Origin: a phage
DNA length: 64,000 nucleotides
Sequence record: PZ386974.1
Direction: 5' to 3' (one strand)
In this document: in pieces, positions 1 through 64,000 of the stretch
Position numbering within the stretch: position 1 is the first letter of the stretch
How the letters are laid out: the number at the start of each line of letters is the position of its first letter
Notes under the pieces: generated by a model
The model's input: only the letters and a program-made list of their open reading frames with translations
Told to the model about the DNA's origin: nothing
Databases searched by the model: none
Program-made: the position numbers and the translations under genes

Positions 1-390
1 TTCTTTTAGAAGAGCCGGTAATTGGGCCGCAATGCGAGGACCATAGAAAGTGTTGAAGTTCGCAGGCAAAGCATCTGATTTTGGTTTAGAAATAAATTTA
101 GCGACATTAGGATATGCTTTAAACGCTTCTTCTGCATCAGTACCACCAGAAATCATAAACTTCCAGAAGTCTTCGGCATATTCATAAGAGATGCGGTTAA
201 TACGTGGGTCGGTCATTTTGAATGATGATGGATTGTCAACAACTACTGTCATGGACCCGATTTCATTACAACGTCCAATACGAGAATTAGTTACGAATTC
301 GGGGTTTTCTAAAATTTCACGATTGACTGCTTTAAATGCGGTTTGAAAATCTGCGGCTTTGATATATTTCATTGTGTTATGTTTTCCCAT
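1..390 (-). CDS. hypothetical protein, N-terminal ~130 aa only; gene runs off the window start
   Basis: Open minus-strand frame from ATG at 390 (GAGGT SD 5 nt upstream) to position 1; not in ORF track because truncated. N-terminus MGKHNTMKYIKAADF... does not match my recollection of T4 gp42. Confidence 0.5.
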   Translation of the reverse strand, partial: MGKHNTMKYIKAADFQTAFKAVNREILENPEFVTNSRIGRCNEIGSMTVVVDNPSSFKMTDPRINRISYEYAEDFWKFMISGGTDAEEAFKAYPNVAKFISKPKSDALPANFNTFYGPRIAAQLPALLKE

Positions 391-432
391 GTTTACCTCA
401 ATACAATTTATTATATACTCAATTCGTAAAGC

Positions 433-672
433 TTATTTGAATTTCTTGGCAATGTTGATATAACGTAAAGCTTCAGAATCTATACTTCCAAGAACACTAT
501 GAAGGAATGCATCAGTGTAGTATTCCAATTGAACAGGTTCTTTAATCACTTTAGCCGCTTTGGTTTCAAACAGGCCCATAAGGGCCTTTTTAAGAATTTG
601 TTCGTTAGTGTTCAGTTTAATAGTCAAAATCTCTTCGTTAAGATTATAATTAAAAGTTTTTCTAGAAATCAT
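433..672 (-). CDS. hypothetical protein (79 aa)
   Basis: ORF tiling the minus-strand gene array; start overlaps stop of upstream gene (669/672). Confidence 0.45.
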   Translation of the reverse strand: MISRKTFNYNLNEEILTIKLNTNEQILKKALMGLFETKAAKVIKEPVQLEYYTDAFLHSVLGSIDSEALRYINIAKKFK

Positions 673-1838
673 TCCGGGTACCTCAAAGCGTCATCAGAGT
701 TAGTTATATCAATAATAGATATAGAGTTTTCTGCTAACCCGTTTTTAGATAATTGACGTTTATAATACCTTTCACAATATGTACACGTTGACCCACAGAT
801 TTCATTAGCACAATCAAAATCTGGATGTCTGAACCACCTTTTTTCTAAAAAGCCATCTAACAAAGAGGTTTCAATATTTACTGTATGTGAAAACTCAGTC
901 TCATTTTCAAGAGTGAAAATAGTCTCTAAAGGCTTCCACAGTTCTAACAAATTACCTTCAAACTTTTCAGAAGCGTATGCTTCAAGAACTTTCAAAATGT
1001 AGTCTGTGCTACCTGTACGTCCTGAAACTTTGAATTGAGTGATACCAATATCATTATAAAGTTTCAAATCTTGAGGACGAACAAAACGAGTTCTCAACCA
1101 ATTAAATGGGTCTGTATCACGAGCTTTAATACAGTGCTGCATTGGATATCCGTTTAAGGATTTAGCATCATCAGCTGTAACATCAGTACTATGGAAAATA
1201 TAGCAAGAGTCACGATAGCTACAATGTGTTGTATACCCTTTACCAGCATTAGAACAGAACTCGTTTACAAGAACTTCAAATATTATATTGTTCTTATTGC
1301 AAAACTCTGCTGCACGCTTCAGGAAAGAAACTGAACGGTTCTTATGAATTCCGCAACAGACCTTTTTGATGTTATATTGGTCATGCAAGTATTTGATTTG
1401 AGTTACAGCATCGACATGTAGAATTGTTGAAACTTCAATCTCAATATCTTTATTGACTTCACGAACAATTTCCATAACAACAGGGTTAGCGATAGTAATA
1501 CGCCATACGCCTATTGACCAAAGATACTGAACATAATCCTGAATAGCTTTCTTCTTCCACTCAACTAGTTCTCTTTTTGAACCAGGATTTATCGTGTTGA
1601 GTGTATAGTTAAAGCAAATACCTAATTCGTTACAACGTTTAACGTAATCTTCTAACATCTTTTTGTCAACGTCAGGAAGCCTAAAATCAGGTCTGGCTGC
1701 TACAAAAGCCATTTCTCTTGTAGAGCCGTATACTTCGTTTATCAAGCTATTAGGATAAGTTTTATTGAGCTCTACGATTTTATCAAGAAGAGCTAAATCA
1801 AAATTCGTTCCGATTTTAAAAGTATTCATTTTTTGCAT
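669..1838 (-). CDS. Cys-rich protein of unknown function (389 aa); candidate transferase or metal-binding enzyme of the sugar-nucleotide cassette
   Basis: Long ORF with many Cys including C-terminal C-x3-C-x2-C (CGSTCTYC); no family assignable by eye. Confidence 0.6.
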   Translation of the reverse strand: MQKMNTFKIGTNFDLALLDKIVELNKTYPNSLINEVYGSTREMAFVAARPDFRLPDVDKKMLEDYVKRCNELGICFNYTLNTINPGSKRELVEWKKKAIQDYVQYLWSIGVWRITIANPVVMEIVREVNKDIEIEVSTILHVDAVTQIKYLHDQYNIKKVCCGIHKNRSVSFLKRAAEFCNKNNIIFEVLVNEFCSNAGKGYTTHCSYRDSCYIFHSTDVTADDAKSLNGYPMQHCIKARDTDPFNWLRTRFVRPQDLKLYNDIGITQFKVSGRTGSTDYILKVLEAYASEKFEGNLLELWKPLETIFTLENETEFSHTVNIETSLLDGFLEKRWFRHPDFDCANEICGSTCTYCERYYKRQLSKNGLAENSISIIDITNSDDALRYPE

Positions 1839-1884
1839 CTCGCGTTAATTGATGCGATGGTTTTTGCAGGTCTTACTTAAATTA

Positions 1885-2286
1885 TTATAGGTTCGGTTTA
1901 TATGATTTAAATGTTTCGAATTCGCCTTTATTCATAAGAGCTTTGAATTCGTCGGGACGCATAGCTTTGTCGTCGATAATCCAATCATATACTGGTTTAT
2001 GTGTTAGCAAATTATGGTACTTCAAACCAATGTTTTCCAAGTTCTGAATCAGACTTGGGAGAATGTCAATTGCTATACGACCAGGACCTACTGACTTCAT
2101 ACCGCGAGCAGTGTAAAGCGTTATGGTATGCCCTGCATCATACAGGGCATTAATGGCAGACACCATTTCGACGTCTGGTTTGAAGTTCACGTAATCACGA
2201 TTGTTATTCCACTCTGTTATACAATCATCGACATCAAAATAAAGATTAAGCATGTTTTCTACACGGTGCATTAGATTCGTTCCCAT
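1885..2286 (-). CDS. putative HAD-like phosphatase (133 aa)
   Basis: N-terminal hhhDxDD motif (LYFDVDDCIT) and C-terminal DD (WIIDDK) resemble HAD motifs I and IV; short, so tentative. Confidence 0.5.
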   Translation of the reverse strand: MGTNLMHRVENMLNLYFDVDDCITEWNNNRDYVNFKPDVEMVSAINALYDAGHTITLYTARGMKSVGPGRIAIDILPSLIQNLENIGLKYHNLLTHKPVYDWIIDDKAMRPDEFKALMNKGEFETFKSYKPNL

Positions 2287-3956
2287 TGATGAGTGATATC
2301 GCCACCGATTGGACGGTAAGAAACACCAGTTTCTTTATCAGTTAGTACCCATTTACCAGGATTTTTTGTAATCAGAGTAGCCGTTACAGGTTCTGCTACG
2401 TCATAACTAATAGAGCCGTCTTGAAGTACACGGCCCATGTTACGTAATTGCTTAGTCAGAAGTTCCATACCTTTATAATATGCGGCTACCGCTTTAAGTG
2501 GATTATTCTTGAAATAACCACCTAATGCAATCCAGATAATTGCTACGGCCAAATGATGATACTCGTTAAACGAACTCAGCTTTCCATATTTGTAAATTAA
2601 TGGATTGATGTTAATAGTCACATTACAAGTTGTTTCGTCAATAGTAAACTGTCCCCAGGTCGGATTAGCGTTGAATTCATCATAACCTGAAACAGCATAA
2701 AGCACTTTAGCTTCATCATACAATTTTGGCCCGTAAATCTTGGTTTCACCAAAATATCCACGAGGGTCGATAAACTTGACTTCGCCGTTATCAGTAATCA
2801 TAGTATTACTGAAGTTCGGGTCACCATGAATAACAGAGTACTGTCCCTGAGAACGGTTATGATAACGAATAAGGTGTTCTAAAGCTTGTTTCAGCATTGG
2901 CTTCAGACGCCCAATCTTAGTGTAGTTCACATGGGTGATTTTACCAAATGAATCAATCAATGGTTGAATGCTTTCACAACGATCAATAACTTTCGTATAG
3001 AATTCTTTAGTGAAATCACGACGAACAGTTTCAGGACTTACAAAATAAGTGTCTGTGCTGAATTTCAGTGCATCTAAAATTGCATCAACAATTTGTGGAC
3101 GAGCAAGACTTGATTTGGATTTAATATATTCAAATGCCGGCTTACCTTTAATGCGTTCCATTTCAAAGTTATTTTCATTAACAGAAACTAACTGAGGAAC
3201 TGAATCTGATTTCACTTTAAGATACCATGAAATCTCATCTTTCTGAAGAGCTCGACCCTGTTCGGTTAATGCGAATTTAGTTACAGTTTCTTCACCAATT
3301 TCAACTGCATTAAAACTACGATTAAGTTCACGAACTTCATGAGCTTTTTCAAGTTTAGGCATATCACCTAAATCAATTAGATTCATAAGCTCTGATTTAT
3401 TGAATGCGCTGCCGTAAAGGAATTCTACGAAATCACGTCCTTTGCAGTATTCATGAATTTCCTCATCGGTAGAACCCATATAGAATTCCCAGTCTTTGAA
3501 CTGATAAATTCCTACAACATTACCACCTGTTGAACCTACGTTAGTGATATTTTCACCGTCGAAATTATATCGACATTCGTCACCCTTAACATAGATTGCG
3601 TTAACATTCCAAGACCATGAACCAAAATCGGGAATAATATCACACCAGTTAACAATTACATTATGGCCGTCTAAATCTTTGTGTAATTTAGCAAGAGCAT
3701 AAGCAGAACCATACGCTTCATCAACTGTGCGAATAGTCACATTGAACCCTTCTTGCTCACAATAAGCTCGAACAGTTTCAGCAAATTTTGAATGAACTAC
3801 TACAATAATTTCATCTGCGCCAAGGTCAGAATAAATTGTATACAAATTGCTCAGAATAGTGTCTTGTTTATAGTTAACAAGCACCTTAGGAATATGATGC
3901 GTTATTGGATATAAACGAGTCGCCAGTCCAGCACCAAGAATAACAGCTTTTTTCAT
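2271..3956 (-). CDS. bifunctional sugar-1-phosphate nucleotidyltransferase / kinase-like protein (561 aa)
   Basis: N-terminus MKKAVILGAGLATRLYPIT matches the G-x-G-T-R-L-Y-P-[IL]-T signature of RmlA/GlmU-type NTases; C-terminal HGDPNFSNTM...FIDPRG resembles APH/choline-kinase catalytic motifs. Confidence 0.7.
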   Translation of the reverse strand: MKKAVILGAGLATRLYPITHHIPKVLVNYKQDTILSNLYTIYSDLGADEIIVVVHSKFAETVRAYCEQEGFNVTIRTVDEAYGSAYALAKLHKDLDGHNVIVNWCDIIPDFGSWSWNVNAIYVKGDECRYNFDGENITNVGSTGGNVVGIYQFKDWEFYMGSTDEEIHEYCKGRDFVEFLYGSAFNKSELMNLIDLGDMPKLEKAHEVRELNRSFNAVEIGEETVTKFALTEQGRALQKDEISWYLKVKSDSVPQLVSVNENNFEMERIKGKPAFEYIKSKSSLARPQIVDAILDALKFSTDTYFVSPETVRRDFTKEFYTKVIDRCESIQPLIDSFGKITHVNYTKIGRLKPMLKQALEHLIRYHNRSQGQYSVIHGDPNFSNTMITDNGEVKFIDPRGYFGETKIYGPKLYDEAKVLYAVSGYDEFNANPTWGQFTIDETTCNVTININPLIYKYGKLSSFNEYHHLAVAIIWIALGGYFKNNPLKAVAAYYKGMELLTKQLRNMGRVLQDGSISYDVAEPVTATLITKNPGKWVLTDKETGVSYRPIGGDITHQWERI

Positions 3957-4137
3957 GTTGAAGTCCTCATTGGTAAGTAGGAGTATTGTACACTATTCTA
4001 GTTAAAGCATTCATACTTTGCTTGTAGTCCAATCATAATCCATCCAATTACAAGTGTTGGAATCATTACTGGAGCCGTTAAGCTCCAGTAGATAGTCATG
4101 ACAAGCATCAATAGTAAAAGTCCTATTGTTATTGCTT

Positions 4138-4773
4138 TCATTGTTCGCCTCGTAACATGGCACCTAGTGCACCGCCTGGATGGAACTTAAGGAAGTCATT
4201 AGAGGTAAATCCACGCTCAGACGAAAGGTTGATAGCGAACGTATCGATAAGCGCTAACAACAATGTAGTGGACATAGTCGGAGCTAAAGAGTTCTCGTCA
4301 ACTTCTACCGCGATACCGGTACAGAACGTATAATCAAAAAGAGCTTCGTATTCTTGTGGAATGTCAGGGTTACAATGTAACAGAATCTGTTTAACCTGAG
4401 GACGAATCATACGAAGATGTTTAGCAACACCTATCATTTCTTCAGTCTTACCAGAACGACTGATGTGAACTAATACATCATTAGGTGCAATAAATCCTGC
4501 GTCACCATGAGAATAATGCCCGGTGTTCAAGTACATACTCGGGATACCGAGTGAAGCAAATGTCTCAGAAGCTTTAGTTGCAATATTAGCATTCTTACCA
4601 ACACCTGTAATAATTACTCGGCTTTCATAATTACTAAGTCCTGGGCGTCGAAGAGTTTCTAGAATAGCATTATAACGAGCAGGGTTTTGACTAATTACTT
4701 TGGCCATAGCGGCCAAAGAAGAAGCTTGTTTTATGATTGCGTCAATAGCGATAGTAATAGGAGTAGTTTTCAT
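4138..4773 (-). CDS. SIS-domain sugar-phosphate isomerase (arabinose-5-P isomerase / GmhA-like), 211 aa
   Basis: GVGKNANIATKASETF and VHISRSGKTEEM are classic SIS-domain motifs; no CBS domains. Confidence 0.7.
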   Translation of the reverse strand: MKTTPITIAIDAIIKQASSLAAMAKVISQNPARYNAILETLRRPGLSNYESRVIITGVGKNANIATKASETFASLGIPSMYLNTGHYSHGDAGFIAPNDVLVHISRSGKTEEMIGVAKHLRMIRPQVKQILLHCNPDIPQEYEALFDYTFCTGIAVEVDENSLAPTMSTTLLLALIDTFAINLSSERGFTSNDFLKFHPGGALGAMLRGEQ

Positions 4774-4813
4774 ATTTCTCTCATTTAATTAGTTTACCGT
4801 CCATGTCATTATA

Positions 4814-7525
4814 TCAAAAATCGAACATATCGAACAGAGATGCTTTCTTCTCGTAATCGAGTTTCGCTGCTGATGTGAATCCTTCAAGTGGTTTAATAAA
4901 TGTCTTCTCAAGGAGAACAGTGTAGTCCATCCAATGAAGTACGTCGTCTTTAATTAAATCTGTGATTTCAGTACCAGAAGGCCATGCGATACATTTATCA
5001 CCGAATGGGTTTCCTTCACGTAAAGGCAGAACATATACTTTTTCACCTTCTACAACTTGCGGCGCATCGATATTACCTTTGATAGCCCGGTTATACGTCA
5101 GAATTCCACGAATATGGAACGGGCATTTGGGACCAGGGAATCCACCGACGTCATATTTAGCAATGTTATTCGCAGAAGATACCGACGCGATGCTAATATA
5201 ATTCAATTGACGGAATTCTTTTTCAAACTCTTTAAAATATTCTTGTAATGATTCTTCACCTTCTTGAAGCATACGACGAATACATTCCTTAAGAGCTTTC
5301 TGTACTGCTTTAGGGGTCGAAGATTTCTGAGTCTCTAGACCCATGATTTTGAGTTTAGGCTCAGCGTATCTGGTTCCTTCCATATCCCACACGTTTAATG
5401 CATAACGTTTCTTACCAGTCCAAAATCCGCCAATACCTTTAGAACCAAGCGGAGGCCCAGCGATAGCTTCTCGGTCCATGAACATTAAGTGTTGTTTATT
5501 GTTCATGTATTCACACATTTCACGGAAACCTCTATCAATAGCAGGTTCCATACGTTCACGTGCAAACTTATCTAAGAAGTCTACCCAATGGTTGGTATCA
5601 CGGAATTTAGATTCACCAACCTTATCGATAATTTTATCAGCAGATACGTAAATAGAGTCTGTATCACCATAAAGAACGAAAGCTTCACCTTCTGTACCAC
5701 AAACTTCATTCAGATATTCATTAACTTTACGTTCAATCCACTGTAAAGCCATTTGCCCGAATGTTGTGATTGCAGTAGCATTACGCAAATCATAATAACG
5801 GAACCAAACGTTGCCAAGTGCACCATAAAGTGAGTTGATGAGCAATTTACGGTTAATTTGTGCAGTCATACCTGCAACTTCAGTACGTTGAGCTCTAAAC
5901 AACATTTCGTTAAGAGATTTAGCAGACAACTTTTTAATCTTTTCTTTAATCTCATCACTGAAGTCGAAACGATAATCAACATCTAATGGTTCGTCAACAG
6001 AAAGATTAGGATTATGCAATGCCTCTTTAATTATTTCACCATTGCGTTGAGCCGCAAGCATATAACCTTTGTGTTCTTTACGTTGATTAAAGACTTTAGT
6101 GATTTCAGTTGGAACAACACCGTCACGGTCTTTATAATACATCATGCCGTTAGGAGAACAACTGTACACATCAGAAGGACGTTCAGCAACAGCGTTAATA
6201 TAATCATGCAATGGAGCTACTTTAAACGTTCCTGCTATTGTTTCTGGGCTAATATTCACTTGGCGAATAATACTTGGATACAGAGATGTGAGGTCGAAGC
6301 TCATCACATATTTGTATCGATTTGGAATAGGTTCCTTAACAAAAGCGCCAGGATAAGGTTGAACCGGATGAGAACGACCTTGTGGAATCACCTTGTTCTG
6401 CTCTTTAAGGCTATTAAAAATAATAGCATCCCATGTTTTAATTGGGCTAAACACAGATTGAATCTGTATCTTAGCATAATAACCCATGTCCAAGCTCAAG
6501 TTAATGAACTGACGTTTACCATCAATTTGCAATACACGATACACGTCGATAATGTTATAAGAAATATATCGTTGGTGATTGCTTTCACGAAGCTTAGAAA
6601 TAGGGCCGTCATATTTCAGTTTACCAACGTTCAATTCAAATTCTGAAATGTAATCCAGAGAATACGACGGTTGATTGGTAAAAGAGAATTTTTTGTAAAG
6701 GTCAATGTAATCAAGAACAGAGATACCGAACAATGTAATGATTTCACGAGAACCATACATGTTTTCGATAACTTTAACACGAGTTTTACGATGTGGTGAT
6801 AAACGTTTCGCAGTAGATTCGCCAAAAATATTCTTGATTCGGTTATACACATATGGAATATCAAATGACTCAACGTTCCATCCAGTCAAAATGACAGGAG
6901 TTTTCTGTTGCCAGAAGTTGAGATATTCCATCAACAATTCTTTTTCATTATCGAACGGCATATAAATGATTTTATCGATAATTTCGGATGGAACTTCATC
7001 ACCACCTTGTTCTTGAAGCTTAGCCGCAATTTCGATAGACCATTCTTCCACATTACCGTATGGAGAATTCAAAAGGTCAAATACGTAGAACCTGTCGTCA
7101 ATTGAGTCATAATGGGTGATAGCATCAATCGGATGTTTTGCTTGTGACGGCTCAGGGAACCCGTCCGGAGATGTTACTTCGATGTCGAAGTTAGCCACAC
7201 GAATTTTTGTATGGTCGTATTTGATTTCATAGTTATAAGTGTCAGACAAATACGCCAATTTGAAATCGTCCATGCCAAGTGCTTCAAGTCCGATATCTTC
7301 CATGCGTTTAATCCATTGGGAGGCATCACGCATATTAGCGAACAACTTACGAGTACACGGCTTACCGTAGATATCGAAATATTTCGTAGCCTGACTTTCT
7401 GGACAATGAGCAAACAGTGATGGTTTATATTCTACTTCACGAGTACGTTCACGGCCATTAGAATCGATGTAACGTTCAAAAATTGAATCACCAATCTGTT
7501 CAACCGTTAAGTAAAATTCTTTCAT
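4814..7525 (-). CDS. 43: DNA polymerase (family B), T4 gp43
   Basis: 903 aa; N-terminus MKEFY...ERYID..G.ERTREVEY and YGDTDS motif; co-linear with T4 gp43. Confidence 0.95.
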   Translation of the reverse strand: MKEFYLTVEQIGDSIFERYIDSNGRERTREVEYKPSLFAHCPESQATKYFDIYGKPCTRKLFANMRDASQWIKRMEDIGLEALGMDDFKLAYLSDTYNYEIKYDHTKIRVANFDIEVTSPDGFPEPSQAKHPIDAITHYDSIDDRFYVFDLLNSPYGNVEEWSIEIAAKLQEQGGDEVPSEIIDKIIYMPFDNEKELLMEYLNFWQQKTPVILTGWNVESFDIPYVYNRIKNIFGESTAKRLSPHRKTRVKVIENMYGSREIITLFGISVLDYIDLYKKFSFTNQPSYSLDYISEFELNVGKLKYDGPISKLRESNHQRYISYNIIDVYRVLQIDGKRQFINLSLDMGYYAKIQIQSVFSPIKTWDAIIFNSLKEQNKVIPQGRSHPVQPYPGAFVKEPIPNRYKYVMSFDLTSLYPSIIRQVNISPETIAGTFKVAPLHDYINAVAERPSDVYSCSPNGMMYYKDRDGVVPTEITKVFNQRKEHKGYMLAAQRNGEIIKEALHNPNLSVDEPLDVDYRFDFSDEIKEKIKKLSAKSLNEMLFRAQRTEVAGMTAQINRKLLINSLYGALGNVWFRYYDLRNATAITTFGQMALQWIERKVNEYLNEVCGTEGEAFVLYGDTDSIYVSADKIIDKVGESKFRDTNHWVDFLDKFARERMEPAIDRGFREMCEYMNNKQHLMFMDREAIAGPPLGSKGIGGFWTGKKRYALNVWDMEGTRYAEPKLKIMGLETQKSSTPKAVQKALKECIRRMLQEGEESLQEYFKEFEKEFRQLNYISIASVSSANNIAKYDVGGFPGPKCPFHIRGILTYNRAIKGNIDAPQVVEGEKVYVLPLREGNPFGDKCIAWPSGTEITDLIKDDVLHWMDYTVLLEKTFIKPLEGFTSAAKLDYEKKASLFDMFDF

Positions 7526-7606
7526 TTAATTTCCTTTAGACGAGTTATTGTCTTTTGTTTGTTGATGAACTTATTATACTCCAAATGGGACCGAAGTCCC
7601 ATTGCT

Positions 7607-7984
7607 TTAATTACCAATTGTATATTTTGCTTTCAAAGTCCAGTCATCTTTCTGTTTAAAAGAGATAACACGGAAGTTATTAGTCAGGCCAAACAGATCT
7701 TCACGAGCAGAGTCTTCAATAACAATCAATCCCCAGTCTTCAAGCAACTGGGCAATCGAATCACGTCGTTGGTAGTCTTCACCATCAATATCAACTTGAC
7801 GCCCGTCCATACGCAACATTTCTTTAAAGTGGACGATGTAATATTTACCTTGCTTTTGGAGGATATGACAGGACTGATAAAGAACTTTATCCTTGTTATT
7901 AGCGATGCCCATACGGGTCAGAGTCTCTTTGACTTTAAGAAAATCTTCGGGGTTCTTCAATTTAATTTCAATCATTTTTACCAT
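7607..7984 (-). CDS. regA: translational repressor RegA
   Basis: 125 aa ORF between 62 and 43, conserved T4 position. Confidence 0.8.
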
Positions 7985-8541
7985 TCCAATGCTAATTTTT
8001 TAAATTGTTTTTGTTCTTTCACATTTTTTGTAACTTCTTTGAGAAACTCATCAGTGACCATGGCCTTCAGTTCTTTAAGGACTATTGGCAACTTGTTATT
8101 TTTTTCAAGGAGCCGCTTATACTCAGTAGCATCATTCATGTTGATTGTGTAACGTTTCATCAACAGTTTGATAACTAGTAACTCTGAAGTGTCTTCGACT
8201 AGTTTAGCCCATTTAGAGAATCGACGACCACGCGGAATTGCCGCCATCATATAGTTGAAGTGCGCTTCATCACTTAATTCAGAACCGACTAAGTTCATCA
8301 TGTAAACAGCTGGCATACATTCTGGAAACTGGGATAATGAGTTCTCAACCATAAATTTTGAGTAGTCAACCTGAGCAATTGACATAGGTTTCTTTTCATT
8401 AATAGCATTAATGATTTTAAAGAATTCATTCTCAGGTTTTTCTTTAAACATATCAGCACATTTTTGAATCGCATCAGCGTCATTAGACTTCCATGCAATT
8501 TGGTGCTCGTTAAGCCGGACGTCATCATCGAATAAGTTCAT
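7978..8541 (-). CDS. 62: clamp loader small subunit gp62
   Basis: 187 aa, directly downstream of gp44 with overlapping stop/start; T4 synteny. Confidence 0.85.
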
Positions 8542-8542
8542 A

Positions 8543-9505
8543 TTATTTCCAAGTCAGTTCGCAGGTCAGTTGAAGAAGCATATACATAACATGTAATTCA
8601 ATATTACTTGCTAATCCATGAAACTTGTTGTTTTCGCCTGCAATTTCATAAAGCGAAATAATACTTTTACCAGGTGCAACTTGGTCATAACATTCTGAAA
8701 CTAATTTATCGATGAACCATGAATAATCTGCGGCATATTTTGGAGCTAATGCACGAAGCTGTTTGATATCTTTGTTCTTCATTGCTTCGATAACATCAGA
8801 GACTGTGCCACGGTCATTAGTTACGATAGACAAAATACCCGCATCAAGAACACCTTTAGACGAGTACTGGTCTAATTGGCCAATTGTACGACGAAAGTCC
8901 GGGAAGTTCTTTTTAACCAGAGCTGCAACAACTTTCATATCAGCGATTTCGATATTTTCATTCTTACAGATTTCAACCATACGATGAATCATTTTCTTCA
9001 TCATCGAGATTTTATCTTCTTCGGTTGGACGTCCGAATTCGATAACTCGACAACGACTACGTAACGGTTCGATAATTCCATCGATGTTGTTGGCAGTAAT
9101 AATAATAGAACAGTTACTAGAGAATTCTTCCATAAACGTACGAAGGTGACGTTGTGATTCGGCGAGACCACTACGATCAAATTCATCAATAACAATAACT
9201 TTAGGCTTGCCTTCCATTGAGACTGAACGAGCGAATGCAGTTAATGGACCACGCACAAAATCAATCTTACAATCAGAACCGTTGACGAACATCATTTCGG
9301 CATTGATATCATTACATAATGCTTTTGCTACGGTTGTTTTACCTGTACCAGGAGAAGGAGAGTGCAAAATAATATGAGGAAGTTTTCCTTTAGATACTAA
9401 AGACTTGAATGTTTCATGGTCATACGCAGGCAGAATACATTCGTCAATGGAAGAAGGACGATATTTCTGTTCTAGAATGTGTTCTTTGGAATTGATAGTA
9501 ATCAT
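8543..9505 (-). CDS. 44: clamp loader large subunit gp44 (AAA+ ATPase)
   Basis: 320 aa; Walker [11 protein letters not shown] and Walker B VIVIDEFD. Confidence 0.9.
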
Positions 9506-9580
9506 GTAATTTTCCTCATTATCATTAAACTGGAGGATTTCTCCTCCATAATCGTACTACATTAAACGTAAAGCTTTGAC

Positions 9581-10267
9581 TTAGAAGTCGTGAGTAGAAT
9601 CGGCTTCCATCGCAATAACATAACTTACTTGAGAGCTTTCAAACTTAGCTGCAACTTTATCACCAGCTCCCCACAACATTACTTTATAGTTACCTGGCTG
9701 AATTTTCATATTAGCCATATTGATTACGAAGTTAAAGTTGTTAGAACCATCATAATCAGTAAGAGTCAAAGAATACTTAGGACGAGTTAGTCCAGAATCT
9801 TCAACTTTATTATAACCATTGATAACAATTTTACCATCTTTATTTGTAATAGCAATTGTATCAATCTGGAGACCACGTGAAACTCGAAGCAATTGTTGAA
9901 GGTCTTCAGCTTTAATTTCAGTAATCACAGAAGCCACCGGGAATTGAATTGGCTTATTAGGAAAAACAATGGTGCTCTTGTCGGCAGCAGGCCAATAAAC
10001 TGTGGAACGTGTATCTGCAATTTTAATATTGCCGTCAGTGTGCATTGAAATTTCAGCATCGTCAGACACTAGACTCAAAATGCTTAAGAAGCTATTCAAA
10101 TCATAAAGTGCTACGTCAAAATCAATTTCATCAGAGATATTTGCTTCCGCATAAGTGGTGCCATTAACTGCACGAGTCATAATAAATTTACCTTGACTCA
10201 GCAGAATGCCGGAGTTAATAGAGGCAAAGTTTTTCAGAATAGCGATAGTATCTTTAGACAGTTTCAT
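9581..10267 (-). CDS. 45: sliding clamp gp45
   Basis: MKLSKDTIAILKNFASINSGILL matches T4 gp45 N-terminus; start set at second Met (AAGGAA SD) rather than ORF-track start 10282. Confidence 0.9.
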   Translation of the reverse strand: MKLSKDTIAILKNFASINSGILLSQGKFIMTRAVNGTTYAEANISDEIDFDVALYDLNSFLSILSLVSDDAEISMHTDGNIKIADTRSTVYWPAADKSTIVFPNKPIQFPVASVITEIKAEDLQQLLRVSRGLQIDTIAITNKDGKIVINGYNKVEDSGLTRPKYSLTLTDYDGSNNFNFVINMANMKIQPGNYKVMLWGAGDKVAAKFESSQVSYVIAMEADSTHDF

Positions 10268-10309
10268 TTTATTTCCTTTCAAGACAATTCAAAGTTTATA
10301 ACAAATTTA

Positions 10310-10726
10310 TTATGCAGCAACCATCTGCTTTTTAATAGCTTCAGGCAGTGATTCAATATATTCTGGAATTTTAGAAGCAACAATTTCACCAGCTGCAATT
10401 AGTTGTTCGTCGGCATCAACACAGTAAAAATCTTCAAGGCGTTCAGAACCGTCTTTATCAAGAACGATTTTAGCACCTGCTTCGATAGAATCTTTATAGT
10501 GCTTACGCATCAAATGAATCCACATATCAGACACATCGTTATCAATAAAACCATAAATCATAAAACGAGTTTCTTGTGGCAAAGATTGGAGTTTTTTAGC
10601 ACTTGCGTCATCACAATGCAGGACCCATGCTTTACGAACACGATTATGGTTATGCGGGTTAGCGTCAGTACGGATAGAAGTAACTTTCAGATCAGCAGCG
10701 GTAAAACCTTTAGCAGTAGTAAACAT
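10310..10726 (-). CDS. rpbA: RNA polymerase-binding protein RpbA (by position)
   Basis: 138 aa ORF between 46 and 45, as in T4. Confidence 0.6.
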   Translation of the reverse strand: MFTTAKGFTAADLKVTSIRTDANPHNHNRVRKAWVLHCDDASAKKLQSLPQETRFMIYGFIDNDVSDMWIHLMRKHYKDSIEAGAKIVLDKDGSERLEDFYCVDADEQLIAAGEIVASKIPEYIESLPEAIKKQMVAA

Positions 10727-10738
10727 ATTATTTCTCTC

Positions 10739-10939
10739 TTATTCGTAGAAGTCGGTAACTGTCCATGCGGAATTGCGATTAGACATTATTTTATTATACT
10801 CATCTTTAAAAGCAGATTTGAGCATTTGTTCAGTAACAATATGTTCTTCACCTGAAAACGTATTGGTCAAAACATATTTTTTAATTTCAGGGACAACGAG
10901 AAGATGTTGGCCAGTTGAATACTCCATGTTGTTCTCCAT
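10739..10939 (-). CDS. hypothetical protein (66 aa)
   Basis: Small ORF in minus-strand array between 46 and rpbA. Confidence 0.45.
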   Translation of the reverse strand: MENNMEYSTGQHLLVVPEIKKYVLTNTFSGEEHIVTEQMLKSAFKDEYNKIMSNRNSAWTVTDFYE

Positions 10940-10981
10940 TTAATTTGATGTGGTCATTATAACCACATCGTGTTAAAGCGT

Positions 10982-12670
10982 TTATGAAACAGTCATTACA
11001 GTAAATCGTCCAACTTTGCTCATCCGAAGATGTTGTCCATAACGTTGAGGGTCATGGTCTCGATGAGAGATAATGAACACATTAGTATTTTGTAAACTTC
11101 CAAGAATGGTATCTATAGCCTTAACAGCCTCAGAATCGACAGCCCCGTCAAAAACCTCATCAAGAATCAGAGTGTTGATTTTAACACCAGAGACCTTTTC
11201 AGCAATATCTCTCCATGTAAACAACAATGCGATATCGATACGTGCCTTTTCACCTTGACTAAATGAAGCATAACTAAAATCTTCACGACCACGTGATTTT
11301 ATAGATTCATTGAATTCTTCGTCAATAGAAAACACGTAATCAGCTTCCATGATTTTAAGATAATGGTTAATCTGCTTGTTGAACAGAGGCACATATTTTT
11401 TAATGATAGCACCTTTAATACCAGAATCTTTTAACATATCTGTGATAATACCACGATGGTATTTTTCAAGAACGATATCCGATTTTGTTTTAATGATTTT
11501 ATCAAGTTCTTTTTGAAGCAAAGCTATCTCATCGGCATGGTCGATAAATTCTGCTGAGGCTTGCTCTATTGCAGCTTTAACTTTCTTAGCTTTATCAATA
11601 GTGGCAATCATTGCTTGTTTCTTGGTATGAATATCAGATGCAAGGTCCTGTTTAGTCTTAACATTAGCTCTATATTCGTCCACTAGGACACTCAGATTAT
11701 CTCTGTGACATGTAAGTTGCTCGAATGAGTGATTACATTCGTGAAGCTTATCGGTAATCTTAGAGACAATAGGATCACCCTGGTGCAACTGTGATGCACA
11801 AGTAGGACATGTGCCACCATCATGATACATCTTAATAACTTTGTTGTATGAGTCGATTTTAGATTTAATCAAGAATGCTTCTTGTCCTATCTTGTTGAAT
11901 GCCTCAGTAGGGTCTTCATCAAGAACGATATTAAGTAGTCGCTCATTAGCTTCTTCGATTTCTGCTTTTAATGAACGAGCTTCTTTGGCTAGGTCGTCAT
12001 ACATATTCTGTAGACGCGCTACATTATCACCAGATAATTTCTTTTGACGTTCGATATTCTCGTTATAAATCTTAATTTGTTGGATAACACCATCTTTCTT
12101 GGCATCGAGAACTTGTCCCTGGGAATTAAGTTCTCGAACTTGAGACTTATTGATTTTATCCATTTCGGCGAGTGTGCCGACTTCTAAAAGGTCTTCGACA
12201 AGTTTTCTACGAGCAGGGGTGCTAAGAGCCATGAAAGGGGTATACCCTGCCGTCCCAAGCACAACGATCTGTTTAAAAGACGCGTATGACATTCCGATGC
12301 TACGTTCAAATTCTTCTTGGAAGTCACGACTGCTGGCAGATTCATCGAGACGAACACCGTCAACGGAGATTTCGAAAATATTGGGCTTTTGGCCACGTCT
12401 AATGAAGTATTTTTTATCATCGAATTCCATCCAAAGCTCAACTAAGAGCTCTTTCTTGTTCGTGCTATTAATGATTTGTCCTTTCTTAACATCACGAAAT
12501 GGTTTACCGAAAAGTCCGAAAGTAATGGCTTCTAACATCGTAGATTTACCACCGCCATTTTTACCAGTGATTAATGTCTTTTGGACTTTATCTAATTGGA
12601 TATCAATAGGATTCCCACCTACCGACATGATGTTTTGATAACGAACACGATTTAATTTAAATGATTTCAT
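10982..12670 (-). CDS. 46: recombination endonuclease subunit gp46 (SbcC/Rad50-like ATPase)
   Basis: 562 aa; Walker A GKNGGGKST near N-terminus, coiled-coil middle, C-terminal ATPase motifs. Confidence 0.9.
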   Translation of the reverse strand: MKSFKLNRVRYQNIMSVGGNPIDIQLDKVQKTLITGKNGGGKSTMLEAITFGLFGKPFRDVKKGQIINSTNKKELLVELWMEFDDKKYFIRRGQKPNIFEISVDGVRLDESASSRDFQEEFERSIGMSYASFKQIVVLGTAGYTPFMALSTPARRKLVEDLLEVGTLAEMDKINKSQVRELNSQGQVLDAKKDGVIQQIKIYNENIERQKKLSGDNVARLQNMYDDLAKEARSLKAEIEEANERLLNIVLDEDPTEAFNKIGQEAFLIKSKIDSYNKVIKMYHDGGTCPTCASQLHQGDPIVSKITDKLHECNHSFEQLTCHRDNLSVLVDEYRANVKTKQDLASDIHTKKQAMIATIDKAKKVKAAIEQASAEFIDHADEIALLQKELDKIIKTKSDIVLEKYHRGIITDMLKDSGIKGAIIKKYVPLFNKQINHYLKIMEADYVFSIDEEFNESIKSRGREDFSYASFSQGEKARIDIALLFTWRDIAEKVSGVKINTLILDEVFDGAVDSEAVKAIDTILGSLQNTNVFIISHRDHDPQRYGQHLRMSKVGRFTVMTVS

Positions 12671-12921
12671 ATGTATTCTCTTCGAATGAAGTCCTCTACA
12701 TATTTTAACATGTCATCTCTATCAGCAAAATATTCATCTAGTTCTGCATACATAACAACACCTGGCGCGTACTCACAGGTAACATACATTGTTCCAAAGA
12801 AACTAGGAGTTGATTCCTCGTAATTCTCAGTCCATTCAACGATACCAATATAACCGTCACCAATACTAAATTCATGACGATGGATTTCATAATCAGTCTT
12901 CGTCATTATACGCATCCTCAA
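12667..12921 (-). CDS. hypothetical protein (84 aa)
   Basis: ORF between 47 and 46, coupled start/stop. Confidence 0.5.
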   Translation of the reverse strand: MRMRIMTKTDYEIHRHEFSIGDGYIGIVEWTENYEESTPSFFGTMYVTCEYAPGVVMYAELDEYFADRDDMLKYVEDFIRREYI

Positions 12922-13150
12922 TACACGCTTCAGCCATTTTAAGAATAGAGCCAGGAGTATCGTTGTCCATTATATTAAAGCTAAATTCAATAGCCCAGTC
13001 GGTGCAGACATGAACTGCTTTAACTTCATTGCCTTCAACGCGTAATGGCTCAATCCAATACTTGATAGTGTTCTCGAATCCATCATCATCTTTAACGTCA
13101 ATTTCAACTTCAAGGTTGAGTCCAGCATTGTTAAATTCATCTAAAGTCAT
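12893..13150 (-). CDS. hypothetical acidic protein (85 aa)
   Basis: ORF between 47 and 46. Confidence 0.5.
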   Translation of the reverse strand: MTLDEFNNAGLNLEVEIDVKDDDGFENTIKYWIEPLRVEGNEVKAVHVCTDWAIEFSFNIMDNDTPGSILKMAEACIEDAYNDED

Positions 13151-14166
13151 TGTGTTGCCTCGATATAAAGTTCGTTGGAATATTTGACCAGCGCTTCTCT
13201 GTCTTCGTCTGAGATATCTGGAATCGCGTCAATATATTCTTTAATGATATCTTGAAGTGATTTAATCTCTATTTCCTGGTCGTCATCAGATTCAACACTG
13301 TTATCAACTTTAGAAACCATACGAAGAGAGTGAACTACTTTTTCAAGTTCAGATTCAAACTTAGTCAACTCTGAATCGATTTCTGATACTATAACACGTA
13401 CGGCTAGATTAGTATAATCAGAATAATTGATTTTGCCTTTAAACGGATAAGTGATTCGTCGATGCCATGTTGTTTCATTAGGAATAAATTCCATACGTTC
13501 AACATCAGTGTCAAATACCCAGAATCCTCGAGGGTCGTTCTCATCGCCTGCAGTAAGGGTCCATGGTGTCCCAATATATTTGACGTTAGCAGCTTCAGAG
13601 ATTGTGTGGAAGTGGCCGGACCAGACTTGTTTATAGGTCTTTAAGAAATCAGGTTCAAGCCCATGAGACTTCATTCCTTTATAGAAATAAAAGCCATTCA
13701 GTTCCCAGTGCCCAACACAATACGCTGCGGAAGAAGTCTTGATGTGCTCTAAGATTTCACCTGTATTTTCTTCACACATCCATGGAACGATATCAATCAG
13801 ACATCCGTCAAAATCTACAGTAGTTGGATGTTCATAAATAGTAAAGTTTTCAAATTGAGTTAACAATTCAGAAACAGTGTTAGGTGTTATTGTATTCTTA
13901 AACGCCATGTCATGGTTTCCTATCGTGACATGAACGTGAATGCCTGCTTTAGAAATCATATCAACGATTTCACGATTGAATTCCATTGTACGATGTGTTA
14001 TTGCTTTACGGACGTCAAACCAATCACCGTACTGAATCCAAGTTTTAATCCCGTGTTTCTTAGAGTATTCAATTGCTTGTCGAATACCATCACGTTGAAT
14101 ATCTTGAACCCATGGGTCGTCTTGTTTGACTCCGATATGGAAGTCGCCTAAGTGCAAAATTTTCAT
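13147..14166 (-). CDS. 47: recombination endonuclease subunit gp47 (Mre11/SbcD-like nuclease)
   Basis: MKILHLGDFHIG phosphoesterase motif I plus GNHD motif; 339 aa. Confidence 0.9.
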   Translation of the reverse strand: MKILHLGDFHIGVKQDDPWVQDIQRDGIRQAIEYSKKHGIKTWIQYGDWFDVRKAITHRTMEFNREIVDMISKAGIHVHVTIGNHDMAFKNTITPNTVSELLTQFENFTIYEHPTTVDFDGCLIDIVPWMCEENTGEILEHIKTSSAAYCVGHWELNGFYFYKGMKSHGLEPDFLKTYKQVWSGHFHTISEAANVKYIGTPWTLTAGDENDPRGFWVFDTDVERMEFIPNETTWHRRITYPFKGKINYSDYTNLAVRVIVSEIDSELTKFESELEKVVHSLRMVSKVDNSVESDDDQEIEIKSLQDIIKEYIDAIPDISDEDREALVKYSNELYIEATQ

Positions 14167-14212
14167 ATTATTTCCTCATTAGTTAATTCATTTTATCATC
14201 CGTTTATAAAGC

Positions 14213-14237
14213 AAAAAAGGAACTCCGAAGAGTTCCT
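14213..14237 (-). terminator. putative intrinsic terminator (hairpin GGAACTC-CGAA-GAGTTCC followed by U-run on minus strand)
   Basis: Perfect 7-bp stem followed by T6 on the minus strand, upstream of gene 47. Confidence 0.45.
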
Positions 14238-14409
14238 ATCCACATAATACACCGTACAGAGGCTCATTTGAACTTTTAAATCGAATGGGCTTGTACGTAA
14301 TAGTTCCTTCGGCTTTAGCTTTATCATAAGACTCTTTAAAACGTCTCATTCTTTCTGCTTTGCCTTTACGGATTTTATCGAAATTTTCAGAAGTCGGGAT
14401 GTTCGTCAT
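14236..14409 (-). CDS. hypothetical small protein (57 aa)
   Basis: ATG-initiated ORF below the 60-aa track threshold, filling the gap upstream of 47. Confidence 0.3.
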   Translation of the reverse strand: MTNIPTSENFDKIRKGKAERMRRFKESYDKAKAEGTITYKPIRFKSSNEPLYGVLCG

Positions 14410-14448
14410 GCATAAGCACCTCTCAGAAAATGCCTAAATCAATTTCTC

Positions 14449-14670
14449 TCATCGTTTCCACCATTTCTTAACTTGAAATGAATCGACCCACACGAGTTGT
14501 TTTGGGTCTGCCTTTACAATAGGCGGACAAATTTCTGTAATAGAACCGTCGTGATATTCCTTTTCAGAAATTTTAACACAAAGAGGACCTCCCAATTTAA
14601 GGGTGAACCCTGCGTTCAGCTTCAGACGTTTAAACTTTGTTTGAACTAGCGCCATTAATGATGTCCTCAA
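14449..14670 (-). CDS. hypothetical protein (73 aa)
   Basis: ORF in the 55-47 interval where T4 has alpha-gt. Confidence 0.4.
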   Translation of the reverse strand: MRTSLMALVQTKFKRLKLNAGFTLKLGGPLCVKISEKEYHDGSITEICPPIVKADPKQLVWVDSFQVKKWWKR

Positions 14671-14953
14671 TAGCCTGACGAGTAGTAACCCACTGGATTT
14701 TAATTAACTTGTCATTGTACGGTTGTCGTAGAATATCCCGAGATTTCTTAATAGCATATTCGTAAGCTTCGAAGTTGTTTTGAATTGCTGCTTCTTGAGC
14801 ATGAGCATAAAGACGGTTTAGTTCAAAACGATTCTTTTTAAGAATCTTTTCGGATTTTTTACGTGCTTCAGCTTCATTTTTCTTTTGGATTTCTTGTAGC
14901 ATTTTAGCTACTGCATCTTCTGCTTCTTTATTTTCAATAATCTCGGTAGTCAT
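14630..14953 (-). CDS. hypothetical protein (107 aa)
   Basis: ORF in the 55-47 interval. Confidence 0.5.
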   Translation of the reverse strand: MTTEIIENKEAEDAVAKMLQEIQKKNEAEARKKSEKILKKNRFELNRLYAHAQEAAIQNNFEAYEYAIKKSRDILRQPYNDKLIKIQWVTTRQAIEDIINGASSNKV

Positions 14954-14954
14954 A

Positions 14955-15164
14955 TTATCTCATTAAATTAAAATAAAAACGTCCATCCTCTTCAATACAG
15001 AACTCATACTCAACCGGAGTCCCGTTTATTGAAAATGACACGTCATGTGGGTTCAAAGGGTCGATGTCAAAATTAATTTTAAATTCACGACCCAACAGTT
15101 TTACCAAATAAGGGATTGCTTCGTCAAAAGGTTCTTCTAAGTAGTTAGAGATGTCAATTGTCAT
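14955..15164 (-). CDS. hypothetical protein (69 aa)
   Basis: Start moved to ATG at 15164, which overlaps the gp55 stop; ORF-track start 15248 would overlap gp55 by 95 nt. Confidence 0.45.
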
Positions 15165-15729
15165 CCTCATATAAAAAATCCAAACTAGGCGAATCGCTAA
15201 CAACTTCCTTCTTTTCAGCCCCAGGAGCTTTATAAGCGGATTCTTCATAATGCGTCATTTTATCGTAGATGTCTTGAATAAACGTTTCATCTACCAACGC
15301 TACCATATCATCGTCATGACTGTCATAGACATTATGAACGAAGTAACTATATTTCTTTGCAACTTCCTTACGTTCTTTTTTGATACGTTGGACAAAAGCA
15401 TTAAAACAAGCTCGAGTTATGTATGCATGTGGGTTATTGTACTTAGTTTCGTCGAAATTATGAAGTCCCTTAATAGAGGCTTCAATCCCATCTGCAATCA
15501 TCTCCTGCTTCCAAGACTGGGTATATCCTGAAAAGTTGAAACGTTTGGACAGGCCTTCGGCGATAAGCATAATTGCTAAACCGATGGTATCATTCTGACG
15601 AATAATTTTGTTTGGGTCTTTATTATTTAAGAGCTCCTTTTTCCACTCGATTATAGCGGCGAGAAGCTCTTTATTATTCACATAGTTATTTTTAGGTTTT
15701 TGTTCAGTCATAAGTACCTCTTGGCTCAA
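15154..15729 (-). CDS. 55: late-transcription sigma factor gp55
   Basis: 191 aa; YVNNKELL...[61 protein letters not shown] matches T4 gp55. Confidence 0.9.
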
Positions 15730-15759
15730 TTCATAGGTCTATTATATCATAATATTTAG

Positions 15760-15766
15760 AGACCTA
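15760..15766 (-). promoter_or_regulatory. possible MotA-box (TGCTTTA) of a middle promoter upstream of gene 55
   Basis: Minus-strand TGCTTTA about 12 bp upstream of an AT-rich -10-like hexamer; the flanking inverted repeat ATAGGTCT..AGACCTAT lies at 15735..15756. Confidence 0.3.
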
Positions 15767-15783
15767 TCTTAAAGCACGAGATA

Positions 15784-16053
15784 CTATCGGAGCAAACAAT
15801 AAGCCTGAAACACTTTTTCCATTAAACGTTTGAACTCATGGATATCGATATAAAACTCAGTAAGACCGGCATTATAAAGAAAATCTAAAAAGTTATCATG
15901 TGTTTCGTTATAGTCGCCTTCGTTTAATTGAGATACATGAGTTTCCCAAAAACCAACACCTTTAACGAATGGAAAATACGTGACTTTCATGAAGTTATCG
16001 ACGTAAAATTCGCCCAGCTTTTCTTCAGTTATACTGATTCGAGTTAATTTCAT
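15784..16053 (-). CDS. hypothetical protein (89 aa)
   Basis: ORF in minus-strand early array. Confidence 0.5.
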   Translation of the reverse strand: MKLTRISITEEKLGEFYVDNFMKVTYFPFVKGVGFWETHVSQLNEGDYNETHDNFLDFLYNAGLTEFYIDIHEFKRLMEKVFQAYCLLR

Positions 16054-16277
16054 TTTAGTTCCTTTGCTGCTTCAAGAGCAGCATCCAGCGAATCAAATTG
16101 GTCAACGAAATCAATATTCAACGCATCGTCAACCGTAGCATATAACCACCATTGTTTGAATTCATATTCTAGGATAAATCCAGGCCCTTCAATCTGAGGA
16201 AGACCTAGACTATTTGTACCAACTTCGTAACCAGCTAGACGCAGGTCATTAATCAAAGTTTCTGTTAATACGCTCAT
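16050..16277 (-). CDS. hypothetical acidic protein (75 aa)
   Basis: ORF with coupled start/stop. Confidence 0.5.
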   Translation of the reverse strand: MSVLTETLINDLRLAGYEVGTNSLGLPQIEGPGFILEYEFKQWWLYATVDDALNIDFVDQFDSLDAALEAAKELK

Positions 16278-16645
16278 TTTACCGCCTTAACAATTTTAAG
16301 GTCAACGAATTTTTTCTTACGTTGATTTTTCATACGACGGATAGTCTTTTCAGAGATTTCATGTTTCTGATAAGCTTTAGATTCAACACCAAATGCAGCA
16401 ACGTCAAATTCAGAAAGAATATATTGTACTAGAATTTCACGAATAGAATTACGTCCAATTTTCTGGTCGTGTTTTTGCATGATTTCGTAAAGACGGAATT
16501 CCCATGCGTCAAGAACTTGAGGAGTAACAATATTGCCAGATTCCAGAAGAGCAACAACTTTATCGAAAGCGAAAGAATTAACTACGTTTTTGATTTTAGT
16601 AGACATATTATTTTCCTCGGTTATTTTATTATCCAACGAGAGCAT
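16274..16645 (-). CDS. hypothetical protein (123 aa)
   Basis: ORF; promoter element immediately upstream. Confidence 0.5.
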   Translation of the reverse strand: MLSLDNKITEENNMSTKIKNVVNSFAFDKVVALLESGNIVTPQVLDAWEFRLYEIMQKHDQKIGRNSIREILVQYILSEFDVAAFGVESKAYQKHEISEKTIRRMKNQRKKKFVDLKIVKAVK

Positions 16646-16673
16646 TATACTCTGCTCCCAAGAGTCTGTACAC
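16636..16673 (-). promoter_or_regulatory. early-type promoter (-35 GTGTAC, 18-bp spacer, -10 TATAAT) with inverted repeat around -10
   Basis: Minus strand GTGTAC-N18-TATAAT; near-identical copy at 46042..46077. Confidence 0.5.
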
Positions 16674-16912
16674 TATTTTTTAAGCATGAAAAGTAAGTAA
16701 TTTGTATCACGTGGAGTAATATCAACACCCATATCAAAGATGCCTTTATAGATCGGGTATTTGTTTTCGGTTGTATCGAAGCTGAAACTATTTCCATCAC
16801 AACTAACAGTAATAGCATCTGTTAAAATGTCATACTCAATCCTAACAATTGAATCCCCAATTTTAACGTCGAGGTGTTTTTTGAATTTGATAAAATCTAA
16901 TTCTTGGGCCAT
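16673..16912 (-). CDS. hypothetical protein (79 aa)
   Basis: ORF. Confidence 0.5.
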   Translation of the reverse strand: MAQELDFIKFKKHLDVKIGDSIVRIEYDILTDAITVSCDGNSFSFDTTENKYPIYKGIFDMGVDITPRDTNYLLFMLKK

Positions 16913-16943
16913 GATATTTTCCTCATTTTAAGACGATAGGAAG

Positions 16944-16973
16944 ATAATAACATGTCTTCCTATCGTTGTACAT
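16944..16973 (-). promoter_or_regulatory. early-type promoter (ATGTAC-N18-TATTAT) with 8-bp inverted repeat ATAGGAAG/CTTCCTAT flanking -10
   Basis: Read directly on the minus strand upstream of ORF 16673..16912. Confidence 0.45.
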
Positions 16974-16975
16974 TA

Positions 16976-17176
16976 TTAACCGAACTTTTTAGCGCCTTTC
17001 CAGCCTTCGTACATAACTGCACAAGTCAGTAGTACAGCGTGCTGGCATTCTTTGTATTTGTAAATCCAGAACCAGCGTAAGAAGTCTTCATCCTCAACGC
17101 CGTTGAGTTTCATATTGGCAAAGAATTCGGCACGTTCTTCACGAAGCTTTTGCGATAACATAGATTCAGGATTCAT
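16976..17176 (-). CDS. hypothetical protein (66 aa)
   Basis: ORF. Confidence 0.45.
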   Translation of the reverse strand: MNPESMLSQKLREERAEFFANMKLNGVEDEDFLRWFWIYKYKECQHAVLLTCAVMYEGWKGAKKFG

Positions 17177-17400
17177 TTTGTGTTCCAGGCCCCATTTTCA
17201 TCGATGAACTTAATCCAGTCATTTACAGACCATTTAGTTGTATCACCCTTTGGATTAACATTTAAAGTATATAATCCCTGCTTAAAAAGCATTCGTTTGA
17301 TATTCATAATTTCCTCAACTGTAACGATAACATTCGTTAGCTTTACGTTTGGCTTCAGTATGAGAAGTATTATAATCATAATCTTCTTTACTGTAAACAT
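17173..17400 (-). CDS. hypothetical protein (75 aa; true start may be internal)
   Basis: ORF overlaps the 3' end of the upstream ORF by 86 nt in the ORF-track model. Confidence 0.35.
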   Translation of the reverse strand: MFTVKKIMIIILLILKPNVKLTNVIVTVEEIMNIKRMLFKQGLYTLNVNPKGDTTKWSVNDWIKFIDENGAWNTK

Positions 17401-17635
17401 CTTTTTTCAACTTACGAACTTCTTTGCGGAGTTGTCGATTCATTTCATTCTTGACTTCAGAATCAACGCCTTTCATACGTTTCCATTTATCTGAGCGGAA
17501 AATGTTTTCAACCATGTCTTTGTGGCTAACACCGTCAGGAGCTTTACGCTTACCAAAATAGTCGTAATCGCGAACTTTCAAATCTTTACGACGATATGTT
17601 TTACCCATAAGTACCTCAGAGGTTGATCGATACAA
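17315..17635 (-). CDS. hypothetical basic protein (106 aa; start may be internal at ~17608)
   Basis: Lys/Arg-rich ORF. Confidence 0.45.
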   Translation of the reverse strand: MYRSTSEVLMGKTYRRKDLKVRDYDYFGKRKAPDGVSHKDMVENIFRSDKWKRMKGVDSEVKNEMNRQLRKEVRKLKKDVYSKEDYDYNTSHTEAKRKANECYRYS

Positions 17636-17864
17636 CGCGTTTGATAAAATTCACTTCACTTACTGAAAGGTCTTTAAGACCGATTGATTCTAAACGCTGA
17701 GTAAGCGTCAACATCGGGATATAATCCCATTGAGTTTTATTTGCTTGATAAGTACGAACGCCATTAGCAATTTCAACATGCAAATCGGAAATGGTAATGA
17801 ATACCGGATGCTCGTCATTAACTTTAAGGGTTAGAACAACCTTCTTTGAATCTAAACTAATCAT
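17616..17864 (-). CDS. hypothetical protein (82 aa)
   Basis: ORF. Confidence 0.5.
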   Translation of the reverse strand: MISLDSKKVVLTLKVNDEHPVFITISDLHVEIANGVRTYQANKTQWDYIPMLTLTQRLESIGLKDLSVSEVNFIKRVVSINL

Positions 17865-18205
17865 GGCTTAATTTCCTTCGCAATTGAACAGAAGATACTA
17901 CGGTCACAAAGCATTTCACCAATTTCTGGATATTTGATTGAACGGTACCAAACATCCAGGCTTGAAACTCTGGTTATCTGTACTGCATTACCGTTGACAG
18001 AATAGTACTGGTCAACCTTAATTTCTTTATCTTCAATTGTCATTTTGTTTTCCTCTGTGGTAGATGGTGCTAATCTTAACATATCTATCGAGGATGTAAA
18101 CTGTTTTATGAAAATATTTTTGATTTGAGAGGGGCACAAGGAGATAATGAAGTGAAGATTCCAATGGATTATATTAGAAATGAGATAAAGAAGACCAGGC
18201 GGCAC
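17861..18205 (-). CDS. hypothetical protein (114 aa)
   Basis: ORF. Confidence 0.5.
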   Translation of the reverse strand: MPPGLLYLISNIIHWNLHFIISLCPSQIKNIFIKQFTSSIDMLRLAPSTTEENKMTIEDKEIKVDQYYSVNGNAVQITRVSSLDVWYRSIKYPEIGEMLCDRSIFCSIAKEIKP

Positions 18206-18209
18206 CTGG

Positions 18210-18533
18210 TCAATCTTCTATGATATCAGAGTCATATCCTAATGAAATCAAGGACTTTTTAAACTCTGCAATATTCTTTTGTTTCTTATCATTTAAAAAT
18301 ATGACAGGATAACGAATATTAAGTGAAGTGAATCCTGCACGTTTAGCAAGAGATACGATTAAAGGACGGTCATATTCAATCTTACCATTATTAGTGAGGA
18401 CTTTATAAAATGTATAAGGAGCATTGAGCTCCTTTAAAAGTTTTGTAACAGTATAACATCCTGGACAACGTCCTACTTCTTCAGGGATGCCATAGATTTC
18501 AATCTTGTTCTTTAAGTTCGAGTTTTGTTCCAC
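18210..18533 (-). CDS. nrdH: NrdH-like glutaredoxin (probable GTG start)
   Basis: KIEIYGIPEEVGRCPGCY carries a CPGC redox motif; the ORF-track N-terminal extension (to 18662) is hydrophobic junk overlapping another coding frame, so start set at GTG 18533. Confidence 0.55.
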   Translation of the reverse strand: MEQNSNLKNKIEIYGIPEEVGRCPGCYTVTKLLKELNAPYTFYKVLTNNGKIEYDRPLIVSLAKRAGFTSLNIRYPVIFLNDKKQKNIAEFKKSLISLGYDSDIIED

Positions 18534-18817
18534 GAGAAATAATTCCTTGGTAAGCCCAATAAGGAGGATTAACAGAATCCTCGCCAGAGTTTTCTTCAGG
18601 AAAATAAACCTGGATAACAAATCCAGACTCATCAAAGGTAAAATAAACCGTAGGCAGTTCACCTAACAATTCGACACGAGCATTAATTTCTTCTAGATCT
18701 CGTTCACGTCCAGCCCAAAAAACTAGGATTTAGACTACATTCATAGAAATAATAGTCATTACCGAACATATCAAAACCTTTCCAACTCTCTACCACATAC
18801 CGCTCAAAACTAATCAT
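18499..18817 (-). pseudogene. frameshift-split ORF (~109 aa if joined) upstream of nrdH
   Basis: ATG at 18817 opens a 37-codon frame ending at TGA (18704); a +1 frame with good coding character but no ATG continues from the T6 run (plus A6 at 18717..18722) to 18499. Confidence 0.35.
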
Positions 18818-18819
18818 AA

Positions 18820-19035
18820 TTAAGCCTTTTTATCAAGAACAGAATTCAGTTTATTAGTAATTTTGTCCAAACGTTCATTGAATTCGCTGGAGGATAAACC
18901 CTTTTCTGGAGAAATTAAACTAATCACGAAAAATACACCAGTAAAAGGAATAAGAAAAATAGCTCCAACTGCCATAAACAAAAAGAACGTTACAGTTGTA
19001 AGAAAATCAGCTAAACCTTTACGAAATTTATACAT
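18820..19035 (-). CDS. small membrane protein (71 aa)
   Basis: Hydrophobic stretch FLFMAVGAIFLIPFTGVFFVISLI. Confidence 0.5.
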   Translation of the reverse strand: MYKFRKGLADFLTTVTFFLFMAVGAIFLIPFTGVFFVISLISPEKGLSSSEFNERLDKITNKLNSVLDKKA

Positions 19036-19145
19036 ATTTACCCTTAATTAACTAAGCATTGATAATCATTAAACTATATTGCGAATAAAATTCTGGGCCA
19101 AAACGAAAAATCATATCATTTATAGTATCCATAATATAATTCAAT

Positions 19146-19616
19146 TTAATCATGTTTCCACACCCCATCGGTATTTGACCAAAGTCGCTGATTATCTGAT
19201 CCTCGCCACAGCTTTTTAGTCGGAAGATTTTTCTCATACTTCCCATCAATAATAACATCAACATATTTAAGCATTTCTAGTTGTTTAATATCTTCAAACT
19301 TATATCCTGTCCACAACCAAATGCTTTTATTGGGATAAAGATTTTTTACTGTTTGAACAATGCGATGAATAACATCTCGGTTATCAGGATAGAGAGGGTC
19401 TCCTCCGGTTATAGTTAATCCTTCTATATAATCATTATTCAAACATTCAATTAATTGTTCTAGTGTCTCTCCAGTGAATGGAACACCGTTTCTAGCATTC
19501 CATGTTGATTTATTATAACACCCTTCGCATTTATGCAAACAACCTGTGACGAAAAGAACGACCCTGCAACCAGGGCCATTCACAAAATCGCAAGGATAAA
19601 ATCTATCATAATTCAT
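19146..19616 (-). CDS. nrdG: anaerobic ribonucleotide reductase activating protein NrdG (radical SAM)
   Basis: Cys cluster CRVVLFVTGCLHKCEGCYN; 156 aa; adjacent to nrdD. Confidence 0.9.
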   Translation of the reverse strand: MNYDRFYPCDFVNGPGCRVVLFVTGCLHKCEGCYNKSTWNARNGVPFTGETLEQLIECLNNDYIEGLTITGGDPLYPDNRDVIHRIVQTVKNLYPNKSIWLWTGYKFEDIKQLEMLKYVDVIIDGKYEKNLPTKKLWRGSDNQRLWSNTDGVWKHD

Positions 19617-21430
19617 TGGTGTTTAACCCTATGCATGATTTCTTTATTTTTGCCTAGATTAAATCCGCGTTCGTTCGGGTTTCCAAGATAACCACACGTT
19701 CTTCTTATTGTGTTCATCTTTTTAGGATCAGTTTCTCCACAAATAGAACAAACAAATCCGTTTTCAGTAGGAGTCATTTCATGGGTACTTCCACACGTAA
19801 AACATTTATCTACTGGCATATTAACACCAAAATAATCTAAATGTTGTGCAGCATAATCCCAGACAGCCTCAAGTCCCTTTAAATTGTTTTTCATATCTGG
19901 AAGTTCAACATAAGAAATGTGACCACCTGACGCAATGAAATGATATGGCGCTTCACGAGAAATCTTTTCAAACGGAGTAATATTTTCTTCTACTGAAACA
20001 TGGAAACTATTAGTGTACCAGCCTTTATCAGTGACATCCTTTACACTTCCATATTTTTCCGTGTCGAGTTTACAGAAACGATAACACAAGTTTTCAGCAG
20101 GAGTAGAATACAAGCTAAAAGCAAAACCGGTTCTTTCGGTCCACTGTTTAAGATGAGTATTCATTTTAGTTAAAATTTCTTGTCCAATATCACGACCGAC
20201 AAGAATATTCAATTCGTGAATACCAATGTATCCTAGGGACACTGAACTTCTACCGTTTTTAAATAACTCAATTATATCGTCATCAGGTTTAAGACGGACC
20301 CCGAATGCACCTTCTTGGTAAAGAATAGGAGCAACAGTCGCTTTAACCCCTTTTAAGGAACTAATTCTACACATCAAAGCTTCAAAACACAAATCCATTC
20401 GTTCATCGAACAATTCGGCAAATTTCTGTTCATTGAACTGTGTTCCAATATAAGAATCTAATGCGATACGAGGAAGATTCAGTGTTACAACACCGAGATT
20501 ATTACGTCCATCAAGAATTTCATTACCGGTCGAATCTTTCCATACGCTCAAGAAACTACGGCAACCCATTGGAGAAACAGGAACTGAAGAACCGGTAATA
20601 GCTTTATTATTCTTAACCGAAATAATATCAGGATACATTCTTTTGCTTGCGCACTCTAGAGCAAGCTGCTTAATATCATAGTTCGGATCATCTTTATAAA
20701 GATTAACACCTTCTTCAACAAACATAACAAGCTTAGGGAAAATAGGAGTTATTCCATCACGACCAAGACCTTTAATGCGGTTTTTAAGAATTGCCTTCTG
20801 AATCATTCGTTCAGTCCAATCGGTTCCCGTACCAAATGTAATTGTTACAAAAGGCGTTTGTCCGTTTGAACTAAAGAGAGTATTTACTTCATATTCATAA
20901 GCTTGGAATGCGTCATAGACATCTTTTTCTGTTTTGGATTGAGCATAATTCAACGCATCAGCGATTTGCCATTTTTCTGCATCTTCAATATGTTTTGCAT
21001 AGGTGCGTTTAACATAAGGAGAAAGTACTTTATCTACATTAGCAAAAGTCGTTCCGCCATACTGGTGAGAAGCAACTTGTGCGGTAATTTGTGCCATAAT
21101 TGCAGTAGCAACGCCAATAGATTTAGGCGTTTCAATTTGAGCATTGCCTAATTTAAATCCATTCTCAAGCATCCCATTTAAATCGACTAAACAGCAATTA
21201 GTAAATGGAAGAGCAGGAGAATAATCAATATCATGCATGTGAATGATTCCGCTTTCATGCGCATTCATAATAAAAGACGGGACCATATTTTTGGCAATGT
21301 GCTTAGACACAATACCAGCCATAAGGTCCCGTTGAGTTGGAAAAACACGAGAATCTTTATTAGCATTCTCGTTTAAAAGGTCTTTATTAGTTTTATGAAT
21401 TAATCCTTCAATTTCTTTTTCAATTTTCAT
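19613..21430 (-). CDS. nrdD: anaerobic ribonucleoside-triphosphate reductase NrdD (uninterrupted)
   Basis: 605 aa; C-terminal glycyl-radical motif RRTCGYLG and Zn-ribbon CFTCGS...CSICG. Confidence 0.95.
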   Translation of the reverse strand: MKIEKEIEGLIHKTNKDLLNENANKDSRVFPTQRDLMAGIVSKHIAKNMVPSFIMNAHESGIIHMHDIDYSPALPFTNCCLVDLNGMLENGFKLGNAQIETPKSIGVATAIMAQITAQVASHQYGGTTFANVDKVLSPYVKRTYAKHIEDAEKWQIADALNYAQSKTEKDVYDAFQAYEYEVNTLFSSNGQTPFVTITFGTGTDWTERMIQKAILKNRIKGLGRDGITPIFPKLVMFVEEGVNLYKDDPNYDIKQLALECASKRMYPDIISVKNNKAITGSSVPVSPMGCRSFLSVWKDSTGNEILDGRNNLGVVTLNLPRIALDSYIGTQFNEQKFAELFDERMDLCFEALMCRISSLKGVKATVAPILYQEGAFGVRLKPDDDIIELFKNGRSSVSLGYIGIHELNILVGRDIGQEILTKMNTHLKQWTERTGFAFSLYSTPAENLCYRFCKLDTEKYGSVKDVTDKGWYTNSFHVSVEENITPFEKISREAPYHFIASGGHISYVELPDMKNNLKGLEAVWDYAAQHLDYFGVNMPVDKCFTCGSTHEMTPTENGFVCSICGETDPKKMNTIRRTCGYLGNPNERGFNLGKNKEIMHRVKHQ

Positions 21431-21900
21431 TTTAAACTCTTTCTAAGCTGCTTTTTGAATGAAGCTATTAATTGTGTTTTAGTGTCAGATTCATTATATT
21501 TAAATCCTCTTTGAAGCATCTCAGTCATCATTTCCTCTTTACCTAGTCTTGAGAACTCTTTAGTTTTGTCTGGAACAAAATTAGGATGGATATTATTATC
21601 AGAATAATCTTGTTTCAAATAAGCAAGAAGAGCTTCAAGCCATTCGAGGTAATCAACGTTTTGACCTTTAAGACCAGAACGGTTGAACTTATGCTTCATT
21701 TGACCTTCTGCTGCGTTGCACAGGTTACATAGTAAACCACGAACCTTACCTGCTTTTGGCCCGTTTAATTCATGGTCGTGGTCAAGATGGTTACCTTGAA
21801 CATCAGGGTCTAATTCACGGTGGCAAATAGGACACTTACCGTTCTGTGCATCATAAAATTTTTGTTTTTCTTCTTTATATTTTGCGCCTGATAATAACAT
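21427..21900 (-). CDS. 49: endonuclease VII (Holliday junction resolvase) gp49
   Basis: 157 aa; KEEKQKFYDAQNGKCPICHRELDPDVQGNHLDHDHELNGPKAGKVRGLLCNLCNAAEG is near-identical to my recollection of T4 endo VII. Confidence 0.9.
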   Translation of the reverse strand: MLLSGAKYKEEKQKFYDAQNGKCPICHRELDPDVQGNHLDHDHELNGPKAGKVRGLLCNLCNAAEGQMKHKFNRSGLKGQNVDYLEWLEALLAYLKQDYSDNNIHPNFVPDKTKEFSRLGKEEMMTEMLQRGFKYNESDTKTQLIASFKKQLRKSLK

Positions 21901-21935
21901 GATAAACCCTTACCTTAAATAGATAAGGGTATTTA

Positions 21936-22349
21936 TTAACTTAAACGTCTTTCTAAATATTCAATGTATTCTGCGGCTGCTTGCATCAGGTTACCTTCAT
22001 AGCCGTCGTTATTTTCTTGTCCGGCTAATTTAGCTAATGCATAAGAAATTCGTTCACCTTCGAATTCACCAAGTCCGCCATCACAAACTTCTTGGTCAAT
22101 TTCTTCGAGTTCATCTATTGAATGGGATTCCCAGAAGCACCAAAGAGAAGTATCACGGTCATAGATGCAAAGTTTCTCACCTGTGTTCAACATCACTTCG
22201 ATAATGCCATGGTCGCCATAACCATCTTCGGTAGTAGTACCAATTACCTTGATGATTGTTCCTTTCTTTAATTCAGGAAACTTGACTTGTAGTTCTTCAT
22301 CTTCTTTAACAATCTTGAACCATTTACCGCGAGTTTCAGAAATATTCAT
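21936..22349 (-). CDS. hypothetical acidic protein (137 aa)
   Basis: Start placed at ATG 22349 (MNISETRG...), 1 nt after the stop of the upstream ORF; the track extension to 22487 is hydrophobic and overlaps that ORF. Confidence 0.45.
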   Translation of the reverse strand: MNISETRGKWFKIVKEDEELQVKFPELKKGTIIKVIGTTTEDGYGDHGIIEVMLNTGEKLCIYDRDTSLWCFWESHSIDELEEIDQEVCDGGLGEFEGERISYALAKLAGQENNDGYEGNLMQAAAEYIEYLERRLS

Positions 22350-22350
22350 A

Positions 22351-22548
22351 TCAATATTCTCTATAAAAGTTACGATGAGAACGTTTAGCTTTGCGAAGCT
22401 GACGTTTAGTAGGACGAACTGTAAATGGTTGTCCAGAGAAAAAATTCGGATCGGTTTTAATAAGCAAATACCAATCATGCTTGCCATTTTTTAATAAACG
22501 GTACAATAATTTAACTTGCATAATAATCTCTTCCCATTTCCATATCAA
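22351..22548 (-). CDS. hypothetical basic protein (65 aa)
   Basis: ORF with basic C-terminus. Confidence 0.4.
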   Translation of the reverse strand: MIWKWEEIIMQVKLLYRLLKNGKHDWYLLIKTDPNFFSGQPFTVRPTKRQLRKAKRSHRNFYREY

Positions 22549-22822
22549 TTAATTCATTTATTGAAGGTTCATCATAACACGTTTCTTCGTCGTTGTAAAA
22601 TGTTTCGACGTCTGGCTCGACCGTCTCCCATCGAGCCGAATACCACGGTTTAACCGCGGAGCTTATTGAGCTCTTCATAATCAATCCAGGATTCTAGTCC
22701 GGATGGTAAAGCCGATTCAATTTCCCAAAGAAGCTCTTCAATTTTTTGAAGACGATCTAATTCTTCAACAGGAATAGTAACCATTGATGGAGCTCTTGCT
22801 GCACTAATATCGTAAATCATAT

Positions 22823-23038
22823 TTACCCCAGTTTAACCATGCAATCGCCGTATTTCCATTTAGAAATAGACTTTTCGCCATTAGAATAATAAACTTCGAG
22901 TTTAGCACGATTATTTTTAATTTGAATAACCTTGGCTGTCATCAAAGTTCCATACCCATAGTAAACTGCAACTTCATCACCTACATACACCGCGTTTCCA
23001 CGGTAGTCATGGATATAATCAGTTCCTTTAAGCATCAT
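22823..23038 (-). CDS. hypothetical protein (71 aa)
   Basis: ORF. Confidence 0.45.
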   Translation of the reverse strand: MMLKGTDYIHDYRGNAVYVGDEVAVYYGYGTLMTAKVIQIKNNRAKLEVYYSNGEKSISKWKYGDCMVKLG

Positions 23039-23298
23039 TTAAAATATTCCCGCAGTTGATCAAATCCACCGATCGAAGTTCCATCAGGAGCAAACACCTG
23101 AGGCATCGTCAACCCAACATGTGTTTCACGTCCTAGTTTATTCAGAAGCTCGTCAATTTTTTCTTCATCAAATACACCTTTCTCTGGCATCACGTTAATG
23201 AATTCGAACGGCTGTTTCTTAACAGTCAGCAATCGTTTCGCATTATCACAATAAATGCATTTATGAATAGTAGAGTCATACCCGTACACTTTAAACAT
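23035..23298 (-). CDS. nrdC: glutaredoxin/thioredoxin NrdC
   Basis: MFKVYGYDSTIHKCIYCDNAKRLLTVKKQPFEFINVMPEKGVFDEEKIDELLNKLGR matches T4 NrdC; CxxC motif; start at MFKVYGYD. Confidence 0.85.
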   Translation of the reverse strand: MFKVYGYDSTIHKCIYCDNAKRLLTVKKQPFEFINVMPEKGVFDEEKIDELLNKLGRETHVGLTMPQVFAPDGTSIGGFDQLREYFK

Positions 23299-23704
23299 TA
23301 TTTTTCCTTTCATCAATTAAATATGCAATGCCAAATACAATACATGTAATAAAACCTGTGATACAGATAGAAACCAACAACACTGTACCAAAGAACCAAA
23401 TCAAGTTATCTTTAGTAGTTTGTTTGATATCCATCTCACGAATTTCTATAGCTATCGTATCACCTTTATTCAGAAGCGTATAAAACGATGGCGATACACG
23501 CCTGTCAAAAACTCGTCCTTGCTCATCTTTATAGACGGCAATAAATTCTAATTTAGAATATTTTCCTGTAGATTGACCTGAGATTAGCTCTACTACCTCC
23601 ACAGGAATTACTTTAGTTTCCATGTAAGTATTCTGGCTGTTCCAAATGAACGGGATGATGGCAAAAACTAAAGCTGCAATAAAACAACGAAGACTATATC
23701 TCAT
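23291..23704 (-). CDS. membrane protein (137 aa)
   Basis: N- and C-terminal hydrophobic helices. Confidence 0.5.
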   Translation of the reverse strand: MRYSLRCFIAALVFAIIPFIWNSQNTYMETKVIPVEVVELISGQSTGKYSKLEFIAVYKDEQGRVFDRRVSPSFYTLLNKGDTIAIEIREMDIKQTTKDNLIWFFGTVLLVSICITGFITCIVFGIAYLIDERKNNV

Positions 23705-24009
23705 TATAATGTTCTCTCAAATTTGTGGAAGCATTTACGGCATTTCAATTTCAAGTTATCACTGGTCCAGTTAACCAGTTGGACTTGGATAGTTCCACAT
23801 TCTGGGCATGGGTGTTTTGCTGCCGATTTGGCAGCATTTTCACGTCGTTCAACCATTTTCATTATTTCGTTCCATGCTGGAGGAACGAACTCTTCTTCAC
23901 CATGAATTTTATCTCGCTGAACAAATTCAATCTTTGAACTATCATCAATAAACTTAACTAAGCCATGATTAGTGCTCATATCAATATCCTCTAGAAGACG
24001 TAGGTTCAT
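23704..24009 (-). CDS. zinc-ribbon protein (101 aa)
   Basis: CPECG...CRKC Cys pairs. Confidence 0.5.
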   Translation of the reverse strand: MNLRLLEDIDMSTNHGLVKFIDDSSKIEFVQRDKIHGEEEFVPPAWNEIMKMVERRENAAKSAAKHPCPECGTIQVQLVNWTSDNLKLKCRKCFHKFERTL

Positions 24010-24956
24010 TATAACACCTCAATGGCATTTCGTAAACCATCCGCTTTCGCGTTCAGAGCTTTTAACGATTTAGTCTGTTCTTTAATCTGGGCTTCGACTT
24101 CTTTAAGACGAGATTTGAGATATTCACGTTCTTCGCTCAAGTTGTCAACTTTTTCTACTTTAGGTTCTTTAATAGTCTTAAGTTTATACTCGTTAGGGTT
24201 CTTCAACTTAATTTGAATGCGAGAACTGAATAACATCGAACCGTTATCTTCGGTTTCGTCATACATTTCTACTACGTCCATGATTCTTAACATCATGCGA
24301 AGTTTATAAGACAGCGAACGAACGGTTTTATTGTGCTTCTTAATTTCTTCAGCTTTCATGGTGCCGAGATTACGTGAGTAGTAATAAGGAACCTGGATAT
24401 CAATTGACAATGATGCGTTACCATTACCTGTTGGTTTGAATACTGCAGTAACCCAATCTTTAACATGAACTTTATTTGTACGATCATCGCCACCAGTGAA
24501 TAATTTACGAGAATGTTTAAAAAGCATATTCACTTGGTTATTGAATTCACAAGCAAATTTATCAGCAAATTTAGTTTCAGGAATGGTAGATAACCAATCA
24601 GCCAAATGAGTCTTTTTAACATCATTAACAATAGTGAATTCAACCAAATCGGTTTTAGATGTCACAGATTTAATAAAGCTCGGCTTCATAAAGTTTTTAA
24701 TGTTATCGCGAGCTACAGTAGAAGATAATAAACGAGAACGTTTGAACCATTGAAGCAGCGTCCCTAATGAATGAGAATATGCATTTTGAGTATCTTTACA
24801 GATATGATTTTCTTGGCCTGTGTATGTAAGAAAATCACGAAGAATACTATAAACCACACCTTTATGTGGAACATCAGTCCAAGCACCAGTAGCACGTTGA
24901 GCGTGAGCGTTAGCGATAAGACCGGCAAAGTATTCAATGTAATGTGAACGTGTCAT
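24009..24956 (-). CDS. hypothetical protein with C-terminal coiled coil (315 aa)
   Basis: First of three tandem ~320-aa ORFs, each with its own promoter element. Confidence 0.6.
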   Translation of the reverse strand: MTRSHYIEYFAGLIANAHAQRATGAWTDVPHKGVVYSILRDFLTYTGQENHICKDTQNAYSHSLGTLLQWFKRSRLLSSTVARDNIKNFMKPSFIKSVTSKTDLVEFTIVNDVKKTHLADWLSTIPETKFADKFACEFNNQVNMLFKHSRKLFTGGDDRTNKVHVKDWVTAVFKPTGNGNASLSIDIQVPYYYSRNLGTMKAEEIKKHNKTVRSLSYKLRMMLRIMDVVEMYDETEDNGSMLFSSRIQIKLKNPNEYKLKTIKEPKVEKVDNLSEEREYLKSRLKEVEAQIKEQTKSLKALNAKADGLRNAIEVL

Positions 24957-24984
24957 AATATTTTCCTCTCGTTAAGATAAATTC

Positions 24985-25014
24985 ATTATACTCCAACCAT
25001 CCTTGGTTGTAAAC
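24985..25014 (-). promoter_or_regulatory. early-type promoter GTTTAC-N18-TATAAT with spacer hairpin CAACCA-AGGA-TGGTTG
   Basis: Consensus hexamers and 18-bp spacing on the minus strand; copies at 26005..26034 and 46546..46575. Confidence 0.55.
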
Positions 25015-25018
25015 TGAT

Positions 25019-25978
25019 TTATGATTTTAACGCATTCATTGCGTTAAAAAGTTTAGAATACTGCAACTGGAGATTCGTTACAACACTTTGAGCATCACGA
25101 AGCTTAGCTTGTGCTTTGTCAAGTTCAACAGACAGTTGGTCCATAGTGGCCTTGATTTGATTGTAATGGTAATCTTCGACCGGAAGAAGGTCATTAGAAA
25201 CATTTAGTTTTACTGCAGACAGTTTGCACACATTTGGCAAACCTTTAAACATTGATTTACCCGAAGTAGAATAAGCACTTAGGACTTCGGCCTGTTCAAT
25301 TGGGGTCCCAGTAAGCGATGCTTCAAACGTTGCATTTTCCTTTTTAAGATTTTGATAATATTCGGAGTCTTTGTGCCACCATGGCGCAGGAACCTTTTTA
25401 CCAATAGATACACGAGCCTGGATAGCGATATGGCCCTTATTCTTGATAGGGTTGATAATATTAAGCTCACGAGAATAAATTGCTTTAATCTGGTGGATAT
25501 TATCACCTAACACTTCCAATGCTTGGTGGAATACACGAGCAACGTTATCATTCTTAGGTTTATACGTAAGAGTGAACTCATTCTCACTGATAACCATGAT
25601 TTCCAACTTATCGTAAGTATATTTCAAATGTTTCATGTTAATTGCTTGAGGACGAATACGAGAAGCAATGGCCATCAGATTGTTAAGGTTATTCCGGAAC
25701 TGCTTAGCGAAATATTGACCTTCACCGCCAATACAAAAATTACGAAGTTTCTGTTTGGCCAATAAACGGCTGAACTCACCATTTTTAATGAACTCTTTAA
25801 CGGGTGTGTTAGTAACGCATTCAAATTGGGTAAACATACGAGAAGTAATCCCATAATATGAACAGATTTCCTCAATCTCTTCAGGAGTCTTTACAGGCAT
25901 ACGGATAGGATTAGGTCCTGGAGTATATGCGTTCGAGGTAAATTCTTTGATAAGTTCTCTACGTGTAATAAAAGCCAT
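25019..25978 (-). CDS. hypothetical protein with C-terminal coiled coil (319 aa)
   Basis: Second tandem ~320-aa ORF. Confidence 0.6.
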   Translation of the reverse strand: MAFITRRELIKEFTSNAYTPGPNPIRMPVKTPEEIEEICSYYGITSRMFTQFECVTNTPVKEFIKNGEFSRLLAKQKLRNFCIGGEGQYFAKQFRNNLNNLMAIASRIRPQAINMKHLKYTYDKLEIMVISENEFTLTYKPKNDNVARVFHQALEVLGDNIHQIKAIYSRELNIINPIKNKGHIAIQARVSIGKKVPAPWWHKDSEYYQNLKKENATFEASLTGTPIEQAEVLSAYSTSGKSMFKGLPNVCKLSAVKLNVSNDLLPVEDYHYNQIKATMDQLSVELDKAQAKLRDAQSVVTNLQLQYSKLFNAMNALKS

Positions 25979-26004
25979 TTTATATTCCTCATGTTGAAAA
26001 ATTT

Positions 26005-26034
26005 ATTATACTCCAACCATCCTTGGTTGTACAT
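26005..26034 (-). promoter_or_regulatory. early-type promoter (ATGTAC-N18-TATAAT) with the same spacer hairpin
   Basis: Near-identical 30-bp copy of the 24985..25014 element. Confidence 0.5.
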
Positions 26035-27029
26035 CATTCCTTAAGAAGTTTTACTACTTGAATAAGATTAGCTCGTTCTGTTTTATTTTTACCGTTTAAG
26101 CCTGCTAATCGTGAGATTTCATCGTCAGTCTGTTGAATAGTTACATTAAGTTCGTTAATCAAAGCTTCAAAGTATTTGATTTGCTCAGCATGTTTTGATT
26201 CAAATTTCTGAACCGGAATAACGTCTTGGTTCAGTTCATCAATAAGGTCTTTAAGAGCATCTTCTTGGTTGATATCATATTCAACTTCTTTTATTTCTTC
26301 AACTAGCTCGTCTTTATATCTAACGTCTTTTAGTCCTGGTGCTGGTCCTGAAATCTCTTCTTTAAGAGTACAAACATACCCAATACGGTATCCAGTGCCG
26401 TCTCGCTTGATATCAACTTCGTCGATAAATCCACAATGTTTGAGACCAGAGCCGATTAGGTCAAAATATCCTTGACGACGTCCTTCAAACGTTACACGAA
26501 CTACTAAGACAGTTTTGCCTGCAATCTTTTGAAGCTCACATTTATAAAAGTCAGTTGAACCTGAATAACGTGGATGAGTTTTAAAGTTCATCTGACGATC
26601 TAGGCCCATTTGTAAACGTGCTGTTACGGCCATAAAACGTGTTTGGTTCTCGTTAAGATGAGCAACAATCCATTTCAAAGGCATTTTACACTGTTCACGA
26701 CCGAACAAATCAGTACGTCCTAGATTACGCAGGATGTTGTTAGAGTTAATCATCGACAGAACGTTAAGTTTATTCAGCGCGCTGAAGATTCCATCAGCCA
26801 TTGATTTTCCGTAGCCTTTACACGCTTTAATAAGCGCTCGCGGTAGATTAGTATAGATTTCAGACGGCATATGAAAATCAAATTTACTAACCAGTAATTG
26901 ATGAACTTGGATAGCAATTCGTTCATAATTAAGCGCTCTGCGATCATTATGGTCTTTAAACCACACTTTAATCTGTGAAGCACATAAACCGTTAATTTCA
27001 TGTTTTATCGCATCAGATGTAATGCTCAT
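26034..27029 (-). CDS. hypothetical protein with C-terminal coiled coil (331 aa)
   Basis: Third tandem ~320-aa ORF. Confidence 0.6.
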   Translation of the reverse strand: MSITSDAIKHEINGLCASQIKVWFKDHNDRRALNYERIAIQVHQLLVSKFDFHMPSEIYTNLPRALIKACKGYGKSMADGIFSALNKLNVLSMINSNNILRNLGRTDLFGREQCKMPLKWIVAHLNENQTRFMAVTARLQMGLDRQMNFKTHPRYSGSTDFYKCELQKIAGKTVLVVRVTFEGRRQGYFDLIGSGLKHCGFIDEVDIKRDGTGYRIGYVCTLKEEISGPAPGLKDVRYKDELVEEIKEVEYDINQEDALKDLIDELNQDVIPVQKFESKHAEQIKYFEALINELNVTIQQTDDEISRLAGLNGKNKTERANLIQVVKLLKE

Positions 27030-27091
27030 AACTATTTCCTCAGATTGAATTGGAACTCAAAACCATTATAACCCGTCCTTGGGTAAAGCGT

Positions 27092-27619
27092 TTATGCGTG
27101 AACCGTCTTTAAACGTTCTTCAAATTTCCGAAGAGTACTAATACGTTCTGCTTTCTGTTTTGTATAGTTTGCAATACGTTCCGAAGTGAGAGCGTATCGT
27201 TCGTTTACTGTTTCTTTCATGAAGTCAGGGATTTCACGAGAAGCTTTAATTTCATCAAACTTATCGAGTACTGCCTGGTCTTCAGCGATTAAATTTTCGT
27301 ACATCTCGATATCTTTCTTAATAAACTCGATATCTTCCTGGGTTACTTTGGATAAACGAGATGCTTTATCCTTTTTGTACTGCTCGTTAGTTTCACGAGA
27401 CCAGAATAATGTACGGTTTTTGTTAGTGTTTTTGTAGACTTCCACAATTCCAACTGAATCGATGATAACAATCCAATTCCAGCGAGATTTGAAAATCTGA
27501 CCTCCATCTACGGTAATCTCGTTACCATAAGCAACGTCATTAAAGAACTTGCTTTGTGCTTCAGATTTAAATTTACCGTCGTTATAATTTACCAGGTTGA
27601 AAATATCTTTAGCGTTCAT
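27092..27619 (-). CDS. hypothetical protein (175 aa)
   Basis: ORF with coiled-coil C-terminus. Confidence 0.55.
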   Translation of the reverse strand: MNAKDIFNLVNYNDGKFKSEAQSKFFNDVAYGNEITVDGGQIFKSRWNWIVIIDSVGIVEVYKNTNKNRTLFWSRETNEQYKKDKASRLSKVTQEDIEFIKKDIEMYENLIAEDQAVLDKFDEIKASREIPDFMKETVNERYALTSERIANYTKQKAERISTLRKFEERLKTVHA

Positions 27620-27646
27620 GTTTTACCTCCAGTAGTTGATAGGTCT

Positions 27647-27675
27647 ATAATAACATAACCATAGACCTTGTAAAC
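27647..27675 (-). promoter_or_regulatory. early-type promoter GTTTAC-N17-TATTAT with inverted repeat GGTCTAT/ATAGACC
   Basis: Read on minus strand upstream of ORF 27092..27619. Confidence 0.5.
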
Positions 27676-27677
27676 AA

Positions 27678-27965
27678 CTAAAAGAAACTTTTTTCGGTAT
27701 TTTTTCCACTGAACCAAACCGACTTCGGGATTTTTTGTAATTTTTCAGATTTAAGTTTCTCTTCCTGTTCTTTCTTATATACACCCTTGTCGTACTGGAG
27801 CATCTCTATGGCATTCTTTTGCAAACGATCTAAGGTAATTAAGGCTTTAGTTTTTCCTTTCAAGGAAGAGTCCTGGCGAACCTCCTCGCTATATTGCATC
27901 GTAGAACTAACCATACGATGAGCATAGAGTTCGACTGCGGCTTTAATTTTTTGCATAAAATCCAT
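27678..27965 (-). CDS. hypothetical protein (95 aa)
   Basis: ORF. Confidence 0.5.
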   Translation of the reverse strand: MDFMQKIKAAVELYAHRMVSSTMQYSEEVRQDSSLKGKTKALITLDRLQKNAIEMLQYDKGVYKKEQEEKLKSEKLQKIPKSVWFSGKNTEKSFF

Positions 27966-28102
27966 AACATATCCTCTTTGATTTGTACATCATTATTTTA
28001 AATATTTCTATGCCCTCAGTAGGTTCCTAGTGTCCTTCTTTGAGGTAAGCCATATGATTATTCATCTTTATGGCTTTTGTTACCTCAGAACTTCCTATAA
28101 GC

Positions 28103-29104
28103 TTATTTCAGTAAAGTTACTTCGGAGATTTCCTCCCAACCATCTTTATCAGTTGAAATAAAATCTGCTACATAAAGAGCCGTACGTAATGATACATTGC
28201 GAAGACGAGATACGTTAGCCTTCATCCAGGACAATGCTTTGTACGTTTCAGCATCAGTCAGACCACGTTTCTGCATCATGTCAGTAGATAATATTACGTC
28301 TTCAACTCGAACCATAATCTCTTCATTAGAGTGTACTCCAAGGTCGAGATACACTGAACGAGATACTAAAGCTTGAAGGTGTGGGGCAAGTTTCGAACCA
28401 CGTTCTAACTCTTTATCGATATCAACGTTTGTAATGAAAACGATAGTACCTTCAAACTCAAATTCTTTATCAATACCCTTATCATCAAGATAAGATGACG
28501 CAGTGCTCCAACAAACTTTGCGTTTATCTCCGGTATCTAATGCTGCTTTAAGAAGGTTCAAGATATCCATATCAGAGAATACATCAACATCGTCGATTAA
28601 GAGAACGCTGTCTGCATCACGGTTGAGCCAAAGTTGTTCGTAAAGGCCGATACCAGAGATTTTACCATTAATGCTTTTGTATTTGATGAAACCATTATCA
28701 TTAGCATTATTAAGTGCTTTATCCAGAGAATACGTCTTACCAATACCGGCTGCACCTGAAATGATGAGTGAACGAATTTTGCCATCGATAATGCCATTCG
28801 TCATCATGTTCATTACTTTAAAGCGTTTGTTGATACGAGTTTTCATATCTTCAGTGCTTTCAACAACTGCAACTGGTGATGTCTCAACTCCTTCCATTAC
28901 GATGTCTGATTTGAAGACCCATACTCCACGTTCAGAACCATCAATCATAACGAAAATTTTACCATCACCTAAGTGGGAACATTCAGGATTAAGCTTTGCT
29001 GGGAACCATGTCTTTGTGGCGACATAAGAACCAGAGATTTCGTTATTACGATAGATACCTTTTTTGATTTGAACGTTGAACATTTTATTCTCCAATTTAC
29101 TCAT
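28103..29104 (-). CDS. P-loop NTPase / AAA-like ATPase (333 aa)
   Basis: Walker A ISGAAGIGKT and Walker B-like VLLIDDVD. Confidence 0.6.
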   Translation of the reverse strand: MSKLENKMFNVQIKKGIYRNNEISGSYVATKTWFPAKLNPECSHLGDGKIFVMIDGSERGVWVFKSDIVMEGVETSPVAVVESTEDMKTRINKRFKVMNMMTNGIIDGKIRSLIISGAAGIGKTYSLDKALNNANDNGFIKYKSINGKISGIGLYEQLWLNRDADSVLLIDDVDVFSDMDILNLLKAALDTGDKRKVCWSTASSYLDDKGIDKEFEFEGTIVFITNVDIDKELERGSKLAPHLQALVSRSVYLDLGVHSNEEIMVRVEDVILSTDMMQKRGLTDAETYKALSWMKANVSRLRNVSLRTALYVADFISTDKDGWEEISEVTLLK

Positions 29105-29121
29105 TTCGTTTCGATAGGTCT

Positions 29122-29150
29122 ATAATAACATATCCTAAAAGCATGTACAC
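29122..29150 (-). promoter_or_regulatory. early-type promoter (GTGTAC-N17-TATTAT)
   Basis: Hexamers and spacing on the minus strand upstream of the ATPase gene. Confidence 0.45.
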
Positions 29151-29201
29151 TACTTTTTAAAAATATTTTAACCCCCTAAAGGGACCCGAAGGTCCCCACA
29201 T

Positions 29202-29483
29202 TTACTTATCGCACTTAGCAACATAATTAGGCATATCACAGAATACGGAGCGAGTAACTACTCGACCCTTTGACCATGCTTCAGTTGCTTGTCCGGCAGT
29301 GCTATTAATATAGCTTGATTTGATATTCTCAATACCCTGAGAATGTGATGCATTTACCGAACCGTTGGAAGGCCCAGAAGACTGGTTACCACCAGCTCCT
29401 GCACTACCGCTGGCTGCACCCGTGGTAGCACCAACAGAGAACGCCATCATTACTGCGAATAAACCAATTACTAATTTTTTCAT
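29202..29483 (-). CDS. secreted Gly/Ser-rich protein (93 aa)
   Basis: N-terminal signal-peptide-like MKKLVIGLFAVMMAFSVGA followed by a low-complexity Gly/Ser/Ala region. Confidence 0.5.
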   Translation of the reverse strand: MKKLVIGLFAVMMAFSVGATTGAASGSAGAGGNQSSGPSNGSVNASHSQGIENIKSSYINSTAGQATEAWSKGRVVTRSVFCDMPNYVAKCDK

Positions 29484-29514
29484 ATTTACCTCAAGTGAAT
29501 GGTTATTTATCTAT

Positions 29515-30504
29515 TTATTTATAGTAAGAATTATGATTTTCGAGATAGACTTGCTCAAGGAAATCATCCCAGAAACTCATATCTACTTTTTGTTGCATAC
29601 CGTTCTTAGCGGCTTGTTCTGATGCTTGTTCAACTTGGTCAACGATATCTTCTAGGAATTCTTGTACAGTTTTAAACGTATGTTTACCAAGCTTAACATC
29701 GAGAATAAATGGAGCATCCTGAAGCGGGTAAACCAGGTCACCGGTTTTGTAAATTTCCAATAATTGAAGTCCACCACGACATGCATGACTCAATGCTTTC
29801 CAGTCAATACCTTCGTTGGCTTCCGCCTTACGAGCACGTTCACCATAGTTCTCTTCCAGTTTAACCAGGATGGCATTGAACTCTTTATTGGTTAACGTGT
29901 CTTGGAATTTACGGTCCAACAGATTATAGAATGTTTGCTTACCTGTTTTCTCGTTTTCGGTTTCAACCCACGAAGCAAATTCACCTACAGGCAGAACATT
30001 CTTCATATGTGATAAACGAATTACTGCACCATTATCAAAGTATTGTCCCCATTCATTAGAACGTTTAAGGGCTTGTCGAAGAACAGCCAGTCGAGAACCC
30101 TTGACACCGTATTTAGAAGCTTGCTTACGGACATACCCTAAATAAGATTTCATGTTAGTGGTATAGAAACGAGACCTGTTATCTTGAATATACTTCCATA
30201 CATCAGGCAAATCAGATTTAACTACTAGACTTTGTGGAGTGTGAAGCATATCTAATGCGACGGTTTCACCATCTGCAGCTAGTTTAAAGAAATATTTGAG
30301 ACTATATAACTCATGGTCCACGTCGTCTTTTGTGTTCTTAGAAGATGTGTTATTCGTGTTCTTGCTCATATGTTCTTTAACGTTACCGGTCAAGATATCA
30401 CGAGCATGAGGGACATAAATTTCTTTAAAATCAACGTCAGATTCTGGGGTAGACGTTCCATAAAGGTGGCTACCAAAGTAGCCTTTCATAATTGTTTTCA
30501 TCAT
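29515..30504 (-). CDS. Pol-beta-superfamily nucleotidyltransferase-domain protein (329 aa)
   Basis: N-terminal GS-x9-SDVD motif (YFGSHLYGTSTPESDVDFKEIYV). Confidence 0.55.
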   Translation of the reverse strand: MMKTIMKGYFGSHLYGTSTPESDVDFKEIYVPHARDILTGNVKEHMSKNTNNTSSKNTKDDVDHELYSLKYFFKLAADGETVALDMLHTPQSLVVKSDLPDVWKYIQDNRSRFYTTNMKSYLGYVRKQASKYGVKGSRLAVLRQALKRSNEWGQYFDNGAVIRLSHMKNVLPVGEFASWVETENEKTGKQTFYNLLDRKFQDTLTNKEFNAILVKLEENYGERARKAEANEGIDWKALSHACRGGLQLLEIYKTGDLVYPLQDAPFILDVKLGKHTFKTVQEFLEDIVDQVEQASEQAAKNGMQQKVDMSFWDDFLEQVYLENHNSYYK

Positions 30505-30974
30505 TTAGCCTTATATTCAAGAGTAGGACAGACTTTTTCTTTACGAGCTTTAAGGTATTCACCTATTAATGATTTCTTACGTTCAATAGGCGCAAGTCCA
30601 TTTTTAATTCGTTCTTGGTTTTGTGCAATGAGCTCAATTTCTTTATAATATTTTCTGTCGTTATATTTGTCTAACAACCAAGACGGACCAATTACCGCCC
30701 CGACAGCAATAAGAACCATTACTGATATTGTTAAAATGCCTATACCAATTGAAGCAGGAACTAATGTCCATAAACTACTAAAGACAAAGAATTTAGTTAA
30801 AATTTCTTGGCCAATGATTGCGGCACCTGCTAAAGTTGCAAATCCAACAATTGAAACAGCCAATACCGGAATAAACGTTTTCCAAAAATAAGCACATAAT
30901 GTTTTCGGACGATTCCATGTACTATTGAACGTGGCATAAATTTTAAAGTGCCAAGAGTTTTCATTGATAATCAT
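30501..30974 (-). CDS. membrane protein (157 aa)
   Basis: At least two predicted TM helices. Confidence 0.5.
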   Translation of the reverse strand: MIINENSWHFKIYATFNSTWNRPKTLCAYFWKTFIPVLAVSIVGFATLAGAAIIGQEILTKFFVFSSLWTLVPASIGIGILTISVMVLIAVGAVIGPSWLLDKYNDRKYYKEIELIAQNQERIKNGLAPIERKKSLIGEYLKARKEKVCPTLEYKAK

Positions 30975-30983
30975 AATAATTCC

Positions 30984-31514
30984 TTATTTCAAAGTCGGGA
31001 TAATAGAATCGAGATAAGCTTTAAGAGCAACTGCTTCATCTTTGTCTAATGTAATGATATGTTGACGAAGGTCGTCAATTTGACGAATAACTACAACATC
31101 ACCGTCTTCATAAGAAGGATTAACGCTCAGGACTGTTGTATAGTCAGGGTTGTCCTGATTTGTAATAAAAGCATTACGACATTTAGCCCATTGAAGTTTG
31201 GCCTTTTTGGCTGTTTCAGATTCCATGAATTCTTTCACTTTAGCGACGAATGTTTTCCAATTATTAATAGAAAAACATTCGTCTTCTGTTTCGATATTAA
31301 CCCCACTATAAAGTCCGTGATAAAAACGAACTTGAAGGTCTTCATCAATGTTAATTACAGATGCATGGCCTGGTGGATTGAGTTTCAAAATCTTGTCCAG
31401 TTCCATAGGAAGAATAGTAACAGCATCATCTTCTTGCGTCAGAACGTAAGCATAACCGCGTTTTTCAATACATAAATCACCAAACAATTCAGTTGTTTCA
31501 ATTACAGTTTTCAT
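30984..31514 (-). CDS. hypothetical protein (176 aa)
   Basis: Start placed at ATG 31514; the ORF-track start at 31526 is a TTG. Confidence 0.55.
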   Translation of the reverse strand: MKTVIETTELFGDLCIEKRGYAYVLTQEDDAVTILPMELDKILKLNPPGHASVINIDEDLQVRFYHGLYSGVNIETEDECFSINNWKTFVAKVKEFMESETAKKAKLQWAKCRNAFITNQDNPDYTTVLSVNPSYEDGDVVVIRQIDDLRQHIITLDKDEAVALKAYLDSIIPTLK

Positions 31515-31515
31515 A

Positions 31516-31695
31516 TTATTCACCAATTAAAGTTTCAACAAAATTCACCAAAGCATTCTGGCAAGCGTCAACCTGATTTTCATAAAAGTCTCCGTTATCA
31601 TTTACCGCATGATAAGCTACATCATTCAAATCTGAATCGGCTTCACGTAAGTCATGGATAAGGTCCATCAATTTATTAGCTTGTTCACGGGTCAT
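31516..31695 (-). CDS. hypothetical small protein (59 aa)
   Basis: ATG ORF just under the track threshold, with stop/start overlap to the downstream gene. Confidence 0.3.
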   Translation of the reverse strand: MTREQANKLMDLIHDLREADSDLNDVAYHAVNDNGDFYENQVDACQNALVNFVETLIGE

Positions 31696-31822
31696 TTTAC
31701 CATACTCGTTTCAATAAGATTCACTATGCCGTTTACCATGTTATAAGTAAACATCGGATAATTGTATTGTACTACAACATAAGCGATAAGCAAAAGTTTC
31801 ATTTTGTTCTCCGTTCGTTTTG

Positions 31823-31860
31823 ATAGGACTACTATAACATAGTCCTATCAAGTTGTAAAC
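31823..31860 (-). promoter_or_regulatory. early-type promoter GTTTAC-N18-TATAGT with 7-bp inverted repeat ATAGGAC/GTCCTAT flanking -10
   Basis: Same architecture as 50036..50075, 43471..43508 and 42187..42223. Confidence 0.5.
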
Positions 31861-32096
31861 TACCGATTGTGTTTTAAATGTTGATAAAGTTCTTCAACTT
31901 GTTTAGGGTCCAAAACAATTAAGTCATTTTCTTGACGAAGATAAATCCATCCCTTATCCCCAGGGCCATTTTTACAAAACATCACCGTCGTCATATCGTC
32001 ATCTTCAGCGCTTTCAGGTAAAAGTTCAAGTACACCATCTTCAGATTTTCCAGTATAATCGTAAAGCATAATATCCTCACATAATCTCGTTAACAT
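31860..32096 (-). CDS. hypothetical protein (78 aa)
   Basis: ORF. Confidence 0.45.
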   Translation of the reverse strand: MLTRLCEDIMLYDYTGKSEDGVLELLPESAEDDDMTTVMFCKNGPGDKGWIYLRQENDLIVLDPKQVEELYQHLKHNR

Positions 32097-32256
32097 ACAT
32101 TTGCAATTCGGTGTGCGTATCAGCCATCTTTTTCATAGCTCTGTTAATGTCGATGTCTCCATCTTCGCAACCATGAGCATTTTCCCAATCAGATACCGCA
32201 TTAGCGTACTCTTCAATCAAAAACATCAACTTAGAAATTTTTTCTTTACGTGACAT
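32077..32256 (-). CDS. hypothetical protein (59 aa)
   Basis: Start moved to ATG 32256 (GAGGAG SD) because a promoter element and a terminator lie inside the longer ORF-track model. Confidence 0.4.
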   Translation of the reverse strand: MSRKEKISKLMFLIEEYANAVSDWENAHGCEDGDIDINRAMKKMADTHTELQMYVNEIM

Positions 32257-32283
32257 AACGTTCTCCTCTAGTAAGTAAGGTCT

Positions 32284-32312
32284 ACTATAACACAACCTGA
32301 GGAAAAGTAAAC
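32284..32312 (-). promoter_or_regulatory. early-type promoter GTTTAC-N17-TATAGT
   Basis: Hexamers on minus strand between the rI terminator and the next gene. Confidence 0.45.
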
Positions 32313-32323
32313 TGCTAAATGCC

Positions 32324-32350
32324 AAAAAGCCCCAACCTTTCGGAAGGGGC
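32324..32350 (-). terminator. intrinsic terminator downstream of rI (GCCCC stem, U-run)
   Basis: Motif AAAAAGCCCCAACCTTTCGGAAGGGGC on plus strand; near-identical copies at 47169..47195 and 47711..47740. Confidence 0.6.
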
Positions 32351-32357
32351 TATTAAA

Positions 32358-32660
32358 TTAGATAGATGTAGGCTCTAATTTTATTTTCATGAACTCAGCA
32401 AATTGTCTGGCGGTTTTTATGCCTTGTTCATGACATTCAAATGCATCATCACAGGGACTATTTTTGTAATGCTTTGCCATATACTTATAGAATTTTTCAG
32501 AATTCTCGACATTTTGAATTTCAAACAAAGTATATACGTTTTTAATCCCTGATTCCATAAAGTTATCAAAATATGGGTCGATATGTGCAGTACCAACGAT
32601 AGGAGTTGTTGCTGCAAAAAACCCCAGCATCGCTATGACAGCTATCGCTCTTAAGGCCAT
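32358..32660 (-). CDS. rI: lysis-inhibition regulator RI (periplasmic antiholin)
   Basis: 100 aa; hydrophobic N-terminus and DPYFDNFMESGIKNVYTLFE resemble T4 RI; located next to tk as in T4. Confidence 0.75.
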   Translation of the reverse strand: MALRAIAVIAMLGFFAATTPIVGTAHIDPYFDNFMESGIKNVYTLFEIQNVENSEKFYKYMAKHYKNSPCDDAFECHEQGIKTARQFAEFMKIKLEPTSI

Positions 32661-32672
32661 ATAGGCCTCCTG

Positions 32673-32885
32673 TTAATTTTGGCCAGTATTTATTTTTCGC
32701 CTTTGGACGGCCTTAACATCTGTGAGGTATTTTTCCAGCTTGCGCTTGCGTGTATAATCAGCTTTAGAACCAGTTTGACGGATATCCTCATTTAAATGAG
32801 AAATAGAATGTCCTAATTCTCTTCGGATTTCATCCAATTGGGTTACAGTAAGATTACGAAGTTGTCTTTCGTTTAATTGCTGCAT
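32673..32885 (-). CDS. hypothetical protein (70 aa)
   Basis: ORF between tk and rI. Confidence 0.5.
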
Positions 32886-32912
32886 ATATACCTCTTGGTT
32901 AGATATTAGTAT

Positions 32913-33494
32913 TTATAACAACCCTGTCAAATCATTCCAATGCTTCCGGCATAATGACACGTATCTATCAGTATCACCAATTTCAATTTGACTGCCATCT
33001 GTAATTGGAAGTCCGTCTTCCGTGACTCTAGCTACCATTGTGGCCTTTTTACCACAATGACAGACACCTTTAAGTTCAACAAGCTTATCGGCAATAGCCA
33101 TTAATGCTTGAGAACCTTCAAATAGATTACCTTTAAAATCTGTTCGTAGTCCATATGCCATTACTGGCACATTGTATACGTCAACAATACGACTAAGTTG
33201 ATACACCTTTTCAGTAGTTAAGAACTGAGCTTCGTCAACAAATACACAATGAATATCCTTTTGTGCTGCAGCCCATTTATAGAATTCAAAGATGTCCATG
33301 TCTTTTGTAATTATATTGGCATCCTGACGAATACCAATACGAGAGACTATTTCACCTTTTGAATCACGAGTATCAATAGCCGGTTTAAGAACTAATACAC
33401 CCATGCCACGTTCTTTATAGTTATGTGCAGCAGTAAGTAATGAAGCAGACTTACCGGCATTCATAGCGGCATATGTAAAAATTAAACTAGCCAT
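32913..33494 (-). CDS. tk: thymidine kinase
   Basis: MASLIFTYAAMNAGKSASLL P-loop and C-terminal CHCGKKA...CRKHW Zn motif. Confidence 0.9.
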   Translation of the reverse strand: MASLIFTYAAMNAGKSASLLTAAHNYKERGMGVLVLKPAIDTRDSKGEIVSRIGIRQDANIITKDMDIFEFYKWAAAQKDIHCVFVDEAQFLTTEKVYQLSRIVDVYNVPVMAYGLRTDFKGNLFEGSQALMAIADKLVELKGVCHCGKKATMVARVTEDGLPITDGSQIEIGDTDRYVSLCRKHWNDLTGLL

Positions 33495-33503
33495 AAGAGT
33501 CCC

Positions 33504-33686
33504 TTATAGTGAATTCACGTAGTCAATGAGTTCTTGTTCTTTCCTGTCAAATGATTCCATCAATGCGTGATATTCTTCGTCCGTCAAAGGAGCATATTCA
33601 TCGTACGCATTGGTGGCTGCTTGTTCATCCAATAGGTCATGGATAAGTTCAAACAGTTTAGTTTTCTCTTCTTTAGACAATTTCAT
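33504..33686 (-). CDS. hypothetical acidic protein (60 aa)
   Basis: ORF. Confidence 0.45.
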   Translation of the reverse strand: MKLSKEEKTKLFELIHDLLDEQAATNAYDEYAPLTDEEYHALMESFDRKEQELIDYVNSL

Positions 33687-34177
33687 TTAGGTTCCCAATC
33701 AACAATCACAATTTCTAGTTTAGTGGAATACGTATCCAAAATCTCTTCGATGACATCCCAGTTTCCACCACCAATACCTGCACCAATTCTTGGCATATAA
33801 ATTACAGGCTTTGTTATCTTATTCTTTCCGAATTCATTTAATTCTATTATACAATTCATTAAAGCAGAGTACTCAAAATTAGGTCCCGGCTCAAACTGTG
33901 TATAAAGATTAAAGCAATAAGCTTTATGGGTCTTAAAATATTTTTCATAAACCGAATAAGTCCCGAGTTTAGACTCGTCTCCGAATTCGGTTTGAAGTTT
34001 ATCGGCTTCCAGAATTTTTGGATAAGCCTTTGCTAATTGTCCTGCCACACCCGCGCCCATTGTATGAAAACAATTACACCCATGAGCAATATTATTACCT
34101 TTAGAAAACAGGGCGACAATATCGCCCTTGATATAGTTTTTAATCACTTGCTGCAAGTCCTCTATTATAAGAGTCAA
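33683..34177 (-). CDS. possible macro-domain-like protein (164 aa)
   Basis: NNIAHGCNCFHTMGAGVAGQLAKAYP loosely resembles the macro-domain Gly-rich loop; tentative. Confidence 0.4.
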   Translation of the reverse strand: MTLIIEDLQQVIKNYIKGDIVALFSKGNNIAHGCNCFHTMGAGVAGQLAKAYPKILEADKLQTEFGDESKLGTYSVYEKYFKTHKAYCFNLYTQFEPGPNFEYSALMNCIIELNEFGKNKITKPVIYMPRIGAGIGGGNWDVIEEILDTYSTKLEIVIVDWEPK

Positions 34178-34487
34178 CTAGACGGTCCACCATAGAATTG
34201 CATGCTGCCTTATCTTTAGGTTCCGCCACCGAGCATTCTAATATTTGCCATTTTTTATAGTATCTTTTAATTAAGGTAGACGCCTTGAACCTACTAGACG
34301 CCCCATCTTTTTCTCCGTCTTTATACGCATATAACAATTTTTGTGAAAAATCTACTTTACACTCTTGACTTTTACCACAATAATCAGACGCCGTTCTATT
34401 TGTATACTCCGTTACATCAGTATATGTAGTATTAGCAAGAGCGTTAAATGAAACCAAGCCAACTATTAAAGCCAACATTTTGGTCAT
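34140..34487 (-). CDS. secreted protein (115 aa)
   Basis: Signal-peptide-like N-terminus. Confidence 0.45.
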   Translation of the reverse strand: MTKMLALIVGLVSFNALANTTYTDVTEYTNRTASDYCGKSQECKVDFSQKLLYAYKDGEKDGASSRFKASTLIKRYYKKWQILECSVAEPKDKAACNSMVDRLVDSYNRGLAASD

Positions 34488-35026
34488 TCTTTTATTTCCA
34501 GTAGTTTATTTGATTTAAGGTAATTAGCCTTTTCTAGGACTTCAGAAGCATATTTATTTCCAGCACTTGTCTTCCATCCCGCATTATATGAGGATATAGC
34601 TTTTCTTATATCCCCGTTATGTATATTTAACCAATAAGAAAATTCGATATAAGCCCATCTGGCTGAATTAGACCGCTTAGATAGCATTTTCTTAATTTGG
34701 GCATCAGTCATATTATAACCAAGCTGGTTAATTCGTGCCCTCATTGTTGGTAGATAATTTTGGAACATTCCATACGCATGGTGACCTTTCTTATCTTTAA
34801 GATTAATACCAGCAGATGATTCCTGCCATAGTATTGCGGCCATTATGTATCCAAGTCCTTTCTTATGCATATTTTCATGCGTTTTAAATTTTCCATCCTT
34901 AGAAAACTGTTCCCCAAACTGATAAGCATAATTCAAGTTATCGAGTTGGACATTACTAAAAGTATGCTCGGAGCTATGTGCTGATAACGAAAGAGCAAAT
35001 AGACCAGCGAGTAGTGCTTTTCTCAT
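34484..35026 (-). CDS. secreted lytic-transglycosylase-like protein (180 aa)
   Basis: Signal peptide plus WQESS..GMFQ motif reminiscent of SLT domains. Confidence 0.5.
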   Translation of the reverse strand: MRKALLAGLFALSLSAHSSEHTFSNVQLDNLNYAYQFGEQFSKDGKFKTHENMHKKGLGYIMAAILWQESSAGINLKDKKGHHAYGMFQNYLPTMRARINQLGYNMTDAQIKKMLSKRSNSARWAYIEFSYWLNIHNGDIRKAISSYNAGWKTSAGNKYASEVLEKANYLKSNKLLEIKE

Positions 35027-35034
35027 GTTTACCT

Positions 35035-35493
35035 CTAGATTTTAATCACTGCTTTAGAAGCTTTTCCTGGTAGTCGTTTACTGTTAATAATAGCCATTCT
35101 ACATTGAAGAGTCTTCATTTTGAATGCCGGATTTTCGCGACAAACTGTAAGTCCTAACCAAAGATTTCCATCAGTTATTTCTAAACGGCCTGGGCGGTAC
35201 TCGACACCTTCGACAAAATCTTCATCAACATCCGGACGTGCCGGCATTGATAAAAATTCTGCAACTTCTTTAACGTGATTTTTTACTTTATGAAATAATT
35301 CAAAAACGTAATTCTCATCTATTTCTCTCTGGATGGCACGATCTAAGAGATGTTGAGAATACTTGATATGAAAGCCTGGTAGTCCAAGAGACTTTGCAGC
35401 ATCTTTTATACCGGCATTTATTTTGCGGAACTCCGTTTCAAAGATTCGACGGAGTTTATTACGGCGGATAAAAACTTCCGAATTGATAGTCAT
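35035..35493 (-). CDS. regB: endoribonuclease RegB
   Basis: MTINSEVFIRRNKLRR...YSQHLLDRAIQREIDE matches T4 RegB; start set at MTIN (35493). Confidence 0.85.
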   Translation of the reverse strand: MTINSEVFIRRNKLRRIFETEFRKINAGIKDAAKSLGLPGFHIKYSQHLLDRAIQREIDENYVFELFHKVKNHVKEVAEFLSMPARPDVDEDFVEGVEYRPGRLEITDGNLWLGLTVCRENPAFKMKTLQCRMAIINSKRLPGKASKAVIKI

Positions 35494-35503
35494 TTTGATT
35501 TCT

Positions 35504-35550
35504 CCTCTAGTTGACAAGTCTATAGTAACACAACTAGAGGAGAAGTAAAC
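35504..35550 (-). promoter_or_regulatory. early-type promoter (GTTTAC-N17-TACTAT) embedded in inverted repeat CCTCTAGT/ACTAGAGG that contains the regB Shine-Dalgarno
   Basis: Hexamers and 8-bp arms read directly; the 3' arm on the minus strand includes the GAGGAG SD. Confidence 0.5.
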
Positions 35551-35849
35551 TACTCTTTGAAAGGAATTAACTTTTTAACTGCTTTAGATACTTCGTCACG
35601 AACCTGATGGAAGTTCTTGAGCTGTTCAAGGCGTTGTTCGTAATACGCAATCTCATCTTCTTCAAGACAATCGTCAGCGTCTTCTTTCAGATATGCCTTG
35701 TACTCATTAAAGAGGGCCCATAGGCGGTTCTCAAAGTCATCAAGGCTTTGAATTTTCTTGTGCTTCGGAACAAGGCCAAAAGGATTGCTTTCAGTTATGC
35801 GTCTAGATGCTTCATAATGAGTTCCAAAGCCTGATAGGATTTGAGCCAT
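35550..35849 (-). CDS. hypothetical protein (99 aa)
   Basis: ORF. Confidence 0.5.
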
Positions 35850-36130
35850 TAGTATTTTTCCTCAGGTCGAAATACCGCACGACATGCCCACATGCTGGCT
35901 TCTTTTAGATGTTGCTTAGCATACTTAAGAGCCTGCACTGCATCCATATCTTCTTTGGTTTGTTGCTCTGTTTCATTTTCTTTCAAGATATATGCTTCTT
36001 CAATCAGAGCATCAAACAACAATCCAAGACGGACTTCTGCATCTTTAATAGCGTTCACTTTACCGATTTTATCATCGGTATGCGGCTTGTAGCCTTTGAT
36101 GTCTTCAATCGACATAAGGAATTTCCTCAT
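35849..36130 (-). CDS. hypothetical protein (start uncertain)
   Basis: ORF-track model (to 36283) overlaps the upstream gene; internal Met starts are more plausible. Confidence 0.4.
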
Positions 36131-36329
36131 CGGTGGCAAGGTCATATTCGACCAATTGGATAGGCTCATTAATACCATATCCACGTACAGTGATATCAGT
36201 TGTCGGATAGTTTCCAGTAATATCACCCATTCTAAATGCTTCAGTGAATGATTGCTCGCCTGAGCAACTAAACCAGGCGGCAAAACATTTTAAAACATCT
36301 TCAGACCCTTCTATAATCAATTTAGCCAT
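36105..36329 (-). CDS. hypothetical protein (74 aa)
   Basis: ORF. Confidence 0.45.
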   Translation of the reverse strand: MAKLIIEGSEDVLKCFAAWFSCSGEQSFTEAFRMGDITGNYPTTDITVRGYGINEPIQLVEYDLATDEEIPYVD

Positions 36330-36691
36330 TATAGACTCTCAGTAAAGGTGCGAGCGATAACGTCACGCTGCTGTTCCGGAGTCAGAGAGTTAAAGCGAAC
36401 TGCATAACCGGATACACGGATGGTCAACTGCGGATATTTTTCTGGATGCTTAACTGCATCTTCCAGAGTTTCACGACGCAGAACATTAACGTTCAGGTGT
36501 TGACCACCTTCAATTTTAACTTTAGGTTGTTGTTCAATTTCAATTTCACGGGCATTCAAACCGTAGAAAATTTCCGGGTCTACAATAGCGTCTTCTTTAA
36601 AAGTCTTAGAGACAATAATCCTGGCTTGAGTACCGTCTTCAAAATAAATAGTGCCTTTGTGTGTGCCTTCAAGAATTTGATATGCTTTCAT
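36329..36691 (-). CDS. autonomous glycyl-radical cofactor (GrcA/YfiD-like; T4 Y06I-type)
   Basis: C-terminal ~65 aa [59 protein letters not shown] carries the RVSGY glycyl-radical motif and matches my recollection of E. coli GrcA; the N-terminal 55 aa are unrelated. Confidence 0.85.
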
Positions 36692-36697
36692 ATAACC

Positions 36698-37006
36698 TCA
36701 ATTAGAAAATAAATTTATCCAAGTTTTTTCTTTAATCAAAAATGGGTCGGAATTAAACGCCATTAAACTTTGAGTGATTAATCCCTTAAATGGCCCATCA
36801 ATAAATTCCATTTTGAAATGTGGAATACTAGTCATTAACCGTGCATTAGGAGCAGTACAAAAAACCTGCTGCCCTGCGAACGGACCTTTAGTCAAACGGT
36901 ATCGTTTAGGTTTAAAATGGTAAATCTCGTAATTTTCTACAAGGGCCCTTTTATTGCATACTGGGCTGTTATAACAATGCTCAAAAACTTCAATAGTGGT
37001 CATCAT
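36698..37006 (-). CDS. hypothetical protein (start likely internal, ~102 aa)
   Basis: ORF; the track start overlaps the upstream gene by 67 nt. Confidence 0.45.
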   Translation of the reverse strand: MMTTIEVFEHCYNSPVCNKRALVENYEIYHFKPKRYRLTKGPFAGQQVFCTAPNARLMTSIPHFKMEFIDGPFKGLITQSLMAFNSDPFLIKEKTWINLFSN

Positions 37007-37542
37007 TGCATTCCAATCACAAAAAATTGAGGACGAGCAATACCACCGATGCAATATTTGCTTTTGCAACAGTGTTGGACTGTTTTAATATGGATGTCGT
37101 AAATCTTATCCATATCAGGAGCTTTAATAGGCTCGTCAATTATGTACAGAATACGAGAAAGCGTTAATCCACGGAATTTATGTCCTTCATTACCAATAAA
37201 ACTACGGACAGAATCAGTAAATAAACGGAATCGAATATCATCGCTAGAATATCGAGAAAATTCTTTTTCAATGTTGCCGGCAGAAATTTTAGCGTAAGCT
37301 GAAGTATTAGAAAGAACAATAACTGTTCCGCCATCATACAACCAATTAGCAGCAAAATTAGTCACAGCAATTGATTTACCGGATTGTCTGCCGCCGTCTA
37401 AACGAAGTGTACAGTACTGCTTGAGTACGTCTTCAAATGGTGGGGCATAACCGTTCTTACAAATTTCTTCTACTCTAGCATCAGAATGGTGTGTAAAAGC
37501 ATTCATCAGGGATAGATAAGGTCCGGTTAAAAATGTTCTCAT
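37003..37542 (-). CDS. P-loop-containing protein (179 aa)
   Basis: GGRQSGKS Walker-A-like motif. Confidence 0.5.
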   Translation of the reverse strand: MRTFLTGPYLSLMNAFTHHSDARVEEICKNGYAPPFEDVLKQYCTLRLDGGRQSGKSIAVTNFAANWLYDGGTVIVLSNTSAYAKISAGNIEKEFSRYSSDDIRFRLFTDSVRSFIGNEGHKFRGLTLSRILYIIDEPIKAPDMDKIYDIHIKTVQHCCKSKYCIGGIARPQFFVIGMQ

Positions 37543-37715
37543 TTAGTTTCTCTTAAGGTTGGGGCCGTTCCGTGGCACATGTTAGGTCCTTCGACTCGCT
37601 ATGTAAACCCATTACCGCACTTGGGCTCGACCTTATTACAGGTTGGAAAAGGTACATCACTCAGAGGACTCGACGTTCATGAGGAGAGGTTGCGTTTCCC
37701 TTTATTAGGCAAGAA

Positions 37716-38045
37716 TTATACTCTAGGCTTTTGAGCTTGTTTGGTATTGGATTCCCATGCAGCTTTGGTAATTTTGTTAGCGGCATAACCAAAGGCATTA
37801 GATAGAACACCTTTAGAGTTGAATACATCCAATCCAATAAGTACACCGGCTGTGTTAAATTTAGGAGCAAAGTACGCATTAGTTTTAGAAAGAGCTTTTT
37901 TCAATTCAGGGTCTTGAACCAAACCATCAAAAACGCCTTTACTATTTACTTTATATGTTACTTTGGGATTTTTACCTTCTTCGATAGCAGCTTTCTGTTC
38001 CGCAGATAATGTAACTTCAGTGATAAACTCTTGATACGTTTTCAT
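37716..38045 (-). CDS. internal protein (IP) candidate with capsid-targeting sequence
   Basis: N-terminus MKTYQEFITE matches the T4 IP capsid-targeting consensus MKTYQEFIAE. Confidence 0.65.
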   Translation of the reverse strand: MKTYQEFITEVTLSAEQKAAIEEGKNPKVTYKVNSKGVFDGLVQDPELKKALSKTNAYFAPKFNTAGVLIGLDVFNSKGVLSNAFGYAANKITKAAWESNTKQAQKPRV

Positions 38046-38070
38046 TTTGTTCCTATTGTTTTAATTTATG

Positions 38071-38385
38071 TTATTCTTTAGGGAAGTTTTTAGAGTATGC
38101 ATCATAAAGTTTATTACCGATGCGACGGAAGACTTTAGCTGCAAAACGGTTTTCAGGGTTTTTAATCATGATTTGCATCATGTAAGTTCCTGCATCCGAA
38201 AGAGCTTCTTCATAGTACCCATTAATTTCTTTAAGGGTCCTACGTTTACCACCAGGACCATCAACAGTAATTTTCCATTTACCTGTAGAAGTGCGGCTCG
38301 GTGGCTCAACTTGTTCAATCCAAATATAACCACCTTCAACGCGTTGGTTGGCGGATTCTGCAATAAATTCTTTATACGTTTTCAT
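38071..38385 (-). CDS. internal protein (IP) candidate with capsid-targeting sequence
   Basis: N-terminus MKTYKEFIAE. Confidence 0.65.
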   Translation of the reverse strand: MKTYKEFIAESANQRVEGGYIWIEQVEPPSRTSTGKWKITVDGPGGKRRTLKEINGYYEEALSDAGTYMMQIMIKNPENRFAAKVFRRIGNKLYDAYSKNFPKE

Positions 38386-38449
38386 TTTTTGTTTCCTTGT
38401 TTGTTTTGATAGAGTAATTATACCATATTAATACTTAAGCGTAAACAAT

Positions 38450-38710
38450 TTAAGCTTTACCGCCAGAAATAATTCCGAAGTTGTTAAAATCGTATCCAAT
38501 ATCGTCAACATCTACTTTAGGGCTTGCTACAACATAAGCAATTTCACTACGTTTTGCATAGGTGTTGATTTCTTTACCATCGCCACCTAAGAAAGAATAC
38601 CCATTACGCTTTAATGAGCCAAAGTCTTCCGCATCACCAATGAAAGCTTTAACTTTAAATTTAGGACCTTTGGCATCTGCTTCAATGATAAATTCTTGAT
38701 ACATTTTCAT
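38450..38710 (-). CDS. internal protein (IP) candidate with capsid-targeting sequence
   Basis: N-terminus MKMYQEFIIE. Confidence 0.65.
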   Translation of the reverse strand: MKMYQEFIIEADAKGPKFKVKAFIGDAEDFGSLKRNGYSFLGGDGKEINTYAKRSEIAYVVASPKVDVDDIGYDFNNFGIISGGKA

Positions 38711-38716
38711 TTTTCC

Positions 38717-39130
38717 TTAGTAAATTGATTTACCATAGTATTTGTACCAAGTCGGACGTTGAGCAATTTTTTCATCTAAGCGTGCTTGACTTATCGCAAT
38801 GGACGCTTCGGACGGGACGTAATTATTACGAAATTCGGCAGGGATGTCGGAAATATCCTGGACAGTCGTGTCCTTGATTTTGAAACCACGTTTCAAGCAT
38901 TCAGCGATTAGCTCGATTTGTCGTAAACGTAAAAATTCGAGTTTGTCGTAAAAGAATGTTACGTGACCTGTGCCTAAGATAAATGTTGGAGAGATTTTAA
39001 AATCCTTTACACGTTTACCGTTTTGAACATGTTTACGGACTGCACCAAATACGCGTGGTAATTCACGATACTCAGCCATAAGATGTTGGTCGGCCAGTTC
39101 AGAAACAAGCGTTAAATTGATACGGGTCAT
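38717..39130 (-). CDS. denV: endonuclease V (pyrimidine-dimer DNA glycosylase) DenV
   Basis: [34 protein letters not shown] matches T4 DenV; start set at MTRINL with GGAGG SD. Confidence 0.9.
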
Positions 39131-39135
39131 AATTT

Positions 39136-39187
39136 CCTCCAAGTAGTTGATGAATGTATAGTATCAAAGTCCTTGGAGGAAGTAAAC
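39136..39187 (-). promoter_or_regulatory. early-type promoter (GTTTAC-N18-TACTAT) within inverted repeat CCTCCAAG/CTTGGAGG that contains the denV Shine-Dalgarno
   Basis: 8-bp perfect arms; -10 lies in the loop; the 3' arm is the SD. Confidence 0.5.
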
Positions 39188-39188
39188 A

Positions 39189-39485
39189 CTATTTTTCTGA
39201 AGCGCCTGAAATATATTTTTCAAGACGTTGTTTCATTAGCGAGCCGTTCTTAGCGATTTCTTCTGGTTTATCGCACATACGCAACAGTGCTTCAAGCTTA
39301 ACGATATCACTGGTGCGCTCAAATTTGCGAGTATCTATCTTACTAGCAAGTTCAGAAATACGTGCTAATAGACTTTCAGCTTCAACCAAAGCTGCACCTA
39401 GCTTAGTTGCAAATGTGTCGGTAGCTTCGTTAAGAATAGATTCTGATAAAAATTCACTATATGTTTTCATATATACGCTTTCCAA
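39189..39485 (-). CDS. internal protein (IP) candidate with capsid-targeting sequence
   Basis: N-terminus [10 protein letters not shown]. Confidence 0.65.
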
Positions 39486-39955
39486 GTTCCTGTTTTAAAT
39501 GTTGAGATTACGCGTTTCGCGCGATTAGGTGTCTGACGATACCATTTAGATTGGGCTAGATTTACTGCCGCTTCGTCCCAACGTTTCTGTTGAAGCATAC
39601 GAAGAGAATTAGTAAAACCGGCGACGCCTGCTACACCCATTTGGAAGACCATATTGACCAACGCACATCGACGAACCGCATCTAAAGAATCATACACCGG
39701 TTTAAGTTTAGCATTACCCAAGATTCCGCGAACGGCTTTATCAACGTCTTCATTAAATAGCTTTTCAGCCTCATCAAGGGTAATTGTACCGTTGCATTTA
39801 CGACCGATCATTCTGTCAAGTTCAGCTTTAGCTACGGCTAAAGACGGGTTCTTTGTTACTAAATGGCCTATGCCAATCGTCCAAAAGCCTTCAGTGTCTT
39901 TGTATAAAGTCAGTCTAAGACCTTCGTCATTACGAAGCATTTCAAATATATTCAT
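39467..39955 (-). CDS. e: endolysin (T4 lysozyme, gene e)
   Basis: [32 protein letters not shown]...[15 protein letters not shown] matches T4 lysozyme; start at MNIFEML (39955). Confidence 0.92.
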
Positions 39956-39989
39956 AATACCTCCCACGTTTATAGGAGGTATTTATTAC

Positions 39990-40448
39990 TTATAGGAGTG
40001 TAGTGAGCACCTTATATAATGATTTGCCCATTACATATTCCCATTGAGAAGGTTTAATTAAAGCGAATGCATCAAATTCAGGAATCTGTCGTCCGTCTGG
40101 GAATGTATGATAGGAATTACAAACACTGTTTCTGAATTGCTCGTGCTCTACAGGGATGGTATATAGGAACAGATGAATATTCTTATTGTCTGAGTAATGA
40201 TGTTCACCTAGGTCTTTCAGGAAGGCAGGGTCATATTGTGTAAACCCAGTTTCTTCTTCGCATTCACGAATAGCGGCTTCAATAGGAGATTCACCAGGCT
40301 CGACACGTCCTTTAGGAATATCCCACCGATGAGCTAAAGAACCTTTAGGACGAGAACCAGTTACACGCCCCATGAATAATTCTTTATCTTCGGTAAGGAA
40401 AATAATACCGGCTGATAGTTCTTTCACTTTATTTTTCTTACTCATCAT
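39990..40448 (-). CDS. nudE: Nudix hydrolase (NudE-like)
   Basis: Nudix box GRVEPGESPIEAAIRECEEETGF; position next to e as in T4. Confidence 0.75.
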   Translation of the reverse strand: MMSKKNKVKELSAGIIFLTEDKELFMGRVTGSRPKGSLAHRWDIPKGRVEPGESPIEAAIRECEEETGFTQYDPAFLKDLGEHHYSDNKNIHLFLYTIPVEHEQFRNSVCNSYHTFPDGRQIPEFDAFALIKPSQWEYVMGKSLYKVLTTLL

Positions 40449-40689
40449 CTCGGTCCCATGATTTGGCCATTAATTCGGACATAAATTCTTCAATGCGCGT
40501 TTCTTTAGATGGACTTTCACTATTAGAGACCGCAAGTTTGTAATCTGCAATAGGACAGAACATATCAAGGTCCATATTAAGGTCGTCTTTGATTTTTTCT
40601 TCTGACACATCTTTATCGTATGTGTACAGATAACTATCACATGATTCTGATTTAATGTAAATTGCTATACTCATCTCAAATTCCTGCAT
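40438..40689 (-). CDS. hypothetical protein (83 aa)
   Basis: ORF. Confidence 0.45.
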   Translation of the reverse strand: MQEFEMSIAIYIKSESCDSYLYTYDKDVSEEKIKDDLNMDLDMFCPIADYKLAVSNSESPSKETRIEEFMSELMAKSWDRDDE

Positions 40690-41162
40690 TCGGTAATAAA
40701 ACGTTCAACTTCGTTATTCTTGGCTTTTATCTTGTCTTTATGTTCTTGTAAACTACTTTTAATAAGATTAATAATGATGGCGGCGGTACCTCCACCAATT
40801 ATACCGCCAATTATACTTACGATACTAGATGCTAATAAGATAGCAATAATATCAACAAAACCGAAAGAACTCACCTTAGTACTGAAAAACCATATAGACG
40901 GTACAAATATAATCCATCCTGTTATCCATTGACACTTATTGAAAAACTTTTCAAGCTCAGCTTGAGTTGTTCGTATTACTTCATCGATAGGTTGATATCC
41001 ATTAATGTATCTGTTCACGATAATACCTGCTGGCTGGTCGATTTTAAATTCTTGGCAAATACGTTTAACTAAGTAGGATGGACATCCTGTCCAATCTACT
41101 GAATAGTATGAAATACCTTTATTGCCGTCGTCTATATTAGACCAATATGTTTTGTTAATCAT
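40671..41162 (-). CDS. membrane protein (163 aa)
   Basis: Two hydrophobic helices followed by a Gly-rich segment. Confidence 0.5.
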   Translation of the reverse strand: MINKTYWSNIDDGNKGISYYSVDWTGCPSYLVKRICQEFKIDQPAGIIVNRYINGYQPIDEVIRTTQAELEKFFNKCQWITGWIIFVPSIWFFSTKVSSFGFVDIIAILLASSIVSIIGGIIGGGTAAIIINLIKSSLQEHKDKIKAKNNEVERFITECRNLR

Positions 41163-41848
41163 TACCAGCCTTCCATAGGGAATTCCAGATAAACTTGAGC
41201 ATTGACACGAATTTCATTGGTAATCTTTTTAACTCGGTCTGTATTACGAGATACACGTCCGAACCAACGCCATCCATTACTAATTGCACGAGAACCAGTG
41301 TGCCATGTTTGCCAATCAAACTGAAGAAGAGTACGGTCTGGAGCTTCCCATTTCTCTAGTTCACCTTTTTCAATTTTTTCGAGGACTTCTTTGTGCCACT
41401 GGCGATAGATAAGTTCGCCATCAGGAATCTGACTGAACTCTGCAGTTCCTGTTGCAAAATGAGTAGGACACACATCAGCGTTAACAAGACCAAGAATATG
41501 TTCAGACAAATAGCGAGGATTGTCATAATCAGGTTGTCCTGCAGTAATAAAATGTTGTCCTGTTGGAATATCCGGGCGTGGTACGTCATCATGGTGATAA
41601 CCAGGAATAGCAGGATACCAACCAGGCATCAGCATATGGACTCGTGAATCAAATACTACATCCGAGTCTTTCCAATCGTCAGGAAGATTTTGGATAAAGC
41701 TACGAGTAATTGGACCGCCGTTATCAAAAGCAAAATTCAAATCGCAATTAAAGAACATAGGCTCGTTTTTAATCTGGTCATTTTTAATCGCATGAGCAAA
41801 ACCACCTACTGCACGAGCTTGACTATTAAACACTTTAGAACTATTCAT
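41162..41848 (-). CDS. hypothetical protein (228 aa)
   Basis: ORF with good coding character. Confidence 0.55.
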   Translation of the reverse strand: MNSSKVFNSQARAVGGFAHAIKNDQIKNEPMFFNCDLNFAFDNGGPITRSFIQNLPDDWKDSDVVFDSRVHMLMPGWYPAIPGYHHDDVPRPDIPTGQHFITAGQPDYDNPRYLSEHILGLVNADVCPTHFATGTAEFSQIPDGELIYRQWHKEVLEKIEKGELEKWEAPDRTLLQFDWQTWHTGSRAISNGWRWFGRVSRNTDRVKKITNEIRVNAQVYLEFPMEGW

Positions 41849-41849
41849 A

Positions 41850-42155
41850 TTATTTTCCTCGGCATTCTTTAATGAAATTTTCTAGATTGGTAGATTCAAT
41901 AGCTTTTTTACGAGCTTCGGCATGTTCTTCTTCAGACAATCTACATTTGTAATTGACCCAGACATTATGGTCGAAACTAGTTGTGGCATATAATAACAAT
42001 GCTCCAACGAATAGCAAAAACGGCGATAAGAATACAAAACCAGGAACACCATCCATATCGTACGCCTTTTGTAATACTGCAACAGAAAGAGCTGCGTAAA
42101 AAGGTGATGCAAATATTGTTAAAAGACCAATTCGGTTGGTTTCGCCTAATTTCAT
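41850..42155 (-). CDS. membrane protein (101 aa)
   Basis: Two TM helices. Confidence 0.5.
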   Translation of the reverse strand: MKLGETNRIGLLTIFASPFYAALSVAVLQKAYDMDGVPGFVFLSPFLLFVGALLLYATTSFDHNVWVNYKCRLSEEEHAEARKKAIESTNLENFIKECRGK

Positions 42156-42186
42156 AATATTCTCCTCATGTTTTAATAGGACTACT

Positions 42187-42223
42187 ATAACATAATCCTA
42201 TAATTGTGTAAACAGTTTTGCGA
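42187..42223 (-). promoter_or_regulatory. early-type promoter GTTTAC-N18-TATAGT with inverted repeat around -10
   Basis: TAGGACTACTATAACATAATCCTA on plus strand. Confidence 0.45.
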
Positions 42224-42225
42224 AA

Positions 42226-43182
42226 TTATTTGAAAGGTTTTACCATATGGAAATTTTGTTTGAAACGTTTGACGTAATCGTCATGTCCTAAACTTTGGTA
42301 CATACTTACTACTTTGCTGTAGTTTTCCCAGGCATATTCACGGAACCAACCGGAGGTGATGCTTGTACAGACTTTTTCCAATGCCATCATAAAACTGGCT
42401 TCAGGGTTAATTTTAAAGTCATTAGGAATTTGAGAACGTTCTAATGCTAGTACACATGATTCTTCGTATACGCCGGCCAATTTGACCATTTCTGGTAATG
42501 ATTCGAACTTCTCGCGTGAGGTCATGACTTCAGAACCATCTTTCATATAAAATGTATACGCTGGACGGTCTGTTAGTGCAATGGCTTCATGAATAGTATC
42601 ATGGTCATATGTATAGATGTCATCTTTAAAGAACGCACTTTTAGAAGTGTCAAGAACAGGGTGAGCATAGTTCAAGGTTTCTTTCTGGCGTTTCAGCATA
42701 ATTTCAGTAAGTTCATCGTTCAGCGTAACACCTTTACCACGAAGATACTGAATATGGTTCATAGTCTTTAAAAAGAATGGGTTATTTTTCTTGAAACGAT
42801 GAGACATCTTAATTGCAAGACATATCTCAGGAGTTGCCCAGTAAAACCCGTTCAAACGGTCTTTAGTCAAATTTTTCTTGGCGTATTTTAAAAGGTCATA
42901 AGAAGACGTGAAATCTTCAGGAGTGAGTTCACCGACTAATTCACGGACATTAGTGATTGCCGGAACGATATATGCTTCAAAATGAGTTTCGCGTCCATTA
43001 TGGAAGCATTTGAAAACTTGGACATCAGGGTTATCTTGGTGAACATATACACCCATCATTTGATTTTTGAATGCATTCCAAGAACATTGGTCCGCAATAA
43101 AGTCCCAGTCACTATTTTTGATAGCGTTAGAATCAATAAGACCGTGATAGTGAAGTGCACGAGAACCAATAACTAACATCAT
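42226..43182 (-). CDS. hypothetical protein (318 aa)
   Basis: ORF. Confidence 0.55.
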   Translation of the reverse strand: MMLVIGSRALHYHGLIDSNAIKNSDWDFIADQCSWNAFKNQMMGVYVHQDNPDVQVFKCFHNGRETHFEAYIVPAITNVRELVGELTPEDFTSSYDLLKYAKKNLTKDRLNGFYWATPEICLAIKMSHRFKKNNPFFLKTMNHIQYLRGKGVTLNDELTEIMLKRQKETLNYAHPVLDTSKSAFFKDDIYTYDHDTIHEAIALTDRPAYTFYMKDGSEVMTSREKFESLPEMVKLAGVYEESCVLALERSQIPNDFKINPEASFMMALEKVCTSITSGWFREYAWENYSKVVSMYQSLGHDDYVKRFKQNFHMVKPFK

Positions 43183-43210
43183 AATATTTTCCTCGGATTA
43201 ATTCATTAAC

Positions 43211-43462
43211 TTAAATTTCACGACATGCGATATTATATTCATCCCAGAGGTCATCGTGTGAAGCCTCTACCAATGGAACGATTGTACCGTTTATGTCTTC
43301 ATTATAAGGGCAAATTGTACAGTGCGCATCTTCGAATCGGATGCCTTTGTGTTCAGATTTTTTATAACGCATATCGAATATCTTTGCAAACTTTTCACGA
43401 GTAATGGTTTTACCAACCACTTTGGTTCCGATACTTTCGTAATAAATCATTGTGGACTCCAT
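43211..43462 (-). CDS. hypothetical protein (83 aa)
   Basis: ORF. Confidence 0.5.
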   Translation of the reverse strand: MESTMIYYESIGTKVVGKTITREKFAKIFDMRYKKSEHKGIRFEDAHCTICPYNEDINGTIVPLVEASHDDLWDEYNIACREI

Positions 43463-43470
43463 TTGTTTTG

Positions 43471-43508
43471 ATAGGACTACTATAACATAGCCCTATCTTG
43501 TTGTAAAC
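43471..43508 (-). promoter_or_regulatory. early-type promoter GTTTAC-N18-TATAGT with inverted repeat ATAGGAC/GCCCTAT
   Basis: Member of the ATAGGAC-type element family. Confidence 0.45.
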
Positions 43509-43512
43509 TGTT

Positions 43513-43710
43513 TTAGCAAGAATAACTAGATGATACCCAGCCTTGAACAGTGATACTATTGTGGGATAATGAGATAGCGTCCTGGAGATTCAGACCTGCG
43601 TTATCTTCAATCCACAATGTAACTTCTTCACGCTCTTCGGTTGCAATTTGGAACAGGTTTTCCAGAGCAGCTACTGCCGTACGTACAGCACAATCTAATT
43701 CACGAGACAT
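43513..43710 (-). CDS. small protein with conserved C-terminal ...QGWVSSSYSC (65 aa)
   Basis: Shares C-terminal G-W-V-[AS]-S-S-x-x-C with the next two ORFs. Confidence 0.5.
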   Translation of the reverse strand: MSRELDCAVRTAVAALENLFQIATEEREEVTLWIEDNAGLNLQDAISLSHNSITVQGWVSSSYSC

Positions 43711-43719
43711 ATTGTTTCC

Positions 43720-43992
43720 TTAGCAAGTGTGAGAAGATGCTACCCAACCACCGGTTTCGAGGCTCAGGTTGTAGTCGTATTGATAAACGTCAGCCCATTC
43801 AGCATAACCGTTTTTTGTACAACGTTCAAGATCGGCTTTAAGCTGTCCGGGTGAATGATAGGTTCCACCCATACCATAAGCTGGATACAAGTCGAATGTT
43901 GTGTTTTGTTTATCAGCAATTTCTTTGGCAGCCTCAATAGCTGCATAGATTTTTGCTACAGCTTCAGCCAGCTCGGTTTGTTCTTTAGACAT
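43720..43992 (-). CDS. small protein with conserved C-terminal ...GGWVASSHTC (90 aa)
   Basis: Paralogous C-terminus. Confidence 0.5.
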   Translation of the reverse strand: MSKEQTELAEAVAKIYAAIEAAKEIADKQNTTFDLYPAYGMGGTYHSPGQLKADLERCTKNGYAEWADVYQYDYNLSLETGGWVASSHTC

Positions 43993-44001
43993 AATGATTC
44001 C

Positions 44002-44307
44002 TTAGCACAACGCAGAAGACGAAACCCAAGCACCTTCAGTAATAACGTAACCATTACCTTCACGCTTAACATCGCCACCATTATTTTCAATTTCGTTTTT
44101 CATCCACTGGGATACGATTTCACCCTTAGGATAATAAGTACGGCCGCTACCATAATCACCTACAGAAAACGATACTGCATATTGGTCTGCGATCTTTGTT
44201 GCTTCTTCTTCGATACGTTCAGCTTGATTCAGAAGTTTATAAATTGCATCTGAAGCGGATTTGGCATCATTAAACTCTGGTACTTTAATTTCAATAATCT
44301 TACTCAT
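44002..44307 (-). CDS. small protein with conserved C-terminal ...GAWVSSSALC (101 aa)
   Basis: Paralogous C-terminus. Confidence 0.5.
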   Translation of the reverse strand: MSKIIEIKVPEFNDAKSASDAIYKLLNQAERIEEEATKIADQYAVSFSVGDYGSGRTYYPKGEIVSQWMKNEIENNGGDVKREGNGYVITEGAWVSSSALC

Positions 44308-44405
44308 TTTCTACATTCCTTAATAAAGTTTTCGATTGTTTCATTTTCACGTCTAGCTAGGAGTTCATTATAACTAATCATTTGAGAAGCGTAAACAGTA
44401 TAAAT

Positions 44406-44828
44406 TCAGTTCAGGCTTTTGCATCTTATCTCCTTAACGAATTCCATAGCTTCTTCGTATTCATACTTTTTAACAGCTTCATCATACTGAGCTTGGGCTT
44501 TTGCGCACTGAACTTTCCATTCTCTTAATCGGGCTCTGTGATGACGGCCTTGGTACCAATATCCCACCCAGTTAATAGGCATTAATAAAAATGGCACAAT
44601 AAACGACCCGGCTATAATAAGTAAAAACACTGCATCAGACGATATAACTTCACTAGAATCTAAAACAGCTCCTATAATCATAAAGATTAAAAATGCTAAA
44701 GCTAAAATAGGGCCAAATAGTACTTCATTTGGGATTAATTTACGCTTATATTCATACGCCCAGGGCTTACTTGGCATGTATAGGGTTGGCTTTGACATAT
44801 TCTCTACATTCCATAATAAATTGCTCAA
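44406..44828 (-). CDS. membrane protein (start may be internal)
   Basis: Two TM helices; the track start overlaps the upstream gene by ~60 nt. Confidence 0.45.
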   Translation of the reverse strand: MSNLLWNVENMSKPTLYMPSKPWAYEYKRKLIPNEVLFGPILALAFLIFMIIGAVLDSSEVISSDAVFLLIIAGSFIVPFLLMPINWVGYWYQGRHHRARLREWKVQCAKAQAQYDEAVKKYEYEEAMEFVKEIRCKSLN

Positions 44829-45384
44829 GGATTAAATTGTTAGTGAAATTAGGACTAACAACCATAGTTTCATAAAGCGCATCAATAGCACTTAAAGCAT
44901 CAACTCTTTTAAGCAAAGGCTTGCCTTCATACATAGTTTCAGAATCGATGATTAACGTAAAGTAATATTTTTTATTATCGACTAGAACTTCTGTATCGAT
45001 ATAAAACATATTAGACCTCAGAAGCTTATCTCTAAAACCATAATAATCTTCTGAACGTTCACTGATATATTCCAATTCGGTGTTTAAACAACAAACAGAC
45101 CACGTAGGAGCGACGAAATCAGTGAATCTAATATCATGGTCTGCGACTAGTTTAGCAATAGCTCCGATATCATGAATCATAATACCTGGGGCTAATAAAG
45201 ATTTTCGGCGATTTGCGTATTCAGTTGTCTCATAAGAAGCTGACCAGTACCATTTACGTCCAGTTGCAACATATCGTAATGAATCAACTAAAGACGTAGG
45301 TGGATTTACCTTATCTCGGAACTCTTCGAACATTGAGTCAATATCATTATTTTGGTTTCGCATGTTAACTCCTTTATTATCCAA
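44767..45384 (-). CDS. hypothetical protein (205 aa)
   Basis: ORF. Confidence 0.5.
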   Translation of the reverse strand: MDNKGVNMRNQNNDIDSMFEEFRDKVNPPTSLVDSLRYVATGRKWYWSASYETTEYANRRKSLLAPGIMIHDIGAIAKLVADHDIRFTDFVAPTWSVCCLNTELEYISERSEDYYGFRDKLLRSNMFYIDTEVLVDNKKYYFTLIIDSETMYEGKPLLKRVDALSAIDALYETMVVSPNFTNNLILEQFIMECREYVKANPIHAK

Positions 45385-45386
45385 AA

Positions 45387-45410
45387 GGAGGACCGGAGTC
45401 CTCCGTATTA
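45387..45410 (-). terminator. putative intrinsic terminator (GGAGGAC-CGGA-GTCCTCC hairpin)
   Basis: 7-bp stem with T-rich flanks on both strands. Confidence 0.45.
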
Positions 45411-45412
45411 TT

Positions 45413-46021
45413 TTATTTCAAAGAGTTAATATATTCTTGTACATCAGCAGAAGTGGTTTCGACACCGGCTGGAGTACCATTGAATGTTTCAACACGAGTC
45501 AGAGTGTCTTCGATATCAACCTTAGTCAGTGCAGCGATTTCAATTACATCATCGGCCGTAGAGATACCAAGGGCATTGGCTGCTCGAGTTTCACGAATGT
45601 ATTCGAGTTTGATTGCCAGATTCTGACGAGCATCATCAAGTTCAACCACCTTACGAGCAATTTCAATTCGCATAGCGGCATACCCGTCAGCTTTTGTATT
45701 AAGTTGTTCGGCAGTTCGACGATACAGAAGACCAAGCTTAGCATGCATGGTAACATCTTGTCCTTCAGCCAGGAGCTTACGAATTTCACGTTCCTTAGAA
45801 GCGGCTTGCTTATTCTTTTCGATAACAAGTTCGCGAATACGTTTTTCTTCATTAATAGATTTAACAGAAGCCGTTTTTAGTTCTTTGATTTGGGTAATCA
45901 ACTTATCTGCAGCTGCATTATACTGTTCTTCGACAGTCAGATTTTTAGCCATAGCAGTACCCAGTTTAGTGCGGATGAATTCAACAAGTTTCTTCAGTGT
46001 GTTCATATTATTACCTTTCAA
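45413..46021 (-). CDS. coiled-coil protein (202 aa), possibly PspA/IM30-like
   Basis: Largely alpha-helical, charged heptad-like composition; family assignment tentative. Confidence 0.5.
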
Positions 46022-46041
46022 TTGGTGGTTTATTATCCAAC

Positions 46042-46077
46042 GAGAGCATTATACTCTGCTCTCAAGAGTTTGTAAAT
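46042..46077 (-). promoter_or_regulatory. early-type promoter (ATTTAC-N18-TATAAT) with 7-bp inverted repeat GAGAGCA/TGCTCTC around -10
   Basis: Near-identical to the 16636..16673 element. Confidence 0.5.
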
Positions 46078-46304
46078 TATTTTTTAATCAAATTGACATA
46101 AAACTTGGCGTCTTCGGGGTGCATGCCTTCGCAGTATTCTTCAACCATGAACTTCTTAACAGCTTCATAAGGACCGCTAAGATTAAGCTCAGTTGTCCAG
46201 AACTTGGAATCTTGTACTGAATCGATACGAACTTCAGGGTGACGGTTGCGAATAACTTCTTCAGTGTATTCATAATCAACGACATCAATACTAACTTTAG
46301 CCAT
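46077..46304 (-). CDS. hypothetical protein (75 aa)
   Basis: ORF. Confidence 0.45.
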   Translation of the reverse strand: MAKVSIDVVDYEYTEEVIRNRHPEVRIDSVQDSKFWTTELNLSGPYEAVKKFMVEEYCEGMHPEDAKFYVNLIKK

Positions 46305-46574
46305 TTTGTTTTCCTCTTGATTTGATAGGACTACTATAACATAAACTTACTTAGATGTAAATTATTTCAACGTCACCTTTAGCTGCTTTATAACCTTCAG
46401 CCCAAGATACAACAGAGTTTTTATCTGAGGATTCAAATTCAGGCATTGGACTTTCACCAATATTCACACAGTATGTTTCTTCATTTTCATCGAACCAAAT
46501 AATTAAAGTAGTCATTTTGTTTACTCCTCTGTAGTTGATAAGTCTATAGTATCACCATCCTTGGTGCTTGTACA

Positions 46575-47078
46575 TCATTTATTTTTAATTTTGCAAATTT
46601 TTTCTGCTTCAGCAATTGCAGCGTCAATGATGCTTTGTGCAATTTTATTACTAGTTGACCTGGCAATCACACTAAGAACAATTTCTTTTTCTTCACCACC
46701 CCAACCCCAAGTCCTTTGTTCGTGGGTACCTTTAACTACAGCTGAAACTTCAACAGAACGTCCACCATCAGAAGTTTTAACATCTACAACCCAATCACCA
46801 TCTTTCTCTTCTACCCTTGATTTATCCCAAGAAATACTAATATATGATTCGCTATCAATAGAAGTCGCCGGGTTTTTCTCTACCGTAAGACCTTCACTTT
46901 CCAGCCATTCAATAGTATTTGCGCATAAATCTGAAGAACACCTAATCGGAAACCGGCAAGATTTTTCACCTTTAGCTGCAGCGTTATACATCTTTTCTAA
47001 AATACGCTTTTGCACGTTTTTAAAAATAGTTTCAGCAGATTCTTCAGATTTTTTATTCAGTTCAGTGTAAAGACTCAT
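46575..47078 (-). CDS. hypothetical protein (167 aa)
   Basis: ORF. Confidence 0.5.
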   Translation of the reverse strand: MSLYTELNKKSEESAETIFKNVQKRILEKMYNAAAKGEKSCRFPIRCSSDLCANTIEWLESEGLTVEKNPATSIDSESYISISWDKSRVEEKDGDWVVDVKTSDGGRSVEVSAVVKGTHEQRTWGWGGEEKEIVLSVIARSTSNKIAQSIIDAAIAEAEKICKIKNK

Positions 47079-47168
47079 AATATTCTCCCCATGTTTTGAT
47101 AGGTCTATAGTAACACATCTAGGGAAGAAGTAAACATCTTTATGAAATATTTTTATGCCCTAGATACC

Positions 47169-47195
47169 AAAAAGCCCCAACCGTAAGGAAGGGGC
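47169..47195 (-). terminator. intrinsic terminator downstream of the IP-like gene
   Basis: AAAAAGCCCCAACCGTAAGGAAGGGGC on plus strand, i.e. hairpin then U-run on minus. Confidence 0.55.
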
Positions 47196-47201
47196 ATTCT
47201 A

Positions 47202-47666
47202 TTATTTAATTTGTTTAGCAGACCAGATACGGTCTTTAATAAGTTTTTGGATATCTTCAACATACTCAAGGCTATGAGCGTGAGGATTATCTTTGAAGCT
47301 ATGTGCTCGTGCCAGTTTCTGGCCTTCTGTTTTGATTACTAAAAGCTCTTTAAGAATTGCTTCATACTTAGAAATAATTCCTTTGGCGATATTTTTTTCT
47401 TGAGCGGCTTTAGGGTCCGCTTTTGGTGCAGGTGCTTTACCTGTAGCTTTCTGGAACAATTCACCTGATGCAGCTAGGCTTTTAAAAACTCGGCTAACAG
47501 TATTAGCATTAGTAAAACCTTCGGCTTTAAAATCTCTAATAAAACGGAAACGTTCTTCATCAGAGGCGTCTTTGTAAGAATATTTACCTGCTTGAATTGC
47601 TGCAATCGCAGCGGCTTTTACATCTGAACTAGATTGTTCAGTCAAAAATTCAGCGTATGATTTCAT
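47202..47666 (-). CDS. internal protein (IP) candidate with capsid-targeting sequence (154 aa)
   Basis: N-terminus MKSYAEFLTE. Confidence 0.6.
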   Translation of the reverse strand: MKSYAEFLTEQSSSDVKAAAIAAIQAGKYSYKDASDEERFRFIRDFKAEGFTNANTVSRVFKSLAASGELFQKATGKAPAPKADPKAAQEKNIAKGIISKYEAILKELLVIKTEGQKLARAHSFKDNPHAHSLEYVEDIQKLIKDRIWSAKQIK

Positions 47667-47710
47667 GTTGCTTTTCCTAAGTTAATTAACTTATCTATTT
47701 ATTATTATGC

Positions 47711-47740
47711 AAAAAAAAGCCCCAACCTTTCGGAAGGGGC
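47711..47740 (-). terminator. intrinsic terminator at the end of the tRNA/small-RNA transcription unit
   Basis: A8 followed by GCCCCAACCTTTCGGAAGGGGC on plus strand. Confidence 0.6.
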
Positions 47741-48052
47741 TATGCCTTGCGGCAACCTTGTCGGGGTTCCACCTGCTAAGGCAAGTGTTTGTACGAAACG
47801 CCGGGATTCGAACCCGGTTATTAAGTAGTTGACGCTACTCAATATTTTTAAAAGGCCATATCTCGACCATATCCGAACGTTCCGTCAAAAACGCTACTCG
47901 GCTTACGGCAAAGATATTTCCTCGAATCGATAATTCGGTGCGCCGTTTCTGCTGTGATGTAAGGGGATATTAACAAATCGTAAAGATTTATTAAGACCAG
48001 TCCTTACTCAGGGAGCATCAGTCCGACGACTTACCGGTAGCGACCCGGCTTC
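47741..48052 (-). ncRNA. structured non-coding region with a tRNA-like T-arm (candidate small stable RNA or degenerate tRNA)
   Basis: No ORF; minus-strand CCGGG-TTCGAAT-CCCGG at 47801..47817, 10-bp palindrome GGAACGTTCC, repeated GAGTAGCGT; no complete cloverleaf could be folded by eye. Confidence 0.3.
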
Positions 48053-48397
48053 TTATTTTGACATATCATCAATTTGCTCTCGACGCCGACGCCATAGATT
48101 AATCACTTCATTAACACATTCGGCGTTTGATATATGACGGCAATAATATAATGATTCGCGTTTCTGGAACCGATGTTGCAATGGGATTTCGTTTAAAAGG
48201 TCTTTACGGTCAAAGTATTCAAAACTAGTTAACCCAGAACGGTTTTTAATGAACTTCCAATGACCGAATTCATTTTGAACATAGATGTAATCTGCATGTT
48301 GGTATAACAAATTAATCAATCGGTCTGAAATAACTGTATCATGTTCGTTAAAATAAAACGTTAAATCATGAACTACCAGATAAATATTGCCTTTCAT
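48053..48397 (-). CDS. hypothetical protein (114 aa)
   Basis: Start set at ATG 48397 (GAGGAA SD) to avoid overlap with tRNA-Arg. Confidence 0.5.
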   Translation of the reverse strand: MKGNIYLVVHDLTFYFNEHDTVISDRLINLLYQHADYIYVQNEFGHWKFIKNRSGLTSFEYFDRKDLLNEIPLQHRFQKRESLYYCRHISNAECVNEVINLWRRRREQIDDMSK

Positions 48398-48415
48398 ATT
48401 TTCCTCACTTAAAAT

Positions 48416-48492
48416 TGGTCGAGACAGAAGGATTCTAACCTTCAACCTACGGATTAGAAGTCCGTTGCTCGATACAATTGAGCTATGCCTCG
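48416..48492 (-). tRNA. tRNA-Arg (anticodon UCU), CCA encoded
   Basis: Manually folded cloverleaf: 7-bp acceptor stem (one G-U), D-stem GCTC/GAGC, anticodon stem ACGGA/TCCGT with loop CTTCTAA, T-stem GAAGG/CCTTC, discriminator A + CCA. Confidence 0.8.
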
Positions 48493-48498
48493 AATATA

Positions 48499-48572
48499 TG
48501 ACCCAGACCAGATTCGAACTGGTAACCTTTCCCTTATGAGGGGACTGCTGCTAACCATTGAGCTACAGGGCC
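48499..48572 (-). tRNA. tRNA with CAU anticodon (Met or lysidine-type Ile)
   Basis: T-arm ACCAG-TTCGAAT-CTGGT, anticodon loop CTCATAA with U33/A37, acceptor stem with one mismatch; CCA not encoded. Confidence 0.6.
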
Positions 48573-48651
48573 TAAATAACTTTCTATTATGAAAGGCACT
48601 TTAGAGTACCTTTGGTAATAGAGGGTATGAATTAATAATAACACATAATTC

Positions 48652-49167
48652 TTAAAGCAAATCAATCATTTTAACAGTTGGCAAAACGATTTCTTCTTCA
48701 ATATAAGCAAATTCGACACGTTCAACTACACGCAAGAAATCGTAATCATAGTATTCAGAAGCATAGCCAAGAATATCAATAAGACCTTGAGATATCTCAT
48801 CGCCTTTCACAAAGAACAGGTCGAATACGCGGGCTTCGTCTTCTTCAGATTTATTACCAAGGTCGACTTCAATATCAAAGACCTTTTTAATGAATTCCGG
48901 CTGGAGCTGGTCTGAAAACAGTCCTTCAACCAGATATTCGTAGATAATAAGCGAGCAATCACTGAATGGTGTATTACCACAGTAACGTTCAGCTTTAGTG
49001 CTGGAATGACGACTCTTAAATTTCTTCAAGAGATATTTAAACTGTTGGAGCTCATGTTCTTCCACACCAAATAATGTTTTGGTTTTATAGTTGTCACCGT
49101 CATTTTCCCAAGTAGTGACATCAATTACGTAACCCTTAGGAATTGTACTGCCTAAACAAATATTCAT
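48652..49167 (-). CDS. hypothetical protein (171 aa)
   Basis: ORF. Confidence 0.5.
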   Translation of the reverse strand: MNICLGSTIPKGYVIDVTTWENDGDNYKTKTLFGVEEHELQQFKYLLKKFKSRHSSTKAERYCGNTPFSDCSLIIYEYLVEGLFSDQLQPEFIKKVFDIEVDLGNKSEEDEARVFDLFFVKGDEISQGLIDILGYASEYYDYDFLRVVERVEFAYIEEEIVLPTVKMIDLL

Positions 49168-49171
49168 TTAC

Positions 49172-49462
49172 TCACCGTACCATATTAATGTAATTATATT
49201 CAATGCAACGTAATTTCAAAGGATTCTTGAAAATATCATATTCAAGAGGGCCTTGTTCTGTTTCAATAAAGAAATCAAAGTTAACTGTGTTAAATTTATC
49301 GTCTTCACAGAGTAATTTAACTTGCGAAGATGAACGGTCGATATAAACCTTTTCAACCTCAAAGTTAGTCAGAATACCGTAGTCATCGACTAGTGCTTTA
49401 GCTGCTCGTTGGTCGCTTTCATATCCGTTCTCGACAGATTTTACTTTAGCGTAAAGAATCAT
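49172..49462 (-). CDS. hypothetical protein (96 aa)
   Basis: ORF. Confidence 0.5.
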   Translation of the reverse strand: MILYAKVKSVENGYESDQRAAKALVDDYGILTNFEVEKVYIDRSSSQVKLLCEDDKFNTVNFDFFIETEQGPLEYDIFKNPLKLRCIEYNYINMVR

Positions 49463-49839
49463 GAATGTTCCACCATTTCAAAGGTATGAGCATCAACAAT
49501 ATGATACCAGTCAAAATTTTCTTCTGCGTTTTTATAAATTTCGCGAAGAGCCTCAACAGTTTTTCCTGTAGCAACAAGGTCGTCAATACCACCAAGAGGA
49601 TAACAGTCATAACCAGCAAACAGAAGGAAATTAATAGTTTCTGTAGGTTCTGGATGCAGAACTCCGTTATCGTCTACCACTTCAAAGAAAGTGTAAGAAG
49701 GAGTACAAGTTTTAATCCAGGTCCATGCTTGAGCTGCTGAATCAAATGGTCTGCGTATCAAACGACAATCAGGGTCTTTAGAAGGATTTGCTTCAAAATC
49801 CGCATATACATGATATTTCATTTTACTCACCTTTTGCAA
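49459..49839 (-). CDS. hypothetical protein (126 aa)
   Basis: ORF. Confidence 0.5.
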   Translation of the reverse strand: MQKVSKMKYHVYADFEANPSKDPDCRLIRRPFDSAAQAWTWIKTCTPSYTFFEVVDDNGVLHPEPTETINFLLFAGYDCYPLGGIDDLVATGKTVEALREIYKNAEENFDWYHIVDAHTFEMVEHS

Positions 49840-50029
49840 TTTTATCCATAACGATAGCGATTAAACCGATTAGAAATGCTACTACCAATGAGATAGAATT
49901 TTCTGATGTTGACAGTAGTCCGCAAATGAATCCTACAAACATCGAAAAACTAAAAGCCATTGAAGCAATTACTACAGCAACATTACGAATCAGTTCAGCG
50001 CGTTTCATTTTATTTCTCCATTTACTCAT
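49823..50029 (-). CDS. small membrane protein (68 aa)
   Basis: Single long hydrophobic segment; promoter element directly upstream. Confidence 0.45.
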   Translation of the reverse strand: MSKWRNKMKRAELIRNVAVVIASMAFSFSMFVGFICGLLSTSENSISLVVAFLIGLIAIVMDKIAKGE

Positions 50030-50035
50030 TTGTTT

Positions 50036-50075
50036 TGATAGGACTACTATAACATAGTCCTATCAGCATGTAAAC
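50036..50075 (-). promoter_or_regulatory. early-type promoter GTTTAC-N18-TATAGT with perfect inverted repeat ATAGGACTA/TAGTCCTAT flanking -10
   Basis: Hexamers, spacing and 9-bp arms read directly. Confidence 0.5.
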
Positions 50076-50078
50076 TAC

Positions 50079-50366
50079 TTATAGAAGAGTTTTTGCAATA
50101 ATTTTAAGCTGAGCTACAGAAATATGCTTAGCTTTAAACAGTGCAGTCTCTTCAGCCGGAGAGATAACAATAGTAGCGCCATCTTTCTTAGCAGACCATC
50201 CATCCCCTAAATAAACAGTACCTTTTACTTCTTCGCCGTCAACCAGACTAATCATTGGTTTACCCTCGCGTCCTTTATTTGCTTTAATAACTTCGGAAGT
50301 AAGGGTTGCTTCGGTCAGAGTAGAAACGTTAGCAACAGGTGATATAAATTCTTTATAGGTTTTCAT
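50079..50366 (-). CDS. internal protein (ipI-like by position) with capsid-targeting-like N-terminus
   Basis: N-terminus MKTYKEFISP; located upstream of 57B as ipI is in T4. Confidence 0.6.
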   Translation of the reverse strand: MKTYKEFISPVANVSTLTEATLTSEVIKANKGREGKPMISLVDGEEVKGTVYLGDGWSAKKDGATIVISPAEETALFKAKHISVAQLKIIAKTLL

Positions 50367-50399
50367 TTTATTTCCTTGAGGTTGTTTATTTGATAGGAT

Positions 50400-50429
50400 G
50401 ATAGTAACACACCATCATCCTTATGTAAA
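50400..50429 (-). promoter_or_regulatory. early-type promoter GTTTAC-N18-TACTAT with inverted repeat AGGATGAT/ATCATCCT
   Basis: Upstream of the ipI-like gene. Confidence 0.45.
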
Positions 50430-50443
50430 CTGTTTTGTGAAAA

Positions 50444-51129
<686 letters not shown>

Positions 51130-51133
51130 TTTA

Positions 51134-51868
51134 TTACCTTAAGATTGTTTCAATTTTAGAATAAAGCTCTTCTAAAGAGCCGTCGTTTGTAATAACTAAA
51201 TCGCCTTCTTCAATAGGCAACCCAGCTTCTGTAATATGTTTATCGGTGGATTCCGTACCAGAGCGAACCACATGAATAACTGTAGCACCCATCGCTCTAG
51301 CGGTTTCCATTTCATGGACTTGACGTGTATCGGTTACGACATAGTAATCGAAATCACTTCCAATATAATCCATATAGTTTAATGCAAAAAGCTTAACCCA
51401 ATACATACGGTCAAATAAATTAACGACAACATCCGTACCGAGGGCTTGCATAAGACGGCGGATTGACCATGTGTCGTTGATATTATTTATAGCTTCACGC
51501 AGGGCTTCATATGGTTTAATATCTAGATACGAATATCCACCTTCTAACGATGATAATACTTTAACATTATTAATCGGTAAATATTGACTTTGTAAATAAA
51601 TTAGCGCTTCTTCCATTAATTCAATAACATCCAACTTATTGATATTTAATGGCGTTTCACGGTCGTATCCAACACCTTCAAAGTATTCATATTTCAACTC
51701 AGTGAATACATCAGGGTTTTCAGCATGTTTACGTTCCCAGGCTATTGCTAGAGCGTCTTTAATCGGATAGGCCAATTGGTATTTTACGGATTTAAAGTTT
51801 GAATTGATGTAATCAGCAGTGGTGTCTTTACCACTACGTTTGATGCCGCTTAAAAAGATTAGCTCCAT
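51134..51868 (-). CDS. 1: deoxynucleoside monophosphate kinase gp1
   Basis: MELIFLSGIKRSGKDTTADYI P-loop and DRMYWVKLFAL motif match T4 gp1. Confidence 0.9.
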   Translation of the reverse strand: MELIFLSGIKRSGKDTTADYINSNFKSVKYQLAYPIKDALAIAWERKHAENPDVFTELKYEYFEGVGYDRETPLNINKLDVIELMEEALIYLQSQYLPINNVKVLSSLEGGYSYLDIKPYEALREAINNINDTWSIRRLMQALGTDVVVNLFDRMYWVKLFALNYMDYIGSDFDYYVVTDTRQVHEMETARAMGATVIHVVRSGTESTDKHITEAGLPIEEGDLVITNDGSLEELYSKIETILR

Positions 51869-51921
51869 AGGTTTTCCTCATATAATTTATGAGTGATTAT
51901 AACATACGGAGCTAGAAGCGA

Positions 51922-52512
51922 TTAACGCAAGGAAGGGTGTCTAGAAATGGATTTAGATTCGACCGCTTGACGTGGTTGTTGAGATACAATGACTTCACCA
52001 TCTTTTTCTATCGTCATATACGCGTAGTGAATAGTTGCTACGCACGTAACGGCAGGGTCAGAGTCTTCGGTGTAACTAAATTCAATTTCACTCAAATCAG
52101 AAATCCATGGTTTATAGAAATTTGCCGTCAAAACTACTTCTGTCTTATTGTTGTTTAAAATGTGCAAAGTAACAAACTCAGGACCATCGGAGTGGGCCGT
52201 ATTATGTCCGGTTATATAGTTATTAGTGCTGAGCATCCATTTATACATGTTCATCCAGGACGTCATGTCTTCATCAACTATAAATCGTACAACAAAAGGG
52301 TCATATTCAAATGTGGTGCCTGCACGCATTGCACGTCCTAACCCCATTGTGCCTGTCACAGTTTCAACAACAGGAATTCTCACACCTGGCAATGGAGCCG
52401 TTTGGGCATTGAGCACAAAACCTGAAGTTCGTGTACTATCTGGGATATCCACAACAAAGTTTGTTATATTTGTTTGGTTAAAAATCTGTCTCGTTGGACG
52501 AGTCATAAGCAC
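51922..52512 (-). CDS. 3: tail completion / sheath stabiliser protein gp3 (by synteny)
   Basis: 196-aa ORF between 1 and 2. Confidence 0.7.
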   Translation of the reverse strand: MLMTRPTRQIFNQTNITNFVVDIPDSTRTSGFVLNAQTAPLPGVRIPVVETVTGTMGLGRAMRAGTTFEYDPFVVRFIVDEDMTSWMNMYKWMLSTNNYITGHNTAHSDGPEFVTLHILNNNKTEVVLTANFYKPWISDLSEIEFSYTEDSDPAVTCVATIHYAYMTIEKDGEVIVSQQPRQAVESKSISRHPSLR

Positions 52513-52608
52513 CTCAAAAACGCTTTAATAAAAATGCAGTATAATGGTTTTAGGTCTCTTCCATTAATCCGGTTCAACAGAATATCAGAAGAACGGAAGA
52601 GAATAGAA

Positions 52609-53430
52609 TTAAGATTTCCAAACAGTATTCGCAGAGAAACGTTTTCCTTTTGACATAAACTGCTGAGTAGGTAACATGATTATGTTAGCCCAGTCTTTAG
52701 GAGCTATTTCTGTTATTGTTCCTCTAATGTGGCCTGGCAGGTATGCTTTAATCATTTTGTCAGCACCTTGAAATCCTTTCACCTTGCTCCAGTCTATCTT
52801 CAACTTTGTGTTATTAGTAATAGTAGTTGTGCTAGCATATTGCTTCAGCAATTCTTCAAGAAACTGTTGGCGTGCTTTAGGTGGGATATAGTGCAAGTTT
52901 AACCCATACATCAAATTATGTTTACCTAATCCTAAATAAATAATCAAAGGATATCGGTCCCAGTATGGCAGAGTATCTTTATGTTTAGCATCATACACGT
53001 AAGTATAAATTTTGCCTGGCGTAGGCTTGACTACTTTATGACCTTTTACACTTTTTTTAATTGTTTCAACAAACCACTTAGATGATTTGTTGTTTACTGC
53101 TGCGCCTTCATTTCTAATCTTTTCTCGTATTGAACTGCGAAACGAGTTTATCATCAGAAGTTGACGTTCTTGCTTATTGAGTTTATTTTTAGGTTTAGAT
53201 TCAAGCGTTTCAATTTTCTGTGCAGTCTTAATAGATGATGCATATCTAGACATTGCAGATGTAAACGACGAGTATTTTATTCCTTTTGATTCTGCAAATG
53301 CTTTTGCAGTGATTCCTTTCTCTTTAGCTTTCTTGTATTCTAATCCTATCTCAATCCATTTTCTTTCATTCATAGACTGAGCAATCTTAGGGGCTTGTAC
53401 GCCTTCAGATATAATTTGGAATATGCTCAT
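52609..53430 (-). CDS. 2: DNA end-protector protein gp2 (by synteny and size)
   Basis: 273 aa, basic; T4 gp2 is similar in size. Confidence 0.7.
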
Positions 53431-53432
53431 AA

Positions 53433-53882
53433 TTACCCCTTGTATCCGAGTTTTCTAAGACCATCTTCGGTTAGAACTCGAAATTTTATATTTCTCTTTT
53501 CAGCAACAGCTGAGGCAGCTTTCCATTTGTCACAGTTCACAGACCACGTGTAGATTTCATTCATATAACGTTTCTTTGCTGCAGTCGTAAGATTTGCAGG
53601 CTTAATAGGTGGTTGAGTTTCTTTCTTTGGTTTTATTTCTACAAAGAACTCTTGACCTGATGCATCTTTCATCCATATGTCCATATAGTATCGACGTTTT
53701 TTACCTTCTGCGTTACAGAAATATGGAATTACTGCTGTTTCACTACCCCATGCAATAATTTCTGGATTTTTATCCAACCATTCGAAAAAGAATTTTTCCC
53801 AGTTTGAACGATACGTTATTTTGGTATGGTCTCCACGGTATTTTTTTAAATTTTTTGGGACCCATTTACCAGAGTAGGCCAT
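53433..53882 (-). CDS. 4: head completion protein gp4 (by synteny)
   Basis: 149 aa; divergently arranged with gene 53. Confidence 0.75.
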
Positions 53883-53893
53883 GTTGTCCTCCT

Positions 53894-53901
53894 TATAAAT
53901 A
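53894..53901 (+). promoter_or_regulatory. late promoter TATAAATA for gene 53
   Basis: Exact TATAAATA 43 bp upstream of the gene 53 ATG. Confidence 0.7.
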
Positions 53902-53908
53902 GTATTAT

Positions 53909-53916
53909 TATTTATA
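53909..53916 (-). promoter_or_regulatory. late promoter TATAAATA (minus strand) for gene 4
   Basis: Exact TATAAATA on minus strand ~27 bp upstream of the gene 4 ATG. Confidence 0.65.
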
Positions 53917-53943
53917 CCAATTTCATATTGGAAGGAGACTATC

Positions 53944-54519
53944 TTGTTATTTACATTCTTCGACCCAATAGGATATAGTGCTAAAACAGTTAATAAGAAC
54001 GCACCTACTATTCCTATGACAGATATATTTCGTAACTATAAAGAGTACTTTAAGCGTGTGGCCGCCAATTATAGATTACGTTCTTATTACATTAAAGGCT
54101 CTCCACGCCCTGAAGAACTAGCGAATATCATTTATGGCAACCCGCAATTATACTGGGTTCTTTTGATGTGTAATGATAACTATGATCCGTATTATGGTTG
54201 GATTACATCTCAGGAAGCAGCGTATCAAGCTTCTATTCAGAAATATGCAAATGCCGGCGGCGACCAAATTCTTTATCATATTAACGAGAACCGTGAGAAA
54301 TTTTACAATTTGGTTTCATATCCGGACGAGCCTTTAGTGTGGTACGATAAAGGTGATGAAGCTCGTAAGTATCCGCAATATAAAGGACCTTTAGCTGCAG
54401 TAGATACTTATGAAGCGGCAGTATTAGATAATGAAAAACTTCGTAAAATAAAAATTGTTGCAAAAGAAGATATAAACTCGTTTATTACTGATTTGATTCG
54501 TGAGATGGAGATTGCATAA
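53944..54519 (+). CDS. 53: baseplate wedge protein gp53
   Basis: 191 aa, immediately precedes gene 5 with ATAATG overlap. Confidence 0.8.
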   Translation: MLFTFFDPIGYSAKTVNKNAPTIPMTDIFRNYKEYFKRVAANYRLRSYYIKGSPRPEELANIIYGNPQLYWVLLMCNDNYDPYYGWITSQEAAYQASIQKYANAGGDQILYHINENREKFYNLVSYPDEPLVWYDKGDEARKYPQYKGPLAAVDTYEAAVLDNEKLRKIKIVAKEDINSFITDLIREMEIA

Positions 54520-56252
54520 TGGAAATGATTAGCAGTAGCCTTAATTGGTTCGTGGGTGTTGTCGAAGACAGAATGGACCCATTAAAACAAGGGCGAGTTC
54601 GAGTTCGAGTCGTTGGTCTTCATCCAGCACAGAGAGCACAAGGTGATGTACAAGGTATTCCTACAGAAAAACTTCCATGGATGACTGTTATTCAACCTAT
54701 TACGTCTGCATCAATGTCAGGTATTGGCGGTTCTGTTACAGGTCCTGTTGAAGGAACTCGAGTATATGGTCATTTCTTAGACAAATGGAAAACAAACGGG
54801 ATTGTACTTGGTACATATGGCGGGATTGTACGTGAAAAGCCTAATAGACTTGAAGGTTTTTCAGACCCGACAGGCCAGTATCCGCGACGTTTAGGTAATG
54901 ATACGAACGTATTAAACCAAGGTGGTGAAGCTGGTTATTATTCGAACTCTAACGTAATTCAAGATAACAACTTGGATTATGGTATAAACCCAGATGATAC
55001 AGATTTAGCAAATATTCCAGAAGATGATGACCCTAATTTTACAATAACAGAAATGTTACGTCGTGACGAAGGTCTTCGTGATAAAGTGTATTGGGACCAT
55101 CTCGGATATCCTACCGTAGGTATTGGACACCTTATCATAATGGAAAAGACCCGAGATATGTCTCGAATTAATAAATTGTTATCTGATCAAGTAGGGCGTG
55201 AAGTAACAGGAAATCCGGGAACTATTACATTAGAAGAAGCAACAGCGTTATTTGAGAAGGACCTTGCTAAGATGCAGAAAGACATTCGTTCTAATTCTAA
55301 AGTAGGTCCTGTTTATGCTAAAATGAACAGATCTCGCCAAATGGCATTAGAAAACATGTGCTTCCAAATGGGCGTTGGTGGTGTAGCAAAATTCAATACT
55401 ATGCTTAAAGCAATGGCCGAAGGTGATTGGAAAACTGCATACAAATCTGGGCGCGATTCATTATGGTTCCAACAGACTAAAGGACGCGCTTCACGTGTAA
55501 CAACAATTATTTTAACCGGTAACATGGAATCATACGGTGTTCCTGTTAAAACACCGCCTTCACCAGGAGTTGGTGCCGATTTAGTTACTAGAAATACCGA
55601 TTCAGAAGACCCGGCTGGTCCTCCTGTTCCATTAGATTCACGCATCCTTTTTAAAGAACCAGAATCAAGTTATCGTGGTGAGTATCCATATGTTCATGCT
55701 ATGGAAACAGAAAGCGGTCATATCCAAGAATTTGACGATACTCCAGGTAATGAACGTTATCGCTTAGTTCATCCAACAGGGTCATATGAGGAAGTTTCTC
55801 CGTCTGGGCGACGTACTCGTAAAACTGTAGAAGACCTTTTTGACATCACTAATGGTGATGGGAACTTCTTGATTTCTGGCGATAAGCTTGTTAACGTTGG
55901 TGCTAATGAAATATATTATAACATGGCAGACCGCCTCCATCAAATAGACGGCAATGACACAATCTTTATTCGTGGTAACCAATCTAAAACTGTTGAAGGC
56001 GATGGAACTCTTTACGTTAAGGGTAATATCAAAATAGTTGTTGACGGAAATGCAGATATTCTTGTTAAAGGTGATGCTAAAACTCAGGTCGAAGGGAATC
56101 ATGATTACACCGTTAACGGAAACGTTAAATGGACCGTTAATGGTAATGTTGATATGACTGTTGCCGGGGATTGGGCAGAAACAATGTCTACAATGAGCTC
56201 AGTAGCTTCAGGACAATACACTGTTGACGGATCTCGTATTGATATTGGGTAA
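54519..56252 (+). CDS. 5: baseplate hub + tail lysozyme (cell-puncturing device) gp5
   Basis: 577 aa; lysozyme domain (MLRRDEGLRDKVYWDHLGYPTVGIGHL) and C-terminal VxGxxxxxV beta-helix repeats. Confidence 0.92.
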   Translation: MEMISSSLNWFVGVVEDRMDPLKQGRVRVRVVGLHPAQRAQGDVQGIPTEKLPWMTVIQPITSASMSGIGGSVTGPVEGTRVYGHFLDKWKTNGIVLGTYGGIVREKPNRLEGFSDPTGQYPRRLGNDTNVLNQGGEAGYYSNSNVIQDNNLDYGINPDDTDLANIPEDDDPNFTITEMLRRDEGLRDKVYWDHLGYPTVGIGHLIIMEKTRDMSRINKLLSDQVGREVTGNPGTITLEEATALFEKDLAKMQKDIRSNSKVGPVYAKMNRSRQMALENMCFQMGVGGVAKFNTMLKAMAEGDWKTAYKSGRDSLWFQQTKGRASRVTTIILTGNMESYGVPVKTPPSPGVGADLVTRNTDSEDPAGPPVPLDSRILFKEPESSYRGEYPYVHAMETESGHIQEFDDTPGNERYRLVHPTGSYEEVSPSGRRTRKTVEDLFDITNGDGNFLISGDKLVNVGANEIYYNMADRLHQIDGNDTIFIRGNQSKTVEGDGTLYVKGNIKIVVDGNADILVKGDAKTQVEGNHDYTVNGNVKWTVNGNVDMTVAGDWAETMSTMSSVASGQYTVDGSRIDIG

Positions 56253-56255
56253 TAT

Positions 56256-56771
56256 ATGGCACAAATACTTCCTTTAAATACCGACTTAGGAGAAGACATG
56301 GAAGGGGCGTCTATTGACGTCCTTTTTACTCCACAGTTAGAAACAACCGAAACTTTAGTGTCAATAAATATAACAGATTATGAACCGACACAAGGCATTA
56401 CGGTAGATGGTAATCGTTTATATGGAACATATGAAAGTGTGTTTAGCTTTTCTTCGGATGCATTGAAATACCGATTAAATGATGATTTTGAAACCGCATC
56501 TTCATGGGATGATTTACCAAAAGATGAATCCACACAGTTATATTTGTGGAGAGCTCCTCAGAATCTTCGTAAAGTGTTTAGTTATACGGTTGAAATGATT
56601 TATAACCACCAAGAAGAAAGTTCATCAGGCGGTTCTAGAAGTGACTCTGGTACAGAACCTCCACCGGCTCCAGTACAAAAAACTCTTACTAAGGTTTATA
56701 CAAAAACTATAGTAGGAAATTGGAGCAAATGGGCTCATCAATTACGAAACTATGTTTATGTGAGGCCGTGA
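56256..56771 (+). CDS. 5.1: gp5.1-like protein (by position)
   Basis: 171-aa ORF between 5 and 5.4. Confidence 0.55.
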
Positions 56772-56773
56772 AA

Positions 56774-57067
56774 ATGTCTGGCTTAAGTTACGACAAGTGC
56801 GTTACAGCAGGTCATGAAGCATGGCCTCCTACTGTAATAAATGCTTCCCAATCTAAAGTGTTCACAGGCGGTATTCCTGTTCTTGTGGCAGGAGACCAAA
56901 TAACACCTCATACAGAAATTAAAAAACCATACGAGACTCATGGAGGTGTTACTGAACCTCGTACATCTAAAGTATACGTCACCGGTAAAAAGGCCGTTCA
57001 AATGGCTGACCCAATTTCATGCGGGGATACTGTTTCTCAGGCCTCGTCAAAAGTCTTTATAAAATAG
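56774..57067 (+). CDS. 5.4: PAAR-repeat spike-tip protein gp5.4-like
   Basis: 97 aa from ATG 56774; Cys/His spacing and V-rich beta pattern consistent with a PAAR fold; position before gene 6. Confidence 0.6.
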
Positions 57068-57075
57068 GAATTAAA

Positions 57076-59049
57076 ATGGCAAACACTCCTGTAAATTATC
57101 AATTAACCCGAACAGCGAATGCTATTCCCGAGATTTTTATCGGGGGCACATTTGCCGAAATCAAACAGAACATTATCGAATGGCTTAATGGGCAGAATGA
57201 ATTTCTTGATTATGATTTTGAAGGTTCACGCTTAAACGTATTGTGCGACCTTTTAGCATATAACACTCTTTACATCCAACAGTTCAGTAATAGTGCAGTG
57301 TATGAAAGTTTTATGCGTACTGCAAACTTGCGTAGTTCTGTTGTACAAGCGGCTCAAGATAACGGATATCTGCCTTCATCTAAATCAGCAGCACAAACAG
57401 AAATTATGCTCACATGTACGGATGCATTAAATAGAAACTATATCACCATTCCACGTGGCACTCGTTTCTTAGCATACGCTAAAGATACTTCTGTTAACCC
57501 ATATAACTTTGTTTCTACTGAAGATGTCATTGTAGTTAAAGACAAAAATAACCAATATTTTCCACGTCTTCGATTAGCTCAAGGACGTATTGTTCGCACT
57601 GAATTAACATTTGATAGATTAAAACCTATCATTATTCGTGATAAGAATATTGACCGTAATTTGGTTAAGTTGTATGTTGACGGAGCAGAATGGATTAACT
57701 GGACTCGTAAGTCGATGGTTCACGCTGGTTCTACGTCAACAATCTATTATATGCGTGAAACAGTTGATGGGAACACCGAATTTTATTTTGGTGAAGGCGA
57801 AATCTCTATTAACACATCAGAAGGTGCGTTAACATCTAACTATATTGGTGGCCTTAAACCTGTTCAGGGTTCTAAAATCGTAATTGAGTATATTTCTACT
57901 AATGGCGCAGATGCTAACGGTGCTGTAGGATTTTCTTATGCTGATACATTAGCTAATATCACGGTAATCGATATTAACGAGAACCCTAGCAATAACCCAG
58001 ACTTTGTCGGGGCCGATGGTGGTGGTGACCCTGAAGATATTGAACGTATCCGCGAATTAGGCACAATTAAACGCGAAACTCAACAACGTTGTGTAACCGC
58101 TTCCGACTATGACACATTCGTCTCTGAGCGGTTTGGTTCTATTATTCAAGCGGTTCAGACGTTCACTGATTCTACTAAACCCGGTTATGCATTTATTGCT
58201 GCTAAGCCTAAATCTGGATTGTATTTGACTTCTGTCCAACGCGATGATATCAAAAACTATTTAAATGATTATAACTTAGGGACTATTACACCTGTTGTTA
58301 TTTCGCCTGATTATTTGTTTATCAAAATGAATATCAAGGTTACATACGCGTTGAATAAACTCCAAGAATCAGAACAATATCTTGAAGGGCAGATTATTAA
58401 TAAAATAGACCGATATTATATCGAAGATGTAGAAATTTTTAACTCATCGTTTGCAAAATCTAAAATGCTAACTTATGTCGATGATGCAGATATTTCTATT
58501 ATTGGTTCTTCAGCTACTATTCAAATGGTTCGCGAAGTACAAAACTTCTATAAAACGCCTGAGGCCGGTATTAAATACAATAATCAGATTAAAGATAGAT
58601 CGATGGAATCTAATATATTCTCGTTTGATTCGCACAGACCTAATCCAGAAAATGCAAACGAAACTATTAAATACGGTGTTCGCATAGTATCTTCTGACCG
58701 TAATGACCGTGGCATAGGTCAAGTTATTATTGGTCCATTTGCAGACGGTGATGTTGTTGAAAACGAAAATATACAACCTTATACAGGTAATGATTTTAAT
58801 AAACTTACTGTTACTGACGGACGAAACAAATACTATTCAATTGGTGAAGTGAATTATCCTGCCGATTCGATTTATTGGAACATTGCTAAAATTGACCTCA
58901 CTTCAGACCGTTTTGAAGTTCAAACAATTGAACTTTATTCAGACCCTGCAGATGATATTATTTTTACAAAGGACGGTTCTTTAATCGTATTCGAAAATGA
59001 CTTACGTCCTCAGTACTTAACTATAGATTTGGAGCCTATTTCACAATGA
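57076..59049 (+). CDS. 6: baseplate wedge protein gp6
   Basis: MANTPVNYQLTRTANAIPEIF matches T4 gp6 N-terminus; start set at MANTPV. Confidence 0.9.
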   Translation: MANTPVNYQLTRTANAIPEIFIGGTFAEIKQNIIEWLNGQNEFLDYDFEGSRLNVLCDLLAYNTLYIQQFSNSAVYESFMRTANLRSSVVQAAQDNGYLPSSKSAAQTEIMLTCTDALNRNYITIPRGTRFLAYAKDTSVNPYNFVSTEDVIVVKDKNNQYFPRLRLAQGRIVRTELTFDRLKPIIIRDKNIDRNLVKLYVDGAEWINWTRKSMVHAGSTSTIYYMRETVDGNTEFYFGEGEISINTSEGALTSNYIGGLKPVQGSKIVIEYISTNGADANGAVGFSYADTLANITVIDINENPSNNPDFVGADGGGDPEDIERIRELGTIKRETQQRCVTASDYDTFVSERFGSIIQAVQTFTDSTKPGYAFIAAKPKSGLYLTSVQRDDIKNYLNDYNLGTITPVVISPDYLFIKMNIKVTYALNKLQESEQYLEGQIINKIDRYYIEDVEIFNSSFAKSKMLTYVDDADISIIGSSATIQMVREVQNFYKTPEAGIKYNNQIKDRSMESNIFSFDSHRPNPENANETIKYGVRIVSSDRNDRGIGQVIIGPFADGDVVENENIQPYTGNDFNKLTVTDGRNKYYSIGEVNYPADSIYWNIAKIDLTSDRFEVQTIELYSDPADDIIFTKDGSLIVFENDLRPQYLTIDLEPISQ

Positions 59050-62000
59050 CAGTAAAAGCGCCAGCAGTCACAAGTCTCAGAATATCCAAGTTGTCCGCTA
59101 ACCAAGTTCAAATACGCTGGGATGACGTTGGTGCTAATTTCTACTATTTCGTAGAAATCGCTGAGACTAAAACGGCAGACGGGGAAATAATTCCACCTGC
59201 CAGCTACAGATGGATAAATTTAGGATATACTCCTAATAGCAACTGGTTCGAAAATAGCTTAGACCCATTAACTTCTTATATTATTCGTGTATCAACTGCC
59301 GCCGAAGGCTTCGAGAGATCTGATTGGGTATATACTGAAATATTTGAATCATTTCAGACTAACGCTTATACATTTCAACATATGATTGAAATGCAATTGG
59401 CTAACACTTTTATTAGAGAAAAATTTACAAATAACAACATGGCTTATGTCGATTTTAATAACGACACTATAATGGCAGCTCTAATGAATGAATCGTTCCA
59501 ATTTAGCCCTGCTTATGCAGATATTTCATCTATTAAAAATTTCATTATTGGCGAAAATGAGTATCATGAAATTCAAGGTTCGATTCAACAGGTGTGTCAT
59601 GATATAAACCGTGTTTATTTGATGGAATCCGAAGGAATTCTTTATTTGTTTGAACGGTATCAGCCTGTGGTTAAAGTCTCTAATGATAAGGGACAAACCT
59701 GGAAATCGGTTAAATTGTTTAATGACCGTGTAGGGTACCCTGTATCAAGAACAGTGTATTACCAGACAGATTACACCACGTATGTTCTTGGGTACGATAA
59801 ATTATTTTACGGCCGTAAATCAACAGACGTTCGTTGGTCTGCTGATGATGTGAGATTTAGTTCTCAAGATATAACATTTGCTAAAATTGGTGACCAGTTA
59901 AATTTAGGATATGATGTAGAAATATTTGGTAACTATGCATCATTACCTGCTAACGTATCACGTATTGCAGAAGCTATCGTTTGCAATGACGATTATGTAT
60001 ACGTTGCTGCTCGAGATAAAGTTCGTTTTATTAAAACTAGTAATGCCCCTATTGATTCAGACCCGTTATCTCCGACATATTCCGAACGTTTGTTTGAACA
60101 AGAAACATTTAACATCACAGGTAACCCTAAAGCAGTTTGCTATAAAATGGATTCTGTCGGTGGTAAAATATTTGCACTGATTATTGGTGAAGTTGTTAAT
60201 CTTAATGACGACCCGAGGACCACTCCTATTGTCGATTCTGCTGATAAGGGTGTTTACGTTCTAGACCATGATGCTGGCACATTTAAACGTGTGTTTGGTA
60301 ATACTGAAGAAGAACGCCGTCGTATTGAACCTGGGTACACCAGTATGTCTACTGATGGTGTTGAGTTATCTATTTCATCTAGTAATTTTAAATTTTTAGA
60401 ATCAGATATTGTTGATGACCCAAAAACACAAATCAAGTACGGTTTAATCGGTGCTGTTAAATATGAGTATCCTCGCGAATGGTTGGCTGATAAACATTAT
60501 CATATGATGGCATTTATTTCAACTGAAGACTCTCAATGGGAATCGTTCACTCCTCAACCGATGGAATACTATGCTGAGCCATTCTTTAGTTATTCTAGAA
60601 AGTCTGGTACTCGTTGTTGGATTAATAACTCAGACAAGGCCGTTGTAATTTATTCTGATTTACTTTACACTAAGGTTATTGAGAATCATCCACTTAGTTC
60701 TTCAGACCGTGAAGTTCATGAATATTGGAAGGACGGTGACTGTACAATAGTGATGCCTAACGTAGATTTCACCGGATTTAAAAAATATGCATCAGGCATG
60801 ATTTTCTATAAATCATCAGGTGAGATTATTTCTTATTATGATTTTAGTTATCGTGTTAGAGATAATGTTTCTATAATTTGGAAGCCTACTAATATATTCT
60901 TAACAGCATCGTTACAAAACCAAGAAAAAGATACCACATGGACTCCTGTAGAAGAGAATGGTATTGCAGACCCAGATTTACGACCATTGCTCACTACAAT
61001 GATGCCGGAGTCTTATCTTTTAGATAATTCAAACTTCGAAGCATTCTGTGAGGCTTATATTCAGTATCTTTCTGACGGCTATGGGACCCATTATAACAAC
61101 CTTTTAAATCTTATTAAAAATCAATACCCGCGCGAAGAACATGCGTGGGAATATTTGTGGTCTGAGATTTATAAACGAAACATTTACTTAAACGCCGAAA
61201 AACGCGATTTAGTGTCTCGTTTCTTTGAATCAAGAAGTTATGACTTCTATTCAACTAAAGGAACTGAAGCATCATATAAATTCTTGTTTAAAGTGCTTTA
61301 TAACGAAGATGTTGAAATTGAAATTGAATCTAGTTCCGGGACCGAATATGATATCATCATTGAATCTGATTCGTTGACAGAAGATTTGGTCGGACAAACC
61401 ATATACACCGCGACAGGACGTTGTAATGTGACGTATATCGAGAGAAGTTACTCTAAAGGTAAATTACAATGGACTGTAACAATTCACAACCTCTTAGGAC
61501 GTTTAATCCAAGGACAGGAAGTTAAAGCTGAAAGACTCCCTGGTTTTGAAGGTGAAATTGTTCGTGGTATTAAAGGTAAAGAGCTTTCTCAGAACAACAT
61601 CGATTACATAAATCGTGGTAGAGCATACTACGTAATGAAGATTAAATCTAAACTTCCATCATCTCGTTGGAAATCAGACGTATTACGTTTTGTTCATCCG
61701 GTTGGATTTGGATTTATCGCAATTACCCTTCTCACAATGTTTATTAACACCGGATTAACACTTAAACATGTTGAAACCGTTATTAATAAATACAAAAACT
61801 ATAAGTGGGATTCTGGATTACCGACTAAATATGCAGACCGAGTGGCTAAATTAGACCCACAAGGAAATGTTGAGTTTGACCCTATTACAGGTAAAGCGAT
61901 ATATGAAATAGGCCCTATGGCTGGTCAAGATTATCCATTACCCGAAGATTATAACGCTGAAAACAATAACTCCATATTTCAAGGTCAACTTCCATCGGAA

Positions 62001-62144
62001 CGACGTAAACTGATGAGCCCATTATTTGATGCGTCCGGAACAACATTCTCTAAATTTAGAGATTTGGTTGAACAGCGGTTAATCGATAATGTAGGAAATC
62101 CAAGAGACCCCGTGAATCCACCACAGGTTAAATTAGATGAATGA
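59046..62144 (+). CDS. 7: baseplate wedge initiator gp7
   Basis: 1032 aa, same length as T4 gp7; synteny 6-7-8. Confidence 0.9.
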   Translation: MTVKAPAVTSLRISKLSANQVQIRWDDVGANFYYFVEIAETKTADGEIIPPASYRWINLGYTPNSNWFENSLDPLTSYIIRVSTAAEGFERSDWVYTEIFESFQTNAYTFQHMIEMQLANTFIREKFTNNNMAYVDFNNDTIMAALMNESFQFSPAYADISSIKNFIIGENEYHEIQGSIQQVCHDINRVYLMESEGILYLFERYQPVVKVSNDKGQTWKSVKLFNDRVGYPVSRTVYYQTDYTTYVLGYDKLFYGRKSTDVRWSADDVRFSSQDITFAKIGDQLNLGYDVEIFGNYASLPANVSRIAEAIVCNDDYVYVAARDKVRFIKTSNAPIDSDPLSPTYSERLFEQETFNITGNPKAVCYKMDSVGGKIFALIIGEVVNLNDDPRTTPIVDSADKGVYVLDHDAGTFKRVFGNTEEERRRIEPGYTSMSTDGVELSISSSNFKFLESDIVDDPKTQIKYGLIGAVKYEYPREWLADKHYHMMAFISTEDSQWESFTPQPMEYYAEPFFSYSRKSGTRCWINNSDKAVVIYSDLLYTKVIENHPLSSSDREVHEYWKDGDCTIVMPNVDFTGFKKYASGMIFYKSSGEIISYYDFSYRVRDNVSIIWKPTNIFLTASLQNQEKDTTWTPVEENGIADPDLRPLLTTMMPESYLLDNSNFEAFCEAYIQYLSDGYGTHYNNLLNLIKNQYPREEHAWEYLWSEIYKRNIYLNAEKRDLVSRFFESRSYDFYSTKGTEASYKFLFKVLYNEDVEIEIESSSGTEYDIIIESDSLTEDLVGQTIYTATGRCNVTYIERSYSKGKLQWTVTIHNLLGRLIQGQEVKAERLPGFEGEIVRGIKGKELSQNNIDYINRGRAYYVMKIKSKLPSSRWKSDVLRFVHPVGFGFIAITLLTMFINTGLTLKHVETVINKYKNYKWDSGLPTKYADRVAKLDPQGNVEFDPITGKAIYEIGPMAGQDYPLPEDYNAENNNSIFQGQLPSERRKLMSPLFDASGTTFSKFRDLVEQRLIDNVGNPRDPVNPPQVKLDE

Positions 62145-63141
62145 TTCAAGTGTTATCTATCGTGCAATAGTTACATCAAAATTTAGAACAGAGAAAATGC
62201 TGAATTTTTATAATTCAGTTGGGGATGGAGATGATAAGAACTCCATTTATATTACGTTTGGACGTTCAGAGCCTTGGGCGTCAAATGAAAATGAGGTGGG
62301 CTTCGCCCCACCTTATCCTACAGATTCTGTTCTTGGTGTTACTGATATGTGGACCCATATGATGGGTACCGTTAAAGTTTTACCTTCAATGTTAGATTCT
62401 GTTATTCCTAGACGTGATTGGGGAGATGTGCGATATCCAGACCCTTACACGTTTAGAATTAACGATATAGTCGCATGTAATACTGCTCCGTACAACGCGA
62501 CAGAAGTTGGAGCCGGTTGGTTAATTTACCGTTGTTTAGACGTCCCTGACGTAGGGCTCTGTTCAATAGAATCTTTAGATAATAAAGACGAATGTCTTAA
62601 ATTAGGTGGTAAATGGACTCCGTCTGTTCGTTCTATGTCTCCTCCTGAAGGCAGAGGCGATGCTAATGGGGTTATCGAAACCGGTGATGGATATATTTGG
62701 GAATATCTTTATGAGATTCCTGCCGATGTGTCAATTAACCGTTGCACTAATGAATATCTTGTAGTTCCATGGCCGGAAGAAATTAAAGAAGACCCCACCC
62801 GTTGGGGATATGAAAATAACTTAACTTGGCAACAAGACGACTACGGCTTGATTTATCGTGTTAAAGCTAATACAATGCGGTTTAAAGCATATTTTGATTC
62901 TGTTTATTTCCCTGAGGCAGCTTTGCCAGGTAACAAGGGTTTTAGACAGATATCAATTATCGCAAACCCATTAGAAGCTAAGAAAAATCCAAATGACCCT
63001 AATGTTAAAGCAGAAAAGGATTATTACGACCCTAGAGACCTGCAACGTCATTCTGGTGAAATGATTTATATGGAAAACCGACCACCTGTTATTATGGCAA
63101 TGGACCAAACAGAAGAAATTAACATTTTGTTTATGTTTTAA
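62137..63141 (+). CDS. 8: baseplate wedge protein gp8
   Basis: 334 aa, same length as T4 gp8. Confidence 0.9.
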   Translation: MNDSSVIYRAIVTSKFRTEKMLNFYNSVGDGDDKNSIYITFGRSEPWASNENEVGFAPPYPTDSVLGVTDMWTHMMGTVKVLPSMLDSVIPRRDWGDVRYPDPYTFRINDIVACNTAPYNATEVGAGWLIYRCLDVPDVGLCSIESLDNKDECLKLGGKWTPSVRSMSPPEGRGDANGVIETGDGYIWEYLYEIPADVSINRCTNEYLVVPWPEEIKEDPTRWGYENNLTWQQDDYGLIYRVKANTMRFKAYFDSVYFPEAALPGNKGFRQISIIANPLEAKKNPNDPNVKAEKDYYDPRDLQRHSGEMIYMENRPPVIMAMDQTEEINILFMF

Positions 63142-63144
63142 TTA

Positions 63145-63170
63145 GGGAGCCTTCGGGCTCCTATTTTTGT
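63145..63170 (+). terminator. intrinsic terminator after gene 8 (GGAGCC-TTCG-GGCTCC + T-run)
   Basis: Perfect 6-bp stem with tetraloop followed by TATTTTTG. Confidence 0.6.
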
Positions 63171-63173
63171 ATC

Positions 63174-63181
63174 TATAAATA
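63174..63181 (+). promoter_or_regulatory. late promoter TATAAATA for gene 9
   Basis: Exact TATAAATA 33 bp upstream of the gene 9 ATG. Confidence 0.7.
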
Positions 63182-63213
63182 GAATATAATATCGGACAAC
63201 AAAAGGCAGAATT

Positions 63214-64000
63214 ATGGCATTTTTTAAGCAAACTCCTAAACAATTAATCGATACCGGCGAAATTGGTAATGCCTCAACAGGTGATATCTTATTCGACGGT
63301 GGTAATAAAATAAATGACGATATCAACGCTATTTACAATGCATTTGGCGATCAACGTAAAATGGCCGTAGCAGATGGAACCGGACCTACAGGTCAAACTA
63401 TTCATGCCACAGGTTATTATCAAAAAGGAAAGGCGGTCGATTATCAAACTCCTATTAAACCAGGCACTATGCATGATATTGATGCTTCTGATGGTGGTGT
63501 GATTGTTATTATTGACCGTCCTGAATTAGGTGACTCTGTAGAATTCATAAACTCTAATGGGTCTATTTCTGTTAACAATCCTTTAAGTATCCAAGTAACT
63601 GATGGTTCAATTAAAGGTGTTCTTAATAATCTTGTTATTTCCACCCCTTATACCCATGTTGTTCTTCGTTGTGTTGAAATTAATGGGCCGACTTCAGTAT
63701 GGAATTATTCTACTGATAGCATGTTTGGGCAGAAAGAATCTCCTGTCGATGGGACTTGGAGTCTTACAGGAAACACAGTTTCTATTCCTCTGTTTTATCG
63801 CACAGATTATAACATGGCTAAATTGCTTGTTACATGTCAATCCGCTGACGGTAGAAAAATAAAAACATGTGAAATAAATATTCTAATAGATACAATTAAC
63901 TCAGAAGTTCTTTCTACCGAATTTGCAGTAATGCGAGTTGGTAATGTAGATGAAACCGACGAGATTGCTAATATTAGCTTTAGTATTATTAACAACTTTG
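63214..64000 (+). CDS. 9: baseplate wedge / long tail-fibre socket protein gp9 (N-terminal part; continues beyond window)
   Basis: MAFFKQTPKQLIDTGEIGNASTGDILFDGGNKINDDINAIYNAFGDQRKMAV matches T4 gp9 N-terminus; frame open to window end. Confidence 0.85.
   Translation, partial: MAFFKQTPKQLIDTGEIGNASTGDILFDGGNKINDDINAIYNAFGDQRKMAVADGTGPTGQTIHATGYYQKGKAVDYQTPIKPGTMHDIDASDGGVIVIIDRPELGDSVEFINSNGSISVNNPLSIQVTDGSIKGVLNNLVISTPYTHVVLRCVEINGPTSVWNYSTDSMFGQKESPVDGTWSLTGNTVSIPLFYRTDYNMAKLLVTCQSADGRKIKTCEINILIDTINSEVLSTEFAVMRVGNVDETDEIANISFSIINNF

Follow-up and report, generated by a model that had tools for sequence, protein, structure and literature searches.

A Mosigvirus ortholog of T4 vs.6 with a 3′ tract of the Escherichia coli grcA type

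The gene at positions 36329..36691 of the window (the entire 64,000-nucleotide stretch of phage DNA that we analyzed; sequence record PZ386974.1) is best explained as a Mosigvirus gene orthologous to T4 vs.6 (Y06I), encoding a GrcA-type spare part for pyruvate formate-lyase (PFL), with a 3′ tract that was converted to the E. coli sequence; we put the probability of this reading at roughly 85%. As such, vs.6 is an ordinary conserved auxiliary metabolic gene of T-even phages, near-identical deposited copies of which often already carry the name GrcA, and both the gene and its function must be regarded as already known because T4 Y06I was shown in 2001, according to the account given in PMC8683613, to restore oxygen-cleaved PFL. 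Less ordinary is that the 3′ half appears to have been overwritten by the grcA sequence of the E. coli host itself. The two halves of this small gene differ greatly in apparent age (dS 0.05–0.2 in the 3′ half versus saturation in the 5′ half), and vs.6 would thus represent an unusually clean natural case of host-to-phage gene conversion inside one small gene.

The vs.6 gene and its family

The open reading frame is real, encodes 120 amino acids and has exactly the sequence that had been quoted in a preliminary description of this DNA. It is read from the minus strand, from an ATG start codon at 36691 to a TAA stop codon at 36331..36329, and comprises the following parts:

36329..36691, minus strand: vs.6 (Y06I) ortholog, predicted GrcA-type PFL spare part of 120 amino acids (open reading frame, phage homologs, phrog_1209, PDB 6OWR)
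36514..36691, minus strand: phage-lineage 5′ half, codons 1–60, AT-rich, probable diverged GrcA N-half (hhalign, composition)
36339..36513, minus strand: putative host-derived tract, gene nucleotides 179 to ~353, encoding the structured radical domain (alignments to E. coli grcA)
36404..36418, minus strand: RVSGY glycyl-radical motif, amino acids 92–96 (sequence reading, alignment to PFL and YfiD)
36329..36338, minus strand: phage-type 3′ end, GAGAGTCTATAA (same as in phage Matisse, unlike E. coli)
36696..36699, minus strand: GAGG, predicted Shine-Dalgarno sequence of vs.6 (sequence reading)

The neighborhood is a phage gene cluster with abutting or overlapping adjacent reading frames: the predicted Shine-Dalgarno sequence of vs.6 overlaps the stop codon of vs.7 (TGA at 36698..36700), while its phage-type 3′ end holds both a GAG Shine-Dalgarno sequence and a TAATG stop/start overlap serving the downstream vs.5 gene, whose reading frame starts at 36329. 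Phages Matisse and Miller have a ribosome-binding site annotated at the matching place, the 3′ end of vs.6, and the last 12 nucleotides of vs.6 are those of the unconverted copy of Slopekvirus Matisse, whereas E. coli differs (GAAAGCCTGTAA). Further along the cluster, upstream of vs.8, lies an unannotated element of ~41 nucleotides (37606..37648). It found no match in Rfam gathering and E-value scans or in E. coli, and folding of the single sequence produced no signal (z = +2.2 for the minus strand and +1.05 for the plus strand), but the element is conserved and covarying.

The vs.6 protein is identical to T4 Vs.6 (NP_049730) in 114 of 120 amino acids over its full length. T4 had been said to carry a comparable protein; this protein indeed exists, and it is more than comparable, being the direct ortholog vs.6/Y06I. 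It has the same length, its gene lies likewise between vs.7 and vs.5, and it possesses the same mosaic junction and an E. coli-like tract; it differs by six substitutions in the N-half and by H73, where the protein studied here and E. coli GrcA both have an arginine. The surrounding region is collinear with that of T4 (76% identity), and the order vs.8-vs.7-vs.6-vs.5-vs.4-vs.3-regB-vs.1 is common to T4 and Mosigvirus Shf125875. Judged from its sequence, the source phage is an RB69-like Mosigvirus carrying the ortholog of T4 vs.6. The gene is present in ~1,600 phage records; a megablast search with vs.6 retrieved 649 phage records (top match 99.2%), 642 of them at a coverage of at least 80%.

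Matches to profiles and to proteins of known structure consistently place the protein in the GrcA/YfiD family. Positions 1–121 of phrog_1209 match amino acids 1–120 (E 6.4e-63), Pfam Gly_radical (PF01228) matches amino acids 59–101 (E 1.9e-18), residues 27–127 of YfiD (PDB 6OWR) can be aligned with an E-value of 1.6e-42, and PFL residues 697–759 match amino acids 58–120 (E 5e-26). The agreement of the Gly_radical, 6OWR and PFL matches bears out the earlier proposal of a GrcA-type spare part, and the RVSGY motif named along with it is present. Its radical glycine is G95 (codon 36407..36409), the counterpart of GrcA G102 and PflB G734. Vs.6 displays the traits of the family (TIGR04365; IPR011140), namely a small stand-alone protein, an RVSGY radical domain and a homologous N-half, the reference being a protein of ~14 kDa and ~127 amino acids that stands alone rather than forming part of a complete glycyl radical enzyme. 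TIGR04365, the model for bacterial GrcA equivalogs, aligns amino acids 18–120 with profile positions 23–126 (E 7e-47), but the score of 158.8 bits stays below the equivalog cut-off of 170 bits; we have therefore filed vs.6 under the phage GrcA homologs of the vs.6/Y06I group instead of among the bacterial equivalogs. By analogy, this group would work like GrcA.

A catalytic glycyl radical enzyme such as PflB or TdcE, defined by a barrel of ~760 amino acids with Cys418/Cys419, can be ruled out as the identity of this protein, in which just the last ~63 PFL residues are present. Since only the PFL C-terminus is represented, the labels "pyruvate formate-lyase", "acetyltransferase" and "ribonucleotide reductase subunit" used in GenBank are misnomers. 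GenBank names also include "hypothetical", the family is entered in PHROGs under "unknown function", and both T4 NP_049730 and Shf125875 gp115 are annotated as GrcA/vs.6 (RefSeq names them GrcA). The annotation of the family is hence inconsistent, and a firm assignment is useful for curation.

Two halves of different age

From the sequence EGGQHLN onward, the last 60 amino acids of the vs.6 protein are identical to residues 68–127 of E. coli GrcA at every position (60/60); the host-identical C-terminus noted before is thus confirmed, but it spans 60 and not ~65 amino acids. At the nucleotide level, the last 183 nucleotides (36329..36511) share 95.6% identity with E. coli grcA (dS 0.20, dN 0), while the 5′ part is only ~51% identical, a heterogeneity that is highly significant (Fisher p = 1.2e-22). 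The T4 tract is nearer to E. coli grcA (98.4%) and reaches closer to the stop codon. The 3′ segment also stands out in its composition: its GC content is 0.470, as compared with 0.35 in the 5′ half (GC3 0.27) and 0.373 in the window, placing it in the top 0.55% of 183-nucleotide windows (z = 2.7), a level also reached by ten other patches in the window. The GC-rich 3′ part pointed out in the preliminary description is therefore borne out, and a low identity to enterobacterial grcA together with a flat GC profile was clearly not found.

Among 82 bacterial grcA genes, that of E. coli is nearest to the vs.6 tract; in a comparison of 80 bacterial loci, another Escherichia species reached 94.5% identity and other genera at most 88.5% (K. 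aerogenes NCTC10006, whose gene is frameshifted, was left out of the grcA comparisons). These data support an enterobacterial donor, specifically one from the genus Escherichia. The identity peaks at 95.7% in every one of 5,426 E. coli genomes; given this uniform ceiling, the eight tract differences can be assigned to the phage lineage. Upstream of the terminal ~10 nucleotides, which are of the phage type, four of the five differences relative to E. coli replace GC by AT. Within 25 kb around vs.6, the 3′ tract was the sole stretch matched by megablast to any of the 5,426 E. coli genomes, and five E. coli records listed at "95–99%" are tract-only alignments, an effect of alignment length and not phage DNA within these genomes. 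We also considered pflB as donor and rejected it: in the comparison made with the copy of the Klebsiella phage KP182, the 3′ segment is ~81% identical to pflB versus 93.6% to K. pneumoniae grcA, so that the phage tract derives at the nucleotide level from grcA.

The N-terminal 55 amino acids had been described as unrelated to GrcA, a view that cannot be upheld. When only the N-halves of 10 phage and 76 bacterial sequences were compared by hhalign, phage residues 2–60 aligned end to end with GrcA residues 3–67 (probability 95.7%, E 9.8e-9, 31% identity), and a tblastn search with the N-half alone found 15 bacterial grcA genes, each at the collinear position. On the strength of this profile comparison we regard the N-half of vs.6 as an old, diverged GrcA N-half; N-termini of an intermediate type are present in IMG/VR contigs. 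Relative to E. coli GrcA (YfiD, P68066; NMR structure 6OWR), which has the same architecture of N-half and radical domain, it is ~31–35% identical and 7 amino acids shorter. A protein homolog search with the N-terminal 60 amino acids returned only five near-identical fragments, which gave no information on other contexts. The 5′ half of vs.6 is 90% identical to that of T4 and 72% to that of KP182; a blastn search with it gave no match in the 5,426 E. coli genomes, which rules out an E. coli bacterial or prophage source. The N-half is under purifying selection (dN/dS among phages 0.09–0.15).

Taken by sequence, the whole of vs.6 is therefore homologous to grcA, and an old phage homolog would have had an internal tract of ~175 nucleotides swapped for the host allele. 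Both tract ends fall inside coding sequence that was already homologous: on the left at codon 60/61, and on the right within 36339..36351, with the last ~10 nucleotides still of the phage type. From the composition and the phylogenetic fit we infer that the exchange took place by homologous recombination in the direction from host to phage. The capture from an enterobacterial host that had been suggested earlier thus survives as far as the Escherichia-type tract is concerned; it does not amount to the fusion of a piece of host DNA with a phage reading frame unrelated to it.

Host tracking across phages and competing explanations

The type of tract follows the host, as shown by the Klebsiella Jiaodaviruses: they have the phage 5′ half in common with vs.6 but carry a Klebsiella-type 3′ tract, with the left junction at codon 60/61 in both phage groups. 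At 21 sites separating E. coli from K. pneumoniae grcA, T4 and the gene studied here have the E. coli state throughout (21/21), whereas the Klebsiella phages KP182 and PSE-D1 have 16–17 Klebsiella states versus 2 E. coli states. The dS values of the 3′ segment between phage and own host are correspondingly low (T4-E. coli, 0.046; window-E. coli, 0.20; PSE-D1-K. pneumoniae, 0.19) when set against those for window-K. pneumoniae (1.08) and E. coli-K. pneumoniae (0.56). Copies from Karamvirus, Slopekvirus, Pseudotevenvirus, Krischvirus, Biquartavirus, T5-like and Priunavirus phages showed no host-like tract when compared with the 82 bacterial genes; these other genera have 71–84% identity to any bacterial grcA, mixed states and no GC jump.

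The same backbone with a Klebsiella-type tract in Jiaodaviruses implies at least two host-matched replacements, and the data hence indicate that host-to-phage gene conversion in vs.6 occurred independently at least twice. The Tequatrovirus and Mosigvirus tracts may go back to one common conversion that spread through phage-phage recombination, and "recurrent" therefore refers to two host types only. We consider it somewhat more probable than not that the grcA allele of the current host genus took the place of the radical-domain half time and again, while the N-terminal adaptor half was never replaced. No description of such repeated overwriting was found in the searchable literature.

Could the mosaic have arisen without any older phage homolog of GrcA? 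YfiD has an N-half that is disordered and under weaker constraint (PMC8683613), and grcA diverges somewhat faster in its 5′ half within bacteria too (E. coli and K. pneumoniae are 84% identical there, as compared with 88.5% in the 3′ half), so that some excess divergence of a captured N-half would be in keeping with this idea. It is nevertheless very improbable, and effectively refuted, given a saturated 5′ half (~51% nucleotide identity) beside a 3′ tract with a dS of 0.05–0.20, a single phage-type 5′ half across genera whose 3′ halves fit different hosts or none, and a dN/dS of ~0.1 among phages that does not speak for a free-running sequence; moreover, a search for full-length host-like captures with E. 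coli grcA found none among 1,511 phage records that covers >60% of the gene. The opposite idea, that no transfer occurred and that extreme constraint or convergent codon usage produced the near-identity of the 3′ halves, can draw on the C-terminal 60 amino acids, which are nearly invariant in all phages and bacteria compared. Protein constraint, however, leaves synonymous sites unfixed: Slopekvirus, Pseudotevenvirus and Krischvirus encode the same amino acid sequence with only 76–84% nucleotide identity to E. coli grcA, and the segregation of synonymous host states with host genus at the informative sites (21/21) refutes this idea, to which we assign next to no likelihood. Chimeric assembly of host grcA reads with phage sequence, finally, would account for the abrupt change in composition and for nothing else; we give it no credence at all, since this junction recurs in IMG/VR contigs and in 642 phage genomes that were sequenced independently (at least 80% coverage), and since none of the 5,426 E. 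coli genomes has the phage-lineage substitutions of the tract.

Two further alternatives concern what the protein does. A role in nucleotide metabolism has been suggested through the Gly_radical domain (Nolan et al., 2006; PMC1524935), and vs.6 might accordingly provide a spare radical domain for the phage NrdD rather than for host PFL; it is kept in all six T4-like genomes compared, T4 and five others (PMC1524935), and NrdD and NrdG are encoded in the same window (19146..21430). We judge this highly unlikely: vs.6 and the NrdD of the window have no detectable similarity (BLASTP E = 6.3), the radical motif of NrdD is RTCGY in another context, the match to GrcA is 100% over the last 60 amino acids with PFL residues 697–759 aligned, and T4 Y06I, by the account in PMC8683613, reconstitutes PFL in vitro. 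The protein could also be a host-takeover decoy that sequesters PflA or occupies PflB and so redirects or throttles fermentation, with the phage-specific N-half supplying the altered behavior. It is indeed the phage-conserved N-half that differs, the part that governs binding and activation in YfiD (PMC8683613), and a mimic would require just such a radical domain, one that agrees exactly with that of the current host. Yet a repair part needs an equally exact match, inhibition is without evidence, and, as PMC8683613 reports of the work by Wagner et al. (2001), PFL regained its activity in vitro with T4 Y06I, so that we regard a decoy as unlikely.

Proposed function and comparison with known systems

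We thus favor a spare part for host PFL, a function transferred by analogy from the 95%-identical ortholog. Both YfiD and T4 Y06I, once activated by PFL-AE, restore oxygen-cleaved PFL (Wagner et al., 2001, as described in PMC8683613). Residues 1–60 of YfiD are required both for the binding of cleaved PFL and for activation (PMC8683613), and the radical passes from G102, the named radical site, to C419 (PMC12338860). By extension from the T4 ortholog and E. coli YfiD, for which the mechanism has been shown, G95 of the vs.6 protein would receive its glycyl radical from host PflA (a radical-SAM activase), and the C-terminal domain of the vs.6 protein would then dock into a PflB that had lost its own radical domain through the oxygen cut at G734. 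The domain replaced would be the C-terminal radical domain of PflB (residues 697–759; PDB 1H16, 2PFL); the 690-amino-acid catalytic barrel of PflB and its Cys418/419 pair have no equivalent in vs.6.

T-even phages presumably shut off host gene expression, and damaged PflB and GrcA would therefore not be replaceable during infection. A phage copy might then keep the supply of fermentative ATP and formate going under microaerobic conditions. Class III ribonucleotide reductase uses formate as its reductant, which would provide a possible link to the NrdD and NrdG proteins encoded in the window.

Should repeated overwriting be true, homologous gene conversion between virulent T-even phages and the host chromosome would take place in nature, and there would be selection for an exact match of the spare part to host PflB/PflA. 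The two residues specific for E. coli or Klebsiella hosts, E/L and K/E in ETL-E/L-DAV-K/E-H (E77 and K81 in phage numbering), would then be candidate specificity contacts. The mosaic hence offers a testable hypothesis on how far the GrcA-PflB/PflA interaction is specific for the host, and on the reason why the N-half stays phage-specific.

E. coli grcA itself resides at the ung-grcA locus, which is not the location of vs.6. A close parallel to the mosaic is cyanophage psbA, for which intragenic recombination between host and phage has reportedly been described (Zeidner et al., 2005; Sullivan et al., 2006). This is likewise an auxiliary metabolic gene that forms a patchwork of phage-lineage and host-derived segments, although gene, host group and phage family are all different. 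Unlike psbA, the patch exchanged in vs.6 corresponds to a whole structural domain, and its type agrees with the genus of the host in each of two phage groups.

The vs.6 gene, its family and the activity of its product

The reading frame under study is the vs.6 (Y06I) ortholog of RB69-like Mosigvirus phages, and its translation matches exactly the protein sequence quoted in the preliminary description.

Features of the vs.6 gene
36329..36691, minus strand: vs.6 open reading frame, 120 amino acids; ATG at 36691, TAA at 36331..36329
amino acids 92-96 of the protein, minus strand: RVSGY motif, read from the sequence
36407..36409, minus strand: codon of the radical glycine G95, within RVSGY

A predicted GAGG Shine-Dalgarno sequence lies 4 nt before the vs.6 ATG and shares bases with the stop codon of the preceding reading frame; the vs.6 stop codon in turn overlaps the ATG of the next one (TAATG). 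A Pfam search placed a Gly_radical domain at amino acids 59-101 (E = 1.9e-18), and the RVSGY glycyl-radical motif that had been noticed beforehand is indeed located within it.

Megablast detected vs.6 in 649 GenBank phage records (coverage of at least 80% in 642), with the Escherichia phages TH12 and HY126 as the best matches (99.2%). Homologs were found by tblastn in 1,592 phage records, including those of T4-like phages of Klebsiella, Salmonella, Enterobacter, Cronobacter, Citrobacter, and Aeromonas as well as those of T5-like phages. The local gene order (vs.8, vs.7, vs.6, vs.5, vs.4, vs.3, regB, vs.1) is the same in the window and in Shigella phage Shf125875 (Mosigvirus, RB69-like), and that around vs.6 in T4 is identical to it. 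T4 Vs.6 (NP_049730), annotated as "autonomous glycyl radical cofactor GrcA", shares 114/120 residues with the window protein, so that the earlier statement that T4 carries a comparable protein is borne out. The gene is one of eleven T4 reading frames of unknown function that were kept across all compared T4-like genomes (Nolan et al., 2006; PMC1524935). The window protein matches phrog_1209 end to end, a family still listed as "unknown function" in PHROGs v4 despite the characterization of the T4 protein in 2001. Labels of vs.6 homologs in public records range from pyruvate formate-lyase, 2-ketobutyrate formate-lyase, acetyltransferase, and ribonucleotide reductase subunit to hypothetical protein and GrcA. 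Both vs.6 with its family and the biochemical activity of the product were known before, and near-identical sequences, often named GrcA, have been deposited.

Escherichia coli YfiD (GrcA) and T4 Y06I are "spare part" proteins of about 14 kDa; pyruvate formate-lyase (PFL) activase installs the glycyl radical, and the spare part then binds oxygen-cleaved PFL, whose activity is restored (Wagner et al., 2001, as summarized in PMC8683613). No other spare part has been validated to date. In YfiD, residues 1-60 are disordered but required for binding of cleaved PFL and for efficient activation, and the structured radical domain comprises residues 61-127 (PMC8683613). The G102 radical of GrcA abstracts the hydrogen of PflB C419 (PMC12338860). 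The equivalent of G102 in the window protein is G95; amino acids 21-120 align with YfiD (PDB 6OWR), and the protein also aligns with PFL residues 697-759. By analogy, the best explanation is that the phage protein would follow the known GrcA mechanism, acting on host PflB with the aid of the host activase PflA. As T-even infection halts host gene expression, the phage would thereby replenish the part that is consumed in a key enzyme of fermentation, presumably to its benefit. A role of the protein as a decoy or inhibitor is improbable and conflicts with the reported in vitro rescue.

PFL yields formate, the reductant of class III ribonucleotide reductase, which may link the rescue of PFL to the NrdD and NrdG proteins of the phage. 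These constitute a second glycyl-radical system in the window phage, unrelated to vs.6, that uses this PFL product.

Class III ribonucleotide reductase genes
19146..19616, minus strand: NrdG, 156 amino acids, CxxxCxxC radical-SAM activase
19613..21430, minus strand: NrdD, 605 amino acids, PF13597, RTCGY radical motif

A direct function of the vs.6 product as a spare part for NrdD is unsupported, because the two proteins lack sequence similarity.

A mosaic of phage-type and host-like sequence

A three-way nucleotide alignment of window vs.6, T4 vs.6 and E. coli grcA revealed a sharp switch at nucleotide 179 of the gene. Before this point, aligned codons of the phage genes and E. coli grcA show about 51% nucleotide identity; from there on, 175/183 nucleotides of the window phage and 180/183 of T4 are identical to E. 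coli grcA (5'/3' contrast: Fisher's exact test, p = 1.2e-22). The preliminary description had proposed a GC-rich 3' part encoding about 65 C-terminal residues essentially identical to E. coli GrcA. Both the nucleotide alignment and the GC content (tract, 0.470; 5' half, 0.35; whole window, 0.373; z = 2.7) agree with this proposal, and the protein identity is complete, but it extends over 60 residues (60/60). The tract is the only megablast match to E. coli within 25 kb around vs.6. The similarity stops at the stop codon; the last ~10 nt of the gene (GAGAGTCTATAA), where the Shine-Dalgarno sequence of vs.5 and its start overlap are located, are phage-type and the same as in an unconverted Slopekvirus.

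When the tract was compared with grcA of E. coli and of 80 other Enterobacterales and Pasteurellales species, E. coli was closest (95.6%), followed by another Escherichia species (94.5%) and Citrobacter (88.5%), with all others at 88% or below. A match is present in 5,426/5,426 complete E. coli genomes, the closest at 95.7%, which places the origin of the eight tract differences in the phage lineage. With the phage-type 3' end set aside, four of the five differences from E. coli are GC to AT changes. The dS from E. coli grcA is 0.20 for the window phage and 0.046 for T4, compared with 0.56 between E. coli and K. pneumoniae.

The N-terminal 55 residues, originally considered unrelated to GrcA, are in fact homologous to it. 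The TIGR04365 GrcA model covers amino acids 18-120 of the window protein, and its N-terminal 60 residues alone match the collinear N-terminal half of 15 bacterial GrcA proteins (28-38% identity). A profile-profile comparison restricted to the N-terminal halves of 10 phage and 76 bacterial sequences aligned phage residues 2-60 to 3-67 with a probability of 95.7% (E = 9.8e-9), and intermediate N-terminal forms occur in IMG/VR contigs (e.g., ...SIWLIEDNKARCLVAKEVKEDTVIP...YEYREVEIQNQPTVKV). No E. coli genome contains a nucleotide match to the 5' half, which is kept among phages under purifying selection (dN/dS 0.09-0.15). Several IMG/VR "viral" contigs (L123, L165..L173), which encode either a whole grcA of bacterial type (Yersinia-like, 91%) or a pflB 3' end, resemble pieces of bacterial chromosome or prophage flanks more than carriers of phage genes.

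Host tracking by the radical-domain tract

Flanking DNA of T4 and the window phage is about 76% identical, while the local identity maximum coincides with vs.6 (87-98%) and is highest in the host tract. The tract thus postdates the split between T4 and Mosigvirus; it was either gained separately by the two lineages or passed between them through phage-phage recombination.

In the 183-nt 3' segment, 21 sites separate E. coli grcA from that of K. pneumoniae (taken from a chromosome mis-filed among plasmid records), two of which change amino acids (ETLEDAVKH in E. coli, ETLLDAVEH in Klebsiella). All 21 sites match E. coli in T4 and in the window phage; in the Klebsiella Jiaodaviruses KP182 and PSE-D1, 16-17 match Klebsiella and two match E. 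coli.

Nucleotide identity in the 3' segment
T4 vs. E. coli: 98%
window vs. E. coli: 96%
PSE-D1 vs. K. pneumoniae: 95%
KP182 vs. K. pneumoniae: 91%
E. coli vs. K. pneumoniae: 89%
T4 vs. KP182: 83%

The 5' halves of Jiaodavirus and window-phage vs.6, equal in length and 72% identical, are clearly one phage-type sequence, and the left junction lies at codon 60/61 in both. Between KP182 and PSE-D1 (gene at 1201..1563), identity drops from 97.8% in the 5' half to 94.5% in the 3' half; this greater divergence of the 3' half, together with the closer similarity of PSE-D1 to K. pneumoniae grcA, hints at more than one conversion event within Jiaodavirus. Seven other phage genera show no GC jump in vs.6 and a mixture of states at the informative sites; their 3' halves reach only 71-84% identity to any bacterial grcA.

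These comparisons point to an old phage grcA homolog in which, on at least two occasions, the host allele took the place of the radical-domain tract. Recent capture of the whole gene is excluded, given a 5' half only ~51% identical to E. coli grcA and the absence of a full-length host-like grcA from any phage. Pure selective constraint is likewise excluded as the cause of the 3' near-identity, as is an assembly artefact as the cause of the mosaic. Both ends of each replaced tract fall in previously homologous sequence, as homologous gene conversion predicts and illegitimate fusion does not. In the literature, which we covered incompletely, we found no description of the nucleotide-level mosaic or host tracking of vs.6. 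Recombination between host and phage within auxiliary metabolic genes is a known phenomenon, as in cyanophage psbA.

A conserved element upstream of vs.8 and other genes of the window

37543..37715, minus strand: GC-rich gap upstream of vs.8, 173 nt, unannotated
37606..37648, minus strand: ~41-nt core of the gap element, cc-A-ACCU-GUAAUA-AGGU-CGA-GCC-CAAGUGC-GGU-AAU-gg

The gap is 88% identical in Klebsiella T4-like phages, compared with ~72% for the flanking genes. Its core is almost invariant across ~1,050 phage records from several families (Straboviridae (T4-likes), rV5-like Vequintavirinae, N4-like phage Pylas, a 45-kb phage, and Campylobacter phages) and is nearly always unannotated. In T4 (NC_000866, 5794..5913, corresponding to about 37543..37660 of the window), an annotated 40-residue N-terminal extension of vs.8 (MRDSRQPVIRSSPSAVMGKYRNGQFMCHGMAQTYRAYREE) overlaps the element. 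Since the conserved pieces occupy three different reading frames in the window, their conservation is not at the protein level; as window vs.8 moreover begins at an internal Met, the T4 extension is probably a mis-annotation.

For 28 distinct copies of the core, RNAalifold predicted two small hairpins enclosed by a closing helix. The invariance of the inner hairpins is partly imposed by the search pattern, which leaves the closing helix unconstrained. Closing-helix pairs covary and none is broken (CG 22/GC 6; CG 17/GC 6/UA 2/AU 2/GU 1). Paired cells amount to 96.8%, compared with 85.7% in shuffles (observed value reached in 0/500), and the covariation score is 0.272 compared with 0.071 in shuffles and at most 0.074 in slid controls. 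The element has no match in Rfam 15 (E up to 5) or E. coli and may represent a small structured RNA, or a DNA site, not described before.

Two genes downstream of vs.6, the vs.4 ortholog (35849..36115, minus strand) matches Pfam Acb2_Tad1_hairpin (PF24729; E = 4e-18), by which it is predicted to be the anti-CBASS cyclic-nucleotide sponge Acb2. Three consecutive small reading frames (37716..38045, 38071..38385, and 38450..38710, minus strand) start with MKTYQEFI(T/A)E or MKMYQEFIIE, which resembles the capsid-targeting leader of T4 internal proteins; in Shf125875, the annotation of their counterparts is internal head or virion protein. The T4 tRNA cluster comprises eight genes; the window has two only, for tRNA-Arg(UCU) and tRNA-Met(CAU) (48416..48572, minus strand).

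Follow-up and report, generated by a model that had tools for sequence, protein, structure and literature searches.

Why should six small genes, dispersed over a phage genome and encoding proteins with unrelated bodies, all open with variants of one short peptide? The question is raised by the region around denV in the stretch of phage DNA analysed here (record PZ386974.1; 64 kb, the window in what follows), where four such genes (IPa to IPd) are clustered, while two others, IPe and IPf, lie elsewhere in the window. In T4, small proteins of unrelated sequence are brought into the head by a leader that they have in common, and their injection then disarms restriction. The window is from an RB69-like Mosigvirus and, at the DNA level, is matched best by further isolates of Mosigvirus, which are 96-98% identical to it. 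We consider it probable that the products of the six genes are internal proteins (IPs) of this RB69-like T-even phage that are packaged, cut by gp21, injected and active against host defences, and that their genes are shuffled as cassettes.

The pattern MK.Y.EF[ILV] is matched exactly six times in a six-frame translation of the window, and every match corresponds to the first codons of a minus-strand ORF with a Shine-Dalgarno site, while the chance expectation, taken from 300 simulated sequences of 64 kb (first-order Markov), was 0.007 matches (mean; the maximum was 1). When scored with a position matrix made from known leaders, these six among them, the six leaders reached 31-37 bits, while none of the remaining starts among the 1402 candidates exceeded 4.9 bits. 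Additionally, each of the six aligns individually with the N-terminus of T4 IpII/IpIII (55-82% identity over 9-21 residues), and the leader is visible in the DNA as a 34-nt direct repeat, with four copies that are 65-91% identical. The motif count, the matrix scores and the simulation already refute the notion that the motif recurs by chance or that the ORFs are not genes, and we give this notion practically no credence: the small size of the ORFs speaks for it and nothing further, whereas the excess of matches over expectation, the Shine-Dalgarno sites at all six starts, the conservation of intact ORFs in 91-511 phage genomes and the solved structure of one of the six speak against it.

The residues that matter for packaging in T4 are known from the mutagenesis of IPIII, where residues 4 and 7 were assigned to targeting and residues 8 and 10 to processing (Mullaney and Black 1996, reviewed in PMC9026906), the targeting determinants being an aromatic residue at position 4 and Phe at position 7, and the processing determinants Ile/Leu at position 8 and Glu at position 10 (PMC9026906). 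Y4, F7 and I/L8 are present in all six leaders of the window and E10 in five of them; IPf has P10 instead, and the leader of T4 IpI likewise has no E10. In IPa-IPe, residue 10 is the last of the gp21 cleavage motif, I/L-x-E; in IPf the motif is LTE (residues 17-19) and closes with residue 19, after which T4 IpI is processed as well, and IPd has a second such motif ending at residue 15. The first-pass annotation had described the leaders as variants of MKTYQEFIxE, which holds for five of the six; the leader of IPf reads MKTYKEFISP and for this reason falls outside the “...FIxE” pattern. Its identification of the shared N-terminus as the T4 capsid-targeting sequence (CTS) is borne out by the four conserved determinants in five proteins and by the orthology of the sixth with IpI, and aligning the N-termini, which it had suggested as a means of locating the cleavage site, places an I/L-x-E motif at the close of every leader.

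Within the cluster, denV (endonuclease V; 38717..39130, minus strand) is a conserved landmark gene and not an IP gene. IPa (37716..38045, minus strand) encodes 109 aa with the leader MKTYQEFITE/V (slashes mark putative cuts) and is RB69ORF123c, to which its body is 100% identical; it is found in 91 phage records and is labelled “hypothetical protein” in all GenBank, RefSeq and UniProt records examined. A large protein search with IPa returned two near-identical clusters and nothing else, and Dhakavirus WG01 carries a 32%-identical homologue, leader included, in the same slot. A G+C-rich stretch downstream of IPa was considered as a new RNA gene and rejected, since this region is conserved and corresponds to what is annotated in T4 as the 5′ end of vs.8. 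IPb (38071..38385, minus strand; 104 aa, leader MKTYKEFIAE/S) is Ip10, or RB69ORF124c: it shares a 90%-identity cluster with Ip10 of phage Pol (CAA84455), a gene reportedly named in 1994 by Repoila et al. IPb occurs in 190 phage records, and the Enterobacter phages CC31 and PG7 have homologues of about 50% identity, that of CC31 beginning with MKTYNEFITE.

On the other side of IPb, IPc (38450..38710, minus strand; 86 aa, leader MKMYQEFIIE/A), which is RB69ORF125c, starts 6 nt past the denV stop. It belongs to phrog_2667 (“internal head protein”), has the same annotation in RefSeq relatives and is found in 218 records, and its homologue in Gaprivervirus UPEC01 begins with MKTYQEFITE. IPd (39189..39470, minus strand; 93 aa) is RB69ORF127c; its ten-residue leader is followed by SILNE and then A, with putative cuts on both sides of SILNE. 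This protein also belongs to a family described as “internal head protein” (phrog_3499), with the same annotation in RefSeq, and is present in 497 records; among Tequatrovirus phages, “ipV” genes located in the ipI locus are 47% identical to it. The coordinates given for the six ORFs in the first-pass annotation, all on the minus strand, were retained for five of them, but IPd starts at ATG 39470 and not at 39485. The latter is a TTG start from which the protein would read MESVYMKTY..., the leader beginning only at the ATG, which shares bases with the stop codon of lysozyme gene e (ATGA) and is annotated as the start in RB69 and APCEc01. Two antisense ORFs that overlap IP genes in this region, 38068-38409 and 39154-39498 (both on the plus strand), were dismissed as mirror ORFs because the T4 region is all transcribed leftward and none is annotated in relatives.

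The remaining genes lie apart from this cluster. IPf (50079..50366, minus strand) encodes 95 aa with the leader MKTYKEFISPVANVSTLTE/A and a predicted mature form of residues 20-95, and its sequence identifies it as the counterpart of internal protein I (IpI) of T4, with which it is orthologous. It is 88% identical to T4 IpI, residues 20-95 match positions 1-76 of the PF11634 model (IPI_T4; E 1.3e-50, 169.7 bits against a cut-off of 25) and the same residues match PDB 2JUB, the mature IPI*, with E 5.8e-42. In T4, IPI inhibits GmrSD, and the IPI of RB69 has been reported to prevent GmrSD restriction (PMC6024577, PMC12373910).

IPe (47202..47666, minus strand; 154 aa, leader MKSYAEFLTE/Q) belongs to the RB32ORF133c / wV7 gp137 family, which is found in 511 phage records and is “hypothetical” in all those examined; a large protein search with IPe yielded ten clusters, none informatively named. 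The gene lies between rnaC and the e.8-side genes, and its rnaC-side position is conserved in Tequatrovirus wV7. It is bracketed by two copies of a 27-nt direct repeat that are 89% identical, both terminator-like hairpins on the minus strand, one directly downstream of IPe (47169..47195) and the other between rnaC and IPe (47714..47740). An AlphaFold2 model of the protein, built with 8 homologues, predicts an all-helical fold of two domains joined by a Pro/Ala/Lys linker (mean pLDDT 75, pTM 0.46), and a Foldseek search of this model against PDB gave only generic helical-bundle (ferritin) matches with E of at least 0.6 and TM of at most 0.32.

Beyond the leader, the six bodies share no detectable similarity in pairwise BLAST and phmmer comparisons (E above 0.03), as the first-pass annotation had proposed. 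A hidden homology between IPa and IPb was considered, as both match phrog_3966 over their full length; it was rejected, since hhalign with two-sequence family alignments from which the leader had been removed gave a profile-profile probability of 0.25%, and BLAST and phmmer gave no support either. Consequently, phrog_3966 was treated as heterogeneous. No match was found for any of IPa-IPe in Pfam, NCBIfam or PDB sequence searches, and their similarity to T4 IpII/IpIII stops at the leader (first 9-21 residues) without extending into the mature bodies. In their mature form, IPa, IPb and IPe have a basic pI of 9.6-9.7, while IPc and IPd are not basic (pI about 6.3-6.4), unlike the classical basic IPs. 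Among 50,697 phage records, each body is found in 91-511, with a patchy distribution among close relatives that fits accessory, host-specific functions.

Regarding expression, a T4-early-type promoter cassette (38395..38446, minus strand) lies upstream of IPb and is composed of GTTTAC, 17 nt and TG-n-TATAAT, followed by TATCAAAACAAACAAGGAAA; it matches 10 of the 12 promoter positions and includes the TG. Likewise, an early promoter and stem-loop cassette (GTTTAC, hairpin and TATCAAATAAACAA; 50384..50430, minus strand) is found upstream of IPf, and a second one (50031..50075, minus strand) lies directly downstream of IPf and upstream of trna.4, so that this gene is bracketed by two similar cassettes. 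The same early-promoter/stem-loop design is present upstream of T4 ipI, ipII and ipIII. Perfect T4 late promoters (TATAAATA) are lacking in the vicinity of the six genes: the window contains six matches to this sequence, no more than expected by chance, and only variants with one mismatch are found near IP genes. As the promoters are of early type and no perfect late ones are present, the supply of these proteins during head assembly is an assumption, and the same one is made for the ip genes of T4.

How does this arrangement compare with those already known? The T-even IP phenomenon is not new: IP genes have been known as a variable family since 1994, and the layout in the window is that of RB69. 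Repoila et al. reportedly described in 1994, by means of the leader, polymorphic Ip4-Ip12 genes in T-even phages. These represent the same phenomenon as the genes analysed here: IPb is Ip10, IPd is 47% identical to ipV and a close relative carries an extra Ip7 beside Ip1. More than 30 variants of T-even IP genes are attributed to Comeau et al. 2007 where this work is cited (PMC2839356), while Petrov et al. 2010 do not mention IPs, and nothing was found in the literature on the RB69/RB32 ORF names or on Ip7/Ip10. In RB69 (AY303349, deposited in 2003), the order e-ORF127c-denV-ORF125c-ORF124c-ORF123c-vs.8 is identical, with the counterparts of IPb and IPd in the same 90% clusters; RB69 appears to be devoid of a gene of the IPe family, judged from the annotation notes of the close relative Shf125875, which cite another phage for that ORF. 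Like the IPs of the window, T4 IpI, IpII and IpIII are small, have unrelated bodies behind a leader with the same determinants, occupy both neighbourhoods (e/denV and 57B/tRNA) and share the promoter design described above. By contrast, T4 has three IP genes instead of six, IpII and IpIII have no orthologue in the window, the three IP genes downstream of denV are at a position where T4 has none, and IPe, by rnaC, is outside both T4 loci. The family may be called expanded, as it was in the first-pass annotation, relative to T4 only, for RB69 and about 75 other records carry the same set; of its members, one is IpI itself and another Ip10.

The content of these slots varies among phages. Five of the six genes are in the two classical IP loci (e/denV/vs.8 and 57B/trna.4), to which IP genes have been said to be confined (PMC2839356), but IPe is not. 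The numbers of IP genes between e and denV and between denV and vs.8 are, respectively, 2 and 0 in T4, 1 and 3 in the window and in RB69, 2 and 2 in WG01 and 1 and 1 in CC31, while the gene order is inverted in UPEC01; moreover, the closest Tequatrovirus relatives of IPd are located in the ipI locus. In other genera (WG01, CC31, UPEC01), homologues retain the leader although their bodies are down to 32-50% identity, and MKFKEFLAE opens a homologue from a Klebsiella phage. Repeated early promoters, stem-loops and conserved spacers flanking variable small genes are also a feature of the PeSL cassettes (Arbiol et al. 2010, PMC2839356), which mediate modular shuffling in T4-type genomes; such elements have been noted at IP loci, where they are considered analogues, not homologues, of the RB49/phi1 PeSLs (PMC2839356).

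From these observations and from what is known of T4, a putative pathway can be outlined. The capsid-targeting sequence of roughly 10 residues that opens each protein would bind the gp22 scaffolding core during prohead assembly, as in T4, thereby enclosing the protein in the head; T4 packages foreign proteins that carry no more of IPIII than its first 10 residues (PMC3012670, PMC9026906). The gp21 prohead protease would then cut after the Glu of I/L-x-E (residue 19 in IpI and residue 10 in the other five, of which IPd would probably be cut a second time at residue 15), leaving the mature protein among the packaged DNA. By T4 synteny, the genes for gp21 and gp22 are located outside the window; both are core genes of T4-related phages (PMC9026906). 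At infection, the mature proteins would be ejected with the DNA and, consequently, could act ahead of any phage gene expression. Each of them would most likely bind and block one host defence protein, as is established for IpI and presumed for the other five, the prime candidates being type IV restriction enzymes of the GmrSD family. These enzymes attack the sugar-modified cytosines of such phages, which are arabinosylated in Mosigvirus instead of being glucosyl-hmC. T4 IpII and IpIII are the inhibitors of GmrSD-ECOR21 and GmrSD-ECOR17, respectively. Silas et al. 2025 (PMC12373910) found that T4 Ip1, Ip2 and Ip3 are inhibitors of GmrSD type IV enzymes, a different one in each case, and predicted GmrSD inhibition for the remaining IP-locus genes. 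ECOR17 is a host on which IPIII is required, and the protein functions in leaderless form (PMC9391042); BrxU, an enzyme of the GmrSD family, cleaves Mosigvirus DNA (PMC13390438). As IPa-IPe are unlike Ip2 and Ip3 beyond the leader, a GmrSD target is suggested for them by analogy alone; virion proteomics, N-terminal sequencing or genetics for these five proteins were not found in the literature. Regarding them as candidate injected anti-defence effectors, as the first-pass annotation did, agrees with the published view of IPs as diverse defence proteins in which the CTS alone is conserved (Rao and Black 2010, PMC3012670). Finally, the unrelated bodies and the variable slots (near denV, 57B and rnaC) would reflect cassette shuffling, probably by recombination at leader, Shine-Dalgarno, early-promoter/stem-loop and terminator sequences under the pressure of an arms race in which the restriction enzymes diversify.

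Packaging need not imply such a function, as the proteins might serve mainly a structural purpose, neutralising DNA charge or aiding head assembly, DNA packaging or ejection. The basic pI of mature IPa, IPb and IPe would suit this role, as would the about 1000 IP molecules that lie within the T4 DNA, with lysines contacting phosphates (PMC3012670), and the head assembly of an IPIII mutant at about half the normal rate (PMC9026906). We nevertheless find it unlikely, because IPc and IPd are near neutral, the presence of each body varies (from 91 to 511 records) with slots that differ in T4, RB69, WG01 and CC31, and none of the three IPs of T4 is required on laboratory hosts, and each has a specific GmrSD target (PMC12373910). 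The opposite possibility, that the shared 5′ end is mainly a linker for DNA recombination and that the proteins are early cytoplasmic effectors with no meaningful packaging, could be argued from the 34-nt repeat, from the early-type promoters of IPb and IPf combined with the lack of perfect late ones, and from the activity of leaderless IPIII expressed in the host (PMC9391042). However, what is conserved in the leaders is the amino acids at the mapped targeting and processing positions, the DNA copies being just 65-91% identical; furthermore, the leader persists in distant genera and, as a variant, in a Klebsiella phage, the same leader packages foreign proteins in T4 (PMC3012670, PMC9026906), and T4 virions contain the ip gene products in abundance although the ip promoters are of the same early design. 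This possibility is, in our opinion, highly improbable, and packaged, injected anti-defence proteins are the explanation that we prefer.

As the phenomenon is textbook T4 biology, the identification of these genes leaves current knowledge unchanged. Its practical value is modest but real: IPa-IPe are five IPs for target finding, and RB69ORF123c and the RB32ORF133c family, which are “hypothetical protein” in the records examined, could be re-annotated. Since the cytosine of Mosigvirus is arabinosylated, these IPs are good candidate inhibitors of defences that recognise this modification. More tentatively, and with considerable doubt on our part, IPe might mark a third insertion hotspot for injected-protein genes, beside rnaC, and each of IPa-IPe might neutralise a host defence of its own, in some cases one other than a GmrSD enzyme. 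If true, a third hotspot at rnaC would contradict the published view that IP genes are restricted to two loci, and IPa-IPe would be five ready probes for finding new modification-dependent defences.

The six ORFs that the first-pass annotation had united by a common N-terminus are all present on the minus strand of the window: IPa (37716-38045), IPb (38071-38385), IPc (38450-38710), IPd (39189-39470), IPe (47202-47666) and IPf (50079-50366). Five had been placed exactly; for the fourth, IPd, a TTG at 39485 had been given as the start, whereas its leader starts at ATG 39470, the position used in the RB69 and APCEc01 annotations. This ATG shares bases with the stop codon of lysozyme gene e (ATGA). 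When all six reading frames were searched for MK.Y.EF[ILV], exactly six matches were obtained, each opening one of these genes. First-order Markov simulation of 64 kb, run 300 times, gave a mean of 0.007 matches and a maximum of 1; chance recurrence of the motif is excluded. A position matrix of known leaders, built with the six starts included, scored these at 31-37 bits, compared with 4.9 bits for the next best of 1402 candidate starts, and, independently of this matrix, each protein can be aligned to the N-terminus of T4 IpII and IpIII. An AGGAA-type Shine-Dalgarno site is found in all six genes.

At the DNA level, the leader is a 34-nt direct repeat whose copies are 65-91% identical. The idea that it is purely a recombination linker is contradicted by the conservation of functionally mapped residues although the DNA has diverged. 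By mutagenesis of T4 IPIII, residues 4 and 7 were mapped as the main targeting determinants and residues 8 and 10 as those for processing (PMC9026906); in the window, Y4, F7 and I/L8 are present in all six leaders and E10 in five. For these five, the description as variants of MKTYQEFIxE stands, while IPf reads MKTYKEFISP, without Glu at position 10, as is also the case in T4 IpI. Leader-bearing genes are also found in other genera: four around denV in Dhakavirus WG01 (one an IPa homologue at 32% identity) and two each in Karamvirus CC31 and Gaprivervirus UPEC01. As the leader is kept in other genera and across strongly diverged bodies, selection acts on its amino acids, beyond the DNA repeat.

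In the T4 model, this leader, whose first ten residues are enough for foreign proteins to be packaged (reviewed in PMC9026906; see also PMC3012670), would dock the protein onto the scaffolding core; the prohead protease gp21 would then cut it off after the I/L-x-E motif, and the mature protein would stay with the DNA and be injected along with it. This mechanism is the best-supported model here, and its packaging and processing steps are quite likely to operate. The genes for gp21 and the scaffold protein gp22 lie outside the window, and a literature search found no proteomic study covering IPa-IPf. With regard to expression, a T4-early-type promoter, a stem-loop and a conserved TATCAAAACAA spacer are found upstream of IPb and IPf, an arrangement shared with the T4 genes ipI, ipII and ipIII. 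IPa, IPc and IPd have no promoter of their own; the IPd start overlaps the end of e, IPc starts 6 nt past denV and IPa 25 nt past IPb. No perfect late promoter was found near any of the six genes, which is not counted against the T4 mechanism because the T4 ip genes, with the same early-promoter design, yield proteins that are abundant in heads.

As to the individual proteins, IPf is the T4 IpI orthologue (88% identity; Pfam IPI_T4, E 1.3e-50; PDB 2JUB, E 5.8e-42), and since its residues 20-95 correspond to the solved mature protein, IPI*, cleavage would fall after LTE19 and not at residue 10. IPb belongs to the same 90% cluster as Ip10 of phage Pol (CAA84455), one of those that Repoila et al. 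reportedly named in 1994. The PHROG families of IPc (phrog_2667) and IPd (phrog_3499) are annotated as internal head protein, a label that IPc also carries in RefSeq, and IPd is 47% identical to the “ipV” genes of the Tequatrovirus ipI locus. IPa, whose body is 100% identical to RB69ORF123c, and IPe, of the RB32ORF133c/wV7 gp137 family, are labelled “hypothetical protein” in all records examined. IPa-IPe have no match in Pfam, NCBIfam or PDB sequences, and do not resemble T4 IpII or IpIII past the leader. Public labels near these genes are unreliable, as seen in UPEC01, phage ESCO10 (H82) and phage Killian (H129): “IpIII internal head protein” is the name given to the gene in the vs.8 slot of UPEC01 (2505-3032 of piece L009), while “RNA polymerase ADP-ribosylase” and “MazF family toxin-antitoxin system protein” stand on an IPa-like and an IPd-like gene, respectively.

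The bodies had been described as mutually unrelated and, to the reach of sequence methods, they are: pairwise BLAST and phmmer without the leader gave only E values above 0.03. IPa and IPb are both full-length matches to phrog_3966; hidden homology between them is not supported, as hhalign of small leaderless family alignments gave a probability of 0.25%, so that this PHROG probably mixes different families. IPe was modelled with AlphaFold2 from 8 sequences (mean pLDDT 75). The model has three parts: a conserved N-terminal helical domain (residues 13-71), a linker rich in Pro, Ala and Lys, and a helical hairpin at the C-terminus; Foldseek found nothing significant for it in the PDB. The IPe homologue in Klebsiella phage RCIP0032 (2477-3010 of piece L005) has retained both leader (MKFKEFLAE) and N-terminal helical domain, and its C-terminal half is unrelated, which suggests domain swapping inside the family. 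Past its first cleavage motif, IPd continues SILNE|A (residues 11-15, 39426-39440); Tequatrovirus homologues of IPe, which is unrelated to IPd, continue AVLNE|A (e.g., wV7 gp137, 4453-4926 of piece L004), and the window IPe is without the five residues corresponding to AVLNE. Different bodies seem to swap leaders, and a leader can carry a second cleavage site.

Along its full length the denV-cluster region shows 98% identity with many RB69-like phages (Mosigvirus), with at least 80% of the cluster covered by 74 records, and the second region behaves in the same way. The arrangement described as dispersed is that of the two classical T-even loci plus one extra site, because the order in RB69 (deposited in 2003; e, ORF127c, denV, ORF125c, ORF124c, ORF123c, vs.8) is identical and the T4 loci match (e, ipIII, ipII, denV, vs.8 and, farther along, 57B, ipI, trna.4). 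IPe, with rnaC on one side and the e.8-side genes on the other, departs mildly from the two loci of Arbiol et al. (PMC2839356); its Tequatrovirus wV7 homologue has the same position, and body homologues occur in 511 phage records in all. Directly upstream of IPe are homologues of two small stable RNAs of T4, rnaC (47792-47930, minus strand; 99% identical) and rnaD (47937-48056, minus strand; 87%), with no Rfam match there. Only two tRNA genes, Arg-tct and Met-cat (48416-48572, minus strand), are present, compared with eight at the corresponding T4 site.

The number of IP genes in the e-denV and denV-vs.8 slots differs among genera: two and none in T4, one and three in the window and RB69, two and two in WG01, and one and one in CC31. 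The reversed order of Ip10-like and IPc-like genes in UPEC01, an extra Ip7 beside Ip1 in a close Mosigvirus relative, and the promoter/stem-loop units ahead of IPb and IPf, with more copies downstream of IPf and IPe, were counted as signs of exchange. So was a G+C-rich terminator hairpin that stands on either side of IPe (47169-47195 and 47714-47740), a direct repeat (89% identical) that could allow excision or insertion of the gene as a cassette.

A G+C-rich stretch (37543-37715, minus strand) separates the IPa stop codon from the ATG of vs.8 at 37542. The T4 annotation assigns it to vs.8 as its first ~40 codons; the window copy is frameshifted and so probably not coding. It holds a nearly invariant core of ~40 nt (AACCTGTAATAAGGTCGAGCCCAAGTGCGGTAATGGG) common to T4, WG01, CC31 and UPEC01, and in the alignment the pairing of the flanking stems is preserved through two-sided changes. 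Folded as a single sequence, the stretch shows no unusual stability (z +2.2), and no Rfam family matches it. It is possibly an RNA or DNA element not yet described.

T4 IpI acts as an inhibitor of the GmrSD enzyme found in strain CT596. For the IPs, a role limited to structure or charge neutralisation would fit IPa, IPb and IPe, which are basic (pI 9.6-9.7), but not the near-neutral IPc and IPd, nor the patchy distribution of the family. Counter-defence is the accepted interpretation, and the one the first-pass annotation gave. The general idea was already stated by Rao and Black in 2010 (PMC3012670); IPIII is needed on ECOR17 and is active without its leader (PMC9391042); and Silas et al. (2025) found that the GmrSD variant blocked differs between Ip1, Ip2 and Ip3, with no cross-protection, and proposed likewise for the remaining IP-locus genes (PMC12373910). 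By analogy with the T4 proteins, we lean slightly towards such a role for most of IPa-IPe. In this type of phage the modification is arabinosylated cytosine, not glucosyl-hmC (PMC6024577, PMC13326640, PMC13390438), and since GmrSD-family enzymes, BrxU among them, cut DNA modified in this way (PMC13390438), type IV enzymes would still be the most likely targets.

This is a known, well-studied family, correctly recognised in an RB69-like genome, with one member being IpI and another named in 1994. The interest that is left is limited to the targets of five members, the two that carry no IP annotation, and the one outside the classical loci.

What the first reader, a model, noticed from the sequence alone, without database searches (positions are those of the whole stretch)
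43513..44307. Tandem trio of small proteins sharing a C-terminal G-W-V-[AS]-S-S-x-x-C tail
Three adjacent ORFs (65, 90 and 101 aa) have unrelated bodies but end in ...QGWVSSSYSC, ...GGWVASSHTC and ...GAWVSSSALC. A conserved C-terminal decapeptide with a terminal Cys on divergent bodies suggests a shared targeting, processing or modification signal, analogous to the N-terminal tag on the IPs.
Basis: seen in the sequence. Interest (0 to 1): 0.55.

Follow-up and report, generated by a model that had tools for sequence, protein, structure and literature searches.

The report
Cys-tailed small proteins partnering a nucleotidyltransferase
Three adjacent small phage genes belong to one uncharacterised family marked by an invariant C-terminal W-x-S-S-S-x-x-Cys tail, and such genes almost always sit just upstream of a nucleotidyltransferase gene, which points to an undescribed two-part phage module.

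Summary
Three minus-strand ORFs (65, 90 and 101 aa) end in GWVSSSYSC, GWVASSHTC and AWVSSSALC, and this tail occurs nowhere else in the six-frame translation of the window. The claim of unrelated bodies is only partly right. ORF2 and ORF3 are homologues (PHROG 899). The ORF1 body is not detectably related once the tail is removed.

The tail is the signature of a phage-restricted family of small acidic proteins with no Pfam or PDB relative. Of 149 proteins examined, 132 end exactly in W-x-[SAP]-S-S-x-x-C.

Arrays of 1-5 such genes lie directly upstream, on the same strand, of a DUF7277/DUF7275 gene (here 42226-43182). This holds in 76 of 85 enzyme-centred loci. Tail ORFs number 158 upstream against 2 downstream. 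The arrangement recurs in very different phage lineages.

That protein has the Pol-beta nucleotidyltransferase catalytic signature, and its predicted fold is closest to the MenT/AbiEii tRNA-modifying toxins.

Best reading: the trio are cognate partners of this enzyme, either regulators or Ser-acceptor substrates, and the tail is the element that engages it. The genetic coupling is shown. The physical mechanism is inferred.

The parts
44002..44307 (-). ORF3, 101 aa (orthologue of RB69ORF139c/138c). Full-length family member: N-terminal helix, GDYGSGRTYYP block, tail AWVSSSALC.
   Evidence: (PHROG 899, E 1.8e-22); AlphaFold2 model with mean pLDDT 91
43720..43992 (-). ORF2, 90 aa. Paralogue of ORF3 with an AYGMGGTYHSP block and tail GWVASSHTC.
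   Evidence: (PHROG 899, E 9.8e-19)
43513..43710 (-). ORF1, 65 aa (orthologue of RB69ORF136c, PHROG 4882). Helix plus strand body without the YGxGG block; tail GWVSSSYSC. The body is not detectably homologous to ORF2/ORF3.
44005..44028 (-). Tail of ORF3 (W94-C101)
43723..43746 (-). Tail of ORF2 (W83-C90)
43516..43539 (-). Tail of ORF1 (W58-C65)
44367..44395 (-). Sigma-70/T4-early-like promoter match (TTTACG-17-TATAAT) upstream of ORF3. Consensus match only.
   Evidence: the total number of promoter-like sites in the region is not above the shuffle expectation
43479..43507 (-). Second promoter-like match (TTTACA-17-TATAGT) between ORF1 and the 83-aa ORF. Consensus match only.
43211..43462 (-). 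83-aa ORF (PHROG 3723, unknown function) lying between the trio and the enzyme. Conserved only in close relatives, so probably not a core part of the module.
42226..43182 (-). 318-aa predicted nucleotidyltransferase: DUF7277 (residues 2-101; invariant G6-S7, D25-x-D27, E69) plus DUF7275 (residues 120-305; invariant His/Asp/Cys cluster). It is the conserved downstream partner gene of the tail family.

Best explanation
The trio is a tandem array of paralogous genes, probably expressed early, in an RB69-like (Mosigvirus) phage. They belong to a phage-restricted family of small acidic proteins.

The typical family architecture is a long N-terminal amphipathic helix, then a beta-strand, then usually a Y-G-x-G-G-T-Y-Y hairpin, then an acidic linker that often carries W-x-S-S repeats. 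The proteins end in the invariant W-x-[S/A/P]-S-S-x-x-Cys-COOH.

These genes form one module with the gene two positions downstream (42226-43182). That gene encodes a Pol-beta-fold nucleotidyltransferase (DUF7277+DUF7275) whose predicted structure is closest to the MenT/AbiEii tRNA nucleotidyltransferase toxins.

Shown: the family exists, the tail is invariant, the family is restricted to phages, and tail genes are coupled to the enzyme gene in a fixed direction, whatever the surrounding genes.

Inferred: the tail is the part that docks onto the enzyme. Its Ser hydroxyls would lie at or near the NTP site, and the acidic body would lie in the RNA-binding cleft. The small proteins would then act in one of two ways. 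They could control the enzyme, as the small upstream MenA antitoxins control MenT. Or they could be its protein substrates, nucleotidylylated or phosphorylated on the tail serines. Having several paralogues per phage favours the substrate or adaptor version slightly. The role of the terminal Cys (thiolate plus free carboxylate) is unknown. One possibility is a metal or thiol contact with the invariant His/Cys cluster of DUF7275.
For: Family and tail.
- An exhaustive profile search found 147 cluster representatives at E <= 0.001, nearly all 67-143 aa, with the profile ending at the last residue of the protein.
- Of the 149 proteins held at that point, 132 end exactly in W-x-x-S-x-x-x-C and 9 more carry one extra residue.
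- In a 90-sequence alignment the only invariant columns are W94, S97, S98 and C101.
- The family is acidic: median pI 4.5, median net charge -8.

Coupling seen from the small-protein side.
- The enzyme gene lies 2 bp to about 1.6 kb downstream in Mosigvirus, Dhakavirus, Marfavirus, Kanagawavirus, Mosugukvirus, Ceceduovirus, Otagovirus, Phapecoctavirus, an Erwinia jumbo phage and eight metagenomic contexts with unrelated flanking genes.
- There is one exception, L020.

Coupling seen from the enzyme side.
- 76 of 85 loci, and 28 of 32 enzyme clusters at 70 % identity, have at least one member upstream on the same strand (78 loci and 30 clusters with looser tail patterns).
- Strict-tail ORFs number 158 upstream on the same strand, 2 downstream and 0 on the opposite strand, with equal DNA scanned on each side.
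- Genus counts in the phage database match almost one to one: Escherichia 253 vs 260, Aeromonas 59 vs 59, Enterobacter 34 vs 36, Klebsiella 34 vs 35, Shigella 18 vs 18.

Enzyme.
- Invariant G6-S7, D25-x-D27 and E69 lie on the expected strands.

Precedent from the literature.
- MenA1 is a 68-aa helical protein that forms a heterotrimeric complex with two MenT1 molecules and inhibits the enzyme (PMC10435456). It also induces phosphorylation of an active-site Thr (PMC11375011).
Against: - There is no physical evidence of interaction. No co-fold or co-evolution analysis could be run.
- The AlphaFold model of ORF3 puts W-V-S in a confident beta-strand (pLDDT about 88), so the tail may be mainly structural.
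- The enzyme family is larger than the tail family (2212 clusters at 90 % identity). More distant enzyme homologues in roseophage, Streptomyces and Gordonia phages have no recognisable tail genes nearby.
- One family member (L020) sits next to an unrelated 314-aa gene.
- In the window an 83-aa ORF and a promoter-like site separate the trio from the enzyme, so they may not be co-transcribed.
- In MenA1 it is the helix, not the C-terminus, that matters for neutralisation (PMC10435456). The analogy therefore does not explain the invariance of the tail.
Confidence: 0.55

Rival explanations
1. The tail is simply the best-conserved structural element of a small autonomous domain: its last beta-strand and cap. 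The proteins act on their own, for example as acidic inhibitors or nucleic-acid mimics of a host target. Their position next to the nucleotidyltransferase gene would then reflect inheritance of an accessory-gene cassette and not joint function.
For: - The AlphaFold2 model places residues 93-96 in a strand and 97-100 in a short helix at high confidence.
- ORF2, ORF3 and most family members share a homologous body.
- The family is strongly acidic, like known phage DNA or RNA mimics.
- A promoter-like site separates the trio from the enzyme.
Against: - The same order and strand are kept in about 30 of 32 enzyme clusters, in genomic neighbourhoods that otherwise share nothing (DNA polymerase/RecA, PNKP/Rnl1, PhoH/HNH, Band_7, helicase/primase).
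- Gaps to the enzyme gene are often only 1-60 bp.
- The tail also occurs on bodies that the tail-trimmed profile matches only marginally or that the family HMM does not detect.
- The body varies freely while W, S, S and C do not.
Confidence: 0.25
2. One reading: the tail is a sorting or processing tag analogous to the N-terminal capsid-targeting sequence of the T4 internal proteins. It would direct the proteins into the virion or to a protease.
For: - A shared terminal decapeptide occurs on several small proteins.
- Internal-protein genes (IpI, IpII) lie in the same genome region.
Against: - No protease or structural gene co-varies with the family. The constant neighbour is a nucleotidyltransferase.
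- The family occurs in phage lineages unrelated to T4, such as Otagovirus and Phapecoctavirus.
- The tail is at the extreme C-terminus and lacks anything like the gp21 cleavage motif.
- The promoter-like elements are of the early type (weak evidence).
- No virion proteomics data were found.
Confidence: 0.05
3. The proteins are precursors or scaffolds for Ser/Cys chemistry of the RiPP type. This could be a lanthionine or aminovinyl-cysteine ring between the third Ser and the C-terminal Cys (S-x-x-C-COOH spacing as in epidermin), or oxidative chemistry on a C-terminal Cys.
For: - The spacing S-x-x-C-COOH, with an invariant Ser and an invariant terminal Cys.
- Several 'precursor' genes precede one enzyme gene, as in RiPP clusters.
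- My recollection of the epidermin and AviCys pathways, which was not tested here.
Against: - No dehydratase, cyclase, flavin decarboxylase, radical-SAM or MNIO gene appears among the neighbours in any locus with Pfam labels.
- The partner enzyme has a nucleotidyltransferase fold.
- The proteins are well-folded 65-140 aa domains, not leader-core peptides.
- Tail variants with shorter spacing (W-D-S-S-T-C, W-N-S-S-D-C) would break a fixed ring size.
Confidence: 0.05

Closest known systems
MenA/MenT (and AbiEi/AbiEii) nucleotidyltransferase toxin-antitoxin pairs
   Same: - A Pol-beta-fold nucleotidyltransferase gene is preceded on the same strand by a gene for a small partner protein.
- MenA1 is 68 aa and mostly one long helix (PMC10435456), like the N-terminal half of the tail family.
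- Regulation in this family involves a Ser/Thr hydroxyl placed next to the bound nucleotide (PMC11375011).
   Different: - There is no sequence membership. The enzyme hits Pfam DUF7277/DUF7275 only, not DUF1814, and no PADLOC model.
- The C-terminal domain has its own invariant His/Asp/Cys set.
- The partners come in arrays of 1-5 paralogues.
- Their invariant feature is a C-terminal W-x-S-S-S-x-x-C tail that MenA and AbiEi proteins are not described as having in the papers read here.
- The system is encoded by lytic phages and is essentially absent from bacterial genomes (5 hits in 185,579 species, all MAG contigs).
RlaP (PF10127; T4 NrdC.11), the RNA-ligase-associated Pol-beta nucleotidyltransferase
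   Same: - Both are phage-borne Pol-beta nucleotidyltransferases often found near RNA-repair genes. Rnl1, PNKP, Rnl2, metallophosphoesterase and DNA ligase lie within a few kb in several loci.
- RlaP adds one or two NMPs to RNA 3' ends (PMC12776372).
   Different: - The enzyme does not hit PF10127.
- I found no report of Cys-tailed small partners for RlaP.
- The RNA-repair neighbourhood is frequent but not constant.
PHROG 899 / PHROG 4882 (phage protein clusters of unknown function)
   Same: ORF2 and ORF3 are members of PHROG 899, and ORF1 is a member of PHROG 4882.
   Different: These are automatic clusters with no description. Neither the tail signature nor the link to DUF7275 is recorded there. 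The tail unites the two PHROGs and several further ones, for example PHROG 23943.
MNT-HEPN type VII toxin-antitoxin pairs and GlnD/GlnE-type protein nucleotidylyltransferases
   Same: In these systems a Pol-beta-fold enzyme nucleotidylylates a hydroxyl side chain of a partner protein. This is the chemistry proposed here for the tail serines. The comparison rests on my own knowledge and was not tested.
   Different: The acceptor in those systems is Tyr, and the partner proteins and domain architectures are unrelated. No sequence or structural match was seen here.

Membership tests
Cys-tail small-protein family (PHROG 899 and allies) | C-terminus W-x-[S/A/P]-S-S-x-x-C as the last residues | tested here: met
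   All three ORFs; 132 of 149 family proteins.
Cys-tail small-protein family (PHROG 899 and allies) | Shared body: N-terminal helix ending in ...IADE..., a beta-strand, and a Y-G-x-G-G-T-Y-Y block | tested here: inconclusive
   Met for ORF2 and ORF3 (tail-trimmed HMM E 3e-19 and 1e-26). Not met for ORF1 (E 0.5; hhalign probability 2.6 %), although ORF1 has a similar helix-strand layout.
Cys-tail small-protein family (PHROG 899 and allies) | Located upstream, on the same strand, of a DUF7277/DUF7275 gene | tested here: met
   The enzyme gene is at 42226-43182, 331 bp downstream of ORF1. This is the general rule.
MenT/AbiEii (DUF1814) toxin with upstream antitoxin | Pol-beta nucleotidyltransferase core with hG[GS] ... 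D-x-D ... third carboxylate | tested here: met
MenT/AbiEii (DUF1814) toxin with upstream antitoxin | Sequence membership of Pfam DUF1814 (motifs III and IV) | tested here: not met
   The Pfam scan at E <= 0.1 returns only DUF7275 and DUF7277. No PADLOC hit.
MenT/AbiEii (DUF1814) toxin with upstream antitoxin | Enzyme is toxic, adds nucleotides to tRNA 3' ends, and is neutralised by the upstream gene product | not testable with these tools
   Needs expression and tRNA 3'-end sequencing.
RlaP (PF10127) | Match to PF10127 | tested here: not met
RlaP (PF10127) | Operonic association with RNA ligase genes | tested here: inconclusive
   Rnl1, Rnl2 or PNKP lie within about 5 kb in L007, L009, L014, L016, L019, L022, L027 and L028. 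They are absent from the window's neighbourhood and from L017, L021 and L031.
RiPP precursor (lanthipeptide or AviCys type) | Adjacent dehydratase, cyclase or LanD-type decarboxylase genes | tested here: not met
   No such Pfam family appears among the called neighbours in any locus, and none in the window region scanned.
RiPP precursor (lanthipeptide or AviCys type) | Short leader-core peptide without a stable fold | tested here: not met
   The ORF3 model has mean pLDDT 91 with a defined alpha/beta fold.
T4 internal-protein-type capsid targeting tag | N-terminal targeting sequence removed by the prohead protease; protein present in virions | not tested
   The motif here is C-terminal. No proteomic data were found.

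The most novel reading that the evidence does not exclude
The W-x-S-S-S-x-x-Cys tail is a genetically encoded acceptor tag. The neighbouring phage nucleotidyltransferase would covalently nucleotidylylate the tail serines (or the terminal cysteine), or use them as a protein primer, on a set of diversified small acidic proteins. Those proteins would then act on host targets, for instance as mimics of tRNA 3' ends. That would be a previously unknown phage protein-tagging system built on a MenT-like enzyme.
Probability: 0.2. Interest if true: 0.85.

Novelty: new variant of a known kind. Interest (0 to 1): 0.68.

Why it matters
Both components are currently 'hypothetical proteins'. The enzyme is in two Pfam DUFs, and the small proteins are in no curated family.

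The module is widespread in large lytic phages of Enterobacteria, Aeromonas, Pseudomonas, Acinetobacter, Xanthomonas and Erwinia, and in many uncultured phages. It is essentially absent from bacterial genomes.

The enzyme's nearest structural relatives are toxins that block translation by extending tRNA 3' ends. The module often sits among RNA-repair and anti-defence genes (Rnl1, PNKP, Acb1, Gad2). It is therefore a good candidate for a new host-takeover or counter-defence mechanism centred on tRNA.

The invariant tail gives an unusually sharp experimental handle. Point mutants (W, SS, C) and a simple mass measurement of a C-terminal peptide would show whether a nucleotidyltransferase can be directed to, or controlled by, a short C-terminal Ser/Cys motif.

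Tried and rejected
- **Known-family searches on the trio.** Pfam, NCBIfam, PADLOC and PDB sequence searches gave nothing meaningful.
- **Public annotations.** 'Sulfurtransferase' refers to the neighbouring e.4 ORF and has no Pfam support. 'Tail completion protein', 'Ig-like', 'prohead assembly scaffold' and 'HNS-dependent protein' appear in single records and have no support. All were rejected.
- **The search for related loci with the small-protein alignment.** It failed because no stretch was conserved enough to seed. I replaced it with direct locus retrieval and enzyme-centred scans.
- **L020.** Its adjacent 314-aa gene is not a hidden enzyme homologue (hhalign probability 0.65 %), so L020 is kept as a true exception.
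- **ORF1 body.** Profile-profile comparison after trimming the tail found no homology to the family.
- **Literature.** Searches for RB69ORF139c, RB69ORF13x and DUF7275 returned no papers, and a search on C-terminal cysteine motifs in phage small proteins returned nothing relevant.
- **RlaP.** It was considered for the enzyme and rejected as a family assignment because the enzyme does not hit PF10127.
- **Sulfur-relay idea (TusE/DsrC-like C-terminal Cys arm).** It was dropped once the only 'sulfurtransferase' lead proved spurious.
- **Not attempted.** A degenerate-DNA scan of whole collections for the tail alone, because the expected chance matches ran to thousands.

Full report
**Context.** The window is from an RB69-like T-even phage (genus Mosigvirus). 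It is 97-98 % identical over this stretch to many Escherichia and Shigella phages. The trio lies in the accessory-gene region between lysozyme e / nudE and the tRNA genes. It corresponds to RB69ORF136c and RB69ORF139c/138c, with ORF2 between them. tRNA-Arg and tRNA-Met are at 48416-48572.

**Observation.**
- Three minus-strand ORFs of 65, 90 and 101 aa occupy 43513-44307. They end in QGWVSSSYSC, GGWVASSHTC and GAWVSSSALC.
- In the six-frame translation of the whole window, W-[VIL]-[AST]-S-S-x-x-C-stop occurs three times, all here.
- The tails use different synonymous codons, so selection acts on the peptide.
- The genes are 9 nt apart. The TAA stop of each upstream gene is part of the TAAGGA ribosome-binding site of the next.

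**Are the bodies unrelated?** Not for ORF2 and ORF3.
- BLASTP aligns them over 73 residues (30 % identity, E 3e-6).
- Both match the C-terminal part of PHROG 899.
- Both have a Y-G-x-G-x-T-Y block.
- ORF1 (PHROG 4882) lacks that block. After trimming the last nine residues, a family HMM no longer recognises ORF1 or its orthologues from four other genera (E 0.1-0.9). A profile-profile comparison gives 2.6 % probability.
- The trio is therefore two clear paralogues plus one protein that is either extremely diverged or an independent body with the same tail.

**The family.**
- An exhaustive HMMER profile search of 1.84 billion representatives found 147 proteins at E <= 0.001. Nearly all are 67-143 aa, and the profile ends at the protein's last residue.
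- 132 of the 149 proteins in hand end in W-x-x-S-x-x-x-C. At position -6 the residues are S 92, A 28, P 10. At -4, S occurs in 129 of 132. W at -8, S at -5 and C at -1 are fixed by the pattern that selected these proteins; their invariance is shown independently by the alignment below.
- Nine further proteins carry one extra residue after the Cys.
- In a 90-member alignment, W, S, S and C are the only invariant columns. The mean column identity is 22 %.
- Members are acidic: median pI 4.5, median net charge -8.
- About a fifth carry additional W-x-S-S repeats in the acidic linker.
- An AlphaFold2 model of ORF3 is confident (mean pLDDT 91). It has a 29-residue helix, a small sheet, and W-V-S in the last strand followed by a one-turn helix.
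- No Pfam, NCBIfam, PADLOC or PDB sequence relative exists.

**The key finding: a constant neighbour.**

In the window, an 83-aa ORF and then a 318-aa ORF (42226-43182) follow ORF1 on the same strand. The 318-aa protein is Pfam DUF7277 + DUF7275 and PHROG 2141, function unknown.

Homologues of it lie just downstream of tail-bearing ORFs in:
- JS98, Klebsiella F48, Enterobacter Q7622, Pectobacterium PM2 and Aeromonas AS-zj;
- Pseudomonas phiPsa381 (Otagovirus) and Escherichia tuntematon (Phapecoctavirus);
- the Erwinia jumbo phage Hallingskeid.

Starting from diverse metagenomic family members, seven of eight distinct contexts again showed the enzyme gene 2 bp to about 1.4 kb downstream. Their flanking genes have nothing in common: DNA polymerase/RecA/DnaB; Rnl1/PNKP; AAA/HNH; DNA ligase; PhoH/HNH with Acb1; Band_7. 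The exception is L020, where the adjacent 314-aa gene is unrelated.

Starting from the enzyme, I examined 80 IMG/VR loci plus the only 5 hits in 185,579 bacterial and archaeal species genomes, all of which are MAG contigs:
- 76 of 85 loci have at least one family or tail ORF upstream on the same strand. The number is 78 if shorter tails such as ...NWDSSTC and ...GWNSSDC are accepted.
- By enzyme clusters at 70 % identity, 28 of 32 have one (30 of 32 with looser tails).
- Arrays contain 1-5 genes. The median gap to the enzyme is 346 bp, and it is often under 100 bp.
- Strict-tail ORFs number 158 upstream on the same strand, 3 overlapping the over-called enzyme start, 2 downstream and 0 on the opposite strand. 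The DNA scanned was 319 kb upstream and 329 kb downstream.
- Genus-level counts of tblastn hits for ORF3 and for the enzyme in 50,697 phage records are almost identical for Escherichia, Aeromonas, Enterobacter, Klebsiella and Shigella.
- Some tail-bearing ORFs in these arrays (52, 139 and 146-159 aa proteins, and the ORF1 group) are not recognised by the family HMM. A tail-trimmed profile matches the phiPsa381 147-aa protein only marginally (E 1.5e-4). The tail, not the body, is what tracks the enzyme.

**What the enzyme is.**
- An alignment of 39 homologues (47-75 % identity to the window protein) has invariant G6-S7, D25-x-D27 and E69. This is the Pol-beta nucleotidyltransferase signature.
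- The C-terminal domain is very highly conserved, with invariant H128, H174, D193-H194-D195, H198, C243 and C272.
- The AlphaFold2 model is confident (pLDDT 93) and puts the catalytic residues on the expected strands.
- By sequence it is not DUF1814 and not RlaP/PF10127. RlaP is the RNA-ligase-associated enzyme that T4 encodes as NrdC.11 (PMC7824862, PMC12776372).
- RNA-repair genes (Rnl1, PNKP, Rnl2, metallophosphoesterase, DNA ligase) and tRNA genes are frequent but not constant wider neighbours.

**Mechanism.**

Shown: a phage-restricted two-component module in which one to five small acidic proteins with an invariant W...SS...C-COOH end are encoded immediately before a MenT-like nucleotidyltransferase.

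Inferred: the tail is the element that engages the enzyme. There are two concrete versions.
- (a) Regulator. This follows MenA1, a 68-aa helical protein that inhibits MenT1 as a heterotrimeric complex and induces phosphorylation of an active-site Thr (PMC10435456, PMC11375011).
- (b) Substrate or adaptor. The tail serines would accept NMP or phosphate, with the acidic body occupying the RNA cleft.

The multiplicity and diversification of the bodies next to a single enzyme fits (b) somewhat better. The MenA1 precedent does not explain why the C-terminus is the invariant part.

The terminal Cys may contact the invariant His/Cys cluster of DUF7275. This is speculation.

My confidence that the genetic coupling reflects joint function is high. 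My confidence in a direct tail-enzyme contact is moderate, and in either specific version it is low.

**Rivals.**
- A purely structural tail with hitch-hiking synteny remains possible. The model's confident strand supports it. The context-independent, directional linkage and the presence of the tail on non-homologous bodies argue against it.
- RiPP-type Ser/Cys chemistry is unsupported, because no such enzymes are ever adjacent and the proteins are folded domains.

**Limits.**
- Promoter calls are consensus matches, and their number is not above the shuffle expectation.
- No expression data were found.
- No co-folding could be run.
- Distant enzyme homologues in roseophage and actinophages lack recognisable tail genes.

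**Verdict.** The finding leads to an undescribed and widespread phage module that can be tested directly.

Noticed in passing
window 44002-44307; RB69 NC_004928 69737-70040: In the RB69 reference genome the ORF3 orthologue is split into RB69ORF139c (71 aa, ending ...SQWYEK) and ORF138c. The tblastn match comes in two pieces. This is a frameshift or a sequencing error in the reference, and most relatives have the intact 101-aa gene.
   Followed up: partly
window 44308-44900: Compared with many close relatives (for example SA79RD and F27), the window lacks about 240 bp between ORF3 and e.5. Where those phages have separate e.3 and e.4 ORFs, the window has one 140-aa two-transmembrane ORF (44406-44828). 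Phages moha and G2469 share the window's version.
   Followed up: partly
public records matching window 43200-44900: Several deposited annotations in and around the module look spurious. 'Sulfurtransferase' for e.4 has no Pfam support. ORF2 orthologues are called 'tail completion protein'. An ORF1 orthologue is called 'Ig-like domain-containing protein'. The enzyme is called 'prohead assembly scaffold protein' or 'HNS-dependent protein'. Only the Acinetobacter phage records call the enzyme 'putative nucleotidyltransferase'.
   Followed up: yes
window 43711-43722 and 43993-44004: The TAA stop of ORF3 and of ORF2 is the first half of the Shine-Dalgarno sequence (TAAGGAA) of the next gene, 9 nt before its ATG. 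This suggests translational coupling within the trio.
   Followed up: no
L018 11139-12071; L024 7304-7765: In two metagenomic phage contigs the module sits beside known anti-defence genes. Acb1 lies directly after the enzyme in L024, and Gad2 lies about 4 kb downstream in L018. This hints that the module resides in counter-defence islands.
   Followed up: no
L011 3942-4992: In a marine phage contig, three of the ORFs within about 1 kb upstream of the enzyme end in Cys: an 81-aa ORF (...GEWESSGC), a 146-aa ORF (Pfam Phage_T4_Y00F, ...EEAQKC) and a 44-aa ORF (...HGKWC). The last two lack the W-x-S-S part.
   Followed up: partly
L031 6479-6715; L107 (63-aa ORF): Natural variants have Tyr in place of the terminal Cys (...GWISSGEMY, ...WSPSSESY). 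They occur inside otherwise normal arrays. They may be decaying copies, or they may show that Cys is not essential in every paralogue.
   Followed up: no
window 43211-43462: The 83-aa ORF between the trio and the enzyme (PHROG 3723) has a H-C-x-x-C ... C pattern. It is conserved only in close relatives (JS98, Q7622), and other phages have unrelated small ORFs at this position.
   Followed up: partly
L029 5347-7325; window 48416-48572: The DUF7275 homologue of Gordonia phage WilliamBoone lies 1.3 kb from a large tRNA gene cluster. In the window, tRNA-Arg and tRNA-Met lie about 4 kb from the trio. Together with the frequent Rnl1/PNKP neighbours, this gives the enzyme a tRNA-related flavour.
   Followed up: partly
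window 42226-43182, residues 213-313: There is a weak, sub-threshold NCBIfam match of the DUF7275 domain to the HisJ-family histidinol phosphatase (PHP-type metal phosphoesterase; E 0.002, 17.9 bits against a cut-off of 90). With the invariant His/Asp cluster this could hint at a metal-dependent second activity, but it may be chance.
   Followed up: no
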